Source of the DNA: an uncultured Chthonomonas sp.
Lineage (GTDB): Bacteria; Armatimonadota; Fimbriimonadia; Fimbriimonadales; Fimbriimonadaceae
Length of the DNA stretch: 47,744 nt
Assembly: GCA_964422285.1 (NCBI GenBank)
Contig: CAYRAX010000001.1
Span: 1-47,744 of the forward strand
Direction: 5' to 3'
In this document: positions 1 through 47,744 of the stretch, one piece after another
How positions within the stretch are numbered: position 1 is the stretch's first letter
How the letters are laid out: the number at the start of each line of letters is the position of its first letter
Program-made: the position numbers and the translations under genes
Notes under the pieces: generated by a model
Databases searched by the model: none
The model's input: the letters and a program-made list of their open reading frames with translations, nothing else
What the model was told of the DNA's origin: nothing

Positions 1-1
1 C

Positions 2-1621
2 GAGGAGACCTTGTTCCGGCGCACGTTGGATGCGGGAATTACGCGGTTGACGAATGAACTCGACCGCATTGGGCGCGGTGGTCGCCTTGACGGGGCTTAT
101 GCGTTCAACTTGTATCACACCTATGGCTTCCCGAAGGAGGTCACGCAAGAGCTTTGCGAAGAGGCCGCGATCGAATTCGATTCCAATGGGTTTGATACCG
201 CGCTTGGCGAAGCGCGCCGAGAAAGCCAAGAAGGATCGGAAATCGACACCGTTTACGGCAGCGTCGCCGCGCAATTTTCGTTTGATGGCGACCATACGCC
301 CACCGCGACCGAATTCGTCGGCTACAGCACTCCGCGATGCGAGGCCATCGTTCACGGTGCACTGCCGGAACTGCTCGAAAACGGACTTTGCACGGGGCGC
401 GTCGCGCTCGCGCTAGATCGCACACCATTCTATGCAGAATCGGGTGGCCAAGTCAGCGATGTCGGCCGCATCTTGGGCGAGAATTTTGAGTTCAAAGTTG
501 TGGATTTGGTCAAGCAGGCCGGCGTCTATGTGCACCTCTGCGAACCTGTGCGCATGCAGCATCCCGCGCCGCTACTCAACATGCCCGCCGCGGAGGCAAC
601 AAACGTTCTCCTCCACCAAGTTTTCAATCACCGGGTGATCGGGGAGATCGATTTGCCGAGCCGGTTGAGCACGATGCGAAACCATACGGCGACTCACATC
701 ATGCAGGCGGTTTTGCGCAACAAGCTGGGCACTCACGTCACTCAGGCCGGGTCGCTCGTTTCGCCCGAGCATTTGCGCTTCGATTTCACCCACAGCAAGG
801 CTTTGGAAGGCGAAGAATTGGCCGAGATCGAGTACATGATCAACGACCAGATTCTGCGCAATATGCCCGTGACCACCCATGTGGACATGCCGATCGACGA
901 GGCCCGCGCCAGAGGCGCCATGGCGCTTTTCGGCGAGAAATATGGCGACCGCGTCAGGATGGTAGAGATCGGCGACTTTAGCCGTGAGCTTTGCGGCGGT
1001 ACCCACGTCGGCAACACGGGGGAAATTGGCATGCTGAAAGTTGTCGGCGAAAGTAGCGTCGGCTCGGGCGTCAGGCGAATCGAGGCGATCACGGGGGCCG
1101 AACTCTTGAACTGGATGTGGCGTAGCGAATCGACGCTGAAGTCCGCGAGCTCGATGCTGAAGACCACGCCGAAAGAGCTATTGCCCGCGATCGAGCGCGT
1201 GCTGGATCAAGTTCGCGAAGAACGCAAGAAGCGCGAAAAGCTGATGCAACAAGGCGCAGGCGCGGCCGAAAGCACGAGCACCGAAATTGGTCCCGTCACG
1301 CTTTCCATTCAAAAACTGGCGAGCGGCGAAGCCAAAGATGCGCAGATGGTTGCCGACCGATTGACCGATAGCAAGCCTGGTGTCGTCGCCGTAGTTGCTT
1401 TGGTTTCCGAAGAAGGTAAGGTTACATTTGTCGCAAAAGTCGGGTCTGAGGCCCTTTCGAAAGGCGTTCACGCGGGCAATCTGGTGCGCGAAATCGCTAA
1501 GGTTGCGGGTGGCGGTGGCGGCGGAAAAGCAGACTTCGCGACCGCCGGCGGACGCGACGCAAACAAGGTCGATGCGGCACTTGCAGTCGCCGCGCCGACC
1601 GTTGAAGGAATGGTGAAATGA
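2..1621 (+). CDS. alaS: Alanine--tRNA ligase, C-terminal portion (5' end outside window)
   Basis: The frame is open from the window edge. It shows the editing-domain HxxxH (TATHIMQAVL), a CGGTHV motif, and a C-terminal DHHA1-like GGGGGKADFATAGG. Confidence 0.9.
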   Translation, partial: EETLFRRTLDAGITRLTNELDRIGRGGRLDGAYAFNLYHTYGFPKEVTQELCEEAAIEFDSNGFDTALGEARRESQEGSEIDTVYGSVAAQFSFDGDHTPTATEFVGYSTPRCEAIVHGALPELLENGLCTGRVALALDRTPFYAESGGQVSDVGRILGENFEFKVVDLVKQAGVYVHLCEPVRMQHPAPLLNMPAAEATNVLLHQVFNHRVIGEIDLPSRLSTMRNHTATHIMQAVLRNKLGTHVTQAGSLVSPEHLRFDFTHSKALEGEELAEIEYMINDQILRNMPVTTHVDMPIDEARARGAMALFGEKYGDRVRMVEIGDFSRELCGGTHVGNTGEIGMLKVVGESSVGSGVRRIEAITGAELLNWMWRSESTLKSASSMLKTTPKELLPAIERVLDQVREERKKREKLMQQGAGAAESTSTEIGPVTLSIQKLASGEAKDAQMVADRLTDSKPGVVAVVALVSEEGKVTFVAKVGSEALSKGVHAGNLVREIAKVAGGGGGGKADFATAGGRDANKVDAALAVAAPTVEGMVK

Positions 1622-2136
1622 AGTTCTACGATCTTGTCCCTCCTCAGGAATTTGATCCCAAAATCGCGCTAATGATCGCGACTCTGCATGATTCCACGCG
1701 CGAGTGGAAGAGTGAGCTCGGCGAGCCCACTGAAGACGCGATTGTTTGGCAACCTTATGAAAATGCACCTAGCATTGGTGGGCAATTGCTGCATTTGATC
1801 GGCGTAGAAGCGTTTTGGTTTGAGTCGTTTTTGGCCCAAGCCGAGCGGCCTGTTGGTGAGCGCGAGCTACTGATGGCAGACCAGATCAACGTGGATGATC
1901 ACATCTGGCCGGCGCCGCACCGAAAGCCGATCCAGTGGTACTACGAGCTCTTGGACACGGTGCGCGCGCGGGCATTGAAAGCCTTAGCGCCGCTGGATGT
2001 TAATCTGTCCCGCCAAATGCGCGACGAGTACGAATTCACGCTGCCGTGGGTGATCGGGCACGTGATCCAGCACGACAGCTACCACGGCGGACAGGCGGTT
2101 TTGCTGCATGAAATGTACAAGCGCATGGCTACATGA
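1618..2136 (+). CDS. DinB/YfiT-fold family protein
   Basis: 172-aa ORF that overlaps the alaS stop (ATGA). It has histidine-bearing helices typical of the DinB_2 fold (HLIGVEAFW, HVIQHDSYHGGQ). Confidence 0.65.
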   Translation: MKFYDLVPPQEFDPKIALMIATLHDSTREWKSELGEPTEDAIVWQPYENAPSIGGQLLHLIGVEAFWFESFLAQAERPVGERELLMADQINVDDHIWPAPHRKPIQWYYELLDTVRARALKALAPLDVNLSRQMRDEYEFTLPWVIGHVIQHDSYHGGQAVLLHEMYKRMAT

Positions 2137-4591
2137 GTGAATACGGATTGACGTCAATCATCATTTGAACCGCCCTCGGATTGGGGTTCACGAGCAGGCT
2201 GGGCAGAGTCTGGATCATCGCGGGATCGTTCAATTTGATGAGCATGTGAAGCCGCCAGCGACCATTCAGCCGCTCAATCGGACATTCGACCGGACCCAGC
2301 ACAATTAGCTCTTTGTGAGTTCGTAATTCATCGGAAACCGAATGAATCGCGGCTTCGACTTCGGGTAATTGCTCGCCGGAAAACACTACATTAACAAGGT
2401 CACAATAGGGCGGATACCACGCCGCCATCCGCTCTTGAAGCAACGTTTCGTAAAGGGCGACGTAATCGTGGGTCGTCGCGCACTGAATGGCCACATTGCC
2501 GGGCACCATGGTTTGAATGACGACTTCGCCGGGACGCGAACCACGACCCGCTCGGCCCGCAACCTGCGAAAGTAGCTGAAACGTGCGTTCCGATGCGCGA
2601 AAATCGGGCACATTCAGCGAAATATCGGCCGCGATGACTCCCACCAAGGTCACGTTTGGAAAGTCGAGGCCCTTGGCGATCATTTGGGTTCCTACCAATA
2701 TTTGAATGTTCTGGCTGCGAAAACCCGCAAAAATCTCTTCGAGCGCACCACGCTTTTCCGCGACGTCGCGGTCTAGCCTGGCGACGTTTGCGGCGGGGAA
2801 TTGGGCACGCACGGCCTCTTCGACCCGCTCGGAGCCGGTACCAAATGGCGCAATTCGCTCGCCATCGCACGATGGGCAAAGGTCCGGCGCAGGCGTTTGG
2901 TGACCGCAATGGTGGCATTTCAGCCGGTGCACGCGTTTGTGATAGGACATCGCGACGGCGCATTCGGGGCACATCCACTGGTGACCACAATCACGGCACA
3001 CCAAGTATGAGGCGAAGGCGCGGCGGTTGAGGAACAAAATCACCTGCTCCTTGCGCTCGAGCGTCGCGACCATTTTGTCCAGCAGCATCGGTGAGAAAAT
3101 CGATGGACTACCAGATCGATAAACCTCCGTCAAGTCTTGGATGTGCACAGTTGGCAGCGTTGCGGCGGCGGCCCGTTGCGGCAATTCCAAGCGTTGGTAG
3201 GTGCCTTGTTCGCTGCGAAAATAGGATTCGATGCTCGGCGTCGCGCTACCCAAAATCAGCGGGCATTCATGAATTTCGGCAAGGCGAATGGCGGCATCGC
3301 GCGCATGGTATCTCGGCGCGCTCTCTTGCTTGTAGCTGCTCTCATGCTCCTCATCCATGATGATCAGGCCGAGATTATCGAGCGGCGAAAAGAGTGCACT
3401 GCGCGCTCCGAGGACAATTGGCGCGCGGCCCTCGGCGATTTGCACCCAATTATTCAATCGCTCTTGGGCGGGCAAATTGCTGTGAATGACGGCGAGGCCC
3501 TTGCCAAATCGGCTGCGAAGTTGCGCGATCACGTGGGCGGTCAGCGCGATTTCGGGCACGAGGTAAAGGACTTGGCGCCCTTGTTGCATCGCGGCGGCGG
3601 CGGCCCGCAAGTAGACTTCAGTTTTTCCGCTGCCGGTGACGCCGAACAGCAAAAACGGCTTAGCGCACCGACCCTTGATCGCCTGATTGATCGCTTGAAT
3701 TGCCTTGGCTTGGTGCGGGTTCGGCGTTGGCGGCGTTTGCGGCTGGTGCTGCTCGGCCTCGATTTTTTCGAGCAAACCCGCTTTGATCAGTCCCATGATC
3801 GCCTGGTCGGTCGCGTTCGAAATCGCCTTGACTTCGGTGACGGAAAACGAGATGGCTTCTGCCCCCTGAAGCCTCATCAAGATCATTGCCTGCGCGGGTC
3901 GCTTCTTGCCGTTCTTCAGCAGAAACTCGTCGATGCTGGCTTCGTTGCTCGTTAGCTTCAGTTGCCCGCTCAGGCGGTGGCGCTCTTGGGTGGTCGAGAC
4001 CGCCAACGATTCGGTGACAAATCCATCGGCCTTGAGCGCGCGCAACGGACGCTTCGCGGCGGCCGAAATCGGCTTGACTTTGGAACTCTGCACGAATCCG
4101 CCGTTGTCGGTCAAAACTCGAACTGCCTCCGCCTTGGTCGCCGACAATTTGGCGAGTTCCTCGGCGGTGGGAGTGCGCGTCAGGGTCCACTGGCTCACGA
4201 GCCGATCGTGCAACCCTGGCGGCATCGCCAGCCCGATCACCATCGAGGGCGTGCAGAGCGACGACGCGGCCACGTGTTCCAACAATTCCAGCATCTCGGG
4301 CGGCAGGCGAACTCCTTCGACGATGCCATGGATGGGCTTGAGCGCGCTTACTGAAAAGCCGAGTTGGTATGGCTTGATCAATCTTGTCGCGAGCACGATG
4401 CCGAGCTCGATTCTCGGTCCCATGGGCGCGGTCACCGCTTGTCCTGGTTCTGCTCGCAGCGGGTTTAGGTAGGTGTAGATCGCATCCGAGCCGCTCCGGC
4501 GATGATCGAAAACGACGTCAACCACGCGCAGCACGTCGGTGGCGACGTGGACGGCGCTTGTGGTGGCGGTTTTGGCGTTCATTTTTGGCAT
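2129..4591 (-). CDS. priA: Primosomal protein N' (replication restart helicase PriA)
   Basis: Walker A GVTGSGKTEVY, DEEH box (MDEEHESSYKQ), and a Cys-rich zinc insertion CRDCGHQWMCPEC...CHHCGH...CPSCDG. 820 aa. Confidence 0.9.
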   Translation of the reverse strand: MPKMNAKTATTSAVHVATDVLRVVDVVFDHRRSGSDAIYTYLNPLRAEPGQAVTAPMGPRIELGIVLATRLIKPYQLGFSVSALKPIHGIVEGVRLPPEMLELLEHVAASSLCTPSMVIGLAMPPGLHDRLVSQWTLTRTPTAEELAKLSATKAEAVRVLTDNGGFVQSSKVKPISAAAKRPLRALKADGFVTESLAVSTTQERHRLSGQLKLTSNEASIDEFLLKNGKKRPAQAMILMRLQGAEAISFSVTEVKAISNATDQAIMGLIKAGLLEKIEAEQHQPQTPPTPNPHQAKAIQAINQAIKGRCAKPFLLFGVTGSGKTEVYLRAAAAAMQQGRQVLYLVPEIALTAHVIAQLRSRFGKGLAVIHSNLPAQERLNNWVQIAEGRAPIVLGARSALFSPLDNLGLIIMDEEHESSYKQESAPRYHARDAAIRLAEIHECPLILGSATPSIESYFRSEQGTYQRLELPQRAAAATLPTVHIQDLTEVYRSGSPSIFSPMLLDKMVATLERKEQVILFLNRRAFASYLVCRDCGHQWMCPECAVAMSYHKRVHRLKCHHCGHQTPAPDLCPSCDGERIAPFGTGSERVEEAVRAQFPAANVARLDRDVAEKRGALEEIFAGFRSQNIQILVGTQMIAKGLDFPNVTLVGVIAADISLNVPDFRASERTFQLLSQVAGRAGRGSRPGEVVIQTMVPGNVAIQCATTHDYVALYETLLQERMAAWYPPYCDLVNVVFSGEQLPEVEAAIHSVSDELRTHKELIVLGPVECPIERLNGRWRLHMLIKLNDPAMIQTLPSLLVNPNPRAVQMMIDVNPYSLM

Positions 4592-4604
4592 GAAATTGCG
4601 GCCT

Positions 4605-5189
4605 TCAGCTAATTTGTTTCAAGGCATCGGCGAGCATTTCGGTAGGCAAACCGATCACGTTGTTGATGCTGCCTTCGACGCACTCGATGAATTGGTGGCT
4701 AGCGTCCTGCAGGCCATAAGCGCCCGCCTTATCCATCGGCTGGCCCGTCGCCACGTATGCTTCGATTTCCGATTCGCTCAGCGTTCGAAAGGTGACTTTG
4801 GAGCAATCGGCAAAGAGGTGCAGCCCCTTTGGCCACCGCAGCGCGACGCCAGTGATGACCTCGTGGGTTTGGCCAGAAAGTTGGGCGAGCATGGCTCTGG
4901 CGTGGGCCTCGTCGCTCGGCTTTGCCAACTGGGTGTGACCGTTCGGAGAGCTCAGAGCGACAACGGTGTCACCGCCGATCACCAAGCAATCAGGATTCGA
5001 TTCAAAGACGTGCATCGCCTTTTCGCGCGCGAGCACTTGGGCCGTCTGCCAAGGATCATCCGACAAAAATTCGTCTTCATCAAGGTCCGCCGCGACCACT
5101 CGAAATTCGGTCACCAATTCGCGCAAAAGCTCCTGGCGCCGAGGGGACGCGCTCGCCAAAATCACGGGATATTTCAGGCGAAGCGGCAT
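4605..5189 (-). CDS. maf: Maf-like nucleoside triphosphate pyrophosphatase
   Basis: N-terminal ILASASPRRQELL motif; 194 aa with overall Maf/YhdE layout. Confidence 0.85.
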   Translation of the reverse strand: MPLRLKYPVILASASPRRQELLRELVTEFRVVAADLDEDEFLSDDPWQTAQVLAREKAMHVFESNPDCLVIGGDTVVALSSPNGHTQLAKPSDEAHARAMLAQLSGQTHEVITGVALRWPKGLHLFADCSKVTFRTLSESEIEAYVATGQPMDKAGAYGLQDASHQFIECVEGSINNVIGLPTEMLADALKQIS

Positions 5190-5214
5190 GCATTAGCGTA
5201 GCATATTGGGTGCT

Positions 5215-6093
5215 TTACGCTCGCATGATGAGGGCGCTATATGATTCGCTCGCGACCACATGCATGGCGATGCTACCGATCAGCACTCGGTGCATGAAAC
5301 CATGGCCTTGGGCACCAAGAATGATCATTTCGGAGTCGGTATCTTGCACCACTTTGCGAATCGTGACGAGGACCGGCCCGGTTCGAACGACCGGCGAAGC
5401 TTCAATCCCGGCGGCCGTGAGCTTATCGACGACCTGCTGCGTGTGGTTGGTCGCAAACTCCTCCATGCGGGCGTAAACCTCTTGCGTGGTCGCAATCGGC
5501 ACGTGCACGGCGGCGGACATCGTGTCGACGACGGGTTCGATCACCTGCAGCACCGTCACATGGCCCAGCCCCTTCGGCTGAAAATTGATCAAATGATCGA
5601 CGCAGCGATCGCAATAGGCGCTACCATCTACAGCCAAAACCGCGCGAACGGGGCCGCTGGCAATGGTGGGACGCGCGACCAAGATGCTCTGCTTGGCTCC
5701 AGCGGCCAGCGCACGCGTGACAGATCCGAGGAAAAGCGCGCCAATAGCACTCTTTTGCTCCGAGCCAACCGCGATCAGGTCTGCGCTGATCTCATCGGCA
5801 ACGCGCATCAGGGCATCGGCGGCGAGTCCATCGGCAACTTTTGCGTGGGTTCGAATACCACGGGCATTGAGTTCGTTTGCCGCTTGTTCGGCGTTAGCCA
5901 CGGCGGCCGTGTGCAGCGCGCGAAACACATCGGAGCTGAGCGCCATGCTCGAAGACATGGTCACGGGGACGCTGTATATGGGTTCAGCCGCCGAAACCGC
6001 GGTCACCTCGGGTTCAGCAAATTGCATTCGCGAGAGAAGGTCAATCGCGTGCTGATGGGTCGCCTGGGAATGAGCACCAAGCACAATTTTCAT
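5215..6093 (-). CDS. Universal stress protein, tandem USP domains
   Basis: Two USP-like halves, with a C-terminal IILGAQGHGFMHRVLIGSIAMHVV motif. I moved the start to ATG 6093 (MKIVLGAHS) because GAGG lies 9 nt upstream; the track ORF starts at 6111. Confidence 0.75.
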   Translation of the reverse strand: MKIVLGAHSQATHQHAIDLLSRMQFAEPEVTAVSAAEPIYSVPVTMSSSMALSSDVFRALHTAAVANAEQAANELNARGIRTHAKVADGLAADALMRVADEISADLIAVGSEQKSAIGALFLGSVTRALAAGAKQSILVARPTIASGPVRAVLAVDGSAYCDRCVDHLINFQPKGLGHVTVLQVIEPVVDTMSAAVHVPIATTQEVYARMEEFATNHTQQVVDKLTAAGIEASPVVRTGPVLVTIRKVVQDTDSEMIILGAQGHGFMHRVLIGSIAMHVVASESYSALIMRA

Positions 6094-6142
6094 GTTGTTC
6101 GCCTCAATCACTTATCATTTTCGGAGTTGCCACCAAAAACTC

Positions 6143-7459
6143 CTACTTCGTTTTTGATTGCGCGCGAACTTCGCGAATGACCGTGACCAATACTTCCATG
6201 CCTAGGCGCGGACCGGACGAAATTTCGCTCGCGATATCTTGGGCGAGCGCCGCAGTTTGCTGGTCGTTCAGATCATCAGGGCGAACGATCACGCGAAGCT
6301 CGCGACCCGATTGAATCGCGTATGCACGCTCGACTCCGGGGAACTTCAGCGCGATTTGCTCCAAGTCGCCCAGGCGGTTGGCGAAGTTCTCCAAATTTTC
6401 TTTTCGCGCGCCGGGCCGCGAAGCGCTGATCGCGTCGGCGACGATGATGATTCTGGCTTCGGGCGTCTCGGGCATGACGTCATAGTGGTGGGCGGCGACC
6501 GCGTGCAAGATTGCTCCATCGATGCGGTGCTCGGTGAGAAATCGCATGCCGGTTAAGGCGTGTGGCCCCTCGTAGGCCTCGCCCAGTCCTTTGCCAATGT
6601 CGTGCAGCAACCCGGCAGCCCTCGAAACGTGGGCATCGAACCCGAGTTCGGCCGCCAAATTTGCGGCAATCTGAGCTACCTCGACGCTGTGCGAAAGCAC
6701 GTTTTGGCCTACGCTGGAGCGAAACCGAAGCAGTCCAAGTTGTTGCAAAACCGCAGGCGCGAGTCCTTCGACCTTGGCTTCAGCCGTTGCTGTCCGGCCT
6801 GCCTCGGCGATTTCAGCGCGCATCGATTGCTGGCTCTGCGCGACGATTTCCTCGATTCGTGTGGGGTGAATTCGTCCATCGACGATCAGGTTCATGAGCG
6901 CAACGCGGGCGGTTTCGCGACGAAATGGATCGAAGCAAGAAATGAGCACCGAACCCGGCGTGGCGTCAAGCAGGAGTTCGGTCCCGGTTGCCTGCTCGAA
7001 GGCGCGAATATTGCGCCCCTCTCGTCCGACGATGCGGCCCTTGACGTCGTCGCTTGGCAGCGGCACGATCGCGGTTGTCGATTCGCTTATCGTCGTTACG
7101 TGGGTGCGCTCGACGGCGGCGAGGACGACATCCGCCGCGCGCTGATTGGCTTCGGTGAGAAGCATTTTTGCACGTCCAGTCAGCTCATTGGAGATCGAGC
7201 TTGTCGCTTGCTGGATCGCTTCATCGCGCGCCTGCTCGGCGGTCATGCCGCTAATCCGCTGCAATTCGGCGCATGCCTTTTCGTGGTTAGCCTTTGTGCT
7301 TGCCAGAAGCTGCTCGGCTTCTGCGCGCTGGAGGGTTGATCGCTCGGACTCGGCTCTCGCGGCCGCGAGTTGCGTTCGAAGTCGAGACTCTCTGACAAGA
7401 AAATATGCCGCCGTCGCCAGCGCGCCGGTCACCAAAGCCAGAATCGTTTCGGTCACCAC
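6143..7459 (-). CDS. rny: Ribonuclease Y
   Basis: N-terminal TM helix (ILALVTGALATAAYFLV), a coiled region, KH motif GREGRNIRAFE and HD motif LLHDIGK. GTG start overlaps the recX stop. Confidence 0.85.
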   Translation of the reverse strand: MVTETILALVTGALATAAYFLVRESRLRTQLAAARAESERSTLQRAEAEQLLASTKANHEKACAELQRISGMTAEQARDEAIQQATSSISNELTGRAKMLLTEANQRAADVVLAAVERTHVTTISESTTAIVPLPSDDVKGRIVGREGRNIRAFEQATGTELLLDATPGSVLISCFDPFRRETARVALMNLIVDGRIHPTRIEEIVAQSQQSMRAEIAEAGRTATAEAKVEGLAPAVLQQLGLLRFRSSVGQNVLSHSVEVAQIAANLAAELGFDAHVSRAAGLLHDIGKGLGEAYEGPHALTGMRFLTEHRIDGAILHAVAAHHYDVMPETPEARIIIVADAISASRPGARKENLENFANRLGDLEQIALKFPGVERAYAIQSGRELRVIVRPDDLNDQQTAALAQDIASEISSGPRLGMEVLVTVIREVRAQSKTK

Positions 7460-7899
7460 TCGCTTGGCTCCTTGAAATCGGCTTCGATGATGGATTCGAT
7501 GACTTCTTCGGAGAACCCTCGACCCGCCAAAAATCTCGCCGCTTTAGCGCGATCTTCGGATGTAAATCTCTTGACAGCCAGCATCGTCTTGGCTTTCGAG
7601 AGTTGGTCTGCGTGGGTGAATCGCTTTTCGATGGCCGCTCTTACTTGCTCGCTCGCGCCTTTGGCTTCTAGCTCGGCCAGGATTCGCTCCTTACCGTACC
7701 GGCGGCTCTGCCGTTCTGCGACCGAGCGCGCCACGCGCTGATCGTCAATGAAGCCCCATCGCTCGACGCAATCCAGCGCGTGAGTGATCTGCGCGCCTTC
7801 GCATCCCCGGCGATCCAGTGCCTCGCGCAGTTCCTCCGCCAAATAGTCTCGCTTTTCGAGCAACTTCAAAGCGGCGATCAGGGCATCATCCGGGTTCAC
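7453..7899 (-). CDS. recX: RecA regulator RecX
   Basis: 148-aa helical-repeat protein directly downstream of recA, with a GTGA start/stop overlap. N-terminus is RecX-like ([19 protein letters not shown]). Confidence 0.75.
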
Positions 7900-8960
7900 T
7901 CGTCGTTGTCAGCAATGGCGGCGGCAGCCTGGCCATTCACCACGGCGCTACCGCGTTCGGCCTGAACAGCGACGCGAATTTTGGAGTCAATTTCGCCCAG
8001 CACTTCGGGATGCTCATCGAGGTAGTTTCGAGCGTTATCGCGGCCTTGGCCCAGCCGGATATCGTTGAAATTGTAGTAGGTGCCCGCTTTGGTGACGATG
8101 TTTCGCGCTACCGCGTTATCCAAAACATCGCCGGATTTGCTGATGCCTTTTCCAAAGATGATGTCGAATTCGGCCAGTTTGAAGGGTGGCGCAACCTTGT
8201 TTTTGACGACTTTGACTTTGGTGCGCGCGCCGATTTGGTCGGTGCCGACCTTGATTGCTTCGGATCGTTTGACTTCCAATCGAACGCTGGCCCAGAACTT
8301 GAGCGCGCGGCCACCGGGAGTGGTCTCGGGGTTACCGTACATCACGCCGATTTTTTCGCGAAGTTGGTTGATGAAGATCACGACGGTATTGGATTTGTTG
8401 ATGCTGCCGCCGAGTTTTCGCAAAGCTTGACTCATCATTCGGGCCTGAATGCCCACGTGGCTGTCGCCCATTTCTCCTTCAATTTCTGCGCGAGGTACGA
8501 GCGCCGCAACCGAGTCGAGCACCACAACATCAACCGCACCAGAGCGAATGATTGCGTCCATGATCTCCAGCGCTTCTTCACCGGTCGTCGGCTGACTAAC
8601 ATAGAGGCGGTCGACATCTACACCCAGCGCGCGCGCGTATTCGATATCGAGCGCGTGCTCGGCATCAACGACCAGCGCTAGGCCACCCGACTTTTGGCAT
8701 TCGGCGACGCAGTGGAGCGCAAGCGTTGTTTTTCCGCTGGATTCCGCACCATAAATTTCGGTGATTCGTCCGCGCGGCAGGCCCCCGATTCCCAATGCCA
8801 TATCCAAGCTGAGCGAACCCGTGGAAACGGCTTCCACCAATTCTCGCTCGCCCGAACCCATGCGCATGATCGCCCCCTTGCCAAAGGCTTTTTCGATCTG
8901 CGACAAGGCGGTGTCAAGCGTTCTTTCTCGGTCAGCAACTGCAATCTTTTCGTTGGCCAC
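7896..8960 (-). CDS. recA: Recombinase RecA
   Basis: [23 protein letters not shown] Walker [11 protein letters not shown] and [32 protein letters not shown] lies 6 nt before the GTG start. Confidence 0.97.
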
Positions 8961-9066
8961 GTGATACTCCTAAAAGGTCTCCGTTGAACCAAAGACCTAG
9001 ACACGATTATACATGAATTTACAAAAAAAGCGTGATGTTTTGGTTGACCTGCTTTTTTTGCGGGCG

Positions 9067-9363
9067 TCAAAGCTCGGTCAGCTCTGCTTCGAAAATCTTG
9101 ATGACCGGATCGTTTGCGACAAAATCGGGGATCGAGGCGAAGAAGGCCAAAACGTGGGGCATTCGAAAATGCTCGCGCAAGGCATCGGCGGATTTCCACT
9201 CTTCGACGAAGATCATTTCGCAAGGGTCGCTGGGGCTGCAATAAAAAGAGTAGCTCGCGCATCCGGGCTCGGAACGCGAGGGACCCAAGACGGTGTTGCA
9301 GTGTTCAAGCGCGGACTCAAGCATCTCTGGCTTGACGCGAAAGGTGGCATGAAGAATGACCAT
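9067..9363 (-). CDS. ABM-domain (antibiotic biosynthesis monooxygenase-like) protein
   Basis: 98-aa ORF with the ferredoxin-like ABM pattern (ATFRVKPE ... CASYSFY ... FVEEWKSADALREHF). Confidence 0.65.
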   Translation of the reverse strand: MVILHATFRVKPEMLESALEHCNTVLGPSRSEPGCASYSFYCSPSDPCEMIFVEEWKSADALREHFRMPHVLAFFASIPDFVANDPVIKIFEAELTEL

Positions 9364-9441
9364 GGGGAATTATAGCGGTTTGAACAAGTGAACTCAAGCG
9401 AGCCCAATACACCGCGCGCCAGTCCGAAGGGATCTGATTCG

Positions 9442-9882
9442 ATGTATTGCATCGCCCAAGTAGTAAAAACGTGCGCGATAGCTACACTCGCAACAGGTGC
9501 CAGCATCTGCGGAATCGCGATACTGCTGTGCTTGGCGGCCTTCTTGTTGTTGTTATCCACAAATGGTGGTGAAGACCGGACAACGTTGCGGACTTGGAAA
9601 ACACCCGAAGTAACGTTGCAAATGCAAAAAGTGTTGGGAGGAGGAGCAACTGTTGGAACGTTTTACGAGTTGATCGCAAATAATTCTCGCAAATATGAAA
9701 GGGTAGTTCTTTGCCGATTCGCGTCGGCAGTTGATCATGAGCCGCTCGACGACATTGAAGTGGTTGAACATGGACAACGCATTGAGGTCTCGCTGGATTG
9801 CCGCATCTCCTATTTGAAGCGGACTCCAGTTACCCTAGGCCACACGCGCGTATGGCTAAAGGTCAGGGAAGACGATCGTTAG
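9442..9882 (+). CDS. Hypothetical small membrane-anchored protein
   Basis: AT-rich ORF. An internal ATG at 9442 is preceded by GAAGGGA, and there is a hydrophobic segment (ICGIAILLCLAAFLLLL). No recognisable family. Confidence 0.3.
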   Translation: MYCIAQVVKTCAIATLATGASICGIAILLCLAAFLLLLSTNGGEDRTTLRTWKTPEVTLQMQKVLGGGATVGTFYELIANNSRKYERVVLCRFASAVDHEPLDDIEVVEHGQRIEVSLDCRISYLKRTPVTLGHTRVWLKVREDDR

Positions 9883-9909
9883 CGAACAAACTTGCCCGCC
9901 ACTTTGAAG

Positions 9910-11115
9910 CTATCCTGAGGCACAGCTGGACGAAACATTCAGCCGCAGCCGCGATACTGAAGGGGATCCAACGCCGAGTTCGCCTTCCAAAAGAGCGCAC
10001 TCATCGAGCAGTTTGCGGGCGTGGCCGGTTTCACCCATGCGGTCGAACAAACAGGCCTGCACAACTTTCGACGTGTAGTGGGTGACGCCTGCGGTCGCCT
10101 CGCTCCCCACTTTAGCAATGGTTCGCATCGCGCGGCCGAATTTTTGCTCATTGAGGTCGATCATCGCGTCGTATATCTCGATCGTCTCGGTAAAAAGCGG
10201 CAGGGCGTAGCGATCGTGCGAACGTCGCGCTGCATTCAAGCATCGCCGAGCACCGCCGATATCACGCAGCAGCAGCGCAATGCGGCAAAGGCTAACCCCC
10301 TCTTCGAAAACGTCCAAATTAGTGGTTCGGTCCAGCCAAGCTAGATGACGCTGATACCGTTCCAAGGTTTCCGGCCGATCTTTGCAACATTGGGTCGCGA
10401 CGAGGGTCTTTGCGAGCGAGAACATGCGCCTGCGAACTGGCGACTCTTGGTCTGTGCGTCGCGCGAGCAAGTGCCAATTTTCGGCAAGCGAATCAAAATC
10501 CGCCATGAGCAGGAAACCATAAACCAGCGGCCAGGCCTGCTGGGTGCCGTTCTTGCTCATCTCGTCCAGTTGCCAAAAGAGTTGGACCTGGGGGCACGGA
10601 CCTTCCCAATCGAGAATGTTCGCCGGTGGCGGCGGAGTCGGTTCATACAGGGCACCCGACATCAAGACAATCTCATCGGGATGCAGCCCCACCGCAGAAC
10701 CGATGGTGCGCAGGGCGACTTCGTCGGGGACTCTGGCACCGATTTCGTAGCGGTGCAGGCTGGAAATCGAGTAACCGGTTGCGACCTGAACGTCATCCAG
10801 GCTCAGCAGATTTCGCCGGCGACGAGACCGCAATAGGCGCAATAGGGGTCTGGGCTCCGCGCTTTCGATGCTCCAAGATCGGCGGGTCGGAACCGCGCGA
10901 GAAACAATGGCGCTGCGATAGGGCGATTGTGCGTCGATGCTGTATCGGTCCAGAATTTCATCGAGTCCCGAACGTCCGGGCAAGTTCTGGCCCGTCTCCC
11001 AGCGCTTCAGCGTGGATTCAGAAACTCCGAGCACCCGGCTGGCACCACTAACCGACAGACGCACCGATTTGCGCGCCGCCTTGAGTGCTTGCCCCACCTC
11101 ACAGGATGCTGTCAT
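9910..11115 (-). CDS. Transcriptional regulator with two XRE-type HTH domains and a helical (TPR-like) C-terminal half
   Basis: HTH 1 is VGQALKAARKSVRLSVSGASRVLGVSESTLKRWETG. HTH 2 is LLRSRRRRNLLSLDDVQVATGYSISSLHRYEIG. The C-terminal ~220 aa are helical. Confidence 0.7.
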   Translation of the reverse strand: MTASCEVGQALKAARKSVRLSVSGASRVLGVSESTLKRWETGQNLPGRSGLDEILDRYSIDAQSPYRSAIVSRAVPTRRSWSIESAEPRPLLRLLRSRRRRNLLSLDDVQVATGYSISSLHRYEIGARVPDEVALRTIGSAVGLHPDEIVLMSGALYEPTPPPPANILDWEGPCPQVQLFWQLDEMSKNGTQQAWPLVYGFLLMADFDSLAENWHLLARRTDQESPVRRRMFSLAKTLVATQCCKDRPETLERYQRHLAWLDRTTNLDVFEEGVSLCRIALLLRDIGGARRCLNAARRSHDRYALPLFTETIEIYDAMIDLNEQKFGRAMRTIAKVGSEATAGVTHYTSKVVQACLFDRMGETGHARKLLDECALLEGELGVGSPSVSRLRLNVSSSCASG

Positions 11116-11207
11116 CGCTCCTATTATAAGAGCTTTTTGCTGTTCCGCAATGCCTGATCGTTAAATTCAAGTAATTTGAAGGCTGTATGCGGGGCCTTTT
11201 GCAGAGC

Positions 11208-11236
11208 CACGACCCGGTTTTGAGGTCCGGGTCGTG
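11208..11236 (-). terminator. 10-bp perfect hairpin downstream of the VOC gene
   Basis: CACGACCCGG-N9-CCGGGTCGTG sits 11 nt past the stop of 11247..11657. No clear U-tract on the minus strand. Confidence 0.35.
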
Positions 11237-11246
11237 ACAAGCGAGA

Positions 11247-11657
11247 TCAATTAGGCTCGGGCTTGAAGAGCCAGAAGTGGGCGCCCTGGTTATCGCAGAT
11301 GAGCGCGATTCGGCCGACGGTGGGGATATCAAAAGCCGGTACGCGGCACGAGCCACCAGCGGCTTCGGCTTTAGCAACAGACGAATCCACGTCGTCCACA
11401 TTGATGTAGGTGGACCAATGCGGCGGAACCTCCGCCATCTCGCCGACGGTGGCCATGATGCCGCACATCGCGACTTCACCCTTGCAGAACATCGTGTAGG
11501 TTCCCATCGGGCCCATATCCATCGACTTGGTCGTCCAGCCAAGCACGCTTGTGTAAAACTCGATTGCCTTGTTGACATCGGGCACGTTTACTTCGTGCCA
11601 AGTGAAAGTTGAACCAACGGTGAGCAAAAATTCATTGATTTCTTGAGTTTCAGCCAT
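11247..11657 (-). CDS. VOC/glyoxalase-family protein
   Basis: 136-aa product from ATG 11657 (GGAGGACAATTT ATG). VOC-like pattern FTWHEVNVPDVNKAIEFYTSVLGW ... GRIALICDNQGAHFWLF. The longer 225-aa track ORF has no SD. Confidence 0.75.
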   Translation of the reverse strand: MAETQEINEFLLTVGSTFTWHEVNVPDVNKAIEFYTSVLGWTTKSMDMGPMGTYTMFCKGEVAMCGIMATVGEMAEVPPHWSTYINVDDVDSSVAKAEAAGGSCRVPAFDIPTVGRIALICDNQGAHFWLFKPEPN

Positions 11658-11764
11658 AAATTGTCCTCCGCGCGCACGTTGGCGCGCACACTCGCAATTA
11701 TACGGCGCGACAGCTCGCTGGAGATCCACAATTCGCGACAAAAGCAAATTTTGCCTAGGTCTAC

Positions 11765-11793
11765 TTGGAAAAATGAGCAGGCTATGATAGAAT
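11765..11793 (+). promoter_or_regulatory. Sigma70-like promoter for the 11832 gene
   Basis: TTGGAA, an exact 17-nt spacer, then TAGAAT. A 5'UTR hairpin GGAGCA-N6-TGCTCC (11800-11817) and SD GGAGAGG follow. Confidence 0.4.
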
Positions 11794-11831
11794 ATGGGCG
11801 GAGCATGATATTGCTCCTGCGGAGAGGATTT

Positions 11832-12812
11832 ATGAAGAGATTGTTGTTTGTCGCCCTCGCGGCTACCGCTTTTGTGTCGGCTCAAGCTTCGTTTGAGCTT
11901 GCCCTGGTGCTGGATGTCGATCACGCAAATAGCAGAGCGGACATAAAGCGATTCGATGTTAACACTGGTGCGTACTTAGGTAGTTTTGGCGGCGGATATA
12001 TAAACTATACTGCCAACAATTCAGTGCTTACCTTGGATCAGGCAAATAGCGCAGTTTATGTCACGCAATCAAGTGCCGCGGTACTGAAGTTCAATTACAA
12101 CACTGGTGAGTATTTAGGGGAATTTTACCCTGTAAACACAATGATCTTTGGGGTAAGTTTGCAATCGAATACTCTCATCGGAGCGTGGACAGGAAACACG
12201 TCTTTCTTAACGCGTTATTCCACCAGCGGAACTTACGAAGGATCCTATTATGGTGGATTCGGTACAGGGTTGCGAGGTGCAGTTACATACAATGGCATGT
12301 TGTTCGCGCCAGACTCTGTTAACAAGCAACTGCTCAAGTGGAACTATGGCGCCCTGGGTAGCACGGCTACCGTAGCAGGTGCGATGCCTGGTTGGAATAG
12401 CGGTTATGGGTGGGAAGTTGAGGCGATCTCAAATCGCTTGTATTGGTCCGATCAATACAACAATCTCATAAACGCTAATGTCAACGCATCTGGAGTGATT
12501 ACCGGTAATTCTCTGATAAGTTTTGCGGGCCAAGGTATCACGTTCTCCCAAGGTCTGGGCAAAGGGCACGGCGACATGCTTTATTTGGGTGGTACCGATG
12601 CCGGACGAGCAAACGGAAAAGTGTGCCGTTACAATTCGGCAACGGGCCAATTTCGCGGTACCTTTGGTGCGGGATACTTGCATGATCCTTCATCAATTGA
12701 TGTCGTTCTTGCGCCCGAGCCGAGCGTGTGGTTTGGCCTTGCGTTTGGCGTGGGCTTGGTTGCTAAGCGCCGCCGAGCATCGTTCCATGAGCGGTCAAAT
12801 TTAGGAGTTTAG
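11832..12812 (+). CDS. PEP-CTERM-anchored secreted repeat protein (beta-propeller-like)
   Basis: Signal peptide MKRLLFVALAATAFVSAQA. Recurring motif RFDVNTGAYLGSFG / KFNYNTGEYLGEFY / RYSTSGTYEGSYYG / RYNSATGQFRGTFG. C-terminal APEPS, a TM segment and a KRRR sorting signal. Confidence 0.8.
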   Translation: MKRLLFVALAATAFVSAQASFELALVLDVDHANSRADIKRFDVNTGAYLGSFGGGYINYTANNSVLTLDQANSAVYVTQSSAAVLKFNYNTGEYLGEFYPVNTMIFGVSLQSNTLIGAWTGNTSFLTRYSTSGTYEGSYYGGFGTGLRGAVTYNGMLFAPDSVNKQLLKWNYGALGSTATVAGAMPGWNSGYGWEVEAISNRLYWSDQYNNLINANVNASGVITGNSLISFAGQGITFSQGLGKGHGDMLYLGGTDAGRANGKVCRYNSATGQFRGTFGAGYLHDPSSIDVVLAPEPSVWFGLAFGVGLVAKRRRASFHERSNLGV

Positions 12813-12860
12813 AAGTATGCGACGGAAGAAAGCGGCAGACATGACACTTGGCCGCTAACA

Positions 12861-14507
12861 TCAGTCCGAATACCAGTCGACATTGCTCTCAACCATTGAA
12901 CTGGCTAAAGGCGTGGTCGCTGGAAAGGATGTACCACGGTAGTTTGGCGTAGTTCCTCCGTTCGTGTTGTTGTAAAAAGTTGAGTATGCACTACCGCCTC
13001 CTGCTGCAACCTTCGCGCTGCTTGGCGCGACGAACTCCGTGTTTAGCACGTAGCACGTAGCAGGACTTGTCATGCCGCTACCGCCAATTTGAATCATTGC
13101 ACTTGTGCCAGTGCACTCGATCATGCACCCATCGAGCGTTAGTGACGCGTCATTCCAAGGGTTATTTATGATGATGGCGCGGGCGGCTGTATCTAGTTGC
13201 GTGATCGAGCATCCAACAAAGTACATGTCGCGAAAATACATTTGGGTTCCCGAATTTGCGTAAAATCGAATAGCGGCGGCGTTATCCGTTGTTGTGCAGT
13301 GCACGTTGCAGGCTAAGAACGTGTCTCCGACCGGAATACCTAGAGGTGCAGCAGGGTTCGGGTCATCCTGCGTCGTTTCGAAACGGATTCGATTGCAATA
13401 CACACCTTCAAAAGATGAGTCGCGGATGGCGGCAGCAAGGCGCAAGTCCGCGCAATTGATCGCGGAGTAGGTGACAAAGCTTGCTCCCCTGCGCCATTCG
13501 GTGTTCCCAACGGAAACCGGCCAGTCGCAAGCCGAAACGTTACTGACGCTGCCGTTGTAGCTGTCGCCGCCGTGAATGTCCACCGCCCCGTCCGTAGTTC
13601 CATCAGCAAAAAAGCCGTCGACAGTCCAAGCAGAAGTACCACTTTCTATGCTGACCCCATAGCGTGCATTGATCACCTTGGATTGCAGAACCTTGGCATT
13701 GATGCATCTATCCAGGTGGATCGAGTACGAAGAGCCGGTACCAGCACCGGTGACGAGGTCGCGGGCGGTGCAACGCGAGACTTCAACATCACGCGAATAG
13801 TTAATCGAGAATCCGGCGAGCCGCGATTTTTCGCCGGAGCAATCCTGAAGGGTGATGCCAGCGCAAAAGCCAGCGCGTAGCCAAGAGTTATAGCCATTTT
13901 CGGTGCGCCCAACGAATTTGAAACCTTTGATGAGCACGTTCTCAACCACGGAGACGTTGTTCGGGAGTAAGGACAGCCGTGGATCATAGTCGGTATCGGG
14001 TGCCGGGTAGCTTTGCGTGAGAGGTGCTGTGAAGGTGACGTTGCTTCCCGAAACCGATCTTACTTGAACTAATTCCCCGCCAATATCACGCGAAACCGTC
14101 GGGAAACTTGCATTAGTTTCTTTCTTCTTTGTATCTCTCAAGAAGTACCACTGGCCCGGCGTCGGTGCGGTGCCAGAAAAGGCCACGGTTTGATCCCCCG
14201 GCTCCGCGCCGTTGGATAGCGCGGCGGAGCCGGTGTCGTCAAGGTCGAACTCGGATGAGCCCACCTGAAGACTCCAATGTCCCAAGCCTGGACTAGTCCC
14301 TAACGTCAGGTCGCGCACGCTGCCGCCGCGCTGCAACCTCAATTGGGAATTTGGCCCAGGTTGAAATACGATGGGTAAAGGTAGGTTCAGATCATATCGG
14401 CCCGAGATTTTCGTCCGACAGTTCTCTCCGATGCTCCGAGCAATTCGGGACGACAAAACGGACCCGGAACTGCGCTTACGAGCACGAAGTCTGGTGCTAC
14501 GCAACAT
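12861..14507 (-). CDS. Module 1 protein C: right-handed parallel beta-helix protein, no signal peptide
   Basis: Periodic beta-helix rungs (ITLQDCSG, VEVSRCTARD, INAKVLQSKV ...) and the motif DIHGGDSYNG. Paralogue of 37055..38701. Its start overlaps the stop of protein B by 11 nt. Confidence 0.75.
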   Translation of the reverse strand: MLRSTRLRARKRSSGSVLSSRIARSIGENCRTKISGRYDLNLPLPIVFQPGPNSQLRLQRGGSVRDLTLGTSPGLGHWSLQVGSSEFDLDDTGSAALSNGAEPGDQTVAFSGTAPTPGQWYFLRDTKKKETNASFPTVSRDIGGELVQVRSVSGSNVTFTAPLTQSYPAPDTDYDPRLSLLPNNVSVVENVLIKGFKFVGRTENGYNSWLRAGFCAGITLQDCSGEKSRLAGFSINYSRDVEVSRCTARDLVTGAGTGSSYSIHLDRCINAKVLQSKVINARYGVSIESGTSAWTVDGFFADGTTDGAVDIHGGDSYNGSVSNVSACDWPVSVGNTEWRRGASFVTYSAINCADLRLAAAIRDSSFEGVYCNRIRFETTQDDPNPAAPLGIPVGDTFLACNVHCTTTDNAAAIRFYANSGTQMYFRDMYFVGCSITQLDTAARAIIINNPWNDASLTLDGCMIECTGTSAMIQIGGSGMTSPATCYVLNTEFVAPSSAKVAAGGGSAYSTFYNNTNGGTTPNYRGTSFPATTPLASSMVESNVDWYSD

Positions 14508-15285
14508 GTTTGCACCGTCGTAGCCGAATCACTGTCAGCGTACACCAGCCCCCGAGAAGCAATGTTGTGCTTGGCTCCGGCACAACAACACGTCGAACGC
14601 CGTCAACAAATACTCCGGGGGCGCCTTGAGCCAATGGATAAACCCCGGACAAGTCGTCTTGTATCTTGGACATAATGGTCATCGTACGCGCCGACTTTGA
14701 CGTTTCAAGTGGGTTTAGGTGGTGGAGTTGTAACAATAGATTATCGACTCTATAACTAACCAGCTTTGTTGAAAAATCAATGCGAACTTTAATGTTGGTC
14801 CATTGTCCAAGATGCAATGGTACATCGAAATTGGGGAGAGATCCTCCGTACCCAAAAGTCGTTACAACCTGACTTTGGAAGTCAACGATAACACCCAGTG
14901 CCGTGCTAAGAAAGGGGAAGCCAATGCTTACGCGCTGGCCCACAAAGTCTTCTTTCGCCACCAACAAGCTAATGGAGTACTCCACAGCAGGTATCTGCGG
15001 CAAATTGTCGTACGGTGCGTAAATCCCCGCCAAGTCACCGTTTGAAACTGACCGAATTTCCAGCATCTTGTCCCCCTCGTAAGGCACGACGCCGCGCGTA
15101 GTCGAACGAACCATCGGCGCCGGGTGCGGATAGGGCCAAAATGTCGTGTCGATTGTCCAGGGCCCCTTTGGGTACAAATAATCAGCTGAATCCGCCTTGT
15201 AGGATTCAAACCCATCAAAGAATGTCTGCGCGTTGGATGCGATTGCAAATAGGGAAAAGAGCGACAACAATATAAGCTTTTTCAC
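14497..15285 (-). CDS. Module 1 protein B: secreted PEP-CTERM protein, lectin/LamG-like jelly-roll suspected
   Basis: GTG start 8 nt after GAGGAG. Signal peptide MKKLILLSLFSLFAIASNAQ, and C-terminal VPEPSTTLLLGGWCTLTVIRLRR. Paralogue of 38715..39521. Confidence 0.8.
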   Translation of the reverse strand: MKKLILLSLFSLFAIASNAQTFFDGFESYKADSADYLYPKGPWTIDTTFWPYPHPAPMVRSTTRGVVPYEGDKMLEIRSVSNGDLAGIYAPYDNLPQIPAVEYSISLLVAKEDFVGQRVSIGFPFLSTALGVIVDFQSQVVTTFGYGGSLPNFDVPLHLGQWTNIKVRIDFSTKLVSYRVDNLLLQLHHLNPLETSKSARTMTIMSKIQDDLSGVYPLAQGAPGVFVDGVRRVVVPEPSTTLLLGGWCTLTVIRLRRCKHVA

Positions 15286-15297
15286 AGTAATTTCTCC

Positions 15298-16143
15298 TCA
15301 TTGATATCTTTGTAGGGCCCACGTGATGCTCGTGGCTTGAACGGCGTTTGCGCCACTTGGAACGGATAAGACTACAGAGTAGAGGCCCTGATCGAGTTCA
15401 ATGTGAGCGGTGAAGGTATTGCTGCCCGCATCAGTTAACGTGAACACTTCATCAATCGATGAGATTTGGGACGTGTACGTCACTGGCGTGGCATCCAGCG
15501 TCGTCGCCTTGCGATAAGCCTGAACGCGCATATTGCGAACCGAGTTGGTTGCGAACGTTTGCGTCCACTTCACAAATAGCGACGCCATTACCGACGAGGT
15601 GACGTCGATATCGAAGGCGGTCGCTGAACTCCCGACCGAAATGTTTGACACCGACGTCCCGGTCACCGGCGGGTCAGTGTAACCCGGGCCCAGCGACGGT
15701 TGCCATACACCTGAAGGCCCACCCAAGATGACCGGGCCAGGATTTAGCCGTAGGCCACCTTCCTTAGGGTCTTCAGTGGCGATCGGAACTGCGGGGCCGT
15801 TGCCATCAAGGAGCAGTAGCGGTCCGCCTATCAATACACCGCGAAACTCTGCACAGTCTGCCCATGCGTGATACGGAGTGCCGGGACTACCGTAGTGAGC
15901 GACCAAGTCGCCGATTGATTTAGCGGTTGTACTTGGCGCGAGGCTGTAAGTCACGACGTTATTATCGCCTAGCCGCCTTCCGTCCATTGCATAAAACGAT
16001 CCTATCAAACGACGCGGCGCGGCGTCGGTGGCTTTCAGCACAAAACCAAGAGGAGATCGGCGTTCAACGCCGTCGTACTGCTTGAGTACCGGAACGAGCA
16101 CCACTTCGAAGGAATCTGCGGTGGTAGTGTTTTCAATGTACAA
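15298..16143 (-). CDS. Module 1 protein A, long part (281 aa), unknown function
   Basis: The ORF begins at TTG with no SD, in the same frame as the upstream 67-aa ORF across a single TAA. Paralogue of 39532..40461 (AEFRGVLIGGP, NPGPVILGGP, FDIDVT..LFVKW, ELDQGLYSVV). Confidence 0.6.
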   Translation of the reverse strand: MYIENTTTADSFEVVLVPVLKQYDGVERRSPLGFVLKATDAAPRRLIGSFYAMDGRRLGDNNVVTYSLAPSTTAKSIGDLVAHYGSPGTPYHAWADCAEFRGVLIGGPLLLLDGNGPAVPIATEDPKEGGLRLNPGPVILGGPSGVWQPSLGPGYTDPPVTGTSVSNISVGSSATAFDIDVTSSVMASLFVKWTQTFATNSVRNMRVQAYRKATTLDATPVTYTSQISSIDEVFTLTDAGSNTFTAHIELDQGLYSVVLSVPSGANAVQATSITWALQRYQ

Positions 16144-16164
16144 TACGGTGATACCGGCGGGAAC

Positions 16165-16368
16165 TTAAAAATCTACCCCCCCCCCGACATTAAGCGTTGC
16201 CAACAATGCGCCAGAAGCGTCGGTCGAATAGATTTTGGCCTGCACTATGCCGAAGTTAATGCCCCGGTAGCTTGACCCCGGTCGAACAGCGACTTTGGTC
16301 GACTCGTTGGCTTGTACTAAGACTCCGTTACTGACAGGCCCTTGTTCAAACACTGTTGGAAATGGCAT
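16165..16368 (-). CDS. Module 1 protein A, SD-bearing N-terminal ORF (67 aa) ending just after the poly-G tract
   Basis: GGGAGG lies 10 nt before ATG 16368. Codons 61-63 are GGG GGG GGG inside the G10 run, and TAA follows four codons later. Confidence 0.5.
   Translation of the reverse strand: MPFPTVFEQGPVSNGVLVQANESTKVAVRPGSSYRGINFGIVQAKIYSTDASGALLATLNVGGGVDF
16176..16185 (-). repeat. Homopolymer: 10 C on plus strand = G10 in the minus-strand coding frame
   Basis: Counted directly: atcta-CCCCCCCCCC-gacat. Confidence 0.95.
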
Positions 16369-16405
16369 GTTGTCCTAACCTCCCTGAGGAATCGTCCTCG
16401 TTTTC

Positions 16406-16434
16406 ATTCTATAACACATTTTGAATTCATGCAA
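16406..16434 (-). promoter_or_regulatory. Sigma70-like promoter of module 1
   Basis: Minus strand reads TTGCAT, an exact 17-nt spacer, then TAGAAT. A 5'UTR hairpin GAGGA-N4-TCCTC and SD GGGAGG follow. Confidence 0.45.
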
Positions 16435-16532
16435 GTGTGCTTTGCGTGCGGGTGTACGATCAAGCAAAATTGCTGGTGGATCGAAATAGCCCAGCGGGAC
16501 GCACCAACCCAGCAAGGCGCAATAATGACACT

Positions 16533-17615
16533 ATGATCCACGCCGGGATACTCGCCGCACTGGTCGCGGTTGCGCCGCCAAATCATGTTCGCCTTGATCG
16601 CCAGCTTTTGCTGGGGGCCGACATCTCCTCGCTGAGCCAAATGGAGTCGGCGGGCGCAATCTATCGCGACGGAGGAATCGCAAAGCCGATGCTGCAAATG
16701 ATGAAGCAAAAAGGATGCAATCTCGCGCGAGTGCGGCTATGGGTTAGCCCTAACAAGTCGATCAAGGAAGTGCAGGACCTGGCGTACGTGATCGACTTGG
16801 GAAGGCGGATCAAGGCGAGCGGAATGCAATTCCTGCTCGATTTTCACTACTCTGATACTTGGGCAGACCCGGGAAAGCAATTCACGCCGAGCGCGTGGGC
16901 GAATCTCAGCGCTGCCCAATTGAACCAAAAAATCCACGATTACTCGCGCGATTGCATCCTTGCTCTCAAAGCCGCCGGTGCAATGCCAGACATCGTGCAG
17001 CCTGGCAACGAGATCACGAATGGCATGCTTTGGCCCACTGGCAAGCTGCCTTCGGGTGGCTGGCCCGTGCTCGGCGCTCTGCTCAAATCTGCCATCGCCG
17101 GAATCAAGGAAGCCGCGGGTGCATCAACCCCCAAAATCATGATCCACATCGACCGCGGCGGCGATTGGCCCGGTACCAAGTCGTTCTTCACCCAACTGGA
17201 AGCGCAGGCCGTGCCGTTCGACCTGATCGGACTCAGCTACTATCCCACTTATCACGGCCCGATCTCGGGGCTAGCAGCCTGTCTCAACGGCGCGGCGACC
17301 ACATTCCACAAGCCCATCATGGTGGTGGAGGCCGGGTACCCGTATGTCGCGTCGTGGTTTCCCGATTTCCATGGCGAATTTCCGGTGACTCCTGCGGGCC
17401 AAAAAGCCTATTTGCAGGCGGTTATCGATAAGGTCAAATCGACTCCTGGCAAGCTGGGAATAGGCGTCGTTTGGTGGGAACCAGGCTGGTATTCAGTGCA
17501 ATCGAACGGCGAGTGGTACGGCGGTTGGGGCCAGTGCATGGTGGACTCAAGCGGCAACGCTTTGCCGAGTTGGGATGCATTTGGCTCTGCTCGCGCAATT
17601 GCGGGAAAAGGCTAG
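16533..17615 (+). CDS. Arabinogalactan endo-beta-1,4-galactanase (GH53-like)
   Basis: GADISSL..ESAG, ARVRLWV, DFHYSDTWADPGKQ and QPGNEITNGMLWP match the GH53 TIM-barrel pattern. I placed the start at ATG 16533 (MIHAGILAALVAV); the track ORF starts at 16437. Confidence 0.8.
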   Translation: MIHAGILAALVAVAPPNHVRLDRQLLLGADISSLSQMESAGAIYRDGGIAKPMLQMMKQKGCNLARVRLWVSPNKSIKEVQDLAYVIDLGRRIKASGMQFLLDFHYSDTWADPGKQFTPSAWANLSAAQLNQKIHDYSRDCILALKAAGAMPDIVQPGNEITNGMLWPTGKLPSGGWPVLGALLKSAIAGIKEAAGASTPKIMIHIDRGGDWPGTKSFFTQLEAQAVPFDLIGLSYYPTYHGPISGLAACLNGAATTFHKPIMVVEAGYPYVASWFPDFHGEFPVTPAGQKAYLQAVIDKVKSTPGKLGIGVVWWEPGWYSVQSNGEWYGGWGQCMVDSSGNALPSWDAFGSARAIAGKG

Positions 17616-17690
17616 TCAAAAAGAAACGCCGCGCGTCATTGAACGTTTCATGGTGCAGACGACATTAAGCACTTAAGGAGCCGAAACGTT

Positions 17691-19097
17691 ATGAAGAAAA
17701 GTTTGATTTTGATGTCATTTCTGGTGTGCTTTGCGGCGATCGACGCCGACCCAGGTCCAACTTTGATCACCCGAAAAGGCAAGGCCGGAGTCGCGACACC
17801 CGCCTATTTGCGCGCGATCCAGCTGACCGCAAACATGACGAACGATAGCGATTCCGTGAGGCTCGCCAGCAAGCACGGGCTGGACATTTTGAATGTAACG
17901 TGGGAGGATACTGGTCGCTACAAGGGTTCGGCGGTCGGGCCAAACATCAGCGACATGACCATTCAGGTGGCGACGCGCGATCCAAAAACCCGAAACATGA
18001 CCGTGCGCGCGATGCCGGTCATTCGGTTCCCGAACTTTAGCGATGTAACCTGCGATATCGCGCCCGAGGATTTCACGCTGCTTGTTGGCAACGAAAAAGG
18101 CCGCGCGCTCAAGCGGGTTTCGCTGTACGACTTTTTGCAGAATCCGGGCGACTATTTGGCGAGGCCATCAGAGTGGCGTGGCGGGCCGAAATCGTTGCTT
18201 GCTCCGCGCGATGAGCAGGTTTTGGTGAGCGCCCAAGCGTGCTTTTTGCCGGTTCCTCAAAAGGGAATTGCGACCTTTAACCCCGTTCTTTTCAACTATC
18301 AATCGATGCGCAACAACCCGGCCGTGTTGACCGTTTTGGCAACGAGAAAGGGCACGAGCACCACAATCATCGATAACGTGCGCGACCCATTCGAAGCGGG
18401 ATCGGTTTGGGGGCAGCGGCTTTTTCATAACCAGGCGGGCATGCGAGCATCGCTCACGGGCGAACGTTATAGCGATGCCGGAATTTCCTCGTCGCCGAGC
18501 CCTGGCGGAGACCCAGACTCCATCGCTGGCGACAACATGGTTCTGCTCATCCAAATACCGTTAGTTCATCCTGAGCCGCGACGCGGTGAATACGACCAAG
18601 CACCAATGTCGGCTTCCGGCGGTGCCGCAGCACCCACTAAGTCAAAAGAACAGGTGAGTGACGTGGAAAACGCGGCAATCGGCTTTGGCGCATTCGAAGG
18701 CAAGTTCACGGAAATCGACCACTTGGCGATCAAGCGCGATGACCGATACCCCGTACGCGTCACCGTGCAATTCTATAAGGCGACTTCAAACGGGGTCGTC
18801 TCGGATGCCGACATGCGCGAGATTCGCAAGCAAATTGACAGCGTTTACAAGCAGAGCGACTCGGTTGGTTCGTTGGTAACCGGCGGTCGAACTGGCCGGA
18901 TCACGGAGTACGATGGACCCAAGGTTCAGCCCGCCAGATGGTGGGACGAGTTTTGGCAGCGCTATGAGCAAAACCAAGGCATGTCCCGCGAAGAGGGCAT
19001 TCGTCGCTTGAATGAAATCCTAGGCCGCGACTTTGTCCACAAGCCGGTGACGCGGCTTTATGTCTGCGACCTGCTCCGCAAAAAAGTCAAACGGTGA
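17691..19097 (+). CDS. Secreted hypothetical protein (468 aa), no family recognised
   Basis: GGAG lies upstream of the ATG, and there is a signal peptide MKKSLILMSFLVCFAAIDA. The codon usage looks coding throughout. Confidence 0.6.
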   Translation: MKKSLILMSFLVCFAAIDADPGPTLITRKGKAGVATPAYLRAIQLTANMTNDSDSVRLASKHGLDILNVTWEDTGRYKGSAVGPNISDMTIQVATRDPKTRNMTVRAMPVIRFPNFSDVTCDIAPEDFTLLVGNEKGRALKRVSLYDFLQNPGDYLARPSEWRGGPKSLLAPRDEQVLVSAQACFLPVPQKGIATFNPVLFNYQSMRNNPAVLTVLATRKGTSTTIIDNVRDPFEAGSVWGQRLFHNQAGMRASLTGERYSDAGISSSPSPGGDPDSIAGDNMVLLIQIPLVHPEPRRGEYDQAPMSASGGAAAPTKSKEQVSDVENAAIGFGAFEGKFTEIDHLAIKRDDRYPVRVTVQFYKATSNGVVSDADMREIRKQIDSVYKQSDSVGSLVTGGRTGRITEYDGPKVQPARWWDEFWQRYEQNQGMSREEGIRRLNEILGRDFVHKPVTRLYVCDLLRKKVKR

Positions 19098-19145
19098 AAT
19101 TTGTGCCGCTGGACGTAACTTCGTTCTAGCGGCACCGCATCAGTT

Positions 19146-19189
19146 CCCCTTCTCCAAGCCCCGGTTGGAGAAGGGGCCAGGGGATGAGG
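19146..19189. repeat. REP-like palindromic element, copy 1
   Basis: CCTTCTCCAA-gccccgg-TTGGAGAAGG hairpin followed by GGCCAGGGGATGAGG. Confidence 0.6.
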
Positions 19190-19245
19190 CAATGCAGGCT
19201 CTGAGCCATTGCAAAAATCGTGGTTTGTTGCATTTTTCGAAGGAA

Positions 19246-19303
19246 CCTCACCCCGGTCCGCAAGCGGACCGACCCTCTCCAACCGGGGCTTGGAGAGGGT
19301 GAG
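19246..19303. repeat. REP-like palindromic element, copy 2 (inverted relative to copy 1)
   Basis: The reverse complement reads CACCCTCTCCAAGCCCCGGTTGGAGAGGG...GGGGTGAGG. It contains an extra hairpin CGGTCCGC-aa-GCGGACCG. Confidence 0.6.
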
Positions 19304-19361
19304 CTACTCTTTCACACGGCGTAAACCGGCATATGCATTGAACCGTCGATGCCGCCATGGT

Positions 19362-19940
19362 CTAAGGTCCTTGCAAGTACTCAATGCTGCGGAGGAGCTG
19401 GTCGCCGGACCGCTCTTCCTGGCGCACAATCCCGATGCTCGGCGCGAACCAAGTAGTCACCGTCGTGGATTTGCCGTTGATCGAAAGCTCAAGCTCGCAA
19501 CGGGTTACGGTCAGGTTGCGGCCTGCGACTTTGAACTTTTCCGTGCTCTGGTTCAACTGCGCCTTGGCATCATAACGGCGGCTGGCGACGGTCACCATCC
19601 CGGACCATTTGGCGGTGTCGCCTTCCTTTAAGCTCGAATCCAGCAGCGTGACCGGTGGCATGTAGGTTGTTCCGGCGAGCATTTGGGCTTTGAGCAGACC
19701 GCCCGACCAGCCCAACCGCGATGTTCCGCCAGGTCCCGAAATTTCCCAACCCATATCGCCCCCCACGCGGGCCGGTCCCGTCACGCTCCAGCGATCCACG
19801 GTCGAGGCCAAGCCCATGCGCATTTGGTATTCCCACTTTGCGCCTTTCTTCATCGGCATGAGCGAATCGTTGCCACCGTTGCAACCCGCCACGATGGCTG
19901 CGGCAACTCCAAAAACAAACAGAGAAGTGCCACGCGCCAT
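19362..19940 (-). CDS. Lipoprotein, unknown function
   Basis: Signal peptide with lipobox (FGVAAAIVAG-C). 192 aa. Confidence 0.6.
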   Translation of the reverse strand: MARGTSLFVFGVAAAIVAGCNGGNDSLMPMKKGAKWEYQMRMGLASTVDRWSVTGPARVGGDMGWEISGPGGTSRLGWSGGLLKAQMLAGTTYMPPVTLLDSSLKEGDTAKWSGMVTVASRRYDAKAQLNQSTEKFKVAGRNLTVTRCELELSINGKSTTVTTWFAPSIGIVRQEERSGDQLLRSIEYLQGP

Positions 19941-19943
19941 CGG

Positions 19944-22145
19944 TCAAACCTCAACCTTTTCGAGCTTGGCGAGCGACTGCACCAACTTTTTGACGCCCAC
20001 CACTCCGGGAAACGCGACCGTGACCTCGGCGTCCGATTTGAGTGGGGAACAAGCGATGACAACGCCAATGCCGAATTTTGCATGCCGAACTTTGTCGCCG
20101 ACTTCGAATGGCGATTTCCATTCCGGTCGCTTGAGTTCGCGGCGCGGCTCGACCACCGAATATTGCCCGGATCGCTCTTGCCGCACTTGCCCCGGTCCAA
20201 ACATCCCGGTCGGATGCACGGTGTCCAAAAGCTCTTCCGGAATATCGTCCAGGAACCGCGAGCGCTTGTTAAAATTGGGCTGGCCAAACAGAGTGCGCCG
20301 CCTCGCGTGGAAGAGCTTGAGTTCTTCTCGCGCCCGCGTCATGCCCACGTAGGCCAATCGGCGCTCTTCTTCCAATTCGCGGTCATTCATCAACGACCGA
20401 GAGTGCGGAAATACGCCTTCTTCCATGCCCGCCAAAAAGACGACTGGGAACTCAAGGCCCTTGCTTGAGTGAAGCGTCATCAGCGTGACCGCCTCGCCAG
20501 ATTCGTTCAGCGAGTCGACGTCGGCAATGAGCGCAACGCTCTCCAAAAATCCGCTGAGCGACCCATCTTCCGCCGCCATATCGTATTGCGTCGTCACGTT
20601 GACGAGTTCCTGCAAGTTCTCCAATCGCCCGATGGCTTCGTCGGTCCGCTCAGCCTTTAGCTGATCTTGGTAGCCAGAAGCTTGCAGCAAGAATTTCAGC
20701 ACAGGCGTTACGGGTCCGAGCTCGGCCAAATCGTGGGCTTCTTGCACCATCCCGATGAACGTACGAAACGACTTCAAGGTCGCCGGGCGCATTTTCGACT
20801 GGTTTTCTTGGTCGATCATCGCCTGCCAAAGCGTGGTGCCGCGAGCTGCCGCCCATTCTTCCAGCGGCTTGAGCGCACCTGGGCCGATGCCGCGGGCCGG
20901 CACATTCACGACTCGAGTCAGCGAAGATTGATCGTTTGGGTTAAGCGCGAGGCGCAGATAGGCGATGAGGTCTCGAATCTCCTTGCGCTCATAAAATCGC
21001 TGTCCGCCAACCAGCACGTGCGGAATTCGCATGGTGAGAAGCACTTCTTCCAGGACACGGCTCTGTGCGTTGGTTCGGTACAAGATAGCGAACTGGCCAA
21101 ACGTGCGCCGCCCTGATCGTGTGTCCCGTGCGATCAAATCCGCGATCATCATCGCCTCGTCTTGCTCCGTGCCTGCCTCGCGCAGCGTGATATCGACGCC
21201 CTCGATGTTTTCCGTCCAAAGGCGCTTATCTGTTCGCCCGCGGTTGTGCCGAATGACGTGGTAGGCGGCGTCGAGGATCTTTTTTGTGGAGCGGTAGTTT
21301 TGCTCAAGCTTGATTAGCTTTGCGTCCGGGTGATCGCTCGAAAACCGCATCATCAGCGAGACATCTGCGCCGCGCCAAGCATAGATAGACTGATCATCGT
21401 CGCCGACAATTGTGATGTTTCGGTGCTTTTCGCTCAGCAAATGGGCGAGCCGATATTGGCTGAAGTTGACGTCCTGATATTCGTCGATCAGCACGTGCTG
21501 GAACCGTTCTTGGTATTTTTCGCGCACGTCTTCGCGCTGCTCCAGCAACCGAACCGCGAACATGACGATATCATCAAAGTCGAGCGCGTTCGACTTGGTC
21601 AGCATGTTGGCGTAAACGGGGTAGATATCGGCGACGATTCGCTCAAAAAAGCCGGCCGATTGGCTACGATATTGCTCCGGCGACCACAATTTTTCCTTCG
21701 CCCGGCTAATTTCGCTCAAAACCGCCCGCGGCTGGATCGACTTCTCGTCGATGTTCTTTTGCTTCAAAATCTCGCGGATCAAGCTAACTTGGTCGCCATC
21801 GTCATAAATCACAAAATTGGGGTCGATGCCAATTGCTTTGCCGTCAAATCGCAACAATTTGGCGCAGGTGGCGTGAAATGTGCCCAGCCACATCTGCTTC
21901 GCGGCCTCCGCTCCCACCATCTCTTCGATGCGCTCACGCATCTCTCTAGCCGCTTTATTTGTAAAAGTTACGGCCAAAATCCTATACGGAACGGTGCCTT
22001 CGTGGATGAGCTTGGCAATGCGGCAGGTGATGACCCGGGTCTTGCCCGATCCGGCGCCCGCAAAAATCATCAGCGGTCCGCCCGGCCACTCGACGGCCTC
22101 GCGTTGCTGAGGATTTAGCGTAGAAACGTCAAATGGAATGGTCAT
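19944..22145 (-). CDS. pcrA: ATP-dependent DNA helicase PcrA/UvrD family
   Basis: FAGAGSGKT Walker A, VLIDEYQDVN, the GDDDQSIYAWRGA motif and VTLMTLHSSKGLEFPVVFL. 733 aa. Confidence 0.9.
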   Translation of the reverse strand: MTIPFDVSTLNPQQREAVEWPGGPLMIFAGAGSGKTRVITCRIAKLIHEGTVPYRILAVTFTNKAAREMRERIEEMVGAEAAKQMWLGTFHATCAKLLRFDGKAIGIDPNFVIYDDGDQVSLIREILKQKNIDEKSIQPRAVLSEISRAKEKLWSPEQYRSQSAGFFERIVADIYPVYANMLTKSNALDFDDIVMFAVRLLEQREDVREKYQERFQHVLIDEYQDVNFSQYRLAHLLSEKHRNITIVGDDDQSIYAWRGADVSLMMRFSSDHPDAKLIKLEQNYRSTKKILDAAYHVIRHNRGRTDKRLWTENIEGVDITLREAGTEQDEAMMIADLIARDTRSGRRTFGQFAILYRTNAQSRVLEEVLLTMRIPHVLVGGQRFYERKEIRDLIAYLRLALNPNDQSSLTRVVNVPARGIGPGALKPLEEWAAARGTTLWQAMIDQENQSKMRPATLKSFRTFIGMVQEAHDLAELGPVTPVLKFLLQASGYQDQLKAERTDEAIGRLENLQELVNVTTQYDMAAEDGSLSGFLESVALIADVDSLNESGEAVTLMTLHSSKGLEFPVVFLAGMEEGVFPHSRSLMNDRELEEERRLAYVGMTRAREELKLFHARRRTLFGQPNFNKRSRFLDDIPEELLDTVHPTGMFGPGQVRQERSGQYSVVEPRRELKRPEWKSPFEVGDKVRHAKFGIGVVIACSPLKSDAEVTVAFPGVVGVKKLVQSLAKLEKVEV

Positions 22146-22287
22146 GCGTAAAGTATTATGACGGTGTGCGTTCGCGAATCGCCTTGTAACATGGCGATTC
22201 CGTTCGAACGTCTAAAGTAGTGGCATACGTCCCTGGTAAAGTAGACTCATAAATCCTAGGATGTAGGTAAGAGAAGAGAAATCGGTC

Positions 22288-23730
22288 ATGAAACGCTTCA
22301 TCAGCATTGGACTTGGTATCGCGATGTGCGCCGCCGCTTTGGCGCAATCGTCGTTCACGATTCGGCGACCCGCCGATGGCTCAACCGTTCGCGAAGTTGT
22401 CAAAATTCGCATTCCCAAATCGAGCATCGGGCCGGGCAATTACGTTGGAATTTTGGTCAACGGCAAGCTATTGGAAGCTGTGTCGCCTACCGCAGAGCAA
22501 CTTGACGGCAAAGATTTTGTCTATTCGCTCGACACGAAGGGCCGCCAGATCGCCGACGGTCCGCTCAAGCTTGAGGCGGTTTTGTACGGCATCTTTGGCG
22601 CAGAAGGTGGCGGCGAGACCCACGCGATCGTCAACCGGTCGAGCGTCCGGGTTCGCCTCGACAACCGAACGAGCCTGAAGGCGCCCGCCGGCGGCTATCA
22701 CCTTCGGTACAAATTTAACCCTGGCACAAACAATGTATACAAGTTGGAATACAAACAAAGTATTTCAGTGATGTCGGAAGCCCAGGCAAAGCTCGGCGGT
22801 CGCCCTCCCGAGCTACCCCAGAATTCGTTCACCGCGCGCTACATGTACGCCGTGGACAACGCGTATCCGATGCCGGGCGGTCGAAAGGACGGTTTGGTGC
22901 GGATGCAGCTCCTGCCGGTGAAGGGCAAGGACTATGCGATTCTTCCGCTGGCCGGTGACCCCGAAGCCAAGAAGCGCTATCAGGAGCAATTCACCACGGT
23001 TTACTACCGCGTTTCCGATACGGGCCGCGAGGTTTTTGGCCGATCACCAGCCTACTTTGGCGTGGAGGGAACCGAAGGTCCAGCTCCAAAGATCTTGATT
23101 TATGGTGTGTTTCCGCTGCCGTTGTTGCCGACGCGCGGTGTTTCCCAAGGGGATAGCTGGGCAAGTGGCTTCGTGACTTCTTCGCCACTCACCAACGATT
23201 TGGCCGAGATCTACAGCAAAGAGAAGCTCTCCGAGATTTCACCTGCTCGCGGCACGATCGAAGCGATTGAATATGAGCGCGGCATGAAGTGCGTTCGTAT
23301 TCGTAACACGATCGCCACAAGCCAGGCGCTAAGTAATGATATTCAATCCGAGTCCGAAGAAGTCTATTGGTTCTCGATTGACCGCGGCATCATCGTGAAG
23401 CTGGAACGAACCTACACGACCACCGTTCGCGTGAAAAGCGAGGGCGGCGGTAGTGCGGGAAGCGGCGGTGGTAGCCGTGGAAGCGCAAACGGCGGCGGCG
23501 CGCCTTCGGGCGGAAAACGCGGTGGTCGTGGTGCCCCAGCTGATGCAGGATTCACTTCTCCCGGCACGCTTTTCCAAGAAGGCGATGAAGCTGCGGCTCG
23601 TGGCGGCGGCAGTGGTCCAGGACGTGGCCCAGGTCGCGGCGGAATGGGTTCTGGCGCGGGCGGCAATCGATCCGGCGGTGGTACCCGCATCATGAAGTCA
23701 CGGGTCAAGTTCATTCTGACCTTGGAATAG
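22288..23730 (+). CDS. Secreted protein with C-terminal Gly/Arg-rich low-complexity tail
   Basis: Signal peptide MKRFISIGLGIAMCAAALAQ, then a ~370-aa globular part, then ~90 aa of GGS/RGG repeats (GGGSAGSGGGSRGSANGGG ... RGGGSGPGRGPGRGGMGSGAGGNRSGGG). Confidence 0.65.
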   Translation: MKRFISIGLGIAMCAAALAQSSFTIRRPADGSTVREVVKIRIPKSSIGPGNYVGILVNGKLLEAVSPTAEQLDGKDFVYSLDTKGRQIADGPLKLEAVLYGIFGAEGGGETHAIVNRSSVRVRLDNRTSLKAPAGGYHLRYKFNPGTNNVYKLEYKQSISVMSEAQAKLGGRPPELPQNSFTARYMYAVDNAYPMPGGRKDGLVRMQLLPVKGKDYAILPLAGDPEAKKRYQEQFTTVYYRVSDTGREVFGRSPAYFGVEGTEGPAPKILIYGVFPLPLLPTRGVSQGDSWASGFVTSSPLTNDLAEIYSKEKLSEISPARGTIEAIEYERGMKCVRIRNTIATSQALSNDIQSESEEVYWFSIDRGIIVKLERTYTTTVRVKSEGGGSAGSGGGSRGSANGGGAPSGGKRGGRGAPADAGFTSPGTLFQEGDEAAARGGGSGPGRGPGRGGMGSGAGGNRSGGGTRIMKSRVKFILTLE

Positions 23731-23731
23731 T

Positions 23732-24538
23732 TTGGACACCGACTGGGAAATTGTAGACGAGCGCAACTCCGATGGCATCGAGCCAGATGAGTTGCGCTTG
23801 CCTTTGATAGCCCATCTCGAAGAGCTCAGGACGCGGATGATCCGCATCATCGGCATTCTTGTCGTGGGTTGGGTCATCGGATACGCGGTCCAAACGCCCA
23901 TTTATTCGGCGCTACTCGGCTATGCAAAGTCGCAGATTCCCAAAGGCGAGGATTATCGCGAAGTATTTCGCAACCTCATGGACCCCTTCATGCTTAAGAT
24001 GAAATTCGGGTTCTATTTGGGCTTCATCGCCACGTTTCCACTCATTGTTTGGCAGGCGTGGGGGTTCGTGCGGCCCGGGCTAAAGAAGAACGAAGTCGAG
24101 CCTTTTAAGGTCATTGTTCCGCTGAGTTCGGGGCTGTTCATATTGGGCGCGGTGATGTGCTGGCTCGTGATTCCCATGGCCCTGCAGTGGTTCGCTAGCT
24201 ACCTTTCCGATTTCCCCGGGACATCGCTGTATCAAGAGCCGGGAACCCTTGTGTTTTTCATCATGAAAATGATGTTGGCGTTCGGTTTCGGGTTCCAGCT
24301 TCCGGTGGTTGTGTGGTTCTTGGTGCGAGTGGGGCTGCTGACGCCGCAAGCGCTCATGGCAAATTGGCGACACGCGACGGTGGTCATCTTCATCGTGTCT
24401 ATGATGATCACGCCCAGCAACGACGTACCCAGCATGCTCATGATGGCGATTCCCCTGACGCTACTGTTCTTCCTTAGCTTGGTCGCCGTTCGCTGGAGCA
24501 TCCGCCGGTCAGGCGATGAACCCGAGCCATGGAACTAG
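23732..24538 (+). CDS. tatC: Twin-arginine translocase subunit TatC
   Basis: PLIAHLEELRTRMIRI N-terminal motif and six predicted TM helices. TTG start lies 2 nt after the upstream stop. Confidence 0.85.
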   Translation: MDTDWEIVDERNSDGIEPDELRLPLIAHLEELRTRMIRIIGILVVGWVIGYAVQTPIYSALLGYAKSQIPKGEDYREVFRNLMDPFMLKMKFGFYLGFIATFPLIVWQAWGFVRPGLKKNEVEPFKVIVPLSSGLFILGAVMCWLVIPMALQWFASYLSDFPGTSLYQEPGTLVFFIMKMMLAFGFGFQLPVVVWFLVRVGLLTPQALMANWRHATVVIFIVSMMITPSNDVPSMLMMAIPLTLLFFLSLVAVRWSIRRSGDEPEPWN

Positions 24539-26742
24539 CGCGCCTCGAAGCGGCGATTCAATCCATCGAAGAACTCCAAGGGCGAATGCAATCGGTGACG
24601 CCGCTTGCCGCCAAAGCGCCAGTTTTTGCCGACTTGTCGGTGTCGTTGCGTGCTGAGGTCGCCGAGTGTTTTCCATCCACTCTGTATTCGCACCAAGCGG
24701 CGAGCGTGGAAGCGTGGAGGCAGGGCAGAGACGTTGTAGTCACATCCGGCACTGGCTCCGGAAAGTCGCTGTGCTACATGCTCCCCATCGCGCAAACGAT
24801 GATGTCCGAACCTTCAGCAAGGGCGCTAGTGCTCTTTCCCACCAAGGCGCTGGCCCAAGACCAATTGGGCAAATTTGTTAGCTCGTTGGGTCATCTGGGC
24901 GTTCGAACGTCAACCTATGATGGCGACACTCCCGCTCGCCAGCGGGCACCCATCCGAAAGTCAGCCCACGTGGTCCTCACCAATCCCGACATGCTCCACG
25001 TTGGAATTTTGCCCGCCCATGAGCAATGGGGCCATTTTCTGCGCTCGCTGCGGGTGATTGTGGTGGACGAGTTGCATAGCTATCGTGGCGTGTTTGGTGC
25101 GCATGTTGCCCATGTTTTGCGCCGACTTTTGCGCCTATGCCGGTGGTATGGCAGCAGCCCGCAGGTAATCATGGCGAGCGCGACTTTGCGCCATCCAGAC
25201 GTGATTGCGCGGTCGTTTCTTGGTCGCGATGCACAAGCGATTACCGAGGACGGTGGCCCACAAGGTGAGAGGCGAATCTACTGGATTTCCACCGATGACG
25301 CGGACGGAATCGTCATTTCGCCGACCAAACTTGTCGCCCGCACCACCACAGAACTCGTGCGCGCGGGTGCGAAGGCGCTCATTTTTTGCCGTTCGCGAGT
25401 CTCCACCGAGATGGCAGTGCGGCAAATCCGCTCGCAACTCGCTCCAAACGAAGTGGACATGGTGGATAGCTACCGCGGTGGATACAGCGCAAAAGAGCGG
25501 CGCGAGATTGAGCAGCGGTTCCTGAGCGGATCGTTGTCGGCGCTGGTGGCGACCAATGCGATGGAGCTCGGCGTTGATGTGGGCGCGATCGACTCGGTGA
25601 TCCTCCATGGAATCCCCGGTCGCGTAGCCAGCTTTTGGCAACAAATCGGTCGCGCGGGTCGCGGTGGTCAGCCGAGCATTGCCCTCGCCATCGCCCACGA
25701 CGACCCACTGGAGCAATTTTATCTGCGTAATCCGAGCTACCTGACGAATGCGGTGGTCGAATCGAGCGCGGTCGCGGTGGATCAGCCGCACATCCGCCAA
25801 CCTCAGCTTCGTTGCGCGGCGTATGAGCGTCCGATTTCGAGCGATGAGCAACTTCGGTATTGGCCGAACGCGCTCGGCCAGCTCAAAGACATGGAACAGG
25901 CGGGCGAGATCCAGTTTTCGGCGGACCGCTGGTTCTATCCATCGCACGATTCCCCAGCCAAAAATGTCAATATTCGCGGTGCTTCGAGCGATACCGTGCA
26001 GCTAATCGTGAGCGGTGAGGAGTTGGGCTCGATGGAGTATTGGCGGGCGATCCAGCAGGCGCACGCGGGAGCAATTTACATGCACCGCGGGCAAACCTAC
26101 GTCGTGGAAAACTTGGACCTCAATGCCAGGCAAGCGAGCCTTCGACGAGCGGACACTAATACGTACACGATGCCGATCGTGCAGTCCATTGTCGAGCCAG
26201 AAATAACGGTGGAGAGCAGCGAGAACATCGCTTTGGTGGCGGCAAAAGTGACCACCGCGATGCTCGGCTATCGCACCATCGACCTCGAATCGCGAACCAT
26301 CATTGGCGAAACCGCTTTGGATATGCCGACCCAGGCGCTACAAACGATATCTTTGCAAGTCACCTGGCCGGTCAACATGAACGATGAAATGCTGGGCGAC
26401 ATCACGGCGATGCACGGGCTTCAGCACGTTTTGCACACGGTCGCACCAGCAATCGCTGGTTGCGATCGACAAGATTTTGGCAGTGCATGGTATGGCCTGT
26501 TTGCGCCCACCATGGAGTCGGCGGTGTTCCTTTTTGATGTCGTCGAGGGTGGCATTGGCCTATCGGAGTCGCTGTATGCCAAGCGTAATGAATTGCTACT
26601 GGCCGCCCAGCATTTGCTCGCCGGTTGCGGTTGCGACGACGGTTGTCCGCGGTGCCTGTTGAGCAGTTCGTGTGAAAGCGCGAACGAGAATTTGAGTCGC
26701 CGCCTGACGCTCGAAAGACTGAACTTGATGCTCGACGGGTAA
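24529..26742 (+). CDS. DEXH-box helicase with C-terminal four-Cys DUF1998-type domain (YprA/MrfA-like)
   Basis: GTGSGKS Walker A, VDELH motif II, QQIGRAGRGG motif VI, and C-terminal GCGCDDGCPRCLLSSSCESANENL. Overlaps the tatC stop by 10 nt. Confidence 0.8.
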   Translation: MELARLEAAIQSIEELQGRMQSVTPLAAKAPVFADLSVSLRAEVAECFPSTLYSHQAASVEAWRQGRDVVVTSGTGSGKSLCYMLPIAQTMMSEPSARALVLFPTKALAQDQLGKFVSSLGHLGVRTSTYDGDTPARQRAPIRKSAHVVLTNPDMLHVGILPAHEQWGHFLRSLRVIVVDELHSYRGVFGAHVAHVLRRLLRLCRWYGSSPQVIMASATLRHPDVIARSFLGRDAQAITEDGGPQGERRIYWISTDDADGIVISPTKLVARTTTELVRAGAKALIFCRSRVSTEMAVRQIRSQLAPNEVDMVDSYRGGYSAKERREIEQRFLSGSLSALVATNAMELGVDVGAIDSVILHGIPGRVASFWQQIGRAGRGGQPSIALAIAHDDPLEQFYLRNPSYLTNAVVESSAVAVDQPHIRQPQLRCAAYERPISSDEQLRYWPNALGQLKDMEQAGEIQFSADRWFYPSHDSPAKNVNIRGASSDTVQLIVSGEELGSMEYWRAIQQAHAGAIYMHRGQTYVVENLDLNARQASLRRADTNTYTMPIVQSIVEPEITVESSENIALVAAKVTTAMLGYRTIDLESRTIIGETALDMPTQALQTISLQVTWPVNMNDEMLGDITAMHGLQHVLHTVAPAIAGCDRQDFGSAWYGLFAPTMESAVFLFDVVEGGIGLSESLYAKRNELLLAAQHLLAGCGCDDGCPRCLLSSSCESANENLSRRLTLERLNLMLDG

Positions 26743-26756
26743 CCTTTACCGATCCC

Positions 26757-27785
26757 ATGATCATCGTAATGCAGGTTGACGCAACGCAGGAGCAAATCCA
26801 AGCGGTTGCCCAGGCGATTCGTGACCAAGGCGTCGAGCCTCTGGTCCTTCCCGGCGAAGACCGCGTTGCCATCGGCATCCCCGCCGCGCTACGGTCCGAC
26901 CAACGTGACCGCATCGAAACCCTGCTTAGCAGCATGGAGGGGATAAGCAAAGTCACCCAAACCAGCCGCCCGTACAAACTCGCCTCGCTTGAGTTTCATC
27001 GAAAGCGGTCGGTAGTGCAGGTTGGCAAAGTTGCGATTGGCGATGGCGCGTTTTGCGTGATGGGCGGTCCATGCAGCATCGAGTCCTACGAACAATTTTC
27101 GTCCGCTGCAAAAATCGTCAAGGATGCCGGCGCGACGATCATTCGGGGTGGAGCGTTCAAGCCTCGAACGTCGCCTTACTCATTCCAAGGCCTCGCGGAA
27201 GAAGGCTTGAAAATCCTGCAGCAAGTCGGCAAGGAAACCGGGCTAGTGACGATTACGGAAGTGATGAGCGGTGACATGGTGCCGCTGGTTAGCCAATATT
27301 CCGACATTTTGCAGATCGGCGCGCGTAGCATGCAGAACTTTCCGCTTCTGATCGAGGCGGGGCGCTCGCACAAGCCGGTCATGCTCAAACGCGGCCCCAG
27401 CGCAACGGTTGACGAATTCTTGCTCGCCGCCGAATATGTGCTTCACCAAGGCAACTACAACGTGATTTTGTGCGAGCGCGGAGTGATGCCCATCGACCGG
27501 GCCTACACGCGCAACACACTCGATTTATCCATCGTTCCGGTTTTGAAAGACCACTCGCACTTGCCGGTAATCGTCGATCCATCGCATGGAACTGGCGTGG
27601 CAAAGTACGTCGCTCCGATGGCGAAGGCCGCCTTGATCGCGGGCGCAGACGGCGTAATGGTGGAAATGCACCCGAACCCGAAAGAAGCGCTCAGCGATGG
27701 CTCGCAAGCCCTGACTTCGCCGCAATTCGTCGCGCTCATGGATGAACTAAGAAAGCTGGCTGCCTTCACCGGCGTGAAGATGTAG
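26757..27785 (+). CDS. 3-deoxy-7-phosphoheptulonate (DAHP) synthase, type I-beta with N-terminal regulatory domain
   Basis: GGAFKPRTSPYSFQGL, LQIGARSMQNF and VDPSHGTG motifs. An extra ~70-aa ferredoxin-like N-terminal domain is present. Confidence 0.85.
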   Translation: MIIVMQVDATQEQIQAVAQAIRDQGVEPLVLPGEDRVAIGIPAALRSDQRDRIETLLSSMEGISKVTQTSRPYKLASLEFHRKRSVVQVGKVAIGDGAFCVMGGPCSIESYEQFSSAAKIVKDAGATIIRGGAFKPRTSPYSFQGLAEEGLKILQQVGKETGLVTITEVMSGDMVPLVSQYSDILQIGARSMQNFPLLIEAGRSHKPVMLKRGPSATVDEFLLAAEYVLHQGNYNVILCERGVMPIDRAYTRNTLDLSIVPVLKDHSHLPVIVDPSHGTGVAKYVAPMAKAALIAGADGVMVEMHPNPKEALSDGSQALTSPQFVALMDELRKLAAFTGVKM

Positions 27786-27787
27786 CC

Positions 27788-28723
27788 ATGGTCTTGTCCG
27801 TCACGCTCAACCCCAGCATCGACCACACATTGTTCGTAAAGTCGCTTGTCACCGGGGATACCAACCGCATTGAGCTGTGCGAGACCGACGCAGGCGGCAA
27901 AGGCGTAAACCTTTCGCGAATTGTTGCCGAGATGGGCGGCCAAACCGCGGCTACCGGATTGTTGGGTGGCCCTTCTGGCGCGATGGTCTTGCACGTTTTG
28001 CAGGATCAAGGGGTTGCCGACCGATTCGTGCGCATTTGCGGCGAAACCAGAACCAATTTCAACATCGAATCGATGGCAGGCGGACCGCCGACCACCTTAA
28101 ACGCGCGGGGCCCCGAGATTTCGCCGGACGAACTGGACGCATTGCGCGCGCAAGTGGAGAAGGAATCCAAAGGTGCCGCGTGGGTCGCCATCGGGGGGTC
28201 GCTGCCGCCAGGAGTTCCAACGTCGATCTACCAGGAACTCGTGAGCTTGGCTCGGGAATCTGGAGCGAAAGTTTTGCTGGATGCGGATGGCGAGCCGATG
28301 CGCTTGGGATTGGAATCAAAGCCCGACATGGTCAAGCCGAATCAGAAGGAAGCGGAGCGCTTGGTGGGTAGGTCGCTAAATTCGACCGCCGAATTGGTTG
28401 ACGCGGCCGAGGAACTGCTACAACACCTCGCGCATGGTGGCATCGCGATCATTTCTCGCGGTAGCGACGGCGCGGTCATGGCGAGCGGCGGGCAACGATG
28501 GATCGGTCACGCACCAAAAGTTGAATCCAGAAGTACGGTGGGTAGCGGCGATTCGTTGCTCGGCGGTTTTCTGGCGAAATTGGTCGCTGGCGAGCCTCTG
28601 GATGAGTGTTTGCGCTGGGGGATTGCGGCGGGGGCCGCGACGGCTTGCACGAATGGTGCTGAAATTGGCCGGCGATCCGTAATCGAAACGCTGTACACCG
28701 AATCTCGGGTTGAGCAGGCCTAG
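27788..28723 (+). CDS. PfkB-family sugar kinase (1-phosphofructokinase/tagatose-6-P kinase-like)
   Basis: VTLNPSIDHT, AGGKGVNLSR and C-terminal VGSGDSLLGGF motifs. Confidence 0.8.
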   Translation: MVLSVTLNPSIDHTLFVKSLVTGDTNRIELCETDAGGKGVNLSRIVAEMGGQTAATGLLGGPSGAMVLHVLQDQGVADRFVRICGETRTNFNIESMAGGPPTTLNARGPEISPDELDALRAQVEKESKGAAWVAIGGSLPPGVPTSIYQELVSLARESGAKVLLDADGEPMRLGLESKPDMVKPNQKEAERLVGRSLNSTAELVDAAEELLQHLAHGGIAIISRGSDGAVMASGGQRWIGHAPKVESRSTVGSGDSLLGGFLAKLVAGEPLDECLRWGIAAGAATACTNGAEIGRRSVIETLYTESRVEQA

Positions 28724-28764
28724 CGCGCGACAAGAAGGCACCAAACGCTGTAGAATCGCAAGCG

Positions 28765-30753
28765 GTGCAACCAACACGCGAAGAATTTCTGCACATCGAG
28801 GGACCAGCAAAGGCGCTGTTCTACATTCTCATTTTGGGAAGTTGCGCCTACGCGATGTGGCGATTTGCCGAACGCGCCAAATTCTGGCGTCAAGGCAAAC
28901 CGATTGACTGGCGGCCCGACATTCCGGGCAACATCGTCCGATTTATCCTTGCCCAGCGCAAGGTGATGAACGCGCGGCCAAAGTCCGGCGCGCCGATGCA
29001 CCTGTTGATTTTCTATGGGTTCATTTCGCTGGTGGTGGCGACGACGCTACTCGCCATCAACACCTATTCACCTTGGAAATTTCACCAAGGAAACTACTAC
29101 CTCGGGTTTGAGGCGATTTTCGATTTCCTTGGGCTTTTCTTGGTGGTCGGCGTTGGTTGGGCGCTCGTCCGTCGCGCAGCGTTTCGACCCAAGGTCATCG
29201 TCACGGATTGGCGCGATTATTGGGCGCTGGGTTTGTTGTTATTCCTCGGCTTGACCGGCTATGTGCTCGAAGCTGCTCGAATCAGCGTTAACCCGAAGCC
29301 ATGGGATCATTGGTCATGGGTCGGTGCCTCGGTGTCGCGCATGCTGCCTTCCATCGAACCTACTGCATATGTTGGAATTTGGTGGTTCCACGCGATCTTG
29401 GTCGCGGCATTCATCTGTGGTTTGCCCCACATGCGCTTGAAGCACATCGTCATGGCGGTGGCCAGCGCGGCCGGAACGCCTGATCGACCGATGGGCAGAT
29501 TGCAGCCGATCGCGATGGAAGAGGTCGAACAGACCGGAAAAATTGGAGTCGAAACGGCGAGCGAATATTCGCGGTGGCACTTGCTTTCATTGGATGCGTG
29601 CATGGAATGCGGACGCTGCACCGAAGTTTGCCCCGCGAACGGAGTCGGAAAAACCTTGAATCCGCGAGCTGTCGTGCAAGGCGTTCACCAAGCGATAACC
29701 ATTGGCGCGGCGGTTGCCCCCACGGTTACCGAAGACGCGCTTTGGGCCTGCACCACGTGCAACGCGTGCGTCGAAGTTTGCCCGGTCAACATTCGCCACG
29801 TGGACCTGATCGTCGATGCTCGGCGCTACTTGGTCGCTGAAGGCAAGTTGAGCGGCGCGGCGGCGACGGTTTTGCGGCAAACCGGCTCGACCAGCAACGC
29901 TTGGGGTGCGCAACCCAACTCGCGCGAGGATTGGATGAAGGGAATGGAGGTTCCGCTCGCGCGTGAGAAGCAATCGTTCGATGTGCTGTTCTGGGTGGGG
30001 TGTGCGGGCGCGACCGACCCCGGCGCGATCAAAACGACGAAAGCGATCGCGGAGTTGCTCGCCAAAGCGGACGTTGATTTTGCCTGTTTGGGGCAAGAAG
30101 AAGCCTGCACGGGCGATCCAGCCAGGCGCATCGGCGACGAATTTTTGTTCCAAGAAATGGCGGGTCGAAACGTCGGAACGCTGGGCAAATACAAGTTCAA
30201 GCGCATCGTCACCGCTTGCCCGCACTGCCTGAACACATTCAAAAACGAGTACGGTCAATTCGAGGGCGAGTACGAGGTCGTACACCATTCCCAGTTGCTG
30301 GCCGAACTCGTTTCGCAAGGCAAATTGAAGGCCGCCAAGCCGCTAAAGGGCGAAGTGACTTATCACGATCCTTGCTACTTGGCGCGCGTCAACGACGAGA
30401 GCGATGCGCCGCGCGCGCTGCTTGGCGACAATACAAAGCTCAACGGCGGCGCCCCGCTCCTGATCCAAACGATTTCCGATCGACCCGGCGCAAGAAACAT
30501 CGCCGAACCCGAGCATTTCGGCCGAAAAACGCTTTGTTGCGGCGCGGGTGGCGGGCGAATGTGGATGGAGGAAGACCTCAACCAACGGCCTGGCGTTCGG
30601 CGCGCCGAAGAATTGCTCGCCACCGGTGCCAAAACGGTCGCCGTGGGGTGCCCATTCTGCCGCATCATGCTAGACGCAAGCATCAAGCAGGTTTCCGATG
30701 AGGCCGTCAACTTGGTCGATCTCGCCGAAATGTTGCGAGACGCAAACGCATGA
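28765..30753 (+). CDS. Membrane-anchored Fe-S oxidoreductase (polytopic N-domain + 2x[4Fe-4S] + two CCG domains, HdrD/GlpC-like)
   Basis: About five N-terminal TM helices. Ferredoxin motifs CMECGRCTEVCP and CTTCNACVEVCP, and CCG-type motifs CPHC, CCGAGGG and CPFC. Confidence 0.75.
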   Translation: MQPTREEFLHIEGPAKALFYILILGSCAYAMWRFAERAKFWRQGKPIDWRPDIPGNIVRFILAQRKVMNARPKSGAPMHLLIFYGFISLVVATTLLAINTYSPWKFHQGNYYLGFEAIFDFLGLFLVVGVGWALVRRAAFRPKVIVTDWRDYWALGLLLFLGLTGYVLEAARISVNPKPWDHWSWVGASVSRMLPSIEPTAYVGIWWFHAILVAAFICGLPHMRLKHIVMAVASAAGTPDRPMGRLQPIAMEEVEQTGKIGVETASEYSRWHLLSLDACMECGRCTEVCPANGVGKTLNPRAVVQGVHQAITIGAAVAPTVTEDALWACTTCNACVEVCPVNIRHVDLIVDARRYLVAEGKLSGAAATVLRQTGSTSNAWGAQPNSREDWMKGMEVPLAREKQSFDVLFWVGCAGATDPGAIKTTKAIAELLAKADVDFACLGQEEACTGDPARRIGDEFLFQEMAGRNVGTLGKYKFKRIVTACPHCLNTFKNEYGQFEGEYEVVHHSQLLAELVSQGKLKAAKPLKGEVTYHDPCYLARVNDESDAPRALLGDNTKLNGGAPLLIQTISDRPGARNIAEPEHFGRKTLCCGAGGGRMWMEEDLNQRPGVRRAEELLATGAKTVAVGCPFCRIMLDASIKQVSDEAVNLVDLAEMLRDANA

Positions 30754-31076
30754 TTTTGGGGATCGGAACCGATATAGTGTCGGTCAATCGTATCCGGCTG
30801 GCCATGGCGCGAGTAGGCCTGATTCAGCGCATCCTAACCGAATCCGAGTGGCGTGCCAACATGGAACCTGAGTTTGTCGCCGGGCGCTGGGCGGCAAAAG
30901 AGGCGATCAAGAAGTGTTGCCCGTGGATCAATTCTTGGCATCAAGTCAAAATTCTCCCGGATGGACCGCCATCGGCGACGGTGGAAGGTCTGCCCGAAAA
31001 CGAACAAGTGCTCATCAGCATTTCGCACGAGCATGAATTTGCAGTCGCCACGGCCATCCGCTGCAAAATTCAGTGA
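30750..31076 (+). CDS. acpS: Holo-[acyl-carrier-protein] synthase
   Basis: ILGIGTDIVSVNRI N-terminus and WAAKEAIKK. 108 aa. Confidence 0.85.
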   Translation: MILGIGTDIVSVNRIRLAMARVGLIQRILTESEWRANMEPEFVAGRWAAKEAIKKCCPWINSWHQVKILPDGPPSATVEGLPENEQVLISISHEHEFAVATAIRCKIQ

Positions 31077-31108
31077 GGAATTTGACCTCACCTGTCGTAT
31101 AATGTAAC

Positions 31109-32374
31109 GTGATGGGTGACGTTCGTCTACCTTTTGAGGAACGTGATGCGCGGCCGTTGCGGGTCATGTTTCTGGACCTGAATAGCTACTTTGCCAGCGT
31201 CCAGCAGGCGGAGAATCCGGAGTTGCGCGGCAAGCCGGTTGGCGTCTGCGCGGTAAAGACCGATTCCAGCTTCTTGATTGCGGCGAGCACTGAGGCCAAG
31301 GCCCGGGGTGTGAAGACCCTGATGCGCATTGGCGATGCGAAGCAAATGTGCCCCGACTTGATCCTCGTAAGCGGAGGCCATGGCATCTACACACGGTACC
31401 ACGATCAGATTCTGGAAGCGGTGGAATCGGTTTTGCCGGTGGACGCGGTCAAGAGCATCGACGAAATGCAGTTTCGGCTGATCGGCATCGAGCGCGACCC
31501 ACGCGAGGCCGAGCGACTGGCCATGCGCATGAAGCAAGCGATTTGGGACCAAGTATCGCCCGCACTCAACTGCAGCATCGGGATTGCGCCGAATTCCTTC
31601 TTGGCAAAACTCGCCACCGATTTACAAAAGCCAAATGGGCTCGTCATGATCCACGGTCACGAGTTGCCCGATCGCTTGGCGGGGCTGCAGCTCATGGAAT
31701 TTTGCGGCATCAACAAACGCATGCTGGCGCGAATGCAGGGCCACGGAATCTTTAGCGCGGCCGATCTGATTGCTCGCTCGAAACAGGAATTGGTGCAGGC
31801 CTTTGGCTCGGTTTGGGGCGAGCGCTGGTACTACATGCTGCGCGGGCACGAGGTGGAAGGCACTACTCGCCAACGCCAATCTTTGGGCCATTCTCACGTG
31901 TTGCCACCCGACTTGCGCAACGAGGAAGGCGTGAGGGAAGTCCTGCTGCGTCTATTGCAAAAAGCGAGTGCACGGTTGCGGGGCTCCCGGCTGTGGGCTA
32001 CGACGATGAACATTTCCATCAGCGGCAAGAAGACTTGGGACGTGCACATTCGGTTTCCAGCAACCCAGGATTCGGTGCGCTTGACCGCTGAAGCGCTCGC
32101 GCTATTTGAGCATCACACGTTCGCCGGACCGATGAAGGTGGCGGTGACGTTTAACGACTTGCTCGAAGCGGAAGGCGTTACGCTCTCACTCTTTGAACAA
32201 GAAGAAATGCCCCGCATCCAACTCAACCAAGCGGTGGACCGCGTCAACCAGCAATTCGGGAAAAACAGCATCTATCTGGCGGCGATGCACCGGGCCAAGG
32301 ACACCGCGGAAGAGCGCATCGCATTCCAAAAAACAAGTCTGTTCGACGAAGGCGCGAGAAAAAAGCGCAAGTAG
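31109..32374 (+). CDS. dinB: Y-family DNA polymerase IV
   Basis: FLDLNSYFASVQQ, the SIDEMQF catalytic motif and IGIAPNSFLAKLATDLQKPNG. Confidence 0.85.
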   Translation: MMGDVRLPFEERDARPLRVMFLDLNSYFASVQQAENPELRGKPVGVCAVKTDSSFLIAASTEAKARGVKTLMRIGDAKQMCPDLILVSGGHGIYTRYHDQILEAVESVLPVDAVKSIDEMQFRLIGIERDPREAERLAMRMKQAIWDQVSPALNCSIGIAPNSFLAKLATDLQKPNGLVMIHGHELPDRLAGLQLMEFCGINKRMLARMQGHGIFSAADLIARSKQELVQAFGSVWGERWYYMLRGHEVEGTTRQRQSLGHSHVLPPDLRNEEGVREVLLRLLQKASARLRGSRLWATTMNISISGKKTWDVHIRFPATQDSVRLTAEALALFEHHTFAGPMKVAVTFNDLLEAEGVTLSLFEQEEMPRIQLNQAVDRVNQQFGKNSIYLAAMHRAKDTAEERIAFQKTSLFDEGARKKRK

Positions 32375-32395
32375 GGTTGTGCTACCATTGCCAGC

Positions 32396-33103
32396 GTGTG
32401 GCGACCAGCGGCCATCCCCGGCACATTGCTCAATACGGCCACGGTTCTAGTGGGATCGTGCATTGGATTGTTGCTGTCCCACGTGCTCGGTCCCGAACTT
32501 CAGGCGGCGGCGCTAACGGGAATCGGGCTGGTCCTTATCCCGCTTGGCGCAAAGATGTTCTTCGGAGTGCGAAATGTGCTCGTCGTCGCTGGCGCGATCG
32601 CATTGGGTGGAGTGATCGGCGTCTTGTGCCGCATTTCGCCGGCCATCGAATCGCTTTCGTCTTCGCTGCGGAATTTGGTTGGTGGGCCATCCAACTTTAA
32701 CGAAGGCTGGGTAACCGCCAGCGTGCTTTTTTGTGTGGGGCCGATGACCATTTTGGGCTGTGCGGAGGATGCGCTGGAAGGCAAATCCGATCTGCTTCGA
32801 CTGAAATCATTGCTCGATGGGATCGCGTCGGTTTTTTTGTCGGCGACGCTGGGGATCGGTGTGCTCTTCAGTGCACTCACCGTGTTGCTGGTCCAGGGCC
32901 TGATAACACAATTGGGTGGGTTGATGCGACCTCTTGCCGAAAACGAGGACCTGATGGCCGAGTTGACGGCGATTGGCGGGATCTTCATGCTCGCGATCGG
33001 CCTCAATCTGGCCAAGATCAAATCTGTTCCAACGGCGGATTATTTGCCCGCATTGGTGCTGGGTCCCGTCTTTGCGAGCCTGTCGAATCGAAAGCGTGCT
33101 TGA
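32396..33103 (+). CDS. DUF554-family integral membrane protein
   Basis: GTLLNTATVLVGSCIGLLL N-terminus and a polytopic 235-aa layout typical of DUF554. Confidence 0.65.
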   Translation: MWRPAAIPGTLLNTATVLVGSCIGLLLSHVLGPELQAAALTGIGLVLIPLGAKMFFGVRNVLVVAGAIALGGVIGVLCRISPAIESLSSSLRNLVGGPSNFNEGWVTASVLFCVGPMTILGCAEDALEGKSDLLRLKSLLDGIASVFLSATLGIGVLFSALTVLLVQGLITQLGGLMRPLAENEDLMAELTAIGGIFMLAIGLNLAKIKSVPTADYLPALVLGPVFASLSNRKRA

Positions 33104-33133
33104 GCCGTTCGGATATACTGAACGTTCAAATCC

Positions 33134-34030
33134 ATGTCACAGCCCTTGCCAGACTGGCTCAAAATCCGCATTCCACGCCCCGACACGATCGTCGAAGTGC
33201 AGCAGATGATGCGCGACAAAAACCTGCATACGGTTTGCGAAAGTGCGCGATGTCCCAATCTGCCCGAATGCTGGAGCAAAAAAACCGCCACATTCATGAT
33301 CCTCGGCGATACTTGCACCAGGAGCTGCGGGTTCTGCGCAATAAAGGTTGGCCGCGGGTTGGAAGTCGATGCTTTTGAACCGGTAAACGTCGCGATGACC
33401 GCCAAGAAAATGGCGATGAAGCACGTGGTGGTTACAAGCGTTGCGCGCGACGACCTGGCCGATCAAGGCGCGGGCCAATTTGCTAAGACCATCGACCAGC
33501 TTCACCGGCACAATCCGCACATCATCGTCGAAGTGCTCACGCCGGACTTTAAGGGCCGCGAAGATTGCATGCGCACCGTTTGCGATGCGCATCCGGAAAT
33601 TTTCAATCACAACATCGAAACCATCGAGCGGCTGCACACCATCGTACGGCCCCAGGCCAAATACGCGCGAACGATGCGAGTTTTGGAAATGGTGAAGGAA
33701 ATCGACCCCACGATTTACACCAAATCTGGCCTCATGTTGGGCTTGGGCGAGACCAAGGATGAGGTCATTCGCACCCTGGAAGACCTTCGAAAAATCGGCA
33801 TTGATGCGGTCACGATCGGCCAATATTTGCGGCCGACCATGAAGCATCTTCCCGTGGTTCGGTACGTCCACCCTGACGAGTTTAAGGAGTACGAGCAGAT
33901 CGGTCAGCAGATGGGCTTTACCTTCGTCGCGTCGGGGCCGTTTATCCGATCTAGCTACAATGCAATTGCCTTCAGCGAGAAGGTGATGGCCGAGCGCTTG
34001 GCCCGCGTTACCGCCTCGTTGGCGTGCTAA
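33134..34030 (+). CDS. lipA: Lipoyl synthase
   Basis: CESARCPNLPECW auxiliary cluster and radical-SAM CTRSCGFCA motifs, plus a C-terminal RSSY. Confidence 0.95.
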   Translation: MSQPLPDWLKIRIPRPDTIVEVQQMMRDKNLHTVCESARCPNLPECWSKKTATFMILGDTCTRSCGFCAIKVGRGLEVDAFEPVNVAMTAKKMAMKHVVVTSVARDDLADQGAGQFAKTIDQLHRHNPHIIVEVLTPDFKGREDCMRTVCDAHPEIFNHNIETIERLHTIVRPQAKYARTMRVLEMVKEIDPTIYTKSGLMLGLGETKDEVIRTLEDLRKIGIDAVTIGQYLRPTMKHLPVVRYVHPDEFKEYEQIGQQMGFTFVASGPFIRSSYNAIAFSEKVMAERLARVTASLAC

Positions 34031-34149
34031 AATTGCGATTCCTTGACCGGGAGATTCGCGATTTGTGACACTTTTCAAAACTATTTTTTGCAAAATCTTG
34101 TAGCCTCTTAAGAACTACCAGAAAATGTGTGAAATCCAGTAACTTTACG

Positions 34150-34178
34150 TTGTCATTTGCGATTTCTTTGCGTACAAT
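34150..34178 (+). promoter_or_regulatory. Sigma70-like promoter for the 34233 gene
   Basis: TTGTCA, an exact 17-nt spacer, then TACAAT. A 5'UTR hairpin GCCGCA-ccgt-TGCGGC lies downstream. Confidence 0.45.
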
Positions 34179-34232
34179 GGAAAACGGATTCTTGCCGCAC
34201 CGTTGCGGCTAGTTTGTTGAAAGGAAACGAAA

Positions 34233-35192
34233 ATGAAATCAAAGAGAGTTACCCTGGCCGCGCTGGCCATGGCGTGCTTGGGCAGTGGAGCGAACGCTGT
34301 CCTGTTCGCCGACAATTTTAACACTGACACGTCTGCCAGCTGGGCAGTCAACAAGTCATCGCTGACCGCCGTGAGCAGCGCAACGTTTGGCTTTGACTAC
34401 AGCACCTATGGCATTCCTTCCGCGCCAAATTCAAGCGGCGATACGCACGGATTGAAGATGGATGCGAACACCAATGCGACGACGCAAGCGTTTAGCGGCT
34501 TGAGCGTTTCTCCGCTGGGTCAATCGTTTACGGGCGACTATGAAATGCGCGCTGACGTTTGGATGAACTTCGTCGGACCGGCCCCGGCTGGCGGCAGCGG
34601 TTCGACTCAAGCGGGCGGCATGGGCATCGGCACTGCGGGCAGTACCGCCCAGTGGGCTGGTGGTGCACAAGACAGCATCCACTTCAGCGCAACGACTGAC
34701 GGTAACTCGGCAACCGACTGGCGTGCCTATTCGAGCGCCGCGCCCAGCGCATATGCCGATGCAAGCAGCGTTTACGCGGCTGGCGCGGTAGCGGGCAACC
34801 GAAACAACAGCAATGCTTACTACTCGAGCTTTGTTGGTCAATCCGCTCCATCAGCCCAAACGACGCTTTTCGCGACCCAAACCGGTACCGCGCTGAACGG
34901 CACGCTCGCCTTTGGTTGGCACGACATGCGCGTCAAGCGGGTAGGAAACATTGTCACTTGGTCGGTTGACGGCAAGCTGATCGCGACTGTTGACGCTTCG
35001 ACCGTAACGCTGGGTGGCAACAACATCTTGCTCAACTACTACGACACAAACGGAACCGCCTCAACGGCTGCCAACAAGTTCCTGACCTGCATGATCGTTG
35101 ACAACCTGCAAGTCGTACCAGAGCCGAGCACTTGGCTCGCTCTTGGTCTCGGATCAGCAATGCTGCTCCGACGCCGCGCTCGCAAGTCGTAA
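34233..35192 (+). CDS. PEP-CTERM-anchored secreted protein, LamG/DUF1080-like jelly-roll suspected
   Basis: Signal peptide (LAALAMACLGSGANA), N-terminal FADNFNTD, and C-terminal VDNLQVVPEPSTWLALGLGSAMLLRRRARKS. Confidence 0.8.
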   Translation: MKSKRVTLAALAMACLGSGANAVLFADNFNTDTSASWAVNKSSLTAVSSATFGFDYSTYGIPSAPNSSGDTHGLKMDANTNATTQAFSGLSVSPLGQSFTGDYEMRADVWMNFVGPAPAGGSGSTQAGGMGIGTAGSTAQWAGGAQDSIHFSATTDGNSATDWRAYSSAAPSAYADASSVYAAGAVAGNRNNSNAYYSSFVGQSAPSAQTTLFATQTGTALNGTLAFGWHDMRVKRVGNIVTWSVDGKLIATVDASTVTLGGNNILLNYYDTNGTASTAANKFLTCMIVDNLQVVPEPSTWLALGLGSAMLLRRRARKS

Positions 35193-35218
35193 GGTTCTGC
35201 TTATTTTCCGAGTCGATT

Positions 35219-35257
35219 GTGGGCTATCTCATCGAGGTAGCCCACTTTGTCTTTTTT
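35219..35257 (+). terminator. Rho-independent terminator
   Basis: GTGGGCTA-N11-TAGCCCAC followed by TTTGTCTTTTTT, 27 nt after the stop. Confidence 0.7.
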
Positions 35258-35315
35258 ATTAAACCCGCCGGCCCGGGGCCACTCCCGGCTTGGGACCCCG
35301 TCCCGACACCGTCGG

Positions 35316-35338
35316 GCCGCCCAAGCCACCGCCCCGGC
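35316..35338. repeat. 23-bp direct repeat, copy 1
   Basis: GCCGCCCAAGCCACCGCCCCGGC, identical to 35393-35415. Confidence 0.7.
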
Positions 35339-35392
35339 GGGGATTCGTCCGCGCCACTTTGGTGAGAGCTTGCGAAAGCGATTGGAGAATGA

Positions 35393-35415
35393 GCCGCCCA
35401 AGCCACCGCCCCGGC
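35393..35415. repeat. 23-bp direct repeat, copy 2
   Basis: GCCGCCCAAGCCACCGCCCCGGC, 77 bp after copy 1. Confidence 0.7.
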
Positions 35416-35443
35416 AGGAATCACCCCGAGCCGCCCGCGAAAC

Positions 35444-36997
35444 CTATAGGCCCAACGAAGACCACATTCGGTCAACTTTGTCTTTCACGTCGTCAGCCAT
35501 GCGAATCAGCTTCGGATAGTCGCGGTTGAATCCATTCTCGCCGGGCCATTTGTGGGTGCAATCAAACCCGAGTTTCCCGCCAAAGCCTTCTTGCATGGCG
35601 GCGTGGTCGAGCTGGTCCACGGGTCCGCGCGAATGCAGGGTGTCGCGTCCCGGATCGCAATTCGCACCGACGCGGAACAGCACTTCGCCGATATCCTGAA
35701 CGTTGCAATCCTCGTCAAAAACAAACACCATTTTGGTAAACGCGAGGCCGCCCAGCCCCCAAATCGCGTTCATCACCTTGTAGGCGTGCCCGGGAAACTT
35801 CTTCTTGATCGAAACAAACGCGATGTTGTGGAAGCACGATTCGACCGGCAAATTGATGTCGACAATTTCCGGCACCGTGAGCTGGATCATCGGCAGAAAG
35901 ATGCGCTCGACCGCCTTTCCCATCCAGCCATCTTCCATCGGCGGAATCCCCACGATGGTCGCGGGCCAGACCGGTTTTTGACGGGTCGTTACGCATGTCA
36001 CGTGCAGCACAGGAAACTCTTCCGCCAGCGAATAGTAGCCGGTATGATCGCCGAAGGGGCCCTCAAGTCGTCGCTCGCTCGGGTCAACATAGCCTTCGAT
36101 GACGATTTCTGCATCGGCGGGAACGTGGACATCGACCGTTTTGCATTTCACGGTGCGAACGTTTTCGCGCCGCAAGAATCCAGCAAATAGCATCTCGTCG
36201 ATACCGGGCGGGAGGGGCGAAATCGCGGAAAATGTGTACGCCGGATCGCCGCCGAGAACAACCGCGACCTCGAATCGCTTTCGGCCCGCCGCGCCCGCAT
36301 CTTCCATTTGCCGCATGCCGGTTTTATGCATTTGCCAATGCATGCCGCAAGTGTTTTTGTCGTACAGCATCACCCGGTACATGCCAACGTTTCGCTTGCC
36401 GGTGTTCGGGTCGTGGGTAAAAACAAGCGGCAAAGTGATGTAGGGGCCGCCATCTTCTGGCCAGCAAGTGAGGATCGGAAACTTGGCCAAATCGACCTCG
36501 TCGCCTTCCATGACAACCTCTTGGCACATGCCGGAAGCCGCCTCTTTTGGCGCGACCGACTTCACCTCTTTGCCCATTTCCAGGGCAAACTTGAGCTTTT
36601 CGCCGAGCGACTTGGGGACGTTTCCTGGCGCTTGGAGCAGGTGCCGGATTCGGTCGGCATGCTCATCAAAATCCTCGCATGAAAGGGCCAGCGACATGCG
36701 CCTTCGCGTTCCCATCGTGTTGATCGCGACGGGGTATGGGTACTGCATCGTGCCGGTGGGTCTGGCGGCTGGATCGATGGACGCGTGGTTCATTACCGCG
36801 CTTTTGGGATCGGGTGTACCCATTCGGTGGGGCGGCCCGACGACATTTTCAAAAAGCAATGCCGGACCAAAGGCCTTCATGACGCGATCAGAAATCTCGG
36901 TGATTTCCAGGTACGGGCTCACCGGTTCGGTAATGGACTTGAGCTCGCCCTTTGCGCGCAAAACGTCCAAAAAGTGCTGAAAATCGCGGTAGGCCAT
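35444..36997 (-). CDS. UbiD-family (prenyl-FMN dependent) decarboxylase
   Basis: N-terminus is MAYRDFQHFLDVLRAKGELKSITEPVSPYLEITEI. 517 aa with the UbiD-family layout throughout. Confidence 0.85.
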   Translation of the reverse strand: MAYRDFQHFLDVLRAKGELKSITEPVSPYLEITEISDRVMKAFGPALLFENVVGPPHRMGTPDPKSAVMNHASIDPAARPTGTMQYPYPVAINTMGTRRRMSLALSCEDFDEHADRIRHLLQAPGNVPKSLGEKLKFALEMGKEVKSVAPKEAASGMCQEVVMEGDEVDLAKFPILTCWPEDGGPYITLPLVFTHDPNTGKRNVGMYRVMLYDKNTCGMHWQMHKTGMRQMEDAGAAGRKRFEVAVVLGGDPAYTFSAISPLPPGIDEMLFAGFLRRENVRTVKCKTVDVHVPADAEIVIEGYVDPSERRLEGPFGDHTGYYSLAEEFPVLHVTCVTTRQKPVWPATIVGIPPMEDGWMGKAVERIFLPMIQLTVPEIVDINLPVESCFHNIAFVSIKKKFPGHAYKVMNAIWGLGGLAFTKMVFVFDEDCNVQDIGEVLFRVGANCDPGRDTLHSRGPVDQLDHAAMQEGFGGKLGFDCTHKWPGENGFNRDYPKLIRMADDVKDKVDRMWSSLGL

Positions 36998-36999
36998 GG

Positions 37000-37037
37000 G
37001 TACGCCCGAGTTTACAAGAATTGCGTTTCGGGCGTAC
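37000..37037 (-). promoter_or_regulatory. 10-bp perfect hairpin between module 2 and the ubiD-family start codon
   Basis: GTACGCCCGA-N18-TCGGGCGTAC. It ends 3 nt upstream of ATG 36997. Confidence 0.4.
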
Positions 37038-37054
37038 GAATCAGCGGCTGTTCT

Positions 37055-38701
37055 TTAGTTCGCGGCCCAGGTGCAGGTCACGTCGCTCGAGATCAGCGAC
37101 CTTGTTGGCGGTGGTGCGCTCGGGTTGGGGTCTCGCGTGTTGTTCGCCGTGCCACCGTTAGTTTTGTTGTAGAATGTGCCGCTCTCGGTTCCCGCAATCG
37201 CGATCTTCTTCGAAGAGCTTAACTTGAACGTCGAGCCCGAGGCAAATACAGTCGCATCAGCTCCACCAATTCGCATCATGTCGACTCCCGAGGCCGCTGT
37301 GAGCGTGCTTGCGGTGAACGTCATGTCGGAATTTTCCGCTACTACTGGAATGTCCATGAGGTAATGCCCGGCCACTGCCGATAGATGGCAAGAGTTGAAC
37401 ACAACGCCATCGAACTGATAGAACGAGGGTGATCCGGTCCCAAATGCGAGAGTATTATTGGATGAGGCAGTACACACGATGTCACAGTCGGTGAATGCGA
37501 CATCTTCCATGAAATATGCCATCGATGGCGACGTATCCTCGTATGAGTAAATCTCGATGTGGTCGATGCGACAAGACTCGATCGACGCTTCTTTCACTTG
37601 CCCCTGAACTGCCAGCTTGTAAATCGACGAATTGCTTATTGTTATTTTTGTTCCGCCCAATCGCCAAGAAGAGTTGCCGAATTGCAGGGATTGGCCCTCG
37701 GCACAGGCAACCATGTCCACGGTTCCATTGTAAGAGTCCCCTCCGTGAATGTCAAATACGGCGGCCGAGATAAGGCTGTTGCCTGCCGCGCCCGAAATAC
37801 TAAATCCGGTGCATCCTGCCTCCAATTGACAGGCGTACCGCGCGTCGCAAGCCGAAACTTGGTTGGCCTTCACGTTCGCACATTGTTGCAATTGCAACGA
37901 ATATCCGTTGCCCGACGAGCCAGACTTGCCGACTCCCATCGCGTAGTGATCGATGATTTCGACGTCTTTACAGTAGTGAATGGATGTCCCTGTACTCCAA
38001 CTGTTGCCAACCCGACAATTTTGCATTGAAAGGCCAGCGACAAAGCGAATGTTAAGCGCCGCTAACGTTCCTTTGTCGTTCGCCCGATCTCGGATTCCGG
38101 TCACTCGTAGGCCGCGAATGCCGATGTTTTGCAGCACTTTGCCGTTGGGCGAGTTGCTCAGGCGAGAGCCGGCGGGATAGTCGCGGCCGACGTTTTGGTA
38201 AAAAACAACGTTCCAGGTGCTGGCGTCGATTTGTTCGACGGTGTTAACCTGCACCAGTTCGCCGCCGATGGGGCGATAAGTGCTCGTGTTTTGGTAGCGT
38301 TCTTGCCGCTGAAAGTCAATGAGGAAATACCATTCCCCCGCCACCGGTGCCGAGCCAGTAACGTCCACAAAGTTGTCACCTTCGGCGATCGCGACTGACA
38401 GCACGGGTCCGCTTTCGTCTATGTCTTGAATGACGTCTCCAACATTGAGCGGAGCCGAAGCAGTGGGAGGAGTGTACGTAGAGTTCGCTTTCGCCCGTAT
38501 TGACGATCCACGCGCCCACGTGATGACCATGTTGGACAAGTCAACAGGTACAACAACGGTTCCGGCGGTGAAGCTGATCTCCGTGCATCTGACAAAGTAG
38601 GTCCCGCGAATGTTAAAGTACAGTGACGCTGCGCGCCCGTGCCGTGAGCGCTCGATGCGGGCATTCAAGACGCTCACGGAGCGTAACATAGAATTACGCA
38701 T
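37055..38701 (-). CDS. Module 2 protein C: right-handed parallel beta-helix protein, no signal peptide
   Basis: Paralogue of 12861..14507 (GGELVQV, DIHGGDSYNG, TFYNKTNGGT, GEWYFL). I set the start at ATG 38701 (GAAGG upstream); the track ORF start 38752 would overlap protein B by 38 nt. Confidence 0.75.
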   Translation of the reverse strand: MRNSMLRSVSVLNARIERSRHGRAASLYFNIRGTYFVRCTEISFTAGTVVVPVDLSNMVITWARGSSIRAKANSTYTPPTASAPLNVGDVIQDIDESGPVLSVAIAEGDNFVDVTGSAPVAGEWYFLIDFQRQERYQNTSTYRPIGGELVQVNTVEQIDASTWNVVFYQNVGRDYPAGSRLSNSPNGKVLQNIGIRGLRVTGIRDRANDKGTLAALNIRFVAGLSMQNCRVGNSWSTGTSIHYCKDVEIIDHYAMGVGKSGSSGNGYSLQLQQCANVKANQVSACDARYACQLEAGCTGFSISGAAGNSLISAAVFDIHGGDSYNGTVDMVACAEGQSLQFGNSSWRLGGTKITISNSSIYKLAVQGQVKEASIESCRIDHIEIYSYEDTSPSMAYFMEDVAFTDCDIVCTASSNNTLAFGTGSPSFYQFDGVVFNSCHLSAVAGHYLMDIPVVAENSDMTFTASTLTAASGVDMMRIGGADATVFASGSTFKLSSSKKIAIAGTESGTFYNKTNGGTANNTRDPNPSAPPPTRSLISSDVTCTWAAN

Positions 38702-38714
38702 GCGCTGCCTTCGG

Positions 38715-39521
38715 TTACGCACGCCGAGGTCTCCTTGAAAGTAATAGGGCACTGACTCCTAACGTAACTCCCACCGCACTACTCGGTTCTGGCACGGCCT
38801 GAAGAGTCACATCGTCCACGAGCATGCCTGGAATACCTTGGTCCACTGGGTATTCATCGGCGTAGTTGGCTGTTGTAGAAACTCCAAAACTAAATCTTTC
38901 CACTTTGTACGGAGGTGGAGTCTGCCCTGTGACAAAAGTGCGCGAATCCATCAGCTTCCAATTGTAATAAAGGTAGGTCTTTTTTGACGTCCAATCTATA
39001 CGAACTCTTAGCTCATTCCAAGCGTCCCGAGTCACAACTAATGCCTGCGGCTGCGCGCCGAGTCTTCTAAAAGTGTTGTTGAATAGGTCAATCTGCGCGA
39101 TACCATCTGCTGAATTCCCTCCGTTGAAGAGCGATGTGTGTAGGCCGAATGTCAGGATGGTTTTGACGTTGTAAGATTTCGGCACTGCAAATCGAAAAGC
39201 CATATCCACAACGGGATGCGAAATGCTGTTTGAGTTCAAACTGTGTCGCAGATTGCGATTGCCCTTGATCGCGCTCCCTCGAAAGTCGTACATCTGGTTG
39301 CCGCTGTAGGGCGAGACTCCATCTTTCGGCCCTTCGACGACGGTCGGAAATCGTTCGCCGGCGTCAAGGTCAATATCAAAGTCGCCGAATGAGTAAAGCG
39401 CATCCCAATCCTGGGTTCCGGGGCGATAAGATTCCCAATCGTCGTGGAACAGGGTTTGGGCGTTTGTGATCGACGCAACGGCAAGAGTGCAAAAAGCAAT
39501 CGAAATAGATTTGAATTTCAT
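38715..39521 (-). CDS. Module 2 protein B: secreted PEP-CTERM protein, lectin/LamG-like jelly-roll suspected
   Basis: ATG 39521 lies 5 nt after AAGGAGG. Signal peptide MKFKSISIAFCTLAVASITNAQ, and C-terminal VPEPSSAVGVTLGVSALLLSRRPRR. The track ORF start 39617 lies inside protein A. Confidence 0.8.
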   Translation of the reverse strand: MKFKSISIAFCTLAVASITNAQTLFHDDWESYRPGTQDWDALYSFGDFDIDLDAGERFPTVVEGPKDGVSPYSGNQMYDFRGSAIKGNRNLRHSLNSNSISHPVVDMAFRFAVPKSYNVKTILTFGLHTSLFNGGNSADGIAQIDLFNNTFRRLGAQPQALVVTRDAWNELRVRIDWTSKKTYLYYNWKLMDSRTFVTGQTPPPYKVERFSFGVSTTANYADEYPVDQGIPGMLVDDVTLQAVPEPSSAVGVTLGVSALLLSRRPRRA

Positions 39522-39531
39522 TGTGTCCTCC

Positions 39532-40461
39532 TTAAAGGAATCGTTGCAAGTAAACGTACACCGCGATTTCGTAAGTTTGGCTTGTTGAAAAATAGACTCG
39601 ATACTTTCCTGGATCAAGTTCTACATGATTAGCTGAAACATAAGGGCCAGCAAAAAAGAATGTTTCTTGGACATTCGCGTTTGCTGAAACAATCAAGGTT
39701 GGATCGTTCGTGTACGTGGTCGGGTATGCGGTTACGGTCAGGTCTCCATCGACTTCTCCATTTAGATTCCACCGCACGAACAGCCGAGTCAGTCCCGCTC
39801 CAGAAACGTCAATGTCCACGTACTGCGGCGTTTCATCGGTGATCACTGAATCCCAAATTTGTGCCGCCGGTTCGATGCATGTCCCCGTGTTGCGCGCCGG
39901 TTGCTCCACTCCGTTCGGGCCAAGAATCACCGGTCCTGGCTGGATTGTCAACCCGTAGCTTAGAGGACTGTAACCTGTTTCCGGAGTGCTCACGTTTGCT
40001 GCGGGCGATCCTTCCACGACAAGCATTGGGCCGCCTTGGAGTACACCGCGAAACTCCACCGCATCAACCCACATGCTGTCCGTGCCAAACAGGAGGTACC
40101 CTACTGTTTCGGGATCTGAAGAGGCACTAACCGAAACAACTGCATCGGAAGTCCCAGGGGGTATCAGTGCGATGCCACTAGCGCTGAAAAACGTGCCCAC
40201 AAGTGTCGCATTCTCCTGTGACGCCATTTGAATAACATAGGACATCGGCGACATTGCAATGCCGCTCCACAATGTGTTGATCAACGGCTCGACAGTGACG
40301 TGAGCATCGCCGGAAGATGAGAGCCAATACGTCGCTTGTGTCGCCGTTAGGTCGCCAGTTGTGCCCGGGTCCACGGCGAGAGTTGCCCCAATGCCGCTCG
40401 AATTGATAAACACGGCTAATTGATTGGAGCCAAGATTATGAAAACGATAACCTAGCCCCAC
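39532..40461 (-). CDS. Module 2 protein A, long part (309 aa as called), unknown function
   Basis: The called GTG start has no SD, and the frame stays open upstream through the poly-G tract. Paralogue of 15298..16143. Confidence 0.65.
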   Translation of the reverse strand: MGLGYRFHNLGSNQLAVFINSSGIGATLAVDPGTTGDLTATQATYWLSSSGDAHVTVEPLINTLWSGIAMSPMSYVIQMASQENATLVGTFFSASGIALIPPGTSDAVVSVSASSDPETVGYLLFGTDSMWVDAVEFRGVLQGGPMLVVEGSPAANVSTPETGYSPLSYGLTIQPGPVILGPNGVEQPARNTGTCIEPAAQIWDSVITDETPQYVDIDVSGAGLTRLFVRWNLNGEVDGDLTVTAYPTTYTNDPTLIVSANANVQETFFFAGPYVSANHVELDPGKYRVYFSTSQTYEIAVYVYLQRFL

Positions 40462-40562
40462 GGTAAAAGCAAATGGAACCCTAGCTGCCCCCCCCCAGTA
40501 ATTTTAACAGGTGTTCCGATAGGTTTTGACGTTTGCTGAACGTATGTAGACGGTATTGACAA
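40452..40562 (-). CDS. Module 2 SD-bearing short ORF (36 aa) running through the poly-G tract; probable true 5' end of protein A
   Basis: GGGAGG (40569-40574) lies 6 nt before TTG 40562. Translation: MSIPSTYVQQTSKPIGTPVKITGGG, then out-of-frame QLGFHLLLPWG and a stop. Confidence 0.45.
   Translation of the reverse strand: MSIPSTYVQQTSKPIGTPVKITGGGQLGFHLLLPWG
40488..40496 (-). repeat. Homopolymer: 9 C on plus strand = G9 on the minus coding strand
   Basis: Counted directly: agctg-CCCCCCCCC-agtaa. Confidence 0.95.
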
Positions 40563-40607
40563 TTATTTCCTCCCTAAACACCTCGGCACCATCCGAGGGA
40601 CAAGAGA

Positions 40608-40636
40608 ATATTACAACACTATTGATGATAAAGCAA
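40608..40636 (-). promoter_or_regulatory. Sigma70-like promoter of module 2
   Basis: Minus strand reads TTGCTT, an exact 17-nt spacer, then TAATAT. A 5'UTR hairpin CCTCGG-N6-CCGAGG precedes the SD. Confidence 0.4.
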
Positions 40637-40745
40637 GTGAAAATGCAAATTTTCTTACACCTTCGTGTCACCGCCAAATTATCGGGACGCACGCGCGCAG
40701 CCATTGATCCGTCCCCTCGCCAGCAGAATGGGATAAGCTAGCAAA

Positions 40746-41258
40746 ATGCTGACAAGCCTAGCTCTTCTCGTCGTTGGTCAAACGGCATCGTTCACCGGAC
40801 CGCAAATTGTCATTACCGTTCAAAAGCGCGGCACAATCGTGATCGCCACTGACCCCAAAACCGCGCCGAAAACGGTCGCCCAAATCACCAGCTTGGTGAA
40901 AAAGAAGTTTTATGACGGCCAGACCTTCCACCGCGTGGAGCCATGGGTCATCCAGTGGGGCGACCCCGCCAGCCGAAAAATCGACAATCCCGAAGCGGGC
41001 AGCGGCGGCAGCGGCAAGAACATGCCTTTCGAAGCCAGCAAAGTGAGTTTTGAGCGCGGCATCGTGGGCATCGCATCGACCGGCATGAAGGTCGGCGGCG
41101 ACTCGCAGATTTTCATCCTCGTCAAGGGCGCGCCACACCTGAATGGCAACTATGCGGTGCTGGGCAAGGTGGTTTCGGGCATGGACGTTGTCGACAAGAT
41201 ACAGCGCAACGACCGCATTGTTTCGATCAAGCTGAAAGTTCCGGCTAAGAAGCGCTGA
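40746..41258 (+). CDS. Peptidyl-prolyl cis-trans isomerase, cyclophilin type
   Basis: FYDGQTFHRVEPWVIQWGDP, GIVGIAS and FILVKGAPHLNGNYAVLGKVVSGMDVVDKI. Confidence 0.85.
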   Translation: MLTSLALLVVGQTASFTGPQIVITVQKRGTIVIATDPKTAPKTVAQITSLVKKKFYDGQTFHRVEPWVIQWGDPASRKIDNPEAGSGGSGKNMPFEASKVSFERGIVGIASTGMKVGGDSQIFILVKGAPHLNGNYAVLGKVVSGMDVVDKIQRNDRIVSIKLKVPAKKR

Positions 41259-42064
41259 TGGCGTTTGATGAATCGTTCGACGAGGCGTGGCGGTTGCGCT
41301 ACGGGGTGCCAGCTCCAGCAGAAAATGCGGATCTGGCCCCGTTTTTGCGGCATCGCTCGGTGCGAAAATTCTCGGACCAAGCGGTGCCCGAATCGTTGGT
41401 AGCCAGTCTGATCGGGTGCGCCCAAAGCGCTTCGACGAGCAGCAATTTGCAGCTTTGGTCGGTCGTTTCTGTGCAAGATGCGGACCGCCGAGCGCGGATC
41501 GCCGAGCTTTGCGCCGATCAAGCCCAAGTGCGCAATGCGCCGTGGTTCTTGTGCTTTATCGCCGACCATTATCGGATTCGCGAAGCCGCCGATCAACAGG
41601 GCGAACGCTGCGAGGGTCTGGATTTCACCGAGTTCATGCTGATGGCGTGCATGGATGCGGCTCTGGCGGCCGAGCGCCTGGTTTGTGCTGCCGAAGCGGT
41701 GGGGCTGGGCGTTTGCTATATCGGCGCGCTGCGAAATCATGTCGAGCAGGTCGCCGACTTTCTCGATCTGCCGGCGGGCGCATTCGGCGTTTTTGGGCTA
41801 TGCCTCGGCTACCCCAGCGAGAAAGAAACAAGCGGGATCAAACCTCGGCTGGGGCAGGATCAAATTTGGCACCGCGAAACTTACTGCCAAGAGGTCAACG
41901 TCTCAGATTATGATCAGCGCATGACCGCGTTCTATGCGTCACAACAACTTTCAACGTCGAGCACCTGGACACAAAAGAGCGCGAGACGGCTTGATGGCGA
42001 CCACATGACCGGTCGCGAAATTTTGCGCGGTTGGTTGACCAAAATAGGAATGGGGACGCGTTAA
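41258..42064 (+). CDS. NfsA-like NADPH nitroreductase
   Basis: RHRSVRKFSDQAVPESLVASLIGCAQSASTSSNLQLWSVVSV and LGVCYIGALRN. Confidence 0.8.
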   Translation: MAFDESFDEAWRLRYGVPAPAENADLAPFLRHRSVRKFSDQAVPESLVASLIGCAQSASTSSNLQLWSVVSVQDADRRARIAELCADQAQVRNAPWFLCFIADHYRIREAADQQGERCEGLDFTEFMLMACMDAALAAERLVCAAEAVGLGVCYIGALRNHVEQVADFLDLPAGAFGVFGLCLGYPSEKETSGIKPRLGQDQIWHRETYCQEVNVSDYDQRMTAFYASQQLSTSSTWTQKSARRLDGDHMTGREILRGWLTKIGMGTR

Positions 42065-42085
42065 CGTTCGAACGAGGATATAAAG

Positions 42086-42589
42086 ATGAAGTATTTCGTG
42101 GTGATGCCCGATGGGCAAAAGTTCGGCCCGGCCGACGTTGATGTACTCACCCAGTGGGCACACGAAGGGCGATTAACCCAGCAAACGATCTTGCAAGATG
42201 CAACAACGGGCACGACTGTCCCGGCTGGAAATGTGCCTGGAATCATGTTTCCGTTGGCGCAACAACAGACTCCGCCCACGTACGCGCCGCCAGGACAATT
42301 TAGCCAGCCGCCAGGCTATTCACCCTATGAAAGGCAATTCGCACCGGGTGGCGGCGTCGGGAAGAACGAAGTTCTGTGGGGGTGGGTTATGTTTGCTTTG
42401 AGTCTCACGTGCTTGGGTTGCATAGGCTCCCTGATTGGGTCGTACTTTTCGAAGAAGGCAATGCAAATGGGCAACCCAGACGGCAGGGCACCCTATATCG
42501 CCAACAACATCGTCACCGGTCTTTCGCTTGTGGTTGCAGTGCTTTGGTGTCTACTCTTCTTCATCGGCTTCAGTGCTGGGCCTCGTTGA
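42086..42589 (+). CDS. GYF_2 (DUF4339)-like domain protein with Pro/Gln linker and two C-terminal TM helices
   Basis: N-terminus is MKYFVVMPDGQKFGPADVDVLTQWAHEGRLTQQTIL. A PPxY-rich linker follows, then two hydrophobic helices. Confidence 0.6.
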   Translation: MKYFVVMPDGQKFGPADVDVLTQWAHEGRLTQQTILQDATTGTTVPAGNVPGIMFPLAQQQTPPTYAPPGQFSQPPGYSPYERQFAPGGGVGKNEVLWGWVMFALSLTCLGCIGSLIGSYFSKKAMQMGNPDGRAPYIANNIVTGLSLVVAVLWCLLFFIGFSAGPR

Positions 42590-42595
42590 TAGACA

Positions 42596-43510
42596 TTGAT
42601 ACGCGCAGTCCTTGATGTCGGCTCAAATTCGGTGCTCACGCTGGTCGCCGAGAGCGCTGGCGGCGCATGGCGGACGGTTGCCGAAAGCTCCGCCGTAACC
42701 GGACTTGGGCGCGGATCAAAATCATCTGGGCTACTGGCCGAATCGTCCATGGTCGAAACCCTTCGTGCTCTGAAGGATGGCTTCGCCTTGGCTCGCGAAC
42801 ATGGCGCCCAGCAAATCATTGCGGCGGGAACGATGGCGCTTCGGATAACGCGCAATGCCAACGATTTTCTGGCGCGCGCGGCGGAGCAAGACACGCCGGT
42901 GAACGTCATTTCGGGCGATGAAGAAGCCCGGTTGGGTTTTCAAGCGGTGGCGGCTGATCCGACGTTTGCCGACGCACCGATTCTTTCGATCATCGACCCC
43001 GGCGGTCACAGCACCGAATTGGTAGTTGCCCAACGAGACGGTGACGCTTGGTCGGAAACGTTTCGCACCAGTTTCCCCATCGGCGCGCTCGCCCTGCGCG
43101 AGGGCCACTTGCACGATGAATCGCCGCAGCCAGGGGATATCGTGCGCGCCTCTTCCGAGATCGACGCGCTGCTGCCCAACAATTTTCAGCGGGGCGATTG
43201 CGGGCTAGCCGTCACCCTCGGCGCGACCGGCACAAATCTGGTTTCCATTCGTGAGCAACTCAGCACATGGCAGCCCGAGCGCGTGCACGGCCAAGTCCTT
43301 CAGTACGAAGAGATCAGCCGCGCCGTCGGGTGGATGTGTACGATGTCCGATCAAGTGCGTCGCGATTTGGTCGGCCTCGAACCCGGGCGCGAGCAGACCA
43401 TCCACATCGGTAGCCTGATCCTCGAACGATTCTTGTACGCGATGCGGTGCGACCAATGCGTGGTCAGCGTTCGAGGGTGGCGACACGCTCTGCTTGCCGA
43501 AATGGCTTAG
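42596..43510 (+). CDS. Ppx/GppA-family phosphatase (N-terminal actin-like fold only)
   Basis: AVLDVGSNSVLTLV, GTMALR and IIDPGGHSTEL motifs. TTG start. Confidence 0.8.
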   Translation: MIRAVLDVGSNSVLTLVAESAGGAWRTVAESSAVTGLGRGSKSSGLLAESSMVETLRALKDGFALAREHGAQQIIAAGTMALRITRNANDFLARAAEQDTPVNVISGDEEARLGFQAVAADPTFADAPILSIIDPGGHSTELVVAQRDGDAWSETFRTSFPIGALALREGHLHDESPQPGDIVRASSEIDALLPNNFQRGDCGLAVTLGATGTNLVSIREQLSTWQPERVHGQVLQYEEISRAVGWMCTMSDQVRRDLVGLEPGREQTIHIGSLILERFLYAMRCDQCVVSVRGWRHALLAEMA

Positions 43511-44109
43511 CGATAGGTGACCCAGCGGCTGAGCGGATGGCGAAACTGGCTGAACCCTTCTTCTGCTGGCTCTCCAACCGCCACCAAAGCAGGGAGCGTC
43601 ACGTCGTCGGCTAATCCCAAAAGCTCCTTCACTTTAGCGGGATCGAACCCCAGCATGGGCGAGCTGCCTAGTCCCGCTTCTTCAATCGCGAGCAAAAGGT
43701 AGCCCAAAAAGATATTGGATTCGGCAAATCCCCAATTCGCGAGCGCCTGTGCCTCCATCTTGTTCATCGTCGCCCGAATGCCGTCGGCGACCTCGGTCGC
43801 GCGATCCTGCATTCCAGGGTGAACGGTCTCTTCGACCGATTTCAAGGTATCTGTCATGTCGCTCGCGACGACAAACACTGCCGCGGCCGCACCAACTTGA
43901 GGCTGACCATACGCCGCCGCCATCAGTTGCTGCTTAAGTTCGGGCTCAGTGACCACGATCACGCGCCAAGGCTGAAGATTCCACGGTGACGGTGCGCGAC
44001 CAGCGGTATCGAGGATGGAATCGATCTGTTCGCGGCTGAGTGGATTGTCGGTGTACTTACGAATGGAAACGCGCTTACGCGCAGCGGATGTGACGGTTGT
44101 GTTGTTCAT
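43507..44109 (-). CDS. Nitroreductase-family protein
   Basis: RVSIRKYTDNPLSREQIDSILDTAGRAPSPWNLQPWRVIVV. Confidence 0.8.
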   Translation of the reverse strand: MNNTTVTSAARKRVSIRKYTDNPLSREQIDSILDTAGRAPSPWNLQPWRVIVVTEPELKQQLMAAAYGQPQVGAAAAVFVVASDMTDTLKSVEETVHPGMQDRATEVADGIRATMNKMEAQALANWGFAESNIFLGYLLLAIEEAGLGSSPMLGFDPAKVKELLGLADDVTLPALVAVGEPAEEGFSQFRHPLSRWVTYR

Positions 44110-44199
44110 GTTTGTTGATATTGTGTCCTACGACACGGTTTTCAATTTTGTTGCACACGCAAATAAATTTGTCGATTTCAAAAGCTGTAAAATGGCCGC

Positions 44200-45123
44200 A
44201 TGAGCTTGTTGCCGCGCGGCATCTATCCAGCATCGGTCACGCCATTTTTGGAATCGGGCGAGGTCGATTTTGCCTCCGTGGCTCGGCTGATGGCGTACTT
44301 CGAAGCGGCGGGCTGCTCGGGAGTCGTCGTCGGCGGAACCAATGGCGAAGGACCATCGCTTTCGGCGGTGGAGCGGCGCGATCTTTGCCGCGAAGCAGTG
44401 CACCTAGCAGGGCGACTTCTCGTGATTCAAGGCATCGCCACCGCGAGCCTTCCCGAGGCGATTTGGCTTTGCGAACAAGCGGGGAAGGCAGGCGCAAGTG
44501 CCGCGCTGGTCATGCCGCCGGGTTACTTCAGAACGGCTTCCGACGCGGCAATTTTGGCGTGGTTTCATGCGCTTCTCGATGCTGCGCCTATCCCCATCAT
44601 TTGCTACAATTTTCCCAAAATGACCGGCATCACATTGAGCCAAGCCATGATTGAACAGCTTGCTCAACACAATCGATTTGGCGGGGTCAAAGATAGCAGC
44701 GGAGATGTTGCCAACCTAACTGCCTACCGCTCGGCAACGCACCAGCAACATGCCCTGCTCGTCGGGAACGAGACGCTGCTTTTGCAGGCCCTCGAAGCCG
44801 GTTGGACCGGATCGATCAGCGGCGCGGCGAACGTAGTTCCCCAATGGCTCAGCCGCATTGTTTTGGAGTGGGACGATGCCGCGCAACGCGAATCCGCCCG
44901 GGCAAAGTTTGCCCTGATCCTTCCCATCCTCGAAGCCGTGCGCTCACAAGGCCAGCCAGCGATGAACAAGTGCGTTTTGCACGAATGGGGTTTGATCGCG
45001 CGCGCTACACCGAGGCTTCCGCTCACCGAACCACCCGAGCAAGACGCGCGCGAAATCCTATCGCAAATCGAAGCCACGTTGGGTTTGCGAACGGGTGAAC
45101 TGGGGTTGGTGAACAGGCATTAG
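44200..45123 (+). CDS. DapA/NAL-family class I aldolase (dihydrodipicolinate synthase family)
   Basis: GIYPASVTPF, GGTNGEG, YNFPKMTG and the VKDSSGD catalytic-Lys motif. Confidence 0.8.
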   Translation: MSLLPRGIYPASVTPFLESGEVDFASVARLMAYFEAAGCSGVVVGGTNGEGPSLSAVERRDLCREAVHLAGRLLVIQGIATASLPEAIWLCEQAGKAGASAALVMPPGYFRTASDAAILAWFHALLDAAPIPIICYNFPKMTGITLSQAMIEQLAQHNRFGGVKDSSGDVANLTAYRSATHQQHALLVGNETLLLQALEAGWTGSISGAANVVPQWLSRIVLEWDDAAQRESARAKFALILPILEAVRSQGQPAMNKCVLHEWGLIARATPRLPLTEPPEQDAREILSQIEATLGLRTGELGLVNRH

Positions 45124-45128
45124 GTGCC

Positions 45129-46247
45129 TCAAACCAGCGCGGCGACAACCTGGTTGCACAGGTGCCGGCCAGCCCTGGTGAGCGAAAGCCGATTACCGAT
45201 TAGTTCCGCCCAGCCGCGTTCAAGAACCAATTCAATCGCGGGCGTTGACATTTCGCACAGGTGAACATCAACACCCTCGGAAGTTCGCATGCCCAGCATG
45301 ATGCGCTCCAGTCGCAGCGCTTGATCGTCCACGACTTCCGATTCGCACCAGAGGTCGCTTCCTTGCTCGATGGCCGCACAATACCGCTCTGGGTGCTTCA
45401 TGTTGGTAAATCGTTGGCGTGAGCCGTCGGGCAGAGCAAAACACCCCACAGCGCCCGGACCATACGCGAGATATTCTTCCGCTCGCCAGTAGCAGAGGTT
45501 GTGCTGGCATTCGCGGCCCGGCTGGGCAAAGTTGCTGATCTCATATTGCACAAGACCTGCACTTTTGGCGGCGTCGATTGAGGCATCAAACATCGCAAGC
45601 TGGCGCTCTTCGTCGGGCAGATCAAGCATGCCGCGCTGCCACAACTTGAAGTAGCGCGTATTTTGTTCGATGGTAAGGCAGTACAGCGACAGATGCTCGA
45701 TTTTGAATCCAAGGGCGATCTGCAAATTGCGATTCCAAGCGGCAACGGATTGCCCGGCGAGCGCAAAAATGAGGTCCAAATTGACATTGTCGAACCCCGC
45801 CGCCCGCGCCGCCGTAACCGCCCGAGCAATGTGGCTGGCTTCGTGCACGCGGCCCAATCGAATGAGGTCTTCGCGGTGGAAACTTTGCGCGCCGAGGCTG
45901 ATGCGGTTGAATCCTGCCCGACGCATTGCCCCAAATTTCTGGGCATCAACGGTGCCAGGGTTCGCCTCGCTCGTGATTTCGCAGCCTTCGATGGGTGGGT
46001 GCGCGCCGGTCACCGCCTCCAGAATTCTCGCGAGCTGATCTTCTGCAAGAAATGTGGGGGTTCCGCCGCCGAAAAAGACCGTCTTCGCCGGTCGACCATG
46101 CCACGGTGATCGACCAATTTCTGAGCATATCGCGTTGACGGTTCGGTCCACGATTTCGCCCGACATGGCGTAACTATTAAAGTCGCAATAGCCGCATTTG
46201 CTCGGGCAAAAAGGCGTGTGAACGTAGACGGCGACCGGCGAATTCAC
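45129..46247 (-). CDS. hemW: Radical SAM heme chaperone HemW (oxygen-independent coproporphyrinogen oxidase-like)
   Basis: VYVHTPFCPSKCGYCDFNS cluster motif and FFGGGTP. GTG start. Confidence 0.85.
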   Translation of the reverse strand: MNSPVAVYVHTPFCPSKCGYCDFNSYAMSGEIVDRTVNAICSEIGRSPWHGRPAKTVFFGGGTPTFLAEDQLARILEAVTGAHPPIEGCEITSEANPGTVDAQKFGAMRRAGFNRISLGAQSFHREDLIRLGRVHEASHIARAVTAARAAGFDNVNLDLIFALAGQSVAAWNRNLQIALGFKIEHLSLYCLTIEQNTRYFKLWQRGMLDLPDEERQLAMFDASIDAAKSAGLVQYEISNFAQPGRECQHNLCYWRAEEYLAYGPGAVGCFALPDGSRQRFTNMKHPERYCAAIEQGSDLWCESEVVDDQALRLERIMLGMRTSEGVDVHLCEMSTPAIELVLERGWAELIGNRLSLTRAGRHLCNQVVAALV

Positions 46248-46259
46248 ACGGCCCCCAGA

Positions 46260-47744
46260 TCACCGGTGCATGCGCGTCGGTGCGCTAATGCCAAGCAAAT
46301 CGAAGGTCGCCCGCAGCGTGATGAGCGTGGCGCGGCAGAGTGCGAGCCTCGCGCGCGAAAGCTCTGGCTGGTCGGGCTGAACCACTCGGCATGCGTCGTA
46401 GAATGCGTGATAGGTTCGCGAAAGCTCGATGGCGTAGGTGACGATGCGGTGGACGCCGTAATCCAACGCAGACCGGCCCACTTCGTACGATAGATCCGAT
46501 ACCTTTTTCGCGAGCGTTGCCTCGCGCTCGTGGGTCAAAAGCGATAGATCGGCGCTCGCGATATCAGCGGCAGTAAAGCCCGCCTCCTCGGCCTTTGACA
46601 TCACGCTGCAAATTCGGGCGTGCGCATATTGAACGTAAAACACGGGGTTTTCGTCGCTCTGCTTGATCGCCAAATCGATGTCGAAATCCATGTGGGTGTC
46701 GTGCGAGCGCATCAAGTAGAAGAATCTCGCGACGTCCGCGCCGACACGCTGTTGTTCGGAAACCTTATCATCTGGCAGTGCCGCCTTGCCAATTTCGTCG
46801 ATCAAGTCGATGAGCGCGTAGATGTTTCCATCGCGCTTGCGCATCGGCGCTGGTTTTCCCTCTTTGACGAACCGCACAATTTGGAAGATGATGACTTCGA
46901 GCTGGTCTTCGCGGTACCCCAGAGCCTGGACCACCGATTTCAGGCGCTGGATATATCCGTGGTGATCTGGACCCAGGACGGTGATCAGTTTGGTCGCGTT
47001 GGGCGGTCGATTGAACTTGTCGTTGTGGTAGGCGACGTCGCTGGCGATATAGGTGAGGCGTCCATCGCGGCGGCGCAAAACGCGATCTTGGTCATCGCCA
47101 AAGCGCGAAGACCTGAGCCAAATTGTGGGTGTTCCTTCGGTTGCCGAATCATCGTCTTCGGATTGTTGTGGCTCGGAAACCAAAGCGGGCGGCTCACCCT
47201 TTTCGTGTACCCACTTGTTGCGCACGGGCTCGTCATCGGCAACTTTGAGATCGAGTAGCTTTTGCAGTGCCGATTCCACCATGCCCTTGTCGTGCAATGA
47301 TTGCTCGCTGAACCATGTATCGAATCGGACGCCGAAAGTGGCAAGGTCCTCGCGCTGCTTTTCGATCATCATTGCTTGCGAGTGATTGCGGAAAAAGTTG
47401 CCTGGTGCCTCGGCGCTGAATCCTGGAATGGGATATCCGCCGAACTTGTCCCAAATTCGGTCGGCAACTTCTTCGACGTAGTCGCCTTTGTATCCGTCTT
47501 CGGGGAATGCGGTGGGGAGGTCCGCTTTCGCGCGCCAAAAGTGCTCGACTGATGCCGCGAACAGGCGCATTTGCTCGCTATTCACGCCGTCGTTGATGTA
47601 ATATTCGCGCCAAACGGTGTGTTCCGCTGCCTCAAGCACGCGGCACAAGGTATCTCCGAAAGCTGCGCCGCGCCCCGAGCCAATCGTGATCGGGCCATTC
47701 GGGTTGACGCTCACGAATTCAACGTTGATGCTTTCGCGATGTTT
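46260..47744 (-). CDS. argS: Arginine--tRNA ligase (N-terminus outside window)
   Basis: The frame is open to the window edge (…INVEFVSVNPNGPITIG). It has a DALR-type anticodon-binding C-terminus ending …TRMHR. Confidence 0.9.
   Translation of the reverse strand, partial: KHRESINVEFVSVNPNGPITIGSGRGAAFGDTLCRVLEAAEHTVWREYYINDGVNSEQMRLFAASVEHFWRAKADLPTAFPEDGYKGDYVEEVADRIWDKFGGYPIPGFSAEAPGNFFRNHSQAMMIEKQREDLATFGVRFDTWFSEQSLHDKGMVESALQKLLDLKVADDEPVRNKWVHEKGEPPALVSEPQQSEDDDSATEGTPTIWLRSSRFGDDQDRVLRRRDGRLTYIASDVAYHNDKFNRPPNATKLITVLGPDHHGYIQRLKSVVQALGYREDQLEVIIFQIVRFVKEGKPAPMRKRDGNIYALIDLIDEIGKAALPDDKVSEQQRVGADVARFFYLMRSHDTHMDFDIDLAIKQSDENPVFYVQYAHARICSVMSKAEEAGFTAADIASADLSLLTHEREATLAKKVSDLSYEVGRSALDYGVHRIVTYAIELSRTYHAFYDACRVVQPDQPELSRARLALCRATLITLRATFDLLGISAPTRMHR

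Follow-up and report, generated by a model that had tools for sequence, protein, structure and literature searches.

Poly-G/C contingency loci occur in Campylobacter, Neisseria, and Haemophilus, where a repeat in the first gene can switch an operon, as in lic1 of H. influenzae. A different kind of variable surface system is represented by Myxococcus TraA, a polymorphic surface recognition receptor with a MYXO-CTERM tag, which is not known to be switched by a homopolymer. It is established that genes can be reversibly inactivated through homopolymers at their 5' ends (PMC2831843), and the general principle of homopolymer contingency loci has been described (PMC2831843, PMC8355987). Polymorphic receptors of the TraA kind are touched on in PMC8546572.

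Here we describe a three-gene operon (A-B-C) that is very rare and was found in a Chthonomonas-like soil bacterium. It is present twice in the window, the whole 47.7-kb stretch of DNA analyzed, and each triplet is probably a self-contained operon acting as a contingency locus that varies an envelope structure. Because the window is a MAG contig, the tract lengths given for it represent the consensus of a population. Its relevant parts, with A1, B1, and C1 in copy 1 and A2, B2, and C2 in copy 2, are as follows.

16406 to 16434, minus strand: copy 1 promoter-like site, TTGCAT-17-nt spacer-TAGAAT, read by eye
16386 to 16399, minus strand: copy 1 5'-UTR hairpin, GAGGA-cgat-TCCTC, adjoining the Shine-Dalgarno (SD) sequence on its upstream side
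16379 to 16385, minus strand: copy 1 SD, AGGGAGG
16165 to 16368, minus strand: A1 5' segment, with ATG at 16368, 61 codons, the tract, and an in-frame TAA at 16167 to 16165
16176 to 16185, minus strand: copy 1 poly-G tract, G10, a length that keeps the frame
15298 to 16164, minus strand: A1 main body, the 288 codons that follow the TAA (main ORF bounds, 15298 to 16143/16164), with three beta-sandwich-like domains outside known families
14497 to 15285, minus strand: B1, with a signal peptide, a domain whose ConA/LamG-like signal is weak, and a PEP-CTERM tail
12861 to 14507, minus strand: C1, with an Arg-rich N-terminal helix, a small beta domain, a probable right-handed beta-helix, and a conserved DIHGG motif
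40608 to 40636, minus strand: copy 2 promoter-like site, TTGCTT-17-nt spacer-TAATAT, read by eye
40581 to 40598, minus strand: copy 2 5'-UTR hairpin, CCTCGG-atggtg-CCGAGG, upstream of the SD
40569 to 40575, minus strand: copy 2 SD, AGGGAGG
40452 to 40562, minus strand: A2 5' segment, with TTG at 40562, 22 codons, the tract, 11 out-of-frame codons, and TAG (36 aa)
40488 to 40496, minus strand: copy 2 poly-G tract, G9, OFF phase
39532 to 40488, minus strand: A2 main body, 318 codons, whose frame is +1 nt from that of the start codon (main ORF bounds, 39532 to 40461/40488)
38715 to 39521, minus strand: B2, with a signal peptide, a domain whose ConA/LamG-like signal is weak, and a PEP-CTERM tail
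37055 to 38722, minus strand: C2, with an Arg-rich N terminus and a probable beta-helix; best start, GTG at 38722

Like the Campylobacter, Neisseria, and Haemophilus loci, the triplet has a G/C run of 9 to 14 nt in a 5' coding region with one of three phases ON, a tract length that varies between near-identical strains, and several paralogous tract-bearing loci with envelope-associated products. Unlike them, it belongs to a free-living Armatimonadota lineage, its proteins fall outside described families, and its switch lies exactly at the edge of a hypervariable cassette. The tract also sits at no fewer than four nonhomologous positions in the A alignment, so it has been re-created repeatedly. 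Our literature search found no report of phase variation in Armatimonadota. The triplet shares with TraA a lectin-like variable domain, an anchor that is a C-terminal sorting signal, and strong allelic diversity between close relatives. However, it is unrelated to TraA in sequence, and TraA lacks A- and C-like partners. The analogy is functional only.

Both triplets are on the minus strand, and their ORFs were found, tightly spaced and in the same order, where the preliminary description had placed them, as were the protein motifs that it quoted. Its outer coordinates needed correction: 16434 and 40636 are the first bases of promoter-like -35 hexamers and not gene ends. BLASTP between the copies showed that all three proteins are paralogous at about 30% identity (A1 versus A2, E 2e-25, 32%; B1 versus B2, E 2e-14, 29%; C1 versus C2, E 1e-58, 30% with the full length covered). 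Copy 1 has its own orthologues elsewhere (L001, L019, and L011), and so does copy 2 (L020, L021, L023, and L025). Therefore, the duplication is old, as had been proposed.

The claimed tight coupling of the genes was also borne out. The A stop codon lies within the SD of B in both copies (aTGAGGAG..GTG in copy 1 and tTAAGGAGG..ATG in copy 2). The C1 ATG overlaps the B1 stop by 11 nt, and the C2 GTG at 38722, which has AAGGAG 8 nt upstream, overlaps the B2 stop by 8 nt (the longest C2 ORF reaches 38752). In every lineage, the start and stop codons of adjacent genes touch or overlap, with overlaps of 4 to 11 nt, which is consistent with translational coupling. Upstream of A, equivalents of the copy 1 promoter-like element occur in copy 2, L002, L013, and L025. 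The copy 1 site fails a stricter consensus scan because its -35 hexamer matches at only 3 of 6 positions. The copy 2 promoter-like region is 88% identical in nucleotide sequence to those of L021 and L025 despite the divergent cassette. These two relatives also preserve the copy 2 hairpin stem, and L023 preserves a stem made of other bases (GCCTCA...TGAGGC). The copy 1 stem was also flagged on the opposite strand in a consensus scan.

The preliminary description had taken A to be a single intact protein, but neither A gene of the window is intact: in copy 2 the poly-G tract is in the wrong phase, and in copy 1 there is a nonsense codon. It had overlooked both the hypervariability of the cassette and the conserved hypermutable tract, on which an understanding of the locus hinges. 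The only homopolymers of at least 8 nt in the window are the two poly-G tracts, each in the 5' part of an A gene. When the count was extended to 153.5 kb (the nonredundant window plus related loci), it gave 10 G/C runs of at least 8 nt, every one of them coding-strand poly-G in the 5' part of A. Among relatives the tract ranges from G9 to G14, and one locus has C7. A requirement for a Gly motif was ruled out as the reason for the tract: GGG is the rarest Gly codon here (14%), so three in succession have a probability of about 0.003.

In every case tested in silico, exactly one tract phase gave an ORF of 342 to 377 aa from an SD-preceded start (window copy 2, L019, L021, L002, L004, L011, L013, L014, and L010, with L024 read by eye). 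Nine loci are OFF, five needing +1 nt and four needing -1 nt, and two are ON (L011 and L013). The tract has been lost or interrupted in three intact A alleles (L016, L023, and L025). In copy 2, the TTG at 40562 is preceded by an SD, and the peptide that it starts, SIPSTYVQQTSKPIGTPV, runs continuously into full-length A in the tract-less orthologues L023 and L025. The G9 tract is one G short of frame; a tract of G10 or G7 would give a protein of 343 or 342 aa. In copy 1, the TAA reads GAA both in the near-identical L019 and in the 91% relative L001, and it is therefore a derived nonsense mutation. This codon is beyond repair by tract slippage. Tract length is polymorphic: copy 1 has G10 and L019 has G11, although the two are 99.4% identical and differ at only 11 other positions over 1,743 nt.

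We searched Pfam, NCBIfam, PHROGs, PADLOC, PDB sequences, Foldseek, phage genomes, and IMG/VR, and none gave a significant match for A, B, or C. All three thus lie outside the characterized systems covered, and the preliminary reading stands in this respect. A has three beta-sandwich-like domains and belongs to a family of only 28 representatives (AF2 model of A2, pLDDT 79.9). Its C-terminal part was modeled as the beta-sandwich that had been suggested (pLDDT 85 to 93), whereas no tie to the PPC/CBD type was found. The sole sequence echo is a weak local match to CarboxypepD_reg-type repeats.

B is the only one of the three proteins with a signal peptide, as had been noted. All 11 B proteins have a Kyte-Doolittle maximum of 2.3 to 3.3 at residues 3 to 9, and no A or C of any lineage has a comparable N-terminal hydrophobic signal. 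As in PEP-CTERM/exosortase proteins (TIGR02595, PF07589), B1 and B2 combine the signal peptide with a C-terminal VPEPS followed by a hydrophobic helix and an Arg cluster, and they score 16.5 and 18.4 against TIGR02595 (cutoff, 16). These features of the earlier account stand, but the matches behind its "lectin-like" label are all below threshold, and the ConA/LamG-like signal is weak. Unlike those proteins, B shares its operon with two signal-less partner genes, and although the anchor is a PEP-CTERM tail in most lineages, four B proteins (L004, both L010 copies, and L016) have an N-terminal lipoprotein Cys instead. Therefore, one anchor can stand in for the other, and the module does not depend on exosortase. 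The window has no exosortase gene, a point against the reading that we favor.

C is probably a tailspike-like right-handed beta-helix, an assignment suggested by weak but consistent signals that are all below significance. They comprise weak matches to Pfam Beta_helix in seven of nine members, a PHROG tail protein (E 0.011), PDB 6c72 (E 0.012), and, as the best Foldseek matches, capsule depolymerases (E 0.003 to 0.07). The AF2 model is poor (pLDDT 43.6). The proposed absence of a signal peptide holds for C, and the proposed beta-helix has only subthreshold matches behind it. C resembles phage tailspikes and capsule depolymerases (PDB 7w1d, 4ru4, and 4y9v) in its length of about 550 aa and its N-terminal nonhelix part. 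It differs from them in its conserved Arg-rich N-terminal helix and its absence from the phage genomes searched. The DIHGG motif, which is conserved, is not known as a tailspike signature.

The prediction that A, B, and C co-occur in other genomes proved correct, with the triplet present in at least 12 further metagenomic lineages. Its flanks are housekeeping genes that are syntenic between genomes (e.g., PPIase, nitroreductase, UbiD, FtsZ, BipA, and SerRS). The cassette they enclose is hypervariable and mosaic. Between the window and L025, flanking proteins are 92.5 to 97.6% identical, whereas A, B, and C are 52, 36, and 50% identical, and the break in identity is at the tract. Between copy 1 and L001, B and the first ~95 aa of C have only ~54% nucleotide identity within sequence that is 90 to 96% identical.

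We considered whether the G-run might be a site of programmed ribosomal frameshifting or of RNA polymerase slippage, such that A is made constitutively and at full length from out-of-frame alleles, with the tract tuning its amount rather than turning it off. Long homopolymers can make RNA polymerase slip, although most of the evidence for this concerns A/T runs. The out-of-frame G10 was kept in six independent assemblies of one strain, made from different samples. Furthermore, OFF A alleles are under purifying selection (dN/dS, 0.19 for A2 versus L020, in which both alleles are G9 and OFF). For A1 versus L001, dN/dS is 0.06. However, the shift that would be required is not conserved, in-frame tracts and tract-less intact alleles both exist, the position and flanking sequence of the tract vary between lineages, and we found no conserved stimulatory structure 3' of it. 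Recoding as the whole explanation is therefore unlikely, and RNA-level slippage could add leaky expression on top of DNA-level switching. The same six assemblies count against the very unlikely explanation that the tracts are real but their out-of-frame lengths are homopolymer miscalls, with A intact everywhere. The window is a MAG contig, homopolymers of 9 to 14 nt are error-prone on several platforms, and the contigs of L001 and L020 are among those that start or stop at or near the tract. Even so, one OFF length recurred in independent samples and another, G9, is shared by window copy 2 and L020. Errors in both directions would be needed, and the copy 1 TAA is a substitution rather than a length error. 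Nor would miscalls account for G-runs of the rarest Gly codon that are confined to A, at four positions.

If A were dispensable and decaying into a pseudogene, with only B and C mattering, then G-runs would merely be where inactivating frameshifts fall. Nine of 12 tract-bearing loci are indeed out of frame, and copy 1 carries its additional nonsense codon. But in every OFF allele the body of A stays open for more than 300 codons and can be restored by one 1-nt change, the dN/dS values are low, and 15 sequences show no variation in motifs such as EFRGVLxGGP and PGPV. About one-third in phase is also what an unconstrained switch is expected to give, and decay is hardly credible. We give equally little credence to a prophage or tailocin remnant, in which the triplet would be a captured phage receptor-binding module with C as the tailspike and A and B as accessory tail proteins. 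The subthreshold similarity of C to tailspike depolymerases and a PHROG tail family fits this idea, as do low-TM Foldseek matches of A to phage tail-tip and tail-fiber proteins and the lack of signal peptides in A and C, which is like that of phage structural proteins. Against it, 2.9 million IMG/VR contigs and 50,697 phage genomes contained no relative of the triplet, no other phage genes lie near it, its flanks are syntenic housekeeping genes, and B, whether PEP-CTERM protein or lipoprotein, is of a host type and exported by Sec.

In the contingency locus that we favor, a hypermutable homopolymer, usually poly-G of 9 to 14 nt, lies 16 to 62 codons into A. Slipped-strand mispairing at replication would add or remove a tract base; we infer both the rate of this switching and its reversibility. 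In one phase of three, A would be translated fully (about 340 to 377 aa), and in the other two, translation would end within ~10 to 25 codons. The OFF state would leave ~900 nt of A mRNA untranslated. Because B and C appear to be translationally coupled to A, lost coupling and polarity would presumably lower them too, so that the whole module is switched. B is exported by Sec, is anchored in the envelope by its PEP-CTERM/exosortase tag or lipoprotein Cys, and displays its putative ConA/LamG-like domain. A and C have neither a signal peptide nor an evident export route, so we only infer that they reach the surface and join B in one complex, which may bind or cleave glycans. Replacement or diversification of the cassette far outpaces that of the genome around it, which we take as a sign of its exposure to a selective agent that discriminates between alleles. 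Phages, predators, and neighboring cells are candidates. A G-run switch and evolution faster than that of the neighboring genes are hallmarks of a variable cell-surface system.

Two minus-strand gene triplets, each in the order A-B-C, had been described in the window from sequence alone, and we found the ORFs of both at those positions:

15298-16164, minus strand: main ORF of A1, with a 5' segment reaching up to 16368
14497-15285, minus strand: B1
12861-14507, minus strand: C1
39532-40488, minus strand: main ORF of A2, with a 5' segment reaching up to 40562
38715-39521, minus strand: B2
37055-38722, minus strand: C2

Pairwise BLASTP confirmed the paralogy of all three proteins, as expected of the old duplication that had been proposed (A1 and A2, 32% identity, E 2e-25; B1 and B2, 29%, E 2e-14; C1 and C2, 30% across the full length, E 1e-58). 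The junctions were also as described. The A stop codon lies inside the Shine-Dalgarno (SD) sequence of B in both copies, and C starts close to or overlapping the B stop: the C1 ATG overlaps the B1 stop by 11 nt, and the best C2 start is a GTG at 38722 with AAGGAG ahead of it, which overlaps the B2 stop by 8 nt. A hydropathy scan placed a signal peptide in B only and none in A or C. The window is a whole contig of a metagenome-assembled genome, and its other genes are those of an ordinary chromosome (AlaRS, PriA, UvrD, DAHP synthase, Pol IV, LipA, UbiD, PPIase, and ArgRS). Its UvrD clusters at ≥90% identity with MBL8041098.1, annotated as "Chthonomonas sp.", which makes the host a Chthonomonas-like member of the Armatimonadota. 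No Rfam family was found in the window. Two more putative PEP-CTERM proteins are encoded at 11643-12812 (plus strand; convergent to C1, without a Pfam domain, C-terminal end APEPSVWFGLAFGVGLVAKRRRA) and at 34233-35192 (plus strand; PF07589 match, E 2.6e-4).

Although gene A is present and paralogous in both triplets, it is not intact in either. Each copy is interrupted at a poly-G tract that the preliminary description did not notice. The only homopolymers of ≥8 nt in the window are G10 (16176-16185) and G9 (40488-40496), each a run on the coding strand within the 5' portion of A. A strong SD sequence (AGGGAGG) and a start codon precede each tract; translation would start at the ATG at 16368 for A1 and at the TTG at 40562 for A2. 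With the G9 of copy 2, translation stops after 36 codons; changing it to G10 in silico yields a 343-aa protein. The G10 of copy 1 is in phase, yet an in-frame TAA (16165-16167, minus strand) follows three codons past the tract. This codon is GAA both in L019, a Logan contig 99.4% identical to window copy 1 over 1743 nt, and in L001, a 91% relative. Therefore, the TAA is a derived nonsense mutation, and it locks A1 off although the tract has the ON length, meaning one that puts the SD-preceded start codon in frame with the body of A. B1 and C1 are still intact despite this codon. Tract length thus differs between these two near-identical strains, G10 in the window against G11 in L019.

A hairpin lies between a promoter-like -10 and the SD of A (40581-40598 and 16386-16399, minus strand) and recurs in the relatives L021 (~2070-2090), L023 (~2070-2092), and L025 (~5600-5620). 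Within the copy-2 lineage its stem is preserved, in L023 with other bases (CCTCGG/CCGAGG replaced by GCCTCA/TGAGGC). This stem-loop may be mRNA-stabilising or regulatory. The promoters were read by eye and were not flagged by a consensus promoter scan.

The A family is extremely rare. An exhaustive HMMER search of 1.84 billion protein clusters returned 28 representatives (24 at E <1e-30), a word-indexed profile search found 13 proteins, and a scan of JGI metagenomes found seven A loci. Two pattern scans of the GTDB species-representative genomes, in which the source genome is possibly masked, found no relative. We compared the DNA of at least 15 distinct loci, mostly on metagenomic contigs (L numbers).

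Gene A tract and state in both window copies and in related loci (OFF, tract length out of frame between the SD-preceded start codon and the body of A)
Window copy 1: G10, in phase, but with a TAA nonsense codon
L019: G11, OFF
Window copy 2: G9, OFF
L020: G9, OFF
L021/L022: G9, OFF
L002/L012: G12, OFF
L004-L009: G10, OFF
L014: G10, OFF
L024: G12, OFF
L010: C7, OFF
L011/L015: G14, ON
L013: G10, ON
L016: no tract, intact
L023: tract interrupted (GGGTGGGG), intact
L025-L027: tract lost, intact

Tracts of G9 to G14 occur in 10 related loci, always within the 5' part of A. In 153.5 kb of non-redundant sequence there are ten G or C runs of ≥8 nt, and every one falls in this part of an A gene. When nine tract-bearing loci were edited in silico, one phase only gave a protein of 342 to 377 aa from the SD-preceded start and the other two gave 17 to 86 aa; window copy 1 is excepted owing to its TAA, and the frame logic of L024 was judged by eye only. 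In tract-less alleles, the peptide SIPSTY.Q.TSKPIGTPV is continuous with the A body, which proves that the short upstream ORF encodes the authentic N-terminus of A. In most assemblies, gene callers either divide A or start it at the wrong place, and annotations of the family are systematically wrong as a result. At L010, the conserved MPVPPVIPSNYQ start is thrown out of frame by a C7 run (8775-8781) at codons 16 to 18, and the gene call begins instead at an upstream ATG in the frame of the A body. L016 has no poly-G; an A8 run (4646-4653) is present in the promoter-like region upstream of its intact A.

An alignment of the reconstructed ON proteins placed the tracts at no fewer than four non-homologous sites:

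near column 16: poly-C, in L010
near column 38: most lineages
near column 73: L004
near column 91: copy 1 and L019

L011, although a 57% relative of copy 1, carries its tract at the site near column 38. Tracts must therefore have arisen repeatedly, which we read as selection on mutability itself and not on a peptide motif. A need for a Gly-Gly-Gly peptide was rejected as the reason for the G-run: tract-less alleles do not keep the glycines, and GGG, at 14%, is the least used Gly codon here.

Homopolymers at the 5' ends of genes are documented slipped-strand contingency switches (PMC2831843), and the A tracts, as far as sequence comparison goes, fit such a switch. A fixed programmed ribosomal frameshift or transcriptional slippage at the tract would also let an out-of-frame gene be expressed. 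However, the required shift is mixed in direction (+1 nt at five OFF loci, -1 nt at four), some alleles are in frame or are intact without a tract, and the position of the tract is not constant, all of which argues against it. Simple decay of A would explain broken reading frames, but the A bodies are intact and constrained: OFF alleles are under purifying selection, with a dN/dS of 0.19 between window A2 and L020, both G9. The remaining alternative, that the frameshifts are purely a sequencing or assembly artefact, is countered by L004-L009, six assemblies of one other strain from independent samples, all of which have the same OFF length, G10, without variation. Several contigs, among them L001, L020, and L027 (each at position 1), begin or end at or beside the tract or the boundary between conserved and hypervariable sequence, a pattern that population heterogeneity would be expected to produce by interrupting assembly. 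Given the uniform G10 of the six assemblies, we can only infer that tract length is heterogeneous within the population and that switching is reversible. Altogether, we consider it probable that this is a phase-variable switch coupled to a hypervariable cassette.

The copy-2 locus has conserved synteny with L021 and L025 (PPIase, nitroreductase, and Ppx). The flanks of the window and L025 are 92.5 to 97.6% identical in protein and 89 to 97% in DNA, whereas A, B, and C are only 52%, 36%, and 50 to 52% identical, respectively. Nucleotide identity falls to ~55 to 63% from the tract onward, but is still 88% over the promoter, 5'-UTR hairpin, and first 22 codons. Copy 1 forms a mosaic with L001. 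A and most of C are 90 to 96% identical in nucleotide sequence, but a block from ~15117 to 14218, covering the mature part of B and the first ~95 residues of C, drops to ~54% identity. The hypervariable copy-2 cassette and the copy-1 mosaic indicate that the locus undergoes allelic replacement or recombination, and the joint exchange of B with the N-terminus of C suggests that the two interact. A mobile element was rejected because the chromosomal context of the module is stable and syntenic.

If the triplet is a functional unit, as the preliminary description proposed, then A, B, and C should co-occur elsewhere. They were syntenic in all lineages with a long enough contig, with start/stop overlaps of 4 to 11 nt. 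L010 (9784-11590) reads A-B-B'-C with two lipoprotein-type B genes, and L002 (9235-13689) reads A-B-C-B'-C' with the first C truncated (384 aa). Both are local tandem duplications of the module. Distinct A-B-C loci number six in metagenome Ga0209573 and two in ERZ27233592, SRR16508135 has two types, and the window alone has two. The module is therefore a multi-copy family with its own switch in each copy. Nothing ties it to phages or known defence systems. It had no match in IMG/VR or among GenBank phages, and this, together with the housekeeping genes on its flanks, argues against a phage tail or prophage module. None of the six window proteins matched a PADLOC anti-phage defence model at E 0.1 or better. 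Scans of the six proteins and the family alignments against Pfam, NCBIfam, PHROGs, and PADLOC gave sub-threshold family matches only, and Pfam and NCBIfam hold no model for A or C.

Every B protein has a signal peptide, supported by hydropathy. The mature protein opens with the motif F/Y-F-D-x-F-E-x-Y, and a D-D motif lies close to the end of B. B carries the features of a PEP-CTERM substrate, namely a Sec signal peptide and a C-terminal PEP motif, transmembrane helix, and basic cluster. The window copies score 16.5 and 18.4 against TIGR02595 (cut-off 16); they are under the gathering score of PF07589, which 8 of the 11 B proteins match. This PEP-CTERM tail is the anchor in the window copies and most other lineages, but B in L004, L010, and L016 has an N-terminal lipoprotein Cys and no such tail. 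From these sequences, the predicted anchor of B is interchangeable. No exosortase was matched among the scanned ORFs of the 47.7-kb contig. A weak ConA-like signal was seen in B (Laminin_G_3, E 0.004 in 2 of 11 members), and a PDB profile search gave weak matches to NTNH, GH16, and neurexin LNS (E 0.04 to 0.8).

The AF2 model of A (pLDDT 79.9) is all-beta with three sandwich-like domains. Foldseek searches of PDB and BFVD returned generic beta-sandwich matches only (Cry toxin domains, phage tail-tip J, birnavirus VP2, and CBM22), and with TM scores of ≤0.31 none was assigned. A PDB profile search with A returned nothing. The sole sequence echo is the C-terminal hairpin (ELDxGxYxVxxS), a local match to CarboxypepD_reg repeats.

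C has a conserved Arg-rich N-terminus (M..R.RLR.R...S...L..RI.R) that is predicted to be helical, then a small beta domain, and then a region with weak Beta_helix matches (PF13229 in 7 of 9 members, at best 19.9 bits against a cut-off of 25.9). A Tat signal was rejected because there is no hydrophobic core. The motifs GGEL, DIHGG, and GN..WRRG are invariant. In the alignment of C with the window protein at 12861-14507, the invariant residues include D310-x-H312-G-G, E288, G334-N335, and R140..GGEL, which resemble an active site or a binding site of a putative beta-helix. The D-x-H may loosely resemble DPHD, a motif of mannuronan C5-epimerases. With only five admissible sequences, AF2 modelled C poorly (pLDDT 43.6). 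The Foldseek search with this model ranked phage capsule depolymerases and tailspikes highest, all of them sub-threshold (best E 2.7e-3), so a likeness to such proteins is a hint only. A PDB profile search gave weak matches only, and a profile search of a 5.8-billion-protein set found no more than the four proteins already found by single-sequence search.

The best-supported model is that the locus is a phase-variable, hypervariable operon for an envelope-associated carbohydrate-binding or -cleaving structure, which B would anchor in the envelope. Its product would be seen by phages, predators, or neighbouring cells, where such a locus would be expected. The weak point is function: neither A nor C has an export signal, and the folds assigned to them are tentative. 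We regard a glycan-active surface complex as possible but doubtful. We also entertain, as an improbable extension, that the triplet is a new cell-surface "self-borne tailspike" system. The signal-less beta-proteins A and C would reach the envelope without a signal peptide, and C would dock onto the anchored lectin-like B through its conserved Arg-rich helix and N-terminal domain, in line with the joint exchange in the copy-1 mosaic. The complex would bind or cleave a glycan, with many divergent alleles and paralogues and a poly-G switch in each, and might serve in kin or prey recognition or in phage evasion. If so, it would provide combinatorial surface variation in a free-living member of the Armatimonadota.

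C. calidirosea isolates vary at two small "horizontally transferred" regions of three to four genes each (CCALI_00447-00449 and CCALI_00804-00807), at least one isolate carrying frameshifts there (PMC4959169). These regions might be the same kind of module. We searched the literature on Chthonomonas and Armatimonadetes for phase variation and for PEP-CTERM and found nothing.

The A-B-C locus shares the regulatory logic of classical poly-G contingency loci but differs from them in host phylum and protein families and in that its tract has been re-invented repeatedly and is sited at the edge of a hypervariable cassette. To our knowledge, nearly all homopolymer-tract phase variation has been described in host-adapted pathogens. 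Here, a full contingency signature (a conserved hypermutable tract, a mix of ON and OFF alleles, tract re-invention, paralogous loci, and a variable cassette between conserved flanks) occurs in an environmental, little-studied phylum, in Chthonomonas-like Armatimonadota, and is tied to three protein families without annotation. It raises a sorting question, namely how the signal-less A and C cooperate with an exosortase- or lipoprotein-anchored B, and it offers a testable handle on which structures face fluctuating, allele-discriminating selection in such bacteria.

Follow-up and report, generated by a model that had tools for sequence, protein, structure and literature searches.

Gene A1 lies on the minus strand of the 47,744-nucleotide stretch of DNA analysed here (47.7 kb, referred to as the window) and carries a run of ten G near its 5' end, shortly followed by an in-frame TAA. 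The locus raises the question of whether the tract and the stop codon belong to one regulatory design, or whether the tract is a length-dependent switch in a gene that has separately acquired a nonsense codon.

Anatomy of gene A1 and its operon

The features of A1, of which the gene, the Shine-Dalgarno sequence, the start codon and the tract were read directly from the sequence, are as follows.

16368-15298, minus strand: protein A1 gene, a single frame with one internal stop
16384-16379, minus strand: Shine-Dalgarno sequence GGGAGG of A1
16368-16366, minus strand: A1 start codon ATG
16165..16368, minus strand: N-terminal 67 codons of A1 plus the TAA, the true gene start
16185-16176, minus strand (plus-strand C10 at 16176-16185): poly-G tract, G10 in the window
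16167-16165, minus strand: TAA, codon 68 of A1, a private nonsense codon
15298..16164, minus strand: rest of A1, 288 sense codons and the TGA stop, holding the 281-aa ORF
16406..16434, minus strand: candidate sigma-70-type promoter of module 1, read by eye and tentative

At the tract the minus strand reads GTC-G10 and then TA GAT TTT TAA, and the TAA is followed by GTT CCC GCC GGT ATC ACC GTA TTG. This TTG (16143) opens the 281-aa ORF in the same frame as ATG 16368 and, on reading the sequence, has no Shine-Dalgarno in front of it. The sequence-only reading of this DNA had given the coordinates, the Shine-Dalgarno sequence and the single interrupted frame correctly, but had placed the tract at codons 61-63; G10 in fact spans codons 62-64 and extends by one base into codon 65. 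The NCBI gene call for the stretch is a 268-aa protein (P0009). The stretch named for proteomics peptides of A1 to span is GGGVDFEVPAGITV.

Full-length relatives of A1, 355-357 aa in length, exist (P0002, P0006 and P0011), and tblastn with P0006, P0030 and P0040 gave a match over 16368-15301 that stays in one frame and passes across the TAA. The BLASTP alignment of A1 with its paralogue A2 begins at residue 1, and the nucleotide match with lineage II (90% identical, described below) starts at 16386, just upstream of the Shine-Dalgarno sequence. The 67-aa and 281-aa ORFs had been read as two parts of one protein, which the intact relatives bear out, and the 67-codon ORF is evidently the real N-terminus of protein A1, because of these relatives and of purifying selection on that part (see below).

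The candidate promoter consists of TTGCAT (16434-16429), a 17-nt spacer and TAGAAT (16411-16406), and a layout of TTGCTT-N17-TAATAT or TATAGT was tentatively seen upstream of A2 and of the paralogue in the related contig L003. A scan with the consensus promoter found no minus-strand promoter upstream of A1, where the -35 hexamer fits at just three of six positions.

A1 would be the first gene of a three-gene operon, A-B-C, which is present in the window as two modules of the same order, both on the minus strand.

14497..15285, minus strand: B1, with a signal peptide (by eye) and a PEP-CTERM anchor
12861..14507, minus strand: C1, a predicted right-handed beta-helix, whose start overlaps the end of B1
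38715-39521, minus strand: B2, the PEP-CTERM protein of module 2
37055-38752, minus strand: C2, the beta-helix of module 2

The order is conserved in L002, L003, L004 and L013, and B and C downstream of A1 are intact. Identity between the modules is 29% for A1 and A2, 28.5% for B1 and B2 and 30% for C1 and C2, and the split between these paralogous modules appears to be old. B2 scores above the TIGR02595 cut-off (18.4 vs 16); B1 has a PEP-CTERM score of 15.2, below the Pfam cut-off of 20.7, with VPEP, a hydrophobic stretch and RLRR seen by eye. The signal peptides of the B proteins were judged by eye only, and the Beta_helix match on C1 is weak. B1 is 57% identical to the B protein of L021, whereas their A proteins are 99% identical; C proteins are 87-93% identical between strains (87% for C1 and the C protein of lineage II). 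B is apparently hypervariable between strains, and its PEP-CTERM signal, together with 57% identity in B where A is 99% identical, suggests a surface role for the operon.

Protein A itself had no match in Pfam, NCBIfam, PHROGs, PADLOC or a PDB sequence search, and has no signal peptide. The AlphaFold model of P0002 is poor (pLDDT 54, from a 6-sequence alignment) and all-beta, and its Foldseek matches were generic beta-sandwich, CBM, lectin and phage-spike structures with a TM of ~0.2, which is uninformative. A motif shared by A (MPFPTVFEQGP) and C1 (LPLPIVFQPGP) was considered and set aside as not significant (E = 0.85). The chromosomal surroundings in the window include PriA, RNase Y, PcrA and menaquinone decarboxylase, and the PcrA is 68% and 63% identical to those of Fimbriimonadaceae MAGs; on this one protein the organism was assigned to Armatimonadota.

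Reading frames were simulated for tract lengths G8 to G14, both in the window context and in the context of its relatives, which have GAA in place of the TAA. In the window context the full-length frame was obtained at none of these lengths: G9 and G12 lead to an immediate TAG, G8, G11 and G14 to a TGA at 16135-16133, and G10 and G13 to the TAA (16167-16165). It had been argued from the letters alone that a change of tract length cannot lift the block, with the same outcomes for G9 and G11, and this was confirmed. In the GAA context G10 and G13 give a protein of 356-357 aa (ON), while G8, G9, G11, G12 and G14 reach a stop 0-3 codons past the tract (OFF). Switching by tract length between a full-length ORF and an early stop is therefore a property of the relatives' context and not of the window allele, which is ON at no tract length because of the TAA.

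Tract length and codon 68 in close relatives

DNA of the cluster members was fetched and the tract site tabulated; all of these data are assembly consensus sequences.

Window: G10 and TAA, closed at every length
L001 and L021-L026 (seven samples), lineage I, 97.6-99.3% nucleotide identity to the window: G11 and GAA, out of frame
L005-L009 and four further places, lineage II, ~90% nucleotide identity: G13 and GAA, intact 357-aa protein P0006
L028, lineage II, one substitution from the G13 clone: G14 (T-to-G) and AGA, in frame (P0011)
L027, lineage II, sister of the G13 clone: G11, out of frame

The tract is polymorphic at one site, with G10, G11, G13 and G14 between conserved flanks, which agrees with the earlier view of a variable element that looks functional and is placed at the 5' end of a gene in a surface operon. 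The G13 clone is a 100%-identical sequence recovered from at least nine runs, and its sister L027 differs from L005 by eight substitutions in 1.7 kb and by two bases in the tract. G11 was found in eight contigs in total, the seven of lineage I and L027. In the lineage I contigs a TGA closes the 67-aa ORF, and the ORF predicted by gene callers, 297 aa long, begins at the ATG within AATGTCG. When the window was aligned with lineage I over more than 4 kb the tract was the sole indel. A block of ~580 bp around the A1 tract is nearly identical among the lineage I contigs, and G11 is common to all seven although they are ~2% different elsewhere.

All 15 related contigs with sequence at codon 68 have GAA (Glu) there and the window alone has TAA, with T at 16167 where the other 15 have G; L002, a 55%-identical homologue, has CAA at this codon. 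The internal stop is thus not conserved in orthologues. The sequence-only reading had proposed this comparison, naming a strain-specific nonsense mutation and a tract absent from orthologues as results that would speak against it; the first was found, while the tract is present and polymorphic. Two other explanations of the TAA were rejected: stop-codon reassignment, since TAA is the terminator of A2 and of 6 among the window's 28 long frames, and a +1 frameshift at TTT-TAA, since the +1 frame misses the long ORF and, by eye, soon meets a stop.

The A1 tract is very probably a slipped-strand contingency switch, of which the window holds a copy recently locked off by a private TAA or altered by a consensus error. 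Slipped-strand mispairing during replication would alter the length of the poly-G run by one or more bases, the mechanism and its rate being inferred. Lengths of G10 or G13 would join the frame of ATG 16368 to the body of the gene, and any other length would stop translation 0-3 codons past the tract, an OFF state that is probably polar on B and C. The window would have a tract of ON length, but with GAA (Glu68) converted to TAA by a G-to-T substitution nine bases further down, making the allele OFF at every length, either as a recently inactivated copy or as a consensus error. This proposal draws on the anatomy, the frame logic, the length polymorphism, the privacy of the TAA, the purifying selection and the recurrence of tracts at two sites, which are directly on record; a selective reason for the OFF states is, like the mechanism, an inference.

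That the window allele is an assembly or sequencing artefact, the true allele being G11 with GAA or G10 with GAA and the T at 16167, the G10 or both being consensus errors, is unlikely. The two changes private to the window (minus one base, and G to T) are its sole private differences in the ~580-bp block, and they lie 9 nt apart by a homopolymer, where consensus errors cluster; one is a 1-base homopolymer contraction and the other extends TTTT to TTTTT. Contigs of other assemblies also break at the tract, L010 starting right after it and L025 ending a few bases beyond it. However, there is no further indel in more than 4 kb against lineage I, and the remaining differences are substitutions, mostly synonymous within A1, a pattern expected of a clean consensus; consensus substitution errors are also rare. 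Even as an artefact, the window allele would leave the interpretation of the tract as a switch untouched.

Tract sites in the A family

The second long tract of the window lies in the paralogue A2.

39532..40562, minus strand: A2, paralogue 29% identical to A1, with Shine-Dalgarno AGGGAGG (40575-40569) and start TTG 40562
40496-40488, minus strand: G9 tract of A2, codons 23-25

With G9, TTG 40562 is out of frame with a 309-aa ORF, and G10 would fuse both. When the full-length relative P0024 was searched against A2 by tblastn, the match split into two frames at the tract. All four A2 sequences (the window, L018, L019 and L020) have G9.

The register of the protein alignment is set by the motif VRPGxxYRxxNxG, which is downstream of the A2 tract and upstream of the A1 tract, so that the two tracts are ~40 residues apart in the alignment (codons 62-65 in A1 and 23-25 in A2). 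Site 1, just upstream of the motif, holds the A2 tract, and site 2, ~30 residues downstream of the motif and before VPAG, holds the A1 tract. Three further loci have tracts at site 1.

L002, site 1: G14, ON
L003, site 1: G9, OFF
L012, site 1: G12, OFF

In L004 a C7 run follows a plausible start, MPVPPVIPSNYQ, and one added C would join this start to the gene; in the A gene of L013 the tract is absent and the frame intact. Runs of three to six glycines are encoded at site 1 in P0030, P0036, P0041 and P0024 and at site 2 in P0040 and P0038, and the gene calls of other A-family members begin right at site 1 or site 2. Among 1.84 billion representative proteins the family accounts for 28 clusters (50% identity); a profile search of the genome contigs with the A-family alignment gave no match. 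Poly-G switches appear to have arisen twice, at two positions, in the family.

Both tracts are followed by a block, GTTCC-N10-ACCGT, that had been taken as a sign that their positions are homologous. Both copies do contain the block, with 13 matching bases out of 20 as counted by eye, but it was ruled out as a mark of homology: VPFAFTV of A2 aligns with KVAVRPG of A1 and not with VPAGITV. The 13/20 match between the nucleotides is put down to chance or to beta-strands being encoded in similar ways. A recent micro-conversion between the tract regions of A1 and A2 is also unlikely, because the two tracts have unrelated sequences on their upstream side and because A1-type members keep VPAG at site 2 and the A2 subfamily keeps VPFAFT at site 1.

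The window contains just two homopolymers of at least 8 nt, C10 at 16176-16185 and C9 at 40488-40496, as the earlier inspection had noted for runs of 9 nt or more. On the coding strand each is a G run, located no further in than codon 65 of its gene, and the two genes are paralogues. No other G or C run in the window is longer than six bases, and that length is reached once by each base (one G6, one C6). Two runs of at least 9 were observed, against ~0.2 expected for G and C together under a first-order Markov model, and far fewer still on the observed survivor ratio, which is ~0.1-0.2 for each base added; the two long G runs exceed chance. The window genome has 57% G+C and G/C runs are otherwise strongly avoided in it. 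In the 54 kb of L002, L003, L004, L012 and L013 every G/C run of at least 7 sits in the 5' end of an A-family gene. The run-length scan covered 47.7 kb of the window genome and ~100 kb with the related loci.

Neither an ON allele of lineage I nor one of A2 itself was found among the fetched sequences. The fairly stable consensus lengths, G11 and G9, could reflect a selected OFF state, shared ancestry of the ~580-bp block, or expression by transcriptional or ribosomal slippage. The last of these amounts to recoding, in which RNA polymerase slips on the G run, or the ribosome by +1 or -1 on GGG, and the OFF lengths are a leaky normal state. The same out-of-frame length in 7/7 lineage I contigs and 4/4 A2 sequences is consistent with this, as is the position of the stops, which both OFF frames reach 0-3 codons from the tract in the GAA context. 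Recoding is nevertheless improbable, as the in-frame alleles (G13, G14 with the T-to-G change, and G14 in L002) encode intact proteins, and the correction needed is opposite in different copies: minus one base for G11 of A1, and plus one for G9 of A2, G9 of L003 and G12 of L012. Efficient transcriptional slippage, moreover, is documented mainly for A/T runs. Recoding and mutational switching are not exclusive and can co-exist.

Selection on the frame and relation to known contingency loci

Codon differences between A1 and lineage II were 78 synonymous and 17 non-synonymous over the frame, of which codons 1-61 contribute 13 and 4 and the part downstream of the TAA 65 and 12. The A1 frame appears to be under strong purifying selection throughout and is not decayed.

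The sequence-only reading had put forward a designed two-ORF gene, in which tract length would move the stop of the 67-aa ORF relative to TTG 16143 and so tune reinitiation. All three frames of the window do close within ~17 codons of the tract, and the TTG lies 21 nt past the TAA. The design is nonetheless very unlikely and was abandoned: the TAA is absent from 15/15 related contigs, which have GAA, and from the 55% homologue L002, which has CAA; unbroken single-ORF versions of the protein, 355-357 aa long, are on record; every paralogue has an N-terminus homologous to the 67 codons, which evolve under purifying selection; and the TTG has no Shine-Dalgarno sequence, its product lacking ~75 residues, most of the N-terminal beta domain in a low-confidence model. 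Gene decay, with the A family as pseudogenes frameshifted at accidental G runs and the TAA as one more lesion, is hardly credible either, for although many assembly copies are out of frame (lineage I A1, A2, L003 and L012) and the window copy also has a nonsense codon, the synonymous excess is strong (78 vs 17), every disruption falls at a tract, no later than about codon 65, tracts turn up repeatedly at two defined sites while G/C runs of at least 7 are otherwise absent from ~100 kb, and B and C downstream are intact.

Poly-G/C contingency loci operate through slipped-strand mispairing in intragenic homopolymers of surface-structure genes. The slipped-strand switch proposed here resembles those of Campylobacter jejuni, Neisseria meningitidis, Haemophilus influenzae and Helicobacter pylori (for the literature on poly-G/C contingency loci see PMC8437040 and PMC5084427) in that a G/C run (9-14 bases here) lies in the 5' coding region, length modulo 3 sets the full-length or truncated product, close relatives differ in tract length, the operon is presumably a cell-surface one, and there are several paralogous loci per genome. 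It differs from the pathogen loci in its environmental Armatimonadota host, in an A family without a Pfam or NCBIfam model, and in the extra nonsense codon that disables the switch in the window allele.

The 5' poly(A) tract of Listeria monocytogenes inlA is similar in that a homopolymer lies near the 5' end of the gene, and premature-stop alleles of inlA also co-exist in natural strains; here, in contrast, the run is poly(G), in a genome of 57% G+C that strongly avoids G/C runs. With a homopolymer at the 5' end, a gene can be inactivated efficiently and reversibly, and the truncated product that results is very short (Orsi et al. 2010, PMC2831843). In Mycobacterium tuberculosis homopolymer indels are reported as reversible on/off variants inferred by population genomics (Proc Natl Acad Sci U S A 2023, PMC10334774); as here, the bacterium is not a classical phase-varying mucosal pathogen, but organism and genes are different, and the tracts described here are 9-14 bases long, family-wide and at two alternative positions. 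No relevant report came up when the literature was searched for phase variation in Armatimonadota or for a link between it and PEP-CTERM operons.

The practical message for the window allele is that its TAA would be an ordinary private lesion or an error, and not recoding; what gives the locus its value is the occurrence of poly-G switches across the family, and not the TAA. In databases, the entries of 67 aa, 268/281 aa and 297 aa annotated as 'hypothetical proteins' would be pieces of one gene, and the tracts offer a functional handle on the unannotated A-B-C cassette.

Contingency loci have so far been studied almost entirely in host-adapted pathogens, and the same device would here be found in an environmental phylum, with ON and OFF alleles already present in public metagenomes. 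This gives an entry point to the drivers of stochastic surface switching outside hosts, such as phages, grazers or aggregation. A wider reading, possible but doubtful, is that A-B-C is an unrecognised phase-variable surface module of the Fimbriimonadia and Armatimonadota, with two independent poly-G switches, a fast-diversifying B and populations that are mostly OFF, and that the window allele records selection against expression, for example of a phage or predator receptor. If this is true, it would be a contingency system shaped by environmental enemies and not by host immunity.

The tract of paralogue A2 and of another family member

In A2, the poly-G-tract gene of module 2, a Shine-Dalgarno sequence and TTG 40562 open a 36-codon ORF (40452-40562), which reads through G9 (40488-40496) to a TAG; at G10, a 343-aa protein would be made. 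Copy 2 is a textbook OFF allele. Three further assemblies carry this G9 too, and the analysis turned up no ON allele of A2 itself. Full-length relatives, the proteins P0024 and P0025, are more distant. In L004, a contig with another A-family member, C7 replaces the poly-G tract.

Variable segment of A2 and tract of the L004 gene
Window 39613-39850, roughly 240 bp: hypervariable segment in the C-terminal part of A2 (window compared with L018, L019 and L020, contigs carrying A2)
L004 8731-8790: C7 run in place of poly-G

ATG 8731 of L004 (MPVPPVIPSNYQ) is the start that resembles the intact protein of L013, another related locus, and it lies one base out of frame. The gene caller chose ATG 8624, further upstream, as the start of a longer ORF, which yields an implausible N-terminus.

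The A2 segment, which lies within the C-terminal beta domain, is hypervariable: of the differences separating the window from the three contigs over the 1-4 kb compared, more than half lie here, and these include small indels.

Gene C1 and other genes in the window

The C1 call opens with 40 Arg/Ser-rich residues that overlap the tail of B1 and may be non-coding. Residues 42-52 (14360-14390), LPLPIVFQPGP, resemble the A N-terminus MPFPTVFEQGP, a match that was rejected as not significant (E = 0.85).

Additional genes
Window 11643-12812, + strand: further PEP-CTERM protein, 389 aa, above the TIGR02595 cut-off; convergent with the end of module 1
Window 6143-7459, - strand: RNase Y ORF, 438 aa, TIGR03319 model

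The RNase Y ORF matches TIGR03319 only from position 110 of 514; either the N-terminal membrane segment is missing or the start is mis-set.

Strain variation around and within the cassette

Regions compared
Window upstream of 16386; L005 511-999; L021 1559-2641: regions 5' of the A-B-C cassette
Window 14238-15028 (B1); L021 3890-4666; L005 2261-3040: variable B segment, from blastn breaks

Upstream neighbours of the cassette differ between lineages: the window and lineage I (including L021) carry a divergent GH53-family gene (window 16437-17615), and lineage II (including L005) a co-directional 162-aa gene. Similarity to lineage II starts at 16386, exactly at the Shine-Dalgarno sequence of A.

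Substitutions among lineage-I strains fall in tight clusters (e.g. 16583-16634 and 15688-15739) separated by long identical stretches, a pattern which suggests mosaic recombination.

The PEP-CTERM protein B is hypervariable between strains. The blastn alignments of the window with both lineages end at 15028 and restart at about 14284 (lineage I) and 14238 (lineage II). Between the window and L021 the B proteins share only 57% identity, and in the flanks the A genes are 99% and C about 93% identical at the nucleotide level. Judged from these alignments, the variability of B has the appearance of a replaced cassette, or of a surface protein under strong diversifying selection.

Follow-up and report, generated by a model that had tools for sequence, protein, structure and literature searches.

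The window, i.e. the whole stretch of 47,744 nucleotides that was analysed, is one contig of an NCBI assembly; the relatives with which it was compared are short metagenomic contigs, and the related records are MAGs. Two paralogous gene modules, with genes named A, B and C, are found on its minus strand, Table 1. In module 2, A2 would be the first gene, coding for an all-beta protein of 343 residues, followed by B2, predicted to be anchored by a PEP-CTERM domain, and by the beta-helix-like C2.

Table 1. Features of the two A-B-C modules in the window. In the columns: the feature, its position in the window, the strand and a short description.
Feature	Position	Strand	Description
Candidate promoter of module 2	40608..40636	-	TTGCTT (40636-40631), 17-nt spacer, TAATAT (40613-40608); picked by eye
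5' UTR hairpin	40581..40598	-	CCTCGG-atggtg-CCGAGG, immediately upstream of the A2 SD
SD of A2	40569..40574	-	GGGAGG; 6-nt spacer AAATAA to the start; same letters in L001, L003 and L006
Start codon of A2	40560..40562	-	TTG; aligned start position of the homologues
A2 leader frame as sequenced	40452..40562	-	36 codons, TAG at 40454-40452; truncated product of the putative OFF state
G9 homopolymer of A2	40488..40496	-	C9 on the plus strand; begins codon 23, after 22 codons; proposed slipped-strand switch
A2 body	39532..40487	-	-1 frame relative to the start; intact down to TAA 39534-39532
B2	38715..39521	-	Signal peptide and PEP-CTERM sorting domain; own SD AAGGAGG over the A2 stop
C2	37055..38701	-	About 548 aa; weak right-handed beta-helix signal
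A1, module 1	15298..16368	-	SD GGGAGG 16384-16379; ATG at 16368
G10 tract of A1	16176..16185	-	Codon 62, 5' coding region, in frame
B1	14497..15285	-	PEP-CTERM-like
C1	12861..14507	-	Beta-helix-like

The leader frame of A2 reads (M)SIPSTYVQQTSKPIGTPVKIT-GGG, runs through the nine G, continues as QLGFHLLLPWG and ends at the TAG. This layout of SD, TTG, G9 and TAG had been described in a sequence-only reading of the window, and on the minus strand it is correct in every detail. The ORF of 309 aa (39532-40461) is, as also described there, open upstream across the tract (NYWGGAARVPFAFTVGLGY), as far as a TAA at 40507-40505. Its first start codon is the GTG at 40461, which is preceded by gcttttacc and has no SD. 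It had further been predicted that ten or seven G would join the two parts of the gene, and when the tract is edited in silico G10 gives 343 aa and G7 342 aa, compared with 36 aa for G9 and 26 aa for G8.

All homologues with a start that was read have the N-terminus MS[ILV]PSTY, in its fuller form MS[ILV]PSTY[VI]Q, at the position of TTG 40562. The start codon at this position is either ATG (L004, L029, L009) or TTG (L001, L003, L006, L013), and the reading from it is uninterrupted in L003, L006-8, L004, L029-38 and L009-13; seven lineages, tract-less or in frame, read through from the homologous ATG or TTG. Judged from these alignments, the SD-bearing TTG is the native start of A2, in agreement with the earlier proposal, and GTG 40461 is not, because the homologues start at the position of the TTG and share a conserved N-terminus. 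Tract-less orthologues that start at the GTG with an SD of their own did not appear. As a correction to the annotation, the deposited calls of 309 aa (A2) and 268 aa (A1) are truncated, the complete proteins having about 343 and 356 aa, and many members of the A family are split or mis-started by gene callers.

Upstream of A2, the TTGCTT/TAATAT pair scored below the threshold of a consensus promoter scan and was not listed by it. The block around it, GTGTTGTAAnAT, is kept in L001, L003 and L006, and a similar block, GTGTTATAGAAT, is found upstream of A1; we infer a promoter here and regard it as a weak candidate. The hairpin in the 5' UTR is conserved in L001 and L006. In L003 it has the form GCCTCA-attgttgc-TGAGGC, i.e. 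the pairing is kept by changes on both sides.

The AlphaFold2 model of the fused A2 protein of 343 aa is all-beta, with a mean pLDDT of 79.7. No signal peptide was predicted for protein A, and no match was found in Pfam, PHROGs or NCBIfam, nor among PDB sequences when these were searched with the profile of the family. Searching the model with Foldseek against PDB and BFVD gave generic beta-sandwich or jelly-roll matches with TM-scores of at most 0.26, which are uninformative; Cry toxins, vicilins, CBM22 and phage tail proteins were all rejected as fold matches. A phage origin of A was rejected as well, because there is no relative in IMG/VR and no PHROG match, and because the window and L029 have chromosomal housekeeping genes as context.

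B2 ends in VPEPSSAVGVTLGVSALLLSRRPRRA, with a PEP motif, a transmembrane helix and a basic tail. It scores 18.4 against TIGR02595 (cut-off 16) and 14.8 against Pfam PF07589, under the cut-off of 20.7. The signal of B1 is weaker and under both cut-offs. The start of C2 was taken from the alignment with C1 and is likely to be ATG 38701 (MRNSMLRS), 13 nt past the B2 stop. For C, no PDB sequence match was found, the AlphaFold2 model is poor (pLDDT 44) and there are four clusters of homologues.

The G9 tract of A2 is far beyond chance. Counting the G/C runs in the window gives 156 of four nucleotides, 24 of five, two of six, none of seven or eight, and one each of nine and ten. The 47.7 kb have only two homopolymers of at least 8 nt, and both are G tracts in the 5' coding regions of paralogues, A2 (codon 23) and A1 (codon 62). 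In dinucleotide-preserving shuffles a G9 is expected 0.11 times, and the observed count was reached in 0 of 100. The same holds in 214 kb of related loci, where all runs of at least 8 nt are coding-strand G runs within the first 65 codons of A genes. The tracts are also over-represented when compared with codon usage. GGG is the rarest glycine codon (182 of 1231, 14.8%), a Gly-Gly pair is encoded as GGGGGG in one of 115 cases, and G9 is not used for any of the other 15 Gly-Gly-Gly triplets. Such a codon choice speaks for a homopolymer under selection.

In the family, the tract is located at codon ~23 or codon ~62, depending on the branch. Seven lineages bear a tract, which is in frame with G8, G10, G13 and G14 and out of frame with G9 (two contexts) and G11. 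According to in-silico editing, the length toggles between the full-length and the truncated frame in the same way in all seven. At the A2-type site, the gene is in frame (ON) with G8 (L004; L029-38, 10 samples), G14 (L015) and G10 (L020), and out of frame (OFF) with G9 in L001 and L002, from two samples, where the wrong frame differs from that of the window. All genes with an interrupted tract (L003, GGGTGGGG) or without one (L006-8, L009-13) are in frame. At the protein level, the N-terminus MSGGGVDFE (297 aa, OFF length) is shared by three distinct proteins of Logan and ENA, and the poly-Gly N-termini of P0035, P0038, P0039, P0046, P0049 and P0050 are no more than suggestive of further tracts.

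For exactly the A2 tract there are two alleles at the DNA level, the window and L005, which comes from a different sample and strain with 93.6% nucleotide identity. Both are G9, and no ON allele or length variant was found among the two. The proposal that the A2 tract is a variable switch therefore stands in part: lengths vary from G8 to G14 over the family, and alleles of either phase occur among the relatives of A1 and at the homologous site in other lineages, but the A2 tract itself is G9 in both alleles.

Homopolymers are the commonest place for indel errors, and a single extra G would restore the frame of A2. It could then be that the real genome has G10, with an intact gene and no variation, and that G9 was introduced by sequencing or assembly, in line with a window that is one contig and with related records that are MAGs. 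However, L005 was assembled independently with the same G9, making a one-off assembly error less likely, and other OFF lengths recur in independent samples, both in L001 and L002 and in the three MSGGGVDFE proteins. The in-frame G13 repeated in six samples indicates that assemblers resolve such tracts consistently. We consider an error at this site very unlikely.

These six samples belong to the paralogue A1. Its orthologues with at least 90% amino acid identity have G10 (the window), G11 and G13, of which G13 is in frame and ON in all of L023-28. L014 is 99.3% identical to the A1 of the window at the nucleotide level and has G11, i.e. OFF; the indel in the tract is one of twelve differences, and GAA is found there instead of the in-frame TAA (16167-16165) that comes after the G10 tract in the window. 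Irreversible inactivation also happens in the A family, as the A1 of the window keeps its frame through the tract and yet carries this nonsense codon.

A2 could have met the same fate, as a plain pseudogene inactivated by the frameshift and decaying, with an incidental tract; it is out of frame as sequenced, and the nonsense codon of A1 on the same contig tells that gene loss occurs in this family. Against this, the 309-codon body has no internal stop, and the dN/dS between the window and L005, both G9 and OFF, is 0.19 at a dS of 0.22, compared with 0.13-0.16 between the A2 of the window and ON alleles. The promoter-like region, the SD and the leader are almost perfectly conserved, and tracts recur at two positions in the family, made of the rarest glycine codon. 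Judged from the substitution ratios, out-of-frame A2 alleles are under purifying selection and not decaying, i.e. the OFF allele persists over evolutionary time with a stop-free body. That A2 is a plain pseudogene is highly improbable.

The finding of G9 in both alleles of the lineage, together with a body under purifying selection, also fits an out-of-frame arrangement that is expressed. On a fixed G9, a constitutive frameshift would keep the gene active and the tract would tune the level, either by slippage of RNA polymerase on the G run, by ribosomal frameshifting on GGG-GGG-GGG or by termination-reinitiation at GTG 40461, for which it speaks that the leader-frame stop lies 7 nt beyond the GTG. 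Genes with programmed slippage or frameshifting, such as dnaX and IS transposases, likewise have a homopolymer between two frames of one gene. However, their arrangement and tract length are conserved among orthologues, whereas in the A family the frame is kept by G8, G10, G13 and G14 tracts and by genes whose tract is interrupted or absent (L003, L006-8, L009-13); tract lengths differ, and in the other OFF alleles the shift goes the opposite way. The well-documented cases of transcriptional slippage in bacteria involve A/T runs. The 173 nt from 40612 to 40440 have a folding energy of -37.9 kcal/mol, no better than that of shuffled sequences (mean -44.6, z = +1.8), and no stimulatory RNA structure for a programmed frameshift, such as a downstream structure, was seen in this comparison. 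Reinitiation, which the earlier reading had considered as a source of low expression, finds no SD at GTG 40461 and no equivalent start conserved in the other OFF alleles, and a product initiated there would lack two predicted beta strands. All in all, recoding on a fixed tract is quite improbable.

We think that the G9 of A2 is probably a slipped-strand translational phase switch, and at the level of the family the comparison of alleles gives good support to a poly-G contingency switch. The contingency-switch interpretation, already put forward for the window, gains from the recurrence of tracts in the family, their varying lengths, the atypical codon usage and the purifying selection on OFF alleles. 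The poly-G at codons 23-25 would act as a simple-sequence-repeat switch of translation. With G9, ribosomes that start at TTG 40562 would stop after 36 codons (phase OFF); one G gained (G10) or two lost (G7) during replication would give a frame of 343 or 342 codons (phase ON). Such switching would be reversible and frequent inside a clonal population.

The suggestion that it could gate the module as a whole is only partly supported. B2 has its own strong SD, in the region TAAGGAGGACACAATG overlapping the A2 stop, and because of this any effect of the switch on B and C must come from polarity; an A2 in the OFF state may lower B and C in this way. The A2 product may be surface-associated, as suggested by the PEP-CTERM neighbour B.

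The 5' leader of A (promoter, hairpin, SD and the first ~19 codons) is close to 100% identical between strains, whereas the A-B(-C) cassette has a nucleotide identity of only 54-57% in strains that are 94-96% identical in the flanking genes. The poly-G of A2 is located where the near-invariant leader meets this hypervariable cassette. The leader, and perhaps the tract, might therefore serve as an anchor or breakpoint for recombinational replacement of the cassette, a combination of phase and allele variation that we regard as unlikely. If true, the locus would control the choice of the variant as well as its being on or off, as an analogue in environmental Armatimonadota of the antigenic-variation loci of pathogens.

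Homopolymer contingency loci are textbook knowledge for host-adapted pathogens and, to our knowledge, hardly documented in uncultured environmental phyla. The A genes resemble the poly-G/poly-C loci of Campylobacter jejuni, Neisseria and Haemophilus in having a G/C homopolymer of 8-14 nt within the first 25-65 codons, where one nucleotide more or less decides whether the full-length protein or one of 24-78 aa is encoded. They also have several paralogous loci per genome, a disfavoured codon that builds the tract and near-identical strains that differ in tract length. Unlike these loci, they are found in free-living or environmental Fimbriimonadaceae and not in a host-adapted pathogen, and the family is unannotated and tiny.

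In inlA, a surface-protein gene of Listeria monocytogenes, as described by Orsi et al. (2010, PMC2831843), a shift in a 5' poly(A) gives a very short peptide and strains carry either state; in the same work 5' homopolymers are argued to be a general device for inactivation in prokaryotes. The position at the 5' end and the short truncated peptide are shared with A, but the tract of inlA is a poly(A), whereas the A tracts are poly(G) and occur in many paralogues at two alternative positions. Lin & Kussell (2012, PMC3315296) describe an enrichment of simple sequence repeats at protein N-termini and read it as evolutionary tuning for phase variation. The A2 tract agrees with their account in being close to the N-terminus, where a frameshift gives a non-functional product; their survey, as described, covers 42 cultured species, whereas the A2 locus comes from an uncultured and unsurveyed lineage.

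In the A-B-C family, poly-G is found at two 5' positions, with ON and OFF alleles across samples and at a locus that is hypervariable between otherwise near-identical strains. Strong fluctuating selection, e.g. by phage, grazers or surface attachment, is thereby suggested for this module, which would be associated with the cell envelope. No paper tying Armatimonadota to phase variation was found in the literature searched, and a poly-G switch at the hypervariable A-B(-C) locus would be new to this phylum. The locus offers a concrete target for PCR or for a read pile-up.

The A family comprises 28 clusters among 1.84 billion representatives. A pattern scan of the GTDB species representatives for the family gave nothing, and a scan of JGI metagenomes gave one further A locus only (L020). 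At about 3 kb from one member of the family (L009/L010) there is a Mu-like capsid gene cluster.

The anatomy of A2, the gene that opens the second A-B-C module, was re-read on the DNA, and every element of the sequence-only reading (SD, TTG, G9, stops, ORF and frame arithmetic) was correct, see the table. The 309-codon ORF is open upstream across the tract (NYWGGAARVPFAFTVGLGY) as far as TAA 40507-40505, and its first start is GTG 40461, where a purine-rich SD is absent. Editing the tract in silico gives a product of 343 aa with G10, 342 aa with G7, 36 aa with G9 and 26 aa with G8.

Features of the two modules in the window and tract states in the A family, each state verified on DNA. L numbers are related loci read from metagenomic contigs. 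ON, tract length keeps the full A frame; OFF, it puts the A body out of frame.
Feature	Locus	Position	Strand	Sequence	Reading
SD of A2	window	40574-40569	minus	GGGAGG	6-nt spacer AAATAA, then TTG
TTG start of A2	window	40562-40560	minus	(M)SIPSTYVQQTSKPIGTPVKIT	leader frame, then nine G's
G9 tract of A2	window	40496-40488	minus	G9	plus-strand C9
Leader frame end	window	40454-40452	minus	TAG	QLGFHLLLPWG after tract; stop after 36 codons
309-codon ORF	window	39532-40461	minus		different frame from TTG leader
A1	window	16368-15298	minus		module 1
B1	window	15285-14497	minus		module 1
C1	window	14507-12861	minus		module 1
A2	window	40562-39532	minus		module 2
B2	window	39521-38715	minus		module 2
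C2	window	about 38701-37055	minus		module 2
A2-type site, codon ~22-25	window			ACT-G9-CAG	OFF (G10 or G7 needed)
A2-type	L005 (93.6% nt identical, other sample)			identical G9	OFF
A2-type	L001, L002 (two samples, syntenic)			AC-G9-CAT	OFF, other wrong frame (G8 or G11 needed)
A2-type	L004			G8	ON
A2-type	L029-38 (ten samples)			G8	ON
A2-type	L015			G14	ON
A2-type	L020			G10	ON
A2-type	L003			GGGTGGGG	interrupted tract, ON
A2-type	L006-8, L009-13			tract absent	ON
A1-type site, codon 62	window			G10	in frame, then nonsense TAA
A1-type	L014 (99.3% nt identical)			G11	OFF
A1-type	L023-28 (six samples)			G13	ON

The A family is small. A search with the fused A2 protein found only 8 clusters among 5.8 billion proteins, and an exhaustive profile search found 28 among 1.84 billion representatives. 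In tract-less or in-frame relatives the homologous start is read straight through, giving the N-terminus MS[ILV]PSTY[VI]Q from an ATG (L004, L029-38, L009-12) or a TTG (L003, L006-8, L013). The SD is kept as GGGAGG in L003 and L006 and as GAGAGG in L004 and L029. Because of this read-through and the kept SD, TTG 40562 is the native start of A2, and GTG 40461 is a gene-calling artefact on the shifted frame. In the family alignment, the proposed 343-codon single gene is the canonical architecture.

The tract is not what composition would produce. Runs of G or C in the window fall steeply with length (156 of 4 nt, 24 of 5, 2 of 6, none of 7 or 8) and then jump to one of 9 and one of 10. Dinucleotide-preserving shuffles give 0.11 expected G9 matches, and the observed count was reached in 0 of 100. 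The sole other long run, G10 at 16185-16176, is also a minus-strand feature and falls in the 5' coding region of the paralogue A1. The homopolymer is not a by-product of glycine encoding: of the 1231 glycine codons in the window genes 182 are GGG, fewer than for any other glycine codon, GGGGGG encodes just 1 of 115 Gly-Gly pairs, and G9 encodes none of the other 15 Gly-Gly-Gly triplets. In 214 kb of fetched loci, all homopolymers of at least 8 nt are coding-strand G runs of A-gene tracts.

Tracts recur at two positions in the family. Their length and phase vary among A1 and its close relatives and, at the A2-homologous site, from lineage to lineage. A1 and L014 differ at 12 places over 1661 nt, the tract indel among them. 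Cluster members of at least 90% identity have the same states, with a 297-aa form MSGGGVDFE in three distinct proteins and a 357-aa full-length form in two. An assembly error at the A2 tract is unlikely, as G9, G11 and G13 are consistently reproduced by independent samples. Six further members available only as proteins (P0035, P0038, P0039, P0046, P0049, P0050) have poly-Gly at the same two positions, and some of their N-termini look suggestively like wrong-frame fusions.

The A1 gene of the window has its own peculiarities. Its G10 is in frame with ATG 16368, and an in-frame TAA (16167-16165) follows three codons past the tract, at a site that is GAA in relatives of 99% identity (L014, P0018, P0020). 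All three frames are closed past the tract. This is either a nonsense knock-out or a G-to-T base-call error beside the homopolymer. In four of seven tract-bearing lineages (window 16175-16173; L029, L015, L020) the G run is directly followed by TAA or TAG, read in frame as GTA-A/G..., so that loss of one G gives an immediate stop codon. Nine of the 12 differences from L014 fall within 40 nt (15688-15727), mostly spaced by multiples of three nt, a pattern that resembles a small patch of recombination within A1; between A2 and L005, too, the differences cluster in the 3' third (39586-39850). The JGI contig L022, which carries the A1 orthologue P0013, starts 24 nt upstream of an internal TTG, just 3' of the expected tract, consistent with an assembly break at a heterogeneous or hard-to-sequence tract.

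The OFF alleles are under purifying selection. By the Nei-Gojobori method, dN/dS is 0.19 (at dS 0.22) between the window and L005, both G9, and 0.13-0.16 between A2 and ON alleles; for A1 it is 0.04-0.06. The 309-codon A2 body is stop-free. These values and the family-wide pattern contradict a plain pseudogene. The dN/dS and the open body fit a gene that has been expressed for much of its evolutionary past, as a reversible switch would predict. Recoding on a fixed G9, by transcriptional slippage, ribosomal frameshift or reinitiation at the GTG, would agree with both alleles of the window lineage (window and L005) being G9. However, orthologues do not conserve the out-of-frame arrangement, GTG 40461 has neither an SD nor a counterpart in other OFF alleles, and folding against shuffles found no stimulatory RNA structure (z = +1.8), so we regard recoding as improbable.

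Classical slipped-strand mispairing at the poly-G, giving translational ON/OFF phase variation, is the best-supported reading of the A2 tract, because the anatomy, the start, the recurrence, the polymorphism, the codon anomaly and the selection all point to it. The contingency switch suggested by the sequence-only reading is strengthened by the last four of these. Mispairing would toggle the full-length frame of A2, the G9 allele of the window being OFF and a single insertion short of ON. We infer the reversibility and the rate of switching within a clone, as well as an effect on B and C. The mechanism itself is textbook, and both Orsi et al. 2010 (PMC2831843) and Lin & Kussell 2012 (PMC3315296) treat 5' homopolymers as a general device. 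The novelty lies in the setting: an uncultured Armatimonadota host, a tiny unannotated family, two alternative tract positions and a hypervariable locus. In the literature searched, no paper links Armatimonadetes/-ota to phase variation or phase-variable genes, or Fimbriimonas to homopolymeric tracts.

For gating of the whole module by the switch, the evidence points both ways. C1 overlaps B1 (ATGTTGCGTAG) and C2 starts 13 nt past B2. B2 has a strong SD of its own over the A2 stop (TAAGGAGGACACAATG) and B1 also has its own (TGAGGAGAAATTACTGTG), so B can be initiated independently. A whole-module effect would have to act by polarity over ~930 untranslated nt.

The A(~340)-B(~270)-C(~550) triplet is kept in every contig of sufficient length, at several chromosomal sites (by PPIase and nitroreductase, ribosomal L10/L12, che or DUF1232 genes). 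The two minus-strand modules in the window are flanked by common chromosomal genes (cyclophilin, nitroreductase, Ppx/GppA, UbiD, GH53 and others). The window is a complete contig of 47,744 nt from an NCBI assembly, and its PcrA-like helicase shares 68% and 63% identity with the helicases of two Fimbriimonadaceae MAGs, which assigns it to Armatimonadota. The A2 protein, ~343 aa, is modelled as all-beta (AlphaFold2 pLDDT 79.7, residues 1-14 disordered), with only generic jelly-roll structural matches (TM <= 0.26). No signal peptide was found in A, and the family has no match in Pfam, PHROG, NCBIfam or PDB. B combines a signal peptide with a PEP-CTERM sorting domain, and B2 scores above the TIGR02595 cut-off. 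C, ~550 aa, gives a right-handed beta-helix signal below threshold and a structure model too poor for use. From B alone, a cell-envelope role of the module is a reasonable guess, and it may act at the surface. Two more PEP-CTERM-type proteins are encoded on the plus strand, at 34233-35192 (passing Pfam PF07589, 21.4 vs cut-off 20.7) and 11643-12812 (C-terminal end APEPSVWFGLAFGVGLVAKRRRA); candidate exosortase cargo is abundant on this contig.

The locus itself is hypervariable. By its flanking genes (PPIase 95.9%, nitroreductase 94.2% nt identity), L006 comes from a very close relative of the window strain, whereas at the same locus the A body is 57% identical in nt (53% in aa, full-length alignment) and B 53.7%. 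The comparison covers window 38715-40520 and L006 5690-7474; the contigs end inside C, so it defines the 5' boundary only. Identity is near-perfect across the core promoter-like region, hairpin, SD and first ~19 codons, interrupted only by a short variable patch further upstream (~40705-40670), then falls off over ~25 nt and breaks down at the tract position, where the L006 allele is tract-less. The tract thus marks the point at which a conserved leader passes into a replaceable cassette. Combined phase-and-allele variation, which rests on that position, is the more novel reading, though an unlikely one.

A hairpin lies directly upstream of the SD of A2 (CCTCGG-atggtg-CCGAGG, 40581-40598, minus strand) and of A1 (GAGGA-cgat-TCCTC, 16386-16399, minus strand). 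It is conserved in L001 and L006, in L003 both arms have changed but still pair, and in L029 a different hairpin occupies the position. It might serve as a 5' stabiliser, as an operator or as a regulator site.

Some 1.5-3 kb upstream of a tract-less A member lie a Mu-like gpT major capsid gene and small ORFs (L009 3096-6554, L010 367-3825). They probably belong to an unrelated prophage or to a GTA-like remnant, because no A relative was found in IMG/VR and there was no PHROG match. A third A-family member, P0030 (353 aa, tract-less, in frame), is on a 41,346-nt NCBI contig that may be from the same assembly as the window; if so, the genome would carry three or more modules, two of these with a tract.
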